DNA of 37,823 bases from Salpingoeca rosetta. Its lineage: Eukaryota > Protista > Choanoflagellata. The translations under genes and the position numbers were made by a program. Each line of letters starts with the position of its first letter. The first letter of the stretch is position 1. The notes below the pieces were generated by a model. The model worked only from the letters and a program-made list of their open reading frames with translations. It did no database searches and was not told where the DNA came from. Shown one piece after another: positions 1 through 37,823 of this stretch. The DNA is taken from positions 725,401-763,223 of the forward strand of contig JAWQFM010000032.1 in assembly GCA_033442325.1 (NCBI GenBank), given 5' to 3'.

Positions 1-433
1 GCGCGCCTTGTACTTGATCACCTTGCCCTGGTCGTCACGCTTCTTCTCGAAAGATGACCATGCTGCGGAGCAGCTTGTGGCCCTTGGGAAGGTCAGCGCG
101 AGGCACGACGTCGTAGACGTCATTGGCCTGCATTGCCGCAAACTCGTCCAGGATGGCTTGGCGCCACTCCTCAGAGTCTGGCGAGGCAAGCGCCTCCTTG
201 ACGGTGGCTGGCTCAGCTGACGTGGCAACACTGCCAGCAGCGATGTCTGGTGGATGACCACCCACTGCTGATGTCTTCTCCCCCGTACCAGCAGCGCTGG
301 TGGCAACGTGACACGTGGTGGTTGAGCCACCAGAGGTGCCCTTATCGCCGAGGGTCTCGGACAGCAGCAGCTGGTCCCAGACGGAGCCGCCAAGGGCGCG
401 TGGCTGGAGCTGCTGTTGACTGTTGATAGGCAA
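1..433 (-). mobile_element. Ty1/copia LTR-retrotransposon pol fragment (start of RT domain), frameshifted
   Basis: Minus-strand EPATVKEALASPDSEEWRQAILDEFAAMQANDVYDVVPR...LLRSMVIF continues, after a 1-nt frameshift near position 50, as EKKRDDQGKVIKYKAR. This matches the copia RT N-terminal pattern EP.T..EAL....W..A...E..........W.LV / K.K....G....YKARLV. It runs off the window edge. Confidence 0.9.
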
Positions 434-450
434 GTCCTGTCTGCTGAGTC

Positions 451-655
451 ATCATTGACCTCCCTTCTTCACGACACCACAAATTTGCATTCACCTCTCT
501 TGTGTTCTGGAATGTTCACGTGATTTCCCTCCAACCTGTTGCACGTGCAGTGTTTAGCTTGTGTGGTTGCTCGATGTTACATGCTCTTGCATAACACACC
601 ACATAACCACACAACTCTCAACAAACACTGCCACGTCACCACTTTGCGTTGTCGA
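451..655. repeat. Direct repeat copy A (possible degenerate LTR)
   Basis: cctcccttcttcacgacaccacaaatttgcattcacctc...cacgtgcagtgtttagcttgtg...taacacaccacataaccacacaactctc recurs at 2661-2794 with internal deletions. Confidence 0.85.
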
Positions 656-915
656 CAATTCTTGTCTTCTGCTCTGTTTCTTTCTGTTTGGAGTGTTCAT
701 TTCATCCTACATCCTTGTTTTGCTTTCCCAACTCAAGTAAACACACACTACATGCTCTTGCATAACACACCACATAACCACACAACTCTCAACAAACACT
801 GCCACGTCACCACTTTGCGTTGTCGACAATTCTTGTCTTCTGCTCTGTTTCTTTCTGTTGGAGTGTTCATTCATCCTACATCCTTGTTTGCTTCACAACT
901 CAAGTAAACACACAC
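578..915. repeat. Tandem duplication, two ~170-bp units (578-748 and 749-915)
   Basis: tacatgctcttgcataacacacc...ctcaagtaaacacacac occurs twice head-to-tail, differing only by small indels or substitutions. Confidence 0.92.
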
Positions 916-1296
916 AACTCTCTCTTGCCAAGCCAATCTCCCACACAACACACAGCACACACACAGCACACAACACACACAGTACACACAAGTCTCCAAC
1001 AACAGCACCACCACCATGAACTTACAACATTGGCAAACAAGACAAAACCACACGAGAATGCAAATTCGGAAGGACTCAACACAAAACAGAAACTCACTGA
1101 CTCTCAACAAGTGCCATGCTCTCCAAGACACCTGACCTGCACCTGCTTGAGGCTGCTGATGCATTGTTATCAAGCGCCTTGCGAGGGTCTGTTAAGCTTG
1201 CAAAATGAAGTGTTACGTGTAACGCTGTCGCCTATGTACTTATCAACACGACGGGTACACACATACGCAAGCACACACACGCACACACGCACACAC

Positions 1297-1349
<53 letters not shown>

Positions 1350-2049
1350 GCAATGGTGAACAGAGCAAAGGCGAGGAAAGTGAAAGCATTGACACTGGAA
1401 CAGTGATGTCAACAGCCAGAAGTACGTTCAAACACATACTCGTCTTCCTCGGTCGATACCGCTTCTTTGACGTCTGGCTTTGGTCGCTCTCTGTCAAACA
1501 ATACCAAAGGCGCATGCACATGAATAACGATCTGAATGCGCACAAACTATAAACTACACTAATAGCTCAGCAGGGTGTACCCACGTCTCATTTTGAAGTT
1601 AATGAGGGTCCCATCCCCGGCCGTGACACATCCATGGATCCATGGATCATGGACCGACCACAGAGCACATTCCGCCTCGACTTCCGCCTGTGTACGAGGG
1701 AACGATACGACCTCCCTCAGGCCCAAGCAGATGGCGTGGATGATCTTCTAGCAGGTGACAGTCACGCACAACACGGGATCATCCACGCCACCTGCTTGGA
1801 TGTAACGCAGTCCAACAAACAACAGACATGGCGTGGTTGCAGCACTTGCATGGGGCGACAATTCATTGAAGTAAGACGGTGATGCCGCACTCTTGCCCAA
1901 TCTCCTTGCATGCAACTCCATGTGACAGATAATGCACGACAGTCGCAAGCAGCATCCTGCCGGAGATCCTGCAGCGGCGACGCTGGGGCATGTGTTGCAG
2001 TGGCAGTGCGCCATGTGGCTGCTGCTGTTGCAGTTACAGTTGCCTTAGA

Positions 2050-2480
2050 ACAAAGGCGGTAAGCTGCTGCTCTCCAAAGTTGAAGGGCCAATCTTACCCA
2101 TCACGCGGCGGATGTCCTCGATTGAGGTCGGAGGCGCTAGCTTGGAGATGCCATCCAGTTTCGGCCGATCGGGGCGCACACCATCAGCAGAGATGGTGTG
2201 GCAGGAAATGACACTTCTCGCGCTTGAGGCGCAAACCAACATCTCGCAGGCGCTGCAGAACCTTGTTGAGAAGGGCGATGTGCTCGTCAAAGATGGAACT
2301 GAACAATAGGATGTCATCCAGACAAATGCACGCGTTGCCAACATCAGCCAGCGCGGCCTGCATGGACCGTTGGAAGAACGCCGGAGCATTGCGCAGGCCA
2401 AACGGCACCACCTGGAACTCATACAGGCCCGTGCGGGTAATGAACGCCGTCTTCTGGCGCGCATCCTCCGCCCATAGCAG
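2050..2480 (-). mobile_element. Ty3/gypsy retrotransposon reverse-transcriptase relic (inactive)
   Basis: KTAFITRTGLYEFQVVPFGLRNAPAFFQRSM...ICLDDILLFS..FDEHIALLNKVLQRLRDVGLRLKREKCHF, then after a frameshift/deletion HTISADGVRPDRPKLDGISKLAPPTSIEDIRRVMG. These are typical gypsy RT motifs. The catalytic YLDD reads CLDD (2313-2324). Confidence 0.93.
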
Positions 2481-2660
2481 TGTCCCAACCACGTGCCCGT
2501 ATTCGCGCTAACCTGCTTCGTTGCTGCTCTGCTTCTTCTGCGCTTCTCCCACGCTGCTTGCCTAATGCACTGAGTCATGGCGCACGCCATTGGTTTCCCA
2601 TAATGGTTAGCAGTGCACAAGACTCCGTGTAGGCTGTGATGTTTCTGTCTCGTGAATCAT

Positions 2661-2794
2661 ATCATTTACCTCCCTTCTTCACGACACCACAAATTTGCAT
2701 TCACCTCCCGTGTTCTGGCACGTGCAGTGTTTAGCTTGTGTAACACACCACATAACCACACAACTCTCCACAAACACCACCTTGCGTTTTCGAC
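2661..2794. repeat. Direct repeat copy B (deleted derivative of 451-655)
   Basis: Same blocks as copy A in the same orientation, with three internal deletions of about 10-30 bp. Confidence 0.85.
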
Positions 2795-2877
2795 GACACT
2801 GTGACTAGAGAGTTCATTTCTAGGCTAAGGTCCTTTATCAAGTACGAGTCAATGGCAGTGTTTATGTTCGCCTCAAT

Positions 2878-2953
<76 letters not shown>

Positions 2954-2959
2954 AAGCGT

Positions 2960-11689
<8,730 letters not shown>

Positions 11690-12187
11690 TGCGTTGTTGT
11701 TGTTCTGTCACACAACAAGCGATAACCAGCAGTCAGTGGCTTATTCGTTTTGTGTGTGTGGAAATGCCAACAACGGCCGTGATAGCGGTTCTTCTCTCCT
11801 CGTTCTGACAACGAGACACTTTCCTGTTCCCAACCAATCACACACAGACACAGACACAGACACAGACACAATACACAAACACACAGTACAGACACAATCA
11901 CACACTTCACACGCTGTACACACGGCACTGCTGTCACTGCTGTCACTGCTTTGTATTTGGTAGCTGAACTTGAGAGACGACAGTTAAGGAGACAGGAGGG
12001 CATGAGGAGACAGGAGGGCATGGGGGATGTGGGAGGGACGGGTGCGTGACAGCGACGAGACACATGGACAGCCTGTTGATGGCAGGAAGAGGTGGACGAG
12101 AGAGGATGGGGGTGCAAGTGGGAAGGGAGACACTACACGGCGAGCCGTGCAGTGCAAGAATGCCTTTCACACAACAGCAGAGTGTGC

Positions 12188-12272
12188 TCAGTTGTCGAGG
12201 GAGAGGGACATGCCGAGGTTGTGGCCGCCGCTGGTGAGGTTGTTGCCGACAAGCTGTTCGTGACGCACGAGG

Positions 12273-12336
<64 letters not shown>

Positions 12337-12517
12337 ATGGGGGGGGGTGTTCATTGTGTGAGGTGGGGCGAGGAAGCGAAGAACACCAGGGCAACACCAA
12401 ACCAAAGCCTCACAAGCAGGCACCTCAACAATGGTTCTTACAATTAAAAAAACAAACAAACAAACACACACACACACACAGCAGGCACACACACACACAC
12501 ACACACACACACAGCAG

Positions 12518-12552
<35 letters not shown>

Positions 12553-12921
12553 TCCCCCTTGACTGACGTTGGCGGCGAGGGTCATGGTGACACCGGGGCG
12601 GAGCTTCTGCACGTAAGCGAGGCCGAGGTTGAGCTTGTTGTCGACCTTGGCCTTGACATATGCAGAGTCGTCCAGCTGCAGGCGGCCGGCAACGCCGAGC
12701 TTCGTGGCGCCCGTCTTGGACCAGCCAAACTCAGCACCAGCCTGCACCGTGGCGCGGGGGGTGTGGAAGAGCTTGATGTTCACGTCGCGGCCATCCGTGC
12801 TGTTTCAAGGCAGCAAAAGGGCGGGCGGTGGTGATAGTGATGGGGAGGGCGCGTTAGAGGTGATGGGGATGATGATGGTGATGATGTGATGGCGCGGCCG
12901 TGGCAAGCACCACAAATTCGC

Positions 12922-12980
<59 letters not shown>

Positions 12981-13991
12981 CTTCACTTGTAGCAGCTGCA
13001 GTTAACCACCACGCCACCACCACCACCGCCACCACCACGACTTACACAGTGGAGGTGATGCTGTAGTCCTGCTCCACAAAGGCGACGCCAACGGAGGTAG
13101 ACTTGAGGTTGGTGGAGGCGCCAAAGAGGAACTTGTTGTAGGAGAAGACGCCAGAGCCGGAGACCTTGCAAAAGTCTGTGTCGAGGGTGGCGGCAAACTG
13201 GTCGCGGACGAGCGAGGACTTGAGCTTGATCGAGTCAAGCCCCGAGGTGGAGGGCTTGAAGCTGGTGGTGAGGCTGAGGTCTGTGCCGGGGGTGAGGAGG
13301 TTCTTCCTGGACACCTCGGTGGCGACAACGTTGCCCGTGGTCCACTTCTCCTTCACGTTGAGGCCAGAGGCCTTGTGGGAGAACTTGGTCTCAATAAGAC
13401 CAGACACGGAGCCGTCCTTGTTGGAGCGGGTGCCCTCAACCTTCAGGTTCTGTTTGGGAGAAGAGGGGGGGGGGAGAACCGGGAAAAGGTGAGTGAGCGC
13501 ATGAATGCATGTGTGTATGTGTGTGTATGTGTGGATGTGTGTGTGTGTGTGTATGTGTGTATGTGTGTGTGTGTGTGTGTGTGGGTTTGTTGTTGCTGTT
13601 GCTGGTGGTGGCGCTGTGACAATGCTGCGGATCATACACGCTGGCGCTGTGCACAGCAGCTTGATGCAAGCATGCATCTGAACAACGACATCAACACACA
13701 AGCAAACAATTGCACACAAAAACAAGTGCACGCACAGTGCCGTTGATGGCCTTAGACTTGAGGGTGAGCTTGTTGGCCGAGGCGTCTGGAAACAAGCACA
13801 GCGAAGGCACACGGTGAGGAAGCAGAAGGAGTGCAGGAGGGGGCCAGTGCGCAGGCAGAAGAATGCCCGCAGAGGAACAGTGCCACTGCCAAGCGAAAGT
13901 GCATGATGATGTGTGCTGTTGACGCACTGAAGTCATCGGAGAAGAGATCGGCGCAAGCCTTGCCGAGGTCAGAGAACTTGGGGGTTGCCAT
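12188..13991 (-). CDS. VDAC: Mitochondrial porin / voltage-dependent anion channel, 5 exons, ~271 aa
   Basis: Exons 13928-13991, 13736-13785, 13046-13449, 12568-12799 and 12188-12253 are all GT-AG and in frame. Translation: MATPKFSDLGKACADLFSDDF...GLNVKEKWTTGNVVATEV...YVKAKVDNKLNLGLAYVQKLRPGVTMTLAANLVGNNLTSGGHNLGMSLSLDN*. It has the classical VDAC N-terminal helix and C-terminal strands. Confidence 0.97.
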
Positions 13992-14573
13992 TGTGTTGGT
14001 TTGAGTGATGGGGTACTGCATGTGCGAAGAGACCGGAGGGGGGGGGAAGAGCAAAGGAAAAGCAGGAACGAGGAGCAAGCAAGCAAGCAAGCGAGCAAGG
14101 AAGCGAGCGAGCAGGTGAGACAGTTGCACTTGTGAGGCGGTGTGTTGCGGCGTGATGTCAGTGTGTTTGTGGATGTTGTTGTGTCGGTGTTGTTGTTGTT
14201 GATGGGAGCGCACCCTAACACTGCATCATCAACACCATCAGCCGTCATTGTACTGCGCTGCACTGCTGGCGTTTGCACCGTCGTCCCTCCACGCACCCAG
14301 CACCACCGCCAGCACAGCAAGGTCAACAAGCACCTCACCAGTCTTGATAAGCACGGGCAAGCAACGATTTGGGGGCTGGAGATGGTCGAGTGTTTGTGTG
14401 TGTCGCTGCCGCTTCGCTTGTTTGTCTTTCGGCAGATTTTTCGCCGCCCGCGAATCGTATATTGTGCACACCGACATTTTTCGCGGCAGCGCCACCATTT
14501 TTTGGTGGCAGTTGATAGTCGACGCGCAACTCATGGAAACAGCACAAGATGATGACTACGGCGAGGTGTGCTT

Positions 14574-14681
<108 letters not shown>

Positions 14682-14742
14682 TGGTGTGTGCGTGCGTGTG
14701 TGCTTGGTGTGTGTGTGTGTGTGTGTGTGATGGCACACAAGC

Positions 14743-15289
14743 TCAGCGAAGGTAACCGCTGTCAGGTACGTTGCAGGACAGTGTGTGCGTGTGTGTGCGT
14801 GTGGTGGAGACAGGGTGAGGATGGGAAGCAAAAAGCGACGCCAACAAAAAGAGCGAAGTGCGACTGCAAACATCACTGGCCTGGCAAACGCGCAGACACA
14901 GAACCGCAGGCAGGCAGACAAGCAGGCACGCAGGCAGGCACCCACGCACATCCACAAACACACACATCCACACATACACACACACACACACACATAAACA
15001 CACACACATACATGCGTTCACACCCCGTCCCTCCGTCACTCACACCATAGCGCGACAACAACGTACGGGAGTTTGATGGACATGAAGAGGCGTGTTGCGA
15101 GGAAGGTGATGAGAACAAGGCCGCTGCCGAGCGCAAGGAAGGTCATGCGGCGCGTCTTGGAGACACCCGCCTGGTTCGCCTGCGAGGAAAGGTAGAAGGG
15201 GGAGGGTTGGTTGGTGTTGTGTGAGGGAAAGAGGGAATGAGAGCCCACAAAGCACGTTGAGATGGAGTGTCGCCAACAACAACAGCAGC

Positions 15290-15338
<49 letters not shown>

Positions 15339-15459
15339 ATGCACACATGCAGCACGGTCGAAAGACAACCGCACGCACGGGGTTCAGATGCGCACAGACA
15401 GACGGACAGACAGACAGACAGATAGACAAAGAGACAAAGAGATATACAGGCAGACAGGC

Positions 15460-15500
<41 letters not shown>

Positions 15501-16508
15501 CTCACTCTCTCACACAGACAGACAGACAAACACACACTCACTCTCTCATACAGAAAGACAGTGGGAAACCCACCCAACCCCTCCCCTCCCCCCCCCCCCC
15601 CACACACAGACCTGATCGAGAGCAATGAACCCAAGGCCACCGAGGAGAAACATAAACGCAGAGGAGAGGCCTTCCGTGATGAACTGGCCGTTGATGCGGC
15701 CCTGCATGAAGGCAACGGGCACCTGGCGGCCATGCTCGTTAACCTGGTACCCAATTGACGGCGGCTCAATAATCATGTCTGCACAATAAGCGGGGACGGG
15801 CGGAGAAGGGTTGGGCGCGTGTGTGAAGGGCGTGCGTTGAGTGACGAATGGGAAAAGATGAGGGGGGGGGGACGTGAAAAGAAAGGTTTCACGGTTGAAA
15901 AGTGAATGTGCACGCTGTCGTCACAGAAGAGTAAGAGTTAAGGGGGGGGGGGTGGAGCTCAAGCGACACGCGTCAGAACTGCGCTAGCGACGAACAAGAG
16001 ATCATGGCGCACTGCTCAGAAATACTGAGGGAGGAGAAGCAGGGGAGGGGAGACGAAGGGGCAGGAGGAGGAGAAGGAGGAGGAGGAAGAAGAAGAAGAC
16101 GAGGAGGAGGAAGAGGAGGAGGAAGAGGAAGAGGAGGAGGAAGAGGAAGAGGAGGAGGAGGAGGAAGAGGAAGAGGAGAAAAAGAACAAGAACAACAACA
16201 ACAAGAACAACAACAACAAGAACAACAACAACAAGAAAAACAACAACAACAAGAACAACAACTTAAACAACTTAAACAACTTAAACAACTTAAACAACTT
16301 AAACAACAACTTAAACAACTGTATCGCTTGCTCTTCCAACAAACGCACCGTAGATGATGCCGGCGGTGACGAGAAAGTACGAGAGAAGGAGCGCAGAGAG
16401 CACGAGCGTGCTGCTTGGGCGCCATTCCGTGTCAATCCCACGCAGCCGAAGCGACGGTGCCTTGACAGGGCCCAGCGCCGCCGCATACAAGCCAGTGATC
16501 GCCTCCAT
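14743..16508 (-). CDS. OSTC: Oligosaccharyltransferase subunit OSTC/DC2, 4 exons, ~151 aa
   Basis: Exons 16349-16508, 15612-15778, 15067-15179 and 14743-14758. Translation: ...[66 protein letters not shown]...[13 protein letters not shown]. This closely matches animal OSTC ([21 protein letters not shown]...RVNGQYIMEGL...MKLPGYL). Confidence 0.96.
16025..16322. repeat. Compound low-complexity tract (GGA/GAA)n-(CAA/GAA)n-(ACAACTTAA)n in OSTC intron 1
   Basis: Direct reading of the sequence. Confidence 0.9.
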
Positions 16509-16656
16509 CGCTGTTCCCTCGTTCGTCCTCGTTGCTCAAGCGACAGTGGTTGTAGAAAATTGATTGATTTTATTCGCAAAAAGAAGTTAAAGGAGCGTTT
16601 ACTTGTGGGATGGGCTGGCTGGTGTCTTTGTTTGTTTTGTTTGCACAGCATCGTCG

Positions 16657-17337
16657 TCAGTGGTGCGACATGCCTCCTTGCTGCACAGGGCCCGTTCCAA
16701 GCTGGCAGGGTGACGAGGAGGACGAGGGGGAGGAAGAGGAGGAGGATGAGGAGGAGATGGTGAGCGCAACAAGCACACGAAGTGTAAGGGCAGCTGCACG
16801 GGGCGTACACACAGAGACAGACAGACAGACAGACACAGACACTGAGACACACAGACACACAGACACACAGACACACACACACACACACACACATACACTC
16901 TCACGCACATACACATAGCAATCAACGCACGGTGCGGAGGGGCCCGCCGTCGCGCATGTGTCGAGGCATGTTGGAGAGTGTGTTGACGGAGACAACGTGC
17001 TCAGCCAGGAAGAACATGTACTCTGCACAAATCAAAGAGAGAATTGGAGAACGAACGTTCACACCAAGGGGCTCACGTGAGGGTGATGGGGGGGGGGGCT
17101 CGCTGACATTGAAAGAAAGAAAGAAAGGAATGAGATGTGTGTGCCCAGCTCAGGAGCAAGAGCACACGGCTGTAGGAAAAGACCAAGAGAGAAAGGGGGA
17201 GAAGAAACACAGGAGGACAGGTAGGCAGTCAGAAATAGACACCTACACAGGCAGCCATAACACACAGACACCCACACACACCCACACACCCACACCCACA
17301 GACACACACCCACCCGCACACACACACACACACACCC

Positions 17338-17401
<64 letters not shown>

Positions 17402-18170
17402 CAGCAGCGAGGGCCTCACCGTCGCAGAACAAGCGCATGAGGTGGAACATGCCGAACGTGGCGGCGCTGCGCAGCGTCAGGTCCCGGATGACCTGCGAGC
17501 TGACGAGTGGGGTGGTGATGACGGAGGACAAGGCAAAGGGGGGGGGGCGCAGTTGGGTTGGGTGAGGTTGAGGTGATCAGGAAAAAGGATGAAGACTACT
17601 GCACAACACAGCACAGCACAGGGGTTGCAACAAACGTAACATACCCACCCTTGGCAGCCACACAGACAATACCCTACACCCTTCACAGCCACACAGACAA
17701 TACCCTACACCCTTCGCAGCCACACAGACAATACCCTACACCCTTCGCAGCCACACAGACAATACCCTACACCCTTCGCAGCCACACAGACAATACCTGA
17801 GGAAGGACCAGGAGAGGCAGAGGTTGGCTGCTGGCTTTGCGAGGTCGACGCCGTTTGAGCCGGGCTGCTGCTGCTGGGAGAGGACGGTGTGCGCTACAGA
17901 TTGGAGCCACGAGCACCACGACTCCAGCGGCGCCGCGTCTCGCAGCACGTGCTGGAACTCCTCATGCAGTCTGGTGGTGTGGTGGTGACGTGTTGGTGGT
18001 GGTGGGTGAAATACGCACACAAAGGCAGAACAGGTCGTGAACATTGCACACTGGCAGAAACAGGAGAGGTACAAAGGCGGGAAAGCACGCAGACGAACAC
18101 GTGCACAGACAGACAGGAGAACACCCTCACACACACGCATTCACACACATTCACATTCACACACGCACAC

Positions 18171-18208
<38 letters not shown>

Positions 18209-18752
18209 TCATACAGAGGACTGACTGTATGACGGTGTGTTTGGCGCATGACGGGCACATGGAGACGAGCTGGTCTGCAACGGCGTTGAAGTCAATCTTG
18301 ACAAAGTCCTCATTCATCTGCAGCCGTGCATTGTGCGTGCGTGTGCGTGTGTGTGAGCTTGGTGTATGTGATGGGTCGACACGGGTAGCCATACACAAAC
18401 GCGGACACAGACACGCAGACACAGACACAGAGACAGACACAGACACAGACACACAGACACACAGACATACACACTGAACGCACCGCAGCGACTTGGTGCT
18501 GCTTTGCGAGGAGGTCTCGGGCGGCCTGTGCCAGGTGGTTAAGGCCCGTGTACCGCCGCAGCCGCTGACCCAGTGGTCGGGCCGCGTGCAGCAGGTTGAG
18601 ACGATGATGAGGATAAAGGGGGTGGTGCAATGATGGACTGCATACACCTTGGCACGACATGCATGGGTTGTCCTCTTTCCCCTCGTCTCAACCCACACTG
18701 GCTCGCTCATACACACACACCCACACACACACACCCACACACACACACACAC

Positions 18753-18804
<52 letters not shown>

Positions 18805-18807
18805 ACG

Positions 18808-18875
<68 letters not shown>

Positions 18876-20053
18876 TACCTGTGCGAAGAGCGCTGTGGTT
18901 CTGATTTTGCTGTGTGCGACGCGTGGGGGCAGGGCGGCGACGGCAGCGTGCATCCATGGCTGCAGGCGCTTGGAGAACGAGCGGATGGACTTGGTCACCG
19001 CGGGCTGCATGCGCTGCAGCACATCCGGCAGGATGATCGACAGCATCCGCTGGAAGATGAACGTGTCCCGCACCTGACCAAGGGAGAGGGAGGGGGTCGT
19101 ATGCGGGTGTGTGAGTGATTGATTGATTGAGTGAGTGTGTGAGTGTGTGAGTGAACGTGTGAGTGAGTGAGTGAGTGAGTGAGTGAGTGAGTGAGTGAGT
19201 GAGTGAGTGAGTGAGTGAGTGTGGTGAGCTGGAAGATGGTCGACAGGCCGTGCTGAACAAGGGAAGCCTTGCCGGCAATTGCCATCGCGTGTAGTCGTGT
19301 GATGGACGCAGCAACTCACGTGGCAGTACTTCTCGCCGTCATCCGTGTCCAGGATTCGTGAAAACCGGCTTGCCTCCCGCCACTGGCTCTCCCAAAACGG
19401 CCCAATCTGTGACGCCAGTGGCACGTGAGTGCTGCGATCGCGACATTGCAGCTGGGAGGGGGCGGTGATCGGAGGAGGCATCACCACACATCAACAACTA
19501 CACAGACGAGCAGCCGCACAGCCAGTCAGCCAGCCAGCCAGCCATACACACACCACCCACACACACCCACAGACACACAGACACAGACACAGACACACAG
19601 ACACACAAGCACCGCACGCACAGCGTCAAGCTGGTTTGTTTCGACCAATTCCAGAAGTTGTGTCTCCTGGATCATCACAAGCACAAGCACAAGGTGTGTG
19701 TATGTGGTGTTGTGGTGATGTTAGCCTACGTGACGACCACCAACGCTTGACGCGCAGCCAGCAACAACAGTAGCAGGCGTCCTCGTTCATACATATGTGT
19801 TGTAGAAGTTGAGAAAGTCCTGGTTGTCCAACAGCGGCAGTGACGAGGAAATCCGCACATCTGACAAGTCAAACTGAAACGAAACCAGGCGAACGCAACG
19901 TTGTCATGAGGACACAGCCTTGTGCAGTGACAGCAGCACAGAGTGTCAGGCACAAGTGACACACACAGAGAGACACAGAGACACGCACACACACACACAC
20001 ACTGAGTCGCACACACACACTAACTCACACTGACACACACACACACACACACT

Positions 20054-20114
<61 letters not shown>

Positions 20115-20225
20115 ACACAGACTCACGTCAAATCCGCTTGTGTGAGCGACATCAACACCTCCCGGTGGCTGCTGGTGCTGTGGTGCAGGCTGATAGTAGC
20201 CCTGCTGATGCTGGTGCTGGCTCAT
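16657..20225 (-). CDS. RFX: RFX-family protein with B, C and dimerisation domains and no recognisable DNA-binding domain; ~11 exons, ~355 aa
   Basis: [13 protein letters not shown]...[32 protein letters not shown]; [28 protein letters not shown]...[27 protein letters not shown]; IDFNAVADQ; LESWCSWL; [39 protein letters not shown]. These match the RFX1/2/3 C-terminal region ([15 protein letters not shown]; [37 protein letters not shown]). The first exon (20127-20225) and last exon (16657-16701) are less certain. Confidence 0.9.
17641..17796. repeat. 31-bp minisatellite, ~5 copies, at the 5' end of an RFX intron
   Basis: Unit gccacacagacaataccctacacccttcgca starts at 17657, 17688, 17719, 17750 and (partial) 17781. 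Confidence 0.95.
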
Positions 20226-20761
20226 CTCTTGGCTCTTGCTTGCTTCGCTCTGCTGCCGTTGCTGTTGCTGGCTGTCGTCGTTGTTTGGCAGTTGCCGCCG
20301 TTGTCCTCTCTGGCGTGAAATGCACCATATCGTTCGTTTCTCAATGGCAGCGCCAATGCCCTCATGTGCTCATTTTGCTGCCGTTGTTTGCAAATCTGCG
20401 CGGCGGAAGTGCCGCTACGAAAAGCGCGCCAAATTCGGACGGGAGAAACAGCAGAAGGTCTGGGACGGCGCACACCTGCACAAACAAACACACTGCAACT
20501 GCCTCGCTGGGTGTGCTGCGGTTGACCTGGTGCTTGTGTGTGCTTGTGCTTGTGCTGGGCCGGACTGATCGACAACCAACCAAACTCCAAGCGCACGGGT
20601 GGGACATACAGACGCACCACAGCAGGGACAACGGAGGAGGGAAGGGAGTGCGGCAACTCTGAAACAGCGGGAACATTCCTCTTCGCGAAACAACAACCCA
20701 CAACCAACCAACCCACAACCAACCAACCAACCAACAGCGCACGAGCCATCTGCAGCTGGCC
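20226..20761. promoter_or_regulatory. Putative bidirectional promoter / 5' UTR region between RFX-like (-) and Rb-like (+) genes, with E2F-like sites
   Basis: The divergent start codons are ~536 bp apart. GCGCGCCAAA at 20424-20433 reads TTTGGCGCGC on the minus strand (E2F consensus TTTSSCGC). A weaker TTCGCGAAA lies at 20682-20690. Confidence 0.55.
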
Positions 20762-28546
<7,785 letters not shown>

Positions 28547-28548
28547 CG

Positions 28549-28675
<127 letters not shown>

Positions 28676-29287
28676 AACACATGCCCACGTGCACACATTC
28701 ACGCATTCTTAACGTTCACGCTGCCGTGTCCTGCGTTGGATGATGTTATTTCTGTTGACACCAACCTCATTTGCTGGTTGCGTACTGAGGTTGTGGTTGT
28801 TTTTCTTTCTGTTGTTGCTTCTGCGTTAATGGCAATAAAGGACGCGCGTACACTCGAGGGGACTGCAGCACTTCACGTGCATGTGTTTGTGTGTGATGGA
28901 GAGTCGTCGTGTCACACTCTTTCCTTTGCAAACGTGCTTTGGTGATTCTGTCGTTGTTTGGGACAAAATGTACTCACTCGTCATGGATGCGTGCAACATA
29001 ATATGGCCAAGGAAGCAGCGTGTGCTTTGGGCTTGAAGACAAACCAACACAGCGCCCGCGACAGAAAACAGAAGACGTACATGTGCAAGAAAGAGCGCAT
29101 ATGGGCAGATATGGGCGTGTATGGGGGCGCGTTTTGGTTGGGTGTTCATTTGAGAGGGAAATCAAATTGGGAAGACGCAATGACAAAACGTATTGAAAAG
29201 GCATCCATGAGAAGACAGCATGACAATGTGCGTGTCAGTGAGAGTGAGAATTCGTGGGTGGGGGGGGGGTGGCAGCATGCGGGGGTG

Positions 29288-29675
29288 TCAGCGGAAGTAG
29301 ATGTACCCTTCCTTGTCCGGTGCGCCAGCCCAGTCGTTGGCCTGCAGGGGTGGTGGTGGTGGTGATGGTGGTGGTGGTGATTGGGGGACGGGGTTAAGAA
29401 GGCGGATGGGTGTGATTCAGCATATGGAGGCGAAGAGATGTTGAAGAGAGTTTCAGGCGGACGTGTGCAGGTGACAGGCAAGCACCTACGTTGTTTCTGT
29501 CGTTGGTGTTTGCTCCAAAGTTGTGCCTGGTGAGGTGATTGGGGGGGGGGGGATGCATGTGTGGGTGAGGTCAAATGGAAAGAAGTAACGCACAGATCCA
29601 GACACAAGTAAACGCTAACGCAGGTAGACAGAAAGGCAGGCGTACACACGCACACACACACACATACACACATAC

Positions 29676-29710
<35 letters not shown>

Positions 29711-30876
29711 CAAGCACGCACACACACACGCGTATTCATGCCCTTGTTATATCCTGCATCGTACCAGAAGCAATCTCTGCAGTACACAGCGCATTTCACG
29801 AATGAGTGAGCGGAAGTGCATATGCGTTTGAGAACAAGTGAGGGTTCGCTAAGTGGCGCCGCTCACATCATTTCGAAAGAGCCCAACCCTCTGTTCACGT
29901 CTTCCTCGCTATCACCACGACAACCACACCGAAACGCCGACGACGACCACCCTACCACCATCATCTAACGTTATCAACCATCATGATCATGATGAATCGC
30001 CTCCTCACCCGCCGCCGTTGTGCCGGGCCGTCGGTCCCAGGATGACGCGGTACTGCTGGTTCCCGCCGTACATGTTGTTCAGTCCGCCCCACGTGAACGA
30101 GAACGAGCAGCTCTGCCACGTCGCATCCTGATGCGACGAGTACTGGCACGACGACCACGCAACGTTCTGCTCAAGGTTGCGGCAGTCCTGCAGGCGGTGG
30201 TTGTTGTACACGCCATATGTCATCGGGTCGTCGCCCCAAGTGATGCGCACGTGCTCGCCGGCTCCATACGCAGCCCCGCCCCCGCCAGCATAGTGGATCA
30301 GCATTTGCCTGTGGCAATTTGGTGTCGGTGAGGAAAGGGAGGGGAGGAGAGGGTATGGTGTTAGCACTCACCATGAAGCAGGTGGTGTCAGCAGAGTGGA
30401 TTGGGCGCAGGGAAACATGTGGCAGAAGGGGAGCAGATACACGAGGACAGACACAAAGCGGTGCAAACAAATAAGCACGCGCTGACGTTGTTGGCTGGGT
30501 GTTGAACCAGAGGCCGGAGAATGAGTTGTAGCCAAGACTCGATGCGTCCACCATGGCGTTGGCATCCGTCACAGGGAACTCTGTGATTTGCCTGGAACGC
30601 ACCATTGGAGGCACCAGTGGAGGCACAAGGGGACAATGAGCAATGATTGGGAGAATGTGAAGAAATGTCCTCCCACCACCGCCACTGTCAGAGAATCATC
30701 ATCATCACCACCGCCGCCAGCAGCGTACTGGTCGTTGAGGTGCGCTGTGCGTGTCCACCCGCCGCCGTCCGTCTCCATGTCGCAATACACGTCAAGCGTC
30801 GCCTTGCGCGTAAACCCGGCAGGCCCTGTCGGTTGGGACGGAGGAGGGGGGAAGTAAGTGGTGATGTGTGTGTGTA

Positions 30877-30928
<52 letters not shown>

Positions 30929-31376
30929 GTACGNNNNNNNNNNNNNNNNNNNNNNNNNNNNNNNNNNNNNNNNNNNNNNNNNNNNNNNNNNNNNNNNNNN
31001 NNNNNNNNNNNNNNNNNNNNNNNNNNNNNNNNNNNNNNNNNNNNNNNNNNNNNNNNNNNNNNNNNNNNNNNNNNNNNNNNNNNNNNNNNNNNNNNNNNNN
31101 NNNNNNNNNNNNNNNNNNNNNNNNNNNNNNNNNNNNNNNNNNNNNNNNNNNNNNNNNNNNNNNNNNNNNNNNNNNNNNNNNNNNNNNNNNNNNNNNNNNN
31201 NNNNNNNNNNNNNNNNNNNNNNNNNNNNNNNNNNNNNNNNNNNNNNNNNNNNNNNNNNNNNNNNNNNNNNNNNNNNNNNNNNNNNNNNNNNNNNNNNNNN
31301 NNNNNNNNNNNNNNNNNNNNNNNNNNNNNNNNNNNNNNNNNNNNNNNNNNNNNNNNNNNNNNNNNNNNNNNNNTTG

Positions 31377-31427
<51 letters not shown>

Positions 31428-32595
31428 TATGCGCGAGCACTCACGAATCTCGTAGATGCCGCTCTGTGCACTCGGATTGATGTTCTTCACGTCCTGTTGA
31501 GGCGGTGGTTGGGAGTGGTGAGGGAGAGAAAGAGTAGGGGTGTGAGCAGCACGCAACCATCCCCGCACGAACTGCCAAACAAGCAGACTCAACCACTACA
31601 CATGCAACAACACACACCAGACAGCTCTTGGGGACGAGCAGGAGCTTCAGCTGCGACAATTCGTCACGCAGCGCCTGCACTTCATCCGGCAGTGCCTGCA
31701 AGCAACAACAGGAAAGCAATGTTGACGTGGTGTGATGATAGCACGTGAGAGCAAAACAAAGGCAGTGTTGCTGCGGTGTGTGTGTGTGTGTGTGCGTGTG
31801 TGTGTGTCATTGATGTGTGGTCCTCACCGCAACGTTGTCCACGCGGCCACTCAGGTCATTCAAATCGCCCGCCAAACCATTGACGGCTGTGTGTGTGTGT
31901 GTTGGGGGGGGGAGGTTAGACGCATGCGTGGCACGTGAGCAGCTGATGCAGGTGAGCACGAGCACATGTCAAAACAAGAAACCGATGCGCAATCAAACTC
32001 AGCGAACGACACTGCATCTGCACGATCCCTGACCTTGGGAAATGCTGTTCTCCGCGGCGGTGGCGCGGTTTCTCTCGTCCTGCATCAAGCGAAACAACAG
32101 CGACAGCAGCAGCACATGCACTCGTGGGTGAACAAAGGACACGTGTAGGTGTAATGGGTTGATGCTTTCATGCACAGAACATGACTACCACGGGAGAAGA
32201 GGGCTGCGAGAAGATGGTGTAAGCAGTCGAATGGTCGCGGCGCTCACCGTGATCTGTTGGGCCAGAGCGGCGGCGAATGCGGACGTGTCCTCTTGTCGGC
32301 CGTTCAGTGCAGTGAAGTTTGCACCGAGCTCGGCTAGCGTCGTGACGCAGCGAAGGGTGGTGGTGGTGGTGGTGAGGGAGGTGGTGGTGGTGAGGGAGGT
32401 ACATGGGAGGCACGTTGCGACAAGGAGAATTATGGCATTGCTGTCAAACTATCCAGATACACACGCACACATGTGCGTGTGTGTGCATGCGTTGTTGCTC
32501 ACCAAGCAGCTGCTGCAGGGCCAGGATGTTGTCCTGATTTCTGCTCTCGTTGTCGCGTGCAGTCGTCACCTCTGTCTCCAGCGCAGTCGACAGCT

Positions 32596-32691
<96 letters not shown>

Positions 32692-32881
32692 TAAATGGGG
32701 GAAGTGTGGGGTTGCAGGTGAGCTGTGTCATTAACACACGCACGAATGCAACACATACACACGCAACGNNNNNNNNNNNNNNNNNNNNNNNNNNNNNNNN
32801 NNNNNNNNNNNNNNNNNNNNNNNNNNNNNNNNNNNNNNNNNNNNNNNNNNNNNNNNNNNNNNNNNNNNTTCACACACACAT

Positions 32882-32932
<51 letters not shown>

Positions 32933-34058
32933 CCTGCTGCACGAGTGAGCGGAGAGAGGTAAACTCGGGCTGCTCCGGCAGGTTGAGGACCACGTCCTCG
33001 GCCAGCACCTCCAAGGTGCCGTCCACCACGGCCATTTCGGGCACAACTACACCAAGCACCGAGTATTCACATCACGTGCATACGTTGTACGCGCGGCAAT
33101 GGCAAAGCGAAAGCACAAGTGAGTGTGATGATGAGAGGGACGAGCCAGCCACACCCAAGCACCAGCGGCTGAAACACCACCCATACCCAAGTACCAGCGA
33201 TACTGCGGCTACATGCAGTGCCAAACTCACAGCAGCCGTTGCCTTCGTGGTCTGCGGTGCCAGCAAAGCCCGGTTTGCAGCGGCAGATGAAGTCCAGGCC
33301 ATTTGCAGTCTCCTCACACAGCTGCTCCCCGCATGGAGATCCAGCGCACATGTCCACATCTGTGTGTGCGTGTGTGGATGGATGGGAGGGTGAGGAAGGG
33401 ATTTAAACGTAAGATGTGAGGGGGGCGGGATGGAGAGTGAATTAAAGGGGCAATATGCGTCGAAGAAAGCGCCCACCTTGACAGGACTGTCCTGACACAA
33501 CCGGCTCGAGCGTGCCGTCAGCTGTGCACTGTACGTCGTACGAGTCTGCATCACCTGCGATAAGAATGAAGCGATGCGGATGAGTGGCGGGTGAGTGGGT
33601 GAGTGGGTGAGTGGGTAAGCAAGCATCAAAACCCACGCACACAACACAGACACACAGACACAGACACACACAGACACACACAGACACACACAGACACACA
33701 CAGACACACCGGAAGCACGGGTGCCAGGGTTGCAGGAGAAGGTCACGGTGTCGCCAAAGAAGAGCTCAGAAGTGGACTCCGGGTTGGCGTTGGACGTGGG
33801 TTGCGGTGTGCCGCAGGAAACAGGGAAGCAGGTCGTGGATTGGTTCGACGCCGCGTACCCATCAAAGCAGCTACCGCAATCACCAGACCCAGCACCGGCG
33901 CCACTGCACGCGTTTCGGTTGAGCTCCACACAAGATGAAGCGGCGCCAAGCGCCACACACGCCGCACTGTCTCCGGCCGCGCTCACCACAGCCACCTGCG
34001 CTGGTGCAACCACCACCAGCACACACAACAACAACAACCAGCGAACAACAAGCCGCAT
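29288..34058 (-). CDS. Secreted protein: signal peptide, Cys-rich/EGF-like, Sushi(CCP), EGF, coiled coil, fibrinogen-related domain
   Basis: Signal peptide MRLVVRWLLLLCVLVVVAPA. Cys-rich CVELNRNAC...CGSCFDGY. CCP-like VSCGTP...FGDTVTFSCNPG...VQCTADGT. EGF DVDMCAGSPCGEQLCEETANGLDFICRCKPGFAG. Heptad segments LSTALETEVTTARDNE, GLAGDLNDLSGRVDNV and EVQALRDELSQLK. Fibrinogen-like PKSCLDVKNINPSAQSGIYEIRPAG...VYCDMETDGGGWT. The likely last exon is ANDWAGAPDKEGYIYFR* (stop 29288-29290); an alternative stop lies at 30005. Confidence 0.82.
30934..31373. other. Assembly gap (440 N) inside an intron of the fibrinogen-like gene
   Basis: Run of N. The flanking exons (…GIYEI c | gg cct gcc…) splice in frame across it. 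Confidence 1.
32769..32868. other. Assembly gap (100 N), intronic
   Basis: Run of N. Confidence 1.
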
Positions 34059-34131
34059 CTTGCTTGCTTCTTGCTTGCTGCCCCCAACACACACAAAACT
34101 GAATTCAGTGTGGAAGCAAAGCCGCACAACC

Positions 34132-34244
<113 letters not shown>

Positions 34245-34327
34245 ATCATGAAACGAAACGGCGCTAGGTCACGGAGGGAAGACCGACAGTCATCGTGCGC
34301 ACAAGAACAAACGCATCTGCTGATGAC

Positions 34328-34476
34328 ACAACAACAGCAACAACAACAACAACAGCAACAACAACAACAAACAACAACAACAACAACAACAAACAACAAC
34401 AACAACAACAACTTAAACAACAACAACAACAACAACTTAAACAACAACAACAACAACTTAAACAACAACAACAACA
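34328..34476. repeat. (CAA)n tract with interspersed ACTTAA units, intergenic or UTR
   Basis: Direct reading of the sequence. Confidence 0.9.
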
Positions 34477-34640
34477 GAGCAGTGGAACACAAGCGAGCGT
34501 CAAGGAAGCCACAACTGGCGTGCGTGTAACAGAACAGTGGGTGATGAACGAAATGTAATAACTGCACCACCGTGACAGGACTGGAGGAGAAAACAGAAGC
34601 CGGAGGAGAAAGGAGCTGCCACGGGGCAGGTGACCAAGAG

Positions 34641-35936
34641 CTAATACGCTGAGGCTGCGTCCACATCGCACTTCTTGGCCTCTCGCACCAGCTTCATGGC
34701 GGGACCCATTGACACACCGGAGGACCGAAGCGTCTGCTTTGTCAAGTCGCCCTCATGTACGAGAGCCACCAGCACCTCCAGGCTGTCAATGCCGTGCTCC
34801 ACCAACGCGGCTTCGACGTGCGACAGCAGCGAGTGGCGGTTGAGCCATTGAATGAGCTCTGGCTCGAATGGTGATGAGGATGAGGGCGATGGGGTGGTGG
34901 ACGGTGGGGTGAAAGTAGTCATGACGGTGGAGGACGAGGAAGATGACTGCAGGGCAGGTAAACAAGAGGATGGGTAACACATTGTGAGCACGAGTGGAAG
35001 GAGCGGTCATGTGCACACACACACACGCACAGCAGATGCACACACACACACACACGCACAAGCACACACAAGCATACACAAAATACCATACCTGCGTGGA
35101 ACGACGTGCTGTGTCTGCTTCTTGCGTTGTTTGCTCCTCACTCCTGGCAGAGGAGACAACCTGGCGCACCTTCTCCGCGATGTCGCGCAGCTGCGACGTG
35201 CGGTCCACAGCGGCGTCCAATGCAACCACGGCGTCAATGTCAAAGAGCGACAGTACCACTTGACGCACGCTCTTGTGCCGCTGTGGCGGTGGCAAGTGTA
35301 GCACCTGCGTGAAATACTGGTCCAGGGCTGATGTCGTCTCCTTGCTCACAGCATCTGGCAGCGTCATCGCCAGCCGCTTCAGGCGGTCAAACGAGTCGTA
35401 TTCGCTCACTTCGGCCCTGCTCATACTGCTGTCGTTCACATTGTGCCACGCGCTGCCAACAATCACGGGCACGACACGTCGAAGGCGAATCCTGGCATGT
35501 TGCTGCTCCTCGTCTGCCGAATGCGCCCCCTGGTGCTCGTGCAGTGCCAGCATCGTCATCCACTCCAGCAGCACGTTGTCGCAGTAGTCGCTGTGCTGCA
35601 GCTGCCTCATCTGCATGATGGTGGCAGCAGAAACAATGGGGCAGGCCACCAGGCTCAGCCCAATCGCCGTCATGAACGACAGCTTGAAGTTGAGGCCCGT
35701 CTCCAGGTTGTTGGCGTCCAGGAACGCAACCAGGTTGCGCTGCTCCAAGCGCGGATGCAGCGCCATCACCAGCCCACTGCTGGCGCGTTGCCTGTGATGT
35801 GTAGGGGAGGGAGAAGGGTGTGTGTGAGGTGAAGTGTTGGGCAGCAGTAGTGGTGGGTGGAAGTGACGGACACGTAAACAAGTCATGGGCACACAGACAC
35901 ACGCTTGCACACGCTCACACGCACACACTTGCACAC

Positions 35937-35970
<34 letters not shown>

Positions 35971-37565
35971 CTCACCTGTAGCTGATGAAGACGTCGTACT
36001 TGTCCTGGAGGCCGAGAACGGGCAGAAGAGGGCCATATTTGGCGACCAGGTCATCGGGTGACAGCAGCTGCTCGTCCACCCACATGTCCTGCTTGCTCTT
36101 GTGGTGGTGCAGCACGTCCTCAAAGAACAACAGTGTCTTGTCGTCAAATGGCACCAGCAGGCTGCTCTTCAGCTCAGGATAGCGCTCTCTGGCGGCCTCG
36201 CTAATCATCTTGTGCAGCATATGCAGCATGGCGCGTGGCTGCGCACTCGTGATCTTCATCTTGATGCCGCCAACAGCCGGCACAAGCTGCAACTCAAGCT
36301 TGGTCGACTCCATGAAGCAGATGGCGTGGGTGCGACTCAGCTTGGGTTTTTGCGATGCGCCGTGCTGGGCGTGCGCCATCACATGCGCTAACACAACCGT
36401 AAACAGCCCCTCTGGCAGGAAAGACGCATGCTGTGCATGCTCAGCTCTCACGCTCGCTTCTGTCTTGAACTCCTTCAGGCTGAAGGCGACGTAGGCCGTC
36501 TTCTCCTCGTGTCCAAGATATGGATTGACCTGCTGTGCTGCTGTCGTGCTCAGAGTGACAGATTCCATCGTGCTGCTGCTGTGGCGGATCGTCATCGGCA
36601 GGATGGCTGGGACCAGGTATTGCTGCTGCTGGTGCTGCTGGCGTTGGTGTGCGTCATTGCCCTTGCTCACACCATCGTTGTCACCGTGGCCGGAGTTGGC
36701 GTGGGCGAGCGCTCTGCGGCTATCCACCAGCTTGGGTGGAGAGTATTGAATGCACAGCCCATATTGCATCATGAGGCGCAGGAACGGGTCAACCAAGTTG
36801 CTGTCCACGTCTCTCCACAACACCTCCAGCAGACGACGGTGCAGGATGCCGCGGTCGACAAGGTCGTCCCACACGTCGGCGCCAAGTGCCCGCACCTCCG
36901 GCCCCTGCACATCGTCGTCGTGCAGGCCAAACGTGCGGATGACGCGCGTCATCGTGTCCACCGCCCACTGCGGGCTCAGGATCACATAGGCGTCCATGCC
37001 AGGCACGCTGTCGTAGTACAGCACCATTGAGTACAGGTGCAGGAACTGGAGGCAGGCTCTCGTCTCCTGGCGTGTGCGCAGCCCACACGTGCGCGCAATC
37101 GCCACCACCTCATCAAACGTGAGCAGCGGTCGCTTCTCGTCGCGGGCGATGGCGTTGAGCTTGTCGTAGAGGTGGAGGTACGGCACAGCCACCTCCTGGC
37201 TCACGTACTCCTGCGCCAGCGCGGTGGAGGAGATGGTCTGGCGCAGGTCCTGGATCATGGGGTCGCCGATGGACTTGGTGTTGTCGACGGGCCAGAACCA
37301 CAGCTTGTGCTTGCTGTTGTACACAACAGAAGCGAAGGCCGGGTTGTGGCGCAGGCGGCTGTGGATGTCACGCGAGATCTGCTCATGTTGCTTCCGCTGA
37401 CTGACCACATCAGCGAAGGTGCCGACGATGAGGACGGGCGCGCCTTTTGCATGGAGGTGGAGGGAGGAGAGCCAGTGCTCCATAAACTCCCACGCCTCGG
37501 TCCGCTTGCTCTCGTCTTGGTGCAGCAGGTCCTCCATGGAGAACACCAGCAGGTACACTGCGTAC
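34641..37565 (-). CDS. Roco-family protein, 3' part: C-terminal half of Roc GTPase, COR, TIR, SAM (5' end outside the window or unresolved)
   Basis: Exons 35976-37565, 35092-35791 and 34641-34946 splice in frame. Roc: YAVYLLVFSM...HWLSSLHLHAKGAPVLIVGTFAD...WPVDNT...IQDLRQTI. COR: VPYLHL..L, LQFLHLYSMVLYY, VILSPQW, GILHRRLLEVLW, YLVPAILP, LPEGLF. TIR: YDVFISYR...AFLDANNLETG...PIVS...DNVLLEWMTML...VVPVIVG. SAM: ELIQWLNRHSLLSHVEAALVEHGIDSLEVL...LRSSGVSMGPAMKLVRE. Confidence 0.88.
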
Positions 37566-37649
37566 CTGTTGTGGGGAGGTTGGGAGGTAAAGGGTGGGGA
37601 TGTGAGAAGGGTGGTGGTGGGGGGGGGGGGTGACAGCACGTAGCCCACA

Positions 37650-37744
<95 letters not shown>

Positions 37745-37823
37745 AGCACGCATGCACCCCCCACCCCGGTGGCTCCGCACAAAAAACACAAGAGTGCTCC
37801 CTTTTGTGTGGGGGAAAAAGGGG

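What the first reader, a model, noticed from the sequence alone, without database searches (positions are those of the whole stretch)
34641..37565. Roc-COR-TIR-SAM fusion: a candidate GTPase-gated TIR NADase / innate-immune-like receptor in a unicellular eukaryote
Seen in sequence: three in-frame GT-AG exons join a Roco Roc-COR module directly to a TIR domain and then to a SAM domain. Established knowledge: Roco proteins (LRRK2, DAPK1, Dictyostelium Rocos) switch oligomeric state through Roc-COR and usually carry a kinase or death-domain effector. SARM1 uses SAM-driven oligomerisation to activate TIR NAD+ hydrolysis. Inference: here the kinase position is occupied by a TIR enzyme with its own SAM oligomeriser, in the reverse order to SARM1 (TIR before SAM). 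This could be a nucleotide-regulated NAD+-depleting or signalling-molecule-producing defence or cell-death switch. COR-TIR fusions exist in prokaryotes, but I do not recall this four-domain architecture being characterised in a eukaryote. The N-terminal sensor region lies beyond the window.
Basis: partly seen in the sequence, partly recalled or inferred. Interest (0 to 1): 0.85.

Follow-up and report, generated by a model that had tools for sequence, protein, structure and literature searches.

The report
Choanoflagellate Roco GTPase with TIR-SAM output
This is the 3' part of a real, expressed Salpingoeca rosetta gene (PTSG_09991) that joins a Roc-COR GTPase switch to a TIR enzyme domain and a SAM domain. 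It is one of at least 35 similar genes, and the TIR of a sister copy has already been shown to make the signalling molecule cADPR.

Summary
On the minus strand, three GT-AG exons (37565-35976, 35791-35092, 34946-34641) encode the C-terminal half of Roc, then COR-A, COR-B, TIR, a Ser/Thr/Pro linker and SAM. This matches NCBI model PTSG_09991 of Salpingoeca rosetta. RNA reads confirm the TIR-to-SAM splice and show that exon A is joined to an upstream Roc switch-II exon. The TIR fold (Foldseek: plant NLR and SARM1 TIRs) and the SAM fold (VIA-align: top hits all SAM domains) are supported, and the catalytic Glu (E642) is present.

The N-terminal part lies in a 7,326-N scaffold gap. Exon 1 beyond the gap matches full-length paralogues built LRR-ANK-Roc-COR-TIR-SAM.

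The gene is not unique. The genome has 35 COR-TIR loci, 24 of them with SAM, and relatives occur in at least five other choanoflagellate genera. A 2026 preprint showed that the TIR of paralogue PTSG_12359 (65% identical) makes cADPR in E. coli, dependent on that Glu, with no NAD+ depletion recorded.

My reading is a GTPase-switched, NLR-analogous receptor family with a signal-producing TIR. Immune function is untested.

This scan flagged the same family on other pieces of this genome. Novelty: new member of a known kind. Interest: moderate.

The parts
37283..37564 (-). C-terminal half of the Roc GTPase domain (P0151 residues 37-130; G4-like motif GTFAD at residue 84). Base 37565 is the third base of a codon split by the upstream intron.
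   Evidence: Aligns to Pfam Roc/Ras matches of the paralogues. RNA loose ends at 37565 join it to '...FHPFFLTE'.
36725..37180 (-). COR-A domain (residues 165-316)
   Evidence: Pfam PF16095, E 4e-18, 64-66 bits against a cut-off of 35.3.
36137..36433 (-). COR-B domain (residues 414-512), sub-threshold match
   Evidence: Pfam PF25497, E 0.002-0.004, 17.5-18.6 bits against a cut-off of 27. The same weak match is seen in the paralogues.
35976..36001 (-). First strand of the TIR domain (KYDVFISY-R) at the end of exon A. The donor is AG|GTGAGT.
   Evidence: Profile alignment to SARM1 'DVFISYRR'.
35792..35975 (-). Intron between exons A and B (GT..AG, contains a CA repeat)
   Evidence: Zero RNA depth in bin 35858-35963. 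The joint itself was not reported by the tool.
35389..35791 (-). TIR core (residues 566-700). The catalytic Glu E642 is codon GAG at 35565-35563, in the motif CDNVLLEW.
   Evidence: Equivalent to E1118 of the assayed paralogue.
35092..35388 (-). Conserved helical extension after the TIR core (residues 701-799)
   Evidence: AF2 helices with pLDDT about 90. Column identity 0.72 among paralogues. Included in the construct assayed for the paralogue.
34947..35091 (-). Intron between exons B and C
   Evidence: RNA joint 34946->35092 (CT..AC on the + strand, which is GT..AG on the minus strand), 35 reads in two runs.
34869..34946 (-). Ser/Thr/Pro-rich disordered linker (residues 800-825)
   Evidence: pLDDT below 50. 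Variable among paralogues.
34659..34868 (-). SAM domain (residues 826-895)
   Evidence: AF2 five-helix bundle with pLDDT above 90. VIA-align top matches are all SAM domains, Z 7.8-5.3. Pfam SAM_2 matches 13 of 20 paralogues.
34641..34643 (-). Stop codon TAG
34480..34640 (-). At least part of the 3' UTR
   Evidence: Strand-biased RNA depth of 5-11.

Best explanation
PTSG_09991 is a functional member of a choanoflagellate family of cytosolic Roco proteins. The family architecture is RI-type LRR, ANK, Roc GTPase, COR-A/B, TIR, linker and SAM.

Proposed mechanism:
1. The variable LRR/ANK N-terminus senses a ligand or a perturbation.
2. The Roc-COR module acts as the nucleotide-dependent dimerisation or conformational switch, as in other Roco proteins.
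3. Switching brings the TIR domains together. TIR enzymes need self-association to form their active site.
4. E642 then catalyses conversion of NAD+ into cADPR-type products, which act mainly as a signal rather than by bulk NAD+ depletion.
5. The C-terminal SAM adds homotypic assembly or recruits partners.

Shown here: the gene structure, its expression, the TIR and SAM folds, the catalytic Glu, purifying selection, and the size and distribution of the family. Shown by others, for a paralogue TIR only: cADPR production that depends on the catalytic Glu. Inferred: GTPase gating, the role of SAM, and a sensing or defence function.
For: - Gene model and expression: splice sites and reading frame; identity to the NCBI model; RNA joints and strand bias.
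- TIR: the family profile hits SARM1 TIR best, E 2e-6. The AF2 model (pLDDT 80) matches RUN1, RPV1, SNC1, RPP1 and L6 TIRs at E about 1e-5 with TMt 0.64-0.75, and also SARM1 TIR.
- Catalytic Glu: the E in NVLLEW is present in 24 of 26 aligned family TIRs. This copy is 65% identical to the TIR of PTSG_12359 (UniProt F2UB80, residues 1034-1255, catalytic E1118). That TIR is listed as active and cADPR-producing in Table S4 of bioRxiv 10.64898/2026.04.20.719644.
- SAM.
- GTPase motifs: G1 GxGRAGKT, G3 DLGGQ and G4 GT[FH]AD are intact in 17 of 18 full-length paralogues.
- Selection: dN/dS against the two closest paralogues is 0.08-0.11 (Roc-COR exon), 0.15-0.16 (TIR exon) and 0.39 (SAM exon).
- Receptor-like family pattern: 35 COR-TIR loci. 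The LRR and N-terminus are variable (column identity about 0.55) while the Roc C-terminal half and COR-A are conserved (0.83-0.86) and the TIR core is at 0.75. Some paralogues carry other C-terminal modules: PNP_UDP_1, or a weak PARP-like match.
- Conservation: Roc-COR-TIR proteins occur in S. infusionum, Barroeca monosierra, Mylnosiga fluctuans and Didymoeca costata. Roc-COR-TIR-SAM occurs in B. monosierra and in two further EukProt transcriptomes.
Against: - No activity has been measured for this copy. The assay was on an isolated paralogue TIR in E. coli, and it is reported in a preprint.
- Pfam TIR_2 (22.4 bits against 28) and SAM_2 (16.2 against 20.5) are below the cut-offs for this copy.
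- The LRR, ANK and P-loop exons of this gene lie in an unassembled 7.3-kb gap, so its own sensor and G1/G3 motifs are unseen.
- Many RNA reads on the conserved TIR stretch come from paralogues: mixed bases and loose ends at 35530/35540. Locus-specific expression is therefore low and only partly resolved.
- There is no evidence yet that GTP binding regulates the TIR, that the SAM self-associates, or that the family responds to microbes or viruses.
Confidence: 0.55

Rival explanations
1. It is a SARM1-like executioner. On activation the TIR depletes NAD+ and kills or arrests the cell (abortive-infection-type cell death), with SAM driving a large oligomer.
For: SARM1 TIR is the best sequence match among solved structures. 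SARM1 SAM domains are among the structural matches. The catalytic Glu is retained.
Against: In Table S4 of the preprint the paralogue TIR is marked for cADPR but not for NAD+ depletion. The text says most tested TIRs did not deplete NAD+ even after overnight expression. This protein has a single SAM after the TIR, not a tandem SAM ring before it, and no ARM autoinhibitory domain.
Confidence: 0.15
2. The TIR and SAM act mainly as protein-protein adaptors. They assemble signalling complexes for non-immune cues such as bacterial cues for development, mating or feeding, and catalysis is incidental.
For: Animal TIR and SAM domains often act as scaffolds (established knowledge). Some paralogues end in CaaX-like motifs, which suggests membrane signalling.
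Against: The catalytic Glu and the surrounding motif are nearly invariant across the family. The paralogue TIR is catalytically active in a Glu-dependent manner.
Confidence: 0.15
3. This particular locus is a non-functional or mis-assembled copy, and the mapped RNA comes from paralogues.
For: A 7,326-N gap lies inside the gene. The closest paralogues are 94-95% identical in exon A. Many mixed positions are seen in the mapped reads.
Against: All three exons have open frames. dN/dS is 0.08-0.39. The B/C junction reads match at 98% or better over a region where the closest paralogues (C26, C4) are only about 78% identical in the SAM exon. Exon 1 beyond the gap is intact and matches the paralogue N-termini.
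Confidence: 0.08

Closest known systems
S. rosetta paralogue PTSG_12359 (UniProt F2UB80; P0164), whose TIR was assayed in bioRxiv 10.64898/2026.04.20.719644
   Same: Same family and architecture: LRR-ANK-Roc-COR-TIR-SAM. The TIR is 65% identical, with the same CDNVLLEW catalytic motif.
   Different: It is a different locus. The window copy is 35% divergent in the TIR and has a more divergent SAM and linker. Its own N-terminal half is unassembled and its activity is untested.
SARM1 / TIR-1 (ARM-SAM-SAM-TIR NAD+ hydrolase)
   Same: A TIR with catalytic Glu; SARM1 is the best sequence-level match among solved structures. SAM and TIR are combined in one polypeptide.
   Different: The order is reversed (TIR then SAM). 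There is one SAM rather than a tandem pair. There is no ARM NMN/NAD+ sensor. Roc-COR and LRR/ANK lie upstream. It is not an orthologue; choanoflagellates have separate SARM1 homologues (10.1101/211789).
Roco proteins (LRRK2, DAPK1, Dictyostelium Rocos, C. tepidum Roco)
   Same: A Roc GTPase immediately followed by COR-A and COR-B. ANK and LRR repeats lie N-terminal, and there is a weak ANK_LRRK2 match in paralogues.
   Different: There is no kinase, death or WD40 domain; the output module is TIR-SAM. The LRRs are of the ribonuclease-inhibitor type (LRR_6) and precede the ANK repeats. There is a large low-complexity insert inside Roc.
Plant TNL and other NLR immune receptors
   Same: Same logic: LRR sensor, NTPase switch and TIR enzyme. 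The predicted TIR is structurally closest to plant NLR TIRs. The family is expanded, with a variable sensor and a conserved core.
   Different: The switch is a Roc-COR GTPase, not a STAND NB-ARC/NACHT ATPase. The domain order differs. This is an analogy, not homology of the switch.
Prokaryotic Roc-COR or TIR conflict-system proteins
   Same: The logic would be comparable.
   Different: This was not verified here. A pattern scan of one genome for each of 185,579 prokaryotic species found no relative of this TIR-SAM module, which is a weak negative. The two Aravind-group papers I checked mention Roc-COR/Roco only in their reference lists.

Membership tests
Roco (Roc-COR) proteins | COR domain (COR-A plus COR-B) directly C-terminal to Roc | tested here: met
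   COR-A E 4e-18, above the gathering cut-off. COR-B is a weak match in the right place. The exon A protein retrieves 1,424 proteins at E<=0.001; every retrieved protein scanned with Pfam carries Roc and/or COR-A.
Roco (Roc-COR) proteins | Roc GTPase with G1 P-loop, G3 DxxG and G4 motifs | tested here: inconclusive
   The window holds only the post-switch-II half, with the G4-like GTFAD motif. RNA reads join it to the exon that follows DLGGQ in paralogues. G1 and G3 of this copy lie in the scaffold gap. They are intact in 17 of 18 paralogues.
Catalytic TIR domains (NADase/cyclase class) | TIR fold | tested here: met
   Foldseek matches RUN1, RPV1, SNC1, RPP1, L6 and SARM1 TIRs, probability 1.00, TMt up to 0.75. 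The profile matches SARM1 TIR at E 2e-6. Pfam TIR_2 for this copy is 22.4 bits, below the cut-off of 28; paralogue P0164 scores 33.3.
Catalytic TIR domains (NADase/cyclase class) | Conserved catalytic glutamate | tested here: met
   E642 (codon 35565-35563) aligns with E1118 of the assayed paralogue.
Catalytic TIR domains (NADase/cyclase class) | NAD+-consuming activity | not testable with these tools
   Shown only for the paralogue TIR in E. coli: cADPR produced, abolished by mutation of the Glu (preprint).
SAM domain | Five-helix SAM fold | tested here: met
   AF2 pLDDT 88. In the VIA-align search of the whole representative set, the top roughly 28 hits are SAM domains (p73 Z 7.8 with rmsd 2.0 over 61 residues; SARM1 SAM Z 6.6 and 6.3). 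Pfam SAM_2 scores 16.2 bits for this copy, below the cut-off of 20.5; 13 of 20 paralogues match, best E 3e-8.
SAM domain | Homotypic oligomerisation | not testable with these tools
   No measurement is available. It needs SEC-MALS or an equivalent experiment.
SARM1 orthologues | ARM domain plus tandem SAM domains N-terminal to the TIR | tested here: not met
   No ARM domain; a single SAM C-terminal to the TIR; Roc-COR upstream.
NLR / STAND receptors | NACHT or NB-ARC STAND NTPase | tested here: not met
   Pfam finds only Roc/Ras-type GTPase and COR domains in full-length paralogues. The resemblance is functional only.

The most novel reading that the evidence does not exclude
Choanoflagellates, which lack NLRs, use a Roco-based receptor repertoire as their NLR analogue. 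S. rosetta has at least 35 LRR/ANK-Roc-COR-TIR genes, enriched near contig ends, and the family is present across the choanoflagellate genera sampled. Activated receptors would make cADPR or ADPR through the TIR, and this could feed the ADPR-gated TRPM2 channel-enzyme already characterised in S. rosetta. That would give a pre-animal NAD+-to-Ca2+ danger-signalling pathway.
Probability: 0.15. Interest if true: 0.85.

Novelty: new member of a known kind. Interest (0 to 1): 0.5.

Why it matters
Choanoflagellates are the closest living relatives of animals and were reported to lack NLRs (10.1101/211789).

This family has a variable sensor, a conserved GTPase switch and a catalytically competent TIR. 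It is a plausible stand-in for NLR/TNL-type receptors. It would show that the logic of LRR sensor, NTPase switch and TIR enzyme arose again on a Roco scaffold.

S. rosetta is genetically tractable. One paralogue TIR is already known to make cADPR, and an ADPR-gated TRPM2 channel is characterised in the same organism (PMC6461439). The GTPase-to-TIR coupling and its downstream readout are therefore directly testable.

For this particular gene the finding is one more member of that family rather than a singular discovery.

Tried and rejected
1. Upstream DNA fetch. Fetching the upstream DNA from the genome gave only N. The public assembly has the same 7,326-N scaffold gap, so the LRR-ANK-Roc exons of this copy could not be read.
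2. A/B intron in reads. Read laying did not report the A/B intron joint, because it skipped the CA repeat at 35902-35977. Support for that intron is indirect.
3. Foldseek on the isolated SAM model. It gave no significant match, best E 1.6, although CASKIN2 and EphA7 SAM appeared at low rmsd. VIA-align was needed.
4. Complex prediction with two copies of the SAM (residues 820-900). It returned 'no answer' (score 0.00, controls not run). This is not evidence for or against self-association.
5. Prokaryotic scan. A pattern scan of prokaryotic genomes with the TIR-SAM alignment found no relative. This is a weak negative and does not exclude bacterial Roc-COR-TIR proteins.
6. Literature searches. 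Searches for the locus tags and for choanoflagellate plus Roc/COR/TIR/expansion found nothing beyond the 2026 preprint and Richter et al.. Two Aravind-group papers mention Roc-COR/Roco only in their references.
7. Transposon or pseudogene origin of the many copies. Rejected: dN/dS is 0.08-0.39, the frames are open, the copies have conserved intron positions, and the annotated paralogues are full length.
8. The NCBI model's direct join of exon 1 ('...IANNT') to exon A. Rejected as an artefact of the gap. Paralogues continue '...IANNTCG...' into the LRRs, and RNA joins exon A to a Roc exon.
Full report
**Observation**

The feature lies on the minus strand. Reading the sequence and checking the junctions gives three exons:
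- Exon A, 37565..35976: acceptor AACAG|G, donor AG|GTGAGT.
- Exon B, 35791..35092: donor CAG|GTATGG.
- Exon C, 34946..34641: acceptor CTGCAG|, stop TAG.

The exons join in frame to 864 aa. That sequence equals residues 37-900 of NCBI protein PTSG_09991 of Salpingoeca rosetta (P0151, 900 aa). The window is G000:C32:725401-763223 of a 55.4-Mb genome in 68 contigs.

**Expression and splicing**

I laid three stranded RNA-seq runs (raw reads) and one set of Logan contigs on 34480-37640 at 98% identity or better.
- Coverage is almost entirely on one strand.
- The joint 34946->35092 (CT..AC on the + strand, so GT..AG on the minus strand) is seen in 4 reads (X21) and 31 reads (X22). The TIR exon is therefore spliced to the SAM exon in one transcript.
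- Reads ending at 37565 continue into sequence that translates, joined to exon A, as Y[I/V]FHPFFLT[E/K]-YAVYLLV. In paralogues this is the Roc exon that follows G3 DLGGQ.
- The A/B joint was not reported, because the tool masked the CA repeat at 35902-35977. Depth is zero in the intron bin, and all annotated paralogues and transcriptome-derived homologues have the TIR continuous across this point.
- Mixed bases and loose ends at 35530/35540 show that many reads on the most conserved TIR stretch come from paralogues. Locus-specific expression is low (depth roughly 5-20).

**Domains**

- Pfam on the pieces and on P0151 gives COR-A at E 4e-18 to 1e-17 (above the cut-off). COR-B (17.5-18.6 bits), TIR_2 (22.4 bits against a cut-off of 28) and SAM_2 (16.2 against 20.5) are all below their cut-offs.
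- A profile of 26 family TIR-SAM regions (alignment A1) hits SARM1 TIR best among solved structures (E 2e-6), followed by Roq1, L6, AbTIR and others.
- The AF2 model of residues 552-900 (pLDDT 80) matches plant NLR TIR domains (RUN1, RPV1, SNC1, RPP1, L6; E 1e-5 to 1e-4, TMt 0.64-0.75) and SARM1 TIR.
- The catalytic Glu is E642, codon 35565-35563, in the motif CDNVLLEW.
- The C-terminal 86 residues fold as a five-helix bundle (pLDDT 88). Foldseek gave nothing significant for it. VIA-align against 48,161 representative chains returned SAM domains in essentially all of the top 28 places: p73 Z 7.8, Tric1 7.3, SHIP2 7.2, EphA1 6.9, SARM1 SAM 6.6 and 6.3, tankyrase 6.4.
- Pfam SAM_2 matches 13 of 20 paralogue tails, best E 3e-8.

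Roc (C-terminal half), COR, TIR and SAM are therefore all really there.

**The missing N-terminus**

Beyond the window the genome reads N for 7,326 bases. The public assembly (GCA_000188695.1, GL832986.1) has the same gap inside the annotated gene.

Exon 1 on the far side (MSGGEKRARREVEALLAQTKLKDGVKNKIRAIANNT) is 88-93% identical to the N-termini of full-length paralogues P0154 and P0155. Those continue into LRR_6 repeats, ANK repeats and the Roc P-loop.

The NCBI model's direct join of exon 1 to exon A is thus an artefact of the gap. The true gene almost certainly encodes LRR-ANK-Roc-COR-TIR-SAM.

**Family**

- Exon A DNA has 57 matches in the genome, at up to 95% identity. The TIR exon has 46 matches and the SAM exon 33.
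- Pairing 43 of the TIR-exon matches with neighbouring matches gives 35 with a COR exon upstream, 27 with SAM downstream, and 24 with both.
- At least 22 annotated S. rosetta proteins of 1,245-1,557 aa cover 93-100% of the TIR-SAM region.
- Among 18 full-length paralogues, G1 GxGRAGKT, G3 DLGGQ and G4 GT[FH]AD are intact in 17.
- Column identity is highest in the Roc C-terminal half (0.86), COR-A (0.83) and the TIR core (0.75). It is lowest in the LRR (0.55), the Roc insert (0.48) and SAM (0.46).
- dN/dS of this copy against its two closest paralogues is 0.08-0.11 (Roc-COR exon), 0.15-0.16 (TIR exon) and 0.39 (SAM exon). These are constrained protein-coding genes, not decaying repeats.
- Some relatives carry other C-terminal modules: PNP_UDP_1 in P0002, a weak PARP-like match after the TIR in P0001, and SH2 before the TIR in Didymoeca costata.
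- Named sources include Salpingoeca infusionum, Barroeca monosierra, Mylnosiga fluctuans, Didymoeca costata and other EukProt transcriptomes. Roc-COR-TIR-SAM is seen in B. monosierra P0179 and in P0013 and P0017.

**What is already known**

[quoted passage not shown] No entry for NAD+ depletion is present in that row.

The ordered sequence sits at 1034-1255 of P0164 (PTSG_12359), and E1118 is the E of NVLLEW. This TIR is 65% identical to the window's TIR.

The text states that activity depended on the catalytic Glu in all cases and that most tested TIRs did not deplete NAD+. The Figure 3 legend lists LRR, Roc and COR among the drawn domains. It does not list SAM or ankyrin, and the text does not discuss GTPase regulation.

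Richter et al. (10.1101/211789) noted varied intracellular TIR architectures in choanoflagellates and the absence of NLRs, but not Roc-COR-TIR. I found no paper that describes the family, its size or its distribution.

**Mechanism**

The best-supported reading is a Roco-type switch protein whose output is a catalytic TIR.
- By analogy with Roco proteins, Roc-COR provides nucleotide-dependent dimerisation or conformational change (established knowledge).
- TIR enzymes require self-association to form the active site (established knowledge for SARM1, plant TNLs and bacterial TIRs).
- Sensor-triggered, GTPase-controlled assembly would therefore switch on cADPR production.
- The SAM could add polymerisation or partner recruitment. 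This is inference only.
- The family pattern (variable LRR, conserved core, many paralogues, alternative effector modules) resembles immune receptor repertoires.
- A speculative downstream target is the ADPR-gated TRPM2 chanzyme characterised in S. rosetta (PMC6461439).

Rivals are a SARM1-like NAD+-depleting executioner, an adaptor-only role, and a defective locus.

**Verdict**

However, the gene is not unique, and it is not uncharacterised at the level of the TIR domain.

The gene is a new member of a known kind. The family-level picture (35 or more loci, presence in every choanoflagellate genus with a named source here, and a Roco scaffold in an NLR-like role) is the more interesting result and is still unpublished as far as I could find. 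Other first-stage notes and one follow-up in this scan flagged the same family on other pieces of this genome.

Noticed in passing
Genome-wide (G000); this gene is about 28 kb from the end of contig C32: The COR-TIR loci are enriched near contig ends. 13 of 35 lie within 60 kb of an end, against at most 14.7% expected (binomial P about 9e-4). This could reflect a subtelomeric location, or assemblies breaking at repeated family members.
   Followed up: partly
Paralogues P0162, P0168, P0174 (C-termini): Some family members end in CaaX-like motifs (CALM, CLLM, CVIA) after the SAM region, suggesting prenylation and membrane anchoring. The window copy ends in ...DAASAY and lacks such a motif.
   Followed up: no
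Paralogues P0001 (PTSG_11903) and P0002 (PTSG_02681): These carry alternative C-terminal modules on the same Roc-COR scaffold. P0001 has a TIR followed by about 600 aa with a weak PARP catalytic match (E 0.026). P0002 has PNP_UDP_1 (28.5 bits, above the cut-off).
   Followed up: partly
P0170 (S. rosetta 'GTPase', 1,557 aa) and P0019 (Didymoeca costata): These are variant architectures. P0170 has an extra small-GTPase domain (Pfam Arf family; Rab/Arf-like) at the N-terminus of an ANK-Roc-COR-TIR-SAM protein. P0019 has an SH2 domain between COR and TIR.
   Followed up: no
window 34120-34240, 34330-34470, 35900-35975, 37640-37745: Long (GT)n/(CA)n microsatellites fill the introns and flanks, and a (CAA)n tract lies just 3' of the gene. 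The (CA)n at 35902-35977 stopped the read tool from reporting the A/B splice.
   Followed up: no
window 33072-34127 (minus strand) and the N run near 32760-32870: The next gene downstream has Cys-rich exons that look like sushi or EGF modules. The public annotation calls a 560-aa product with a weak Fibrinogen_C hit, followed by a retinoblastoma-family gene (RB_A, RB_B). A short N gap lies in the window near 32.8 kb.
   Followed up: no
C32:763224-770549 (just beyond the window end): A 7,326-N scaffold gap lies inside PTSG_09991. As a result the public protein model (900 aa) skips the LRR-ANK-Roc exons and is annotated only as 'COR domain-containing protein'.
   Followed up: yes

Follow-up and report, generated by a model that had tools for sequence, protein, structure and literature searches.

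A TIR domain of the choanoflagellate Salpingoeca rosetta has already been assayed for enzymatic activity. This domain, residues 1034-1255 of F2UB80, is recorded as active and as producing cADPR, with residue 1118 as its catalytic residue and with blank cells for 2'cADPR, 3'cADPR and NAD+ depletion (Table S4, row 33; bioRxiv 10.64898/2026.04.20.719644). Catalytic residues in that study were set by structural alignment to ThsB E85, and mutation of the glutamate ended cADPR production in all cases shown (bioRxiv 10.64898/2026.04.20.719644). In the same screen, cADPR was the main cyclic product of human SARM1, NAD+ was depleted by a long, related Guillardia TIR, and SARM1 was placed under a different cluster representative from the family of the S. 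rosetta gene PTSG_09991 (bioRxiv 10.64898/2026.04.20.719644). For an Aphanomyces TIR with the similar motif D-N-L-L-L-E-Y, the Active cell is empty in this E. coli screen (bioRxiv 10.64898/2026.04.20.719644). Thus, the motif alone is no guarantee of activity in E. coli.

PTSG_09991 is the subject of the present analysis. It lies on the minus strand of a 37,823-nt stretch of S. rosetta DNA (GCA_033442325.1, contig 32, 725401-763223, within a 55.4 Mb assembly), which is referred to below as the window, and its features are collected in Table 1. Taken as a whole, the evidence points to an enzymatic-type, cADPR-making TIR domain that would serve as the output of a Roco family gene, a reading to which we give a probability of roughly 0.8. 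The public protein (P0003, 900 aa) was used as the reference sequence for all analyses of the spliced product, its residues 37-565 and 567-799 being identical to the translations of two exons in the window.

Table 1. Features of PTSG_09991 in the window (positions counted from the first nucleotide of the window).
Feature	Position	Strand	Basis
Exon: C-terminal half of Roc, COR-A, COR-B and TIR strand A	35976-37565	minus	P0003 residues 37-565
Intron 1, GT..AG, with (CA)n microsatellite	35792-35975	minus	splice sites read in the sequence
Exon: TIR helix A to helix E	35092-35791	minus	P0003 residues 567-799 and secondary structure of the model
Intron 2, GT..AG	34947-35091	minus	spliced RNA reads
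Last exon: Ser/Thr/Pro linker, SAM-like domain and TAG stop (34643-34641)	34641-34946	minus	identical to the tail of P0003
Whole TIR fold, P0003 about 556-784, intron 1 inside	35137-36007	minus	AlphaFold2 model, VIA-align and PDB profile search
Predicted catalytic-position Glu (GAG), helix C, P0003 E642	35563-35565	minus	translation, alignments and model
Asn (AAC) at -4, at the SARM1 W638 position	35575-35577	minus	profile alignment
BB-loop segment D-A-N-N-L-E-T-G	35695-35718	minus	profile alignment

All three exons of PTSG_09991 in the window are open and have canonical splice sites. The first of them is preceded by an AG acceptor at 37567-37566 and ends with DVFISY, the residues of strand A (35995-35978), and with two bases of an Arg codon that is split between 35977-35976 and 35791. 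Intron 1 interrupts the TIR directly behind strand A, and all 30 of the paralog loci that were fetched have an intron at this same position behind DVFISYR as well as the invariant motif. Two paralogs that had been taken as intronless, L018 and L028, were rejected as such, their long open frames merely running through the intron without a stop. The peptides quoted in an earlier, sequence-only reading of this DNA are all present in the minus-strand translation, with DVFISYR crossing the intron (35975-35792). The span which that reading had given to the TIR, 35430-36005, is correct for strand A to strand D, but it is too short for the whole fold, which runs from about 36007 to 35137.

The upstream side of the gene is a run of N that starts just past the end of the window (contig 32 from about 763224) and extends for at least 5.8 kb, being either a gap in the assembly or withheld sequence. 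The P-loop half of Roc and any sensor repeats of PTSG_09991 fall within this run. The annotated N-terminus of 36 residues is outside the window and joins in the middle of Roc, and the public gene model is thus probably truncated. As a consequence of this truncation at the 5' end, the shared numbering of P0003 E642 and SARM1 E642 is a coincidence. Public annotation describes PTSG_09991 as hypothetical or as a COR-domain protein, with no TIR among the Pfam domains precomputed for it. Pfam COR-A is found with E=1.4e-17, while COR-B (E=0.0036) is under the cut-off. The window holds the C-terminal half of Roc alone; the full Roc is seen in the paralog P0001 (E=1.1e-16). Pfam SAM_2 is weak in PTSG_09991 (E=0.026) and somewhat stronger in P0001 (E=0.0038), and a relative, P0079, matches SAM_1 with E=2.4e-8.

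By single-sequence methods, the TIR of PTSG_09991 is on the edge of detection. It scores 26.4 bits against Pfam TIR_2 (cut-off 28), or 22.4 bits within the full protein, and 18.7 bits against Pfam TIR (cut-off 21.3); P0001 clears the TIR_2 cut-off with 32.1 bits. When the exon at 35092-35791 was searched alone, there was no match in the PDB and Pfam TIR_2 reached only E=0.039, since strand A sits in the other exon. A PDB search with the single sequence of the domain had the SARM1 TIR as its top match, at a weak E=0.019 and from strand A to the BB loop only. A profile of six sequences improved this match to E=4.5e-5 and reached the Glu at low posterior, and a family profile of 98 sequences found the SARM1 TIR with E=1e-11 and 48.5 bits. 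The resemblance to SARM1 that had been noticed from the sequence alone is therefore beyond chance at the level of the family profile.

The fold was examined in an AlphaFold2 model built with the 98-sequence alignment (pLDDT 94.4, pTM 0.92); a run with six sequences gave a pLDDT of 64 and was discarded. The model superposes on solved TIR domains and in this sense has the flavodoxin-like TIR fold, and all 50 of the Foldseek matches listed for it are TIRs. With VIA-align, the plant TIRs RUN1, RPV1 and RPP1 gave Z scores of 14.6-15.3 (rmsd 3.2-3.9 over 157-166 residues, 15-17% identity), with RUN1 at 15.3. Human SARM1 gave Z scores of 13.8-14.0 (rmsd 2.2-2.4 over 140/140 residues, model range 4-232, 22-23% identity). 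As judged from the model, plant TIRs and SARM1 are effectively tied as structural matches. The domain is predicted to be about 85 residues longer than that of SARM1, with the additional residues between strands D and E. The description of this TIR as SARM1-like thus needs to be divided: among solved sequences SARM1 is indeed the nearest, but in structure plant TIRs match equally well, and both the clade and the architecture differ from those of SARM1.

The candidate catalytic residue is the Glu of Y-C-D-N-V-L-L-E-W-M-T. The family profile pairs its Asp, Asn and Glu with SARM1 D637, W638 and E642 at high posterior probability, so that the two alignments made by eye in the sequence-only reading, of the Glu with E642 and of the Asn with W638, are reproduced by a profile HMM. 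The same reading had depended on the Glu being inside the active-site helix, and in the AlphaFold2 model it is the fifth residue of helix 86-103, which is assigned as alpha-C. An alternative register of Y-C-D-N-V, with Val at the catalytic position, was rejected on the basis of two profile alignments and of family conservation. The BB-loop Asp (35718-35716) and Gly (35697-35695) pair with SARM1 D594 and G601 in the profile alignment.

Conservation follows the same residues. The Glu is the sole invariant column in a MAFFT alignment of 98 sequences, and it is likewise unchanged in all 30 paralogs that were fetched. Nearly invariant columns of the 98-sequence alignment are S-Y-R in strand A, the BB-loop residues Asp, Leu and Gly, and P..S in strand C, and PTSG_09991 retains all eleven family-conserved residues. 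Among 158 aligned relatives, the Glu and the Asp at -5 are each found in 156, the Asn at -4 in 138 and the Trp at +1 in 132; the BB-loop Asp and Gly are present in 152 and 150 of 162 aligned rows, respectively. Judged by sequence, the Asn at -4 is thus the consensus of its clade and would be no lesion. The Trp found four residues before the Glu in SARM1 (W638) is absent from PTSG_09991, where a Trp follows the Glu instead.

The published assay can be brought to bear on this residue through the identity of F2UB80. Counted from the listed coordinates, its residue 1118 is the Glu of C-D-N-V-L-L-E-W, and six diagnostic peptides of the construct were found in one locus only, L024 on contig 13. The TIR exon of L024 is 63-66% identical to that of PTSG_09991, and by alignment E1118 corresponds to the Glu of PTSG_09991. 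The structural equivalence of this Glu is based on the profile alignment, the secondary structure of the model and the published assignment for the paralog. Because a paralog with the same Asn makes cADPR, a Trp at -4 is inessential for activity. It had also been suggested that the Asn might alter the activity or shift the product between ADPR and cADPR isomers. This idea, which might still apply to this copy, finds no support, as the Asn is the clade consensus and the paralog that bears it makes canonical cADPR.

PTSG_09991 is one of at least 35 S. rosetta genes with the organization (Ank or LRR)-Roc-COR-TIR-SAM. The TIR exon has at least 35 paralogs in the genome, besides fragments, and the Roc-COR exon is present in similar number. 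P0001 shows the complete arrangement Ank-Roc-COR-TIR-SAM by Pfam; for PTSG_09991 the N-terminal architecture is that of its paralogs by inference. The UniRef name for P0001, P0002, P0007 and P0008 is 'non-specific serine/threonine protein kinase', and no kinase domain was found in P0001, the one such paralog scanned with Pfam. This name was likely carried over from LRRK-type Roco proteins.

A homolog search of 1.84 billion representatives returned 1021 relatives with E<=1e-3, of which 117 had E<=1e-10. The best 150 make up a clade with D-N-V-L-L-E-W, and those that were scanned are mostly Roc-COR proteins, some with Ank and SAM; SARM1 was not among the significant relatives of the clade in this search. 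The relatives with Roc-COR-TIR include sequences from other choanoflagellates (S. infusionum, Mylnosiga), from one chrysophyte and from metagenomes. These sequences place the TIR of PTSG_09991 within a separate, large protist clade that appears to be usually fused to Roc-COR.

The TIR core is under strong purifying selection, with dN/dS of 0.00-0.11 between PTSG_09991 and close paralogs, compared with 0.15-0.28 for the rest of the exon. Synonymous divergence is also unevenly distributed. In the 84 codons with which the TIR exon begins (35540-35791), dS is 0.03-0.17 against loci L005-L014, whereas the other 149 codons (35092-35539) give 0.37-0.86 against the same loci, and the core is thus 4-5 times lower. 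This pattern suggests that gene conversion, or constraint at the nucleotide level, homogenises the TIR core.

The gene is transcribed. Nearly all stranded RNA reads over PTSG_09991 are in the orientation of the minus-strand gene, and splicing of intron 2, which joins 35092 to 34946, is seen in 4 and 31 reads of two RNA runs and in one contig. Depth falls from about 100-178 in the adjacent core bins of exon 2 to 8-13 in intron 1. Depth in the conserved core is inflated by reads from paralogs, as seen from mixed bases and from many loose ends at 35530, and in stretches specific to this copy it is low, at about 2-7. One RNA contig that ends at 35792 (run X4) shows exon 1 spliced to exon 2 with the split Arg codon as CGG rather than AGG, a synonymous difference. 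This contig probably derives from a near-identical paralog or from an allele, with a paralog favoured.

Two further open reading frames were observed on the minus strand of the window. The frame at 33072-34127 has a signal-peptide-like start, a Sushi/CCP-like Cys pattern, an EGF-like module and introns with CA repeats, and it probably belongs to an adjoining gene for a secreted or membrane protein. The frame at 30569-30790 includes Y-C-D-M-E-T-D-G-G-G-W-T, a motif that we take as characteristic of fibrinogen-related domains; the sequence around it is interrupted by N at about 30.9-31.4 kb and 32.77-32.87 kb.

By analogy with F2UB80, the most likely activity of the PTSG_09991 TIR is NAD+ cleavage followed by cyclisation to canonical cADPR, and the domain would act as a producer of signal rather than as a depleter of NAD+. 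The Glu of helix C, the Asp and Gly of the BB loop and the S-Y-R of strand A are all kept, as would be expected of an enzymatic-type TIR. It could be argued instead that the domain is of the scaffold type, working through protein-protein assembly alone with the Glu kept for structural reasons. Many animal TIRs have long been seen as adaptors, the Pfam TIR score of PTSG_09991 is below threshold, and its position -4 lacks the Trp often seen in other TIRs, W638 of SARM1 among them. Against this, the Glu is the only column that stays invariant over 98 diverse relatives, and catalysis by a paralog with the same motif depends on its Glu, which makes a pure scaffold very improbable. An enzymatic domain could nonetheless serve a different end, that of an executioner in the style of SARM1, which would kill the cell by NAD+ depletion and not produce a cADPR signal. 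SARM1 is the closest solved sequence, it likewise has a SAM domain, and in the published screen it too made cADPR as its major cyclic product, while the related long Guillardia TIR depleted NAD+. Such a role is unlikely when it is considered that the NAD+ depletion cell of F2UB80 is blank in Table S4, and that a Roc-COR-TIR-SAM protein of a different clade is unlike the ARM-SAM-SAM-TIR of SARM1.

A further concern is whether this particular copy is in working order. PTSG_09991 may be a truncated or decaying paralog whose TIR stays intact through gene conversion from active sister genes. This would fit the N run at its 5' end and the annotated N-terminus that starts in the middle of Roc outside the window, the low RNA depth specific to the copy, and the contrast in dS between the TIR core and the remainder of the exon. 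However, the reading frame is open in each of the three exons of the window and their splice sites are canonical, intron 2 is spliced in RNA, and dN/dS is low outside the core as well, at 0.15-0.28; decay is accordingly quite unlikely. The reading preferred here remains that of a cADPR-making output domain of a Roco protein. Its activity would presumably need TIR-TIR assembly; the Roc-COR GTPase switch may govern this step, with the C-terminal SAM domain assisting, and the pathway served may be immune-like or related to stress.

PTSG_09991 is now seen to carry an enzymatic-type TIR that is missing from public annotation. With it, a large family of Roco-TIR-SAM genes, found in the sister group of animals, gains a further member. 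The gain from this gene is incremental, because the catalytic Glu and the production of cADPR have already been published for a sister gene. The family as a whole is relevant to the question of how TIR signalling by way of NAD+-derived nucleotides was organized before the origin of animals, and the Asn at -4 together with the Trp at +1 represents a clade-wide variant of the active-site helix that is compatible with cADPR synthesis. A broader and more tentative proposal, which we regard as possible though rather doubtful, is that the at least 35 Ank/LRR-Roc-COR-TIR-SAM genes are diversifying, GTPase-gated receptors that parallel plant TNLs, with variable sensors and a TIR core that would make cADPR as a second messenger and be homogenised by gene conversion.

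Among known systems, the F2UB80 TIR is of the same family, with the same intron position, the same C-D-N-V-L-L-E-W and a TIR of similar length, about 220-230 residues. Its locus is a different one, on contig 13 rather than contig 32, and about one third of the residues differ from those of PTSG_09991, mostly in the loop past helix C and in the D region. The human SARM1 TIR (PDB 6O0U, 6O0Q and others) is the best match by sequence among solved structures, at the family-profile E value of 1e-11, and it has in common with PTSG_09991 the D-V-F-I-S-Y-R, the Asp and Gly of the BB loop, the Asp at -5 and the Glu of the catalytic position. Both proteins also carry a SAM domain. In contrast, the Trp638 of SARM1 is replaced by Asn in PTSG_09991, whose Trp comes after the Glu, and relative to SARM1 the insert of about 85 residues separates strands D and E. 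The architecture is Roc-COR-TIR-SAM as opposed to ARM-SAM-SAM-TIR. Architecture, insert and distinct clade all argue that PTSG_09991 is no ortholog of SARM1, and choanoflagellates possess separate SARM1 homologs (PMC6040629).

The TIRs of plant TNLs (RUN1, RPV1, RPP1 and L6) gave the highest structural scores, with Z of 14.6-15.3. They are enzymatic, have a catalytic Glu in helix C, and have a longer D region that corresponds to part of the PTSG_09991 insert. The products of plant TIRs include 2'/3'cADPR and other nucleotides. They differ from PTSG_09991 in sequence, with 13-17% identity and an HMM alignment that ends before helix C, and in being fused to NB-ARC-LRR, where the TIR of PTSG_09991 is fused to Roc-COR. 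ROCO proteins such as LRRK2, DAPK1 and the Dictyostelium Roco family have Roc followed by COR-A/COR-B upstream of an output domain, an arrangement that PTSG_09991 would share. In those proteins the output is a kinase, whereas in the family of PTSG_09991 it is a TIR together with a SAM domain.
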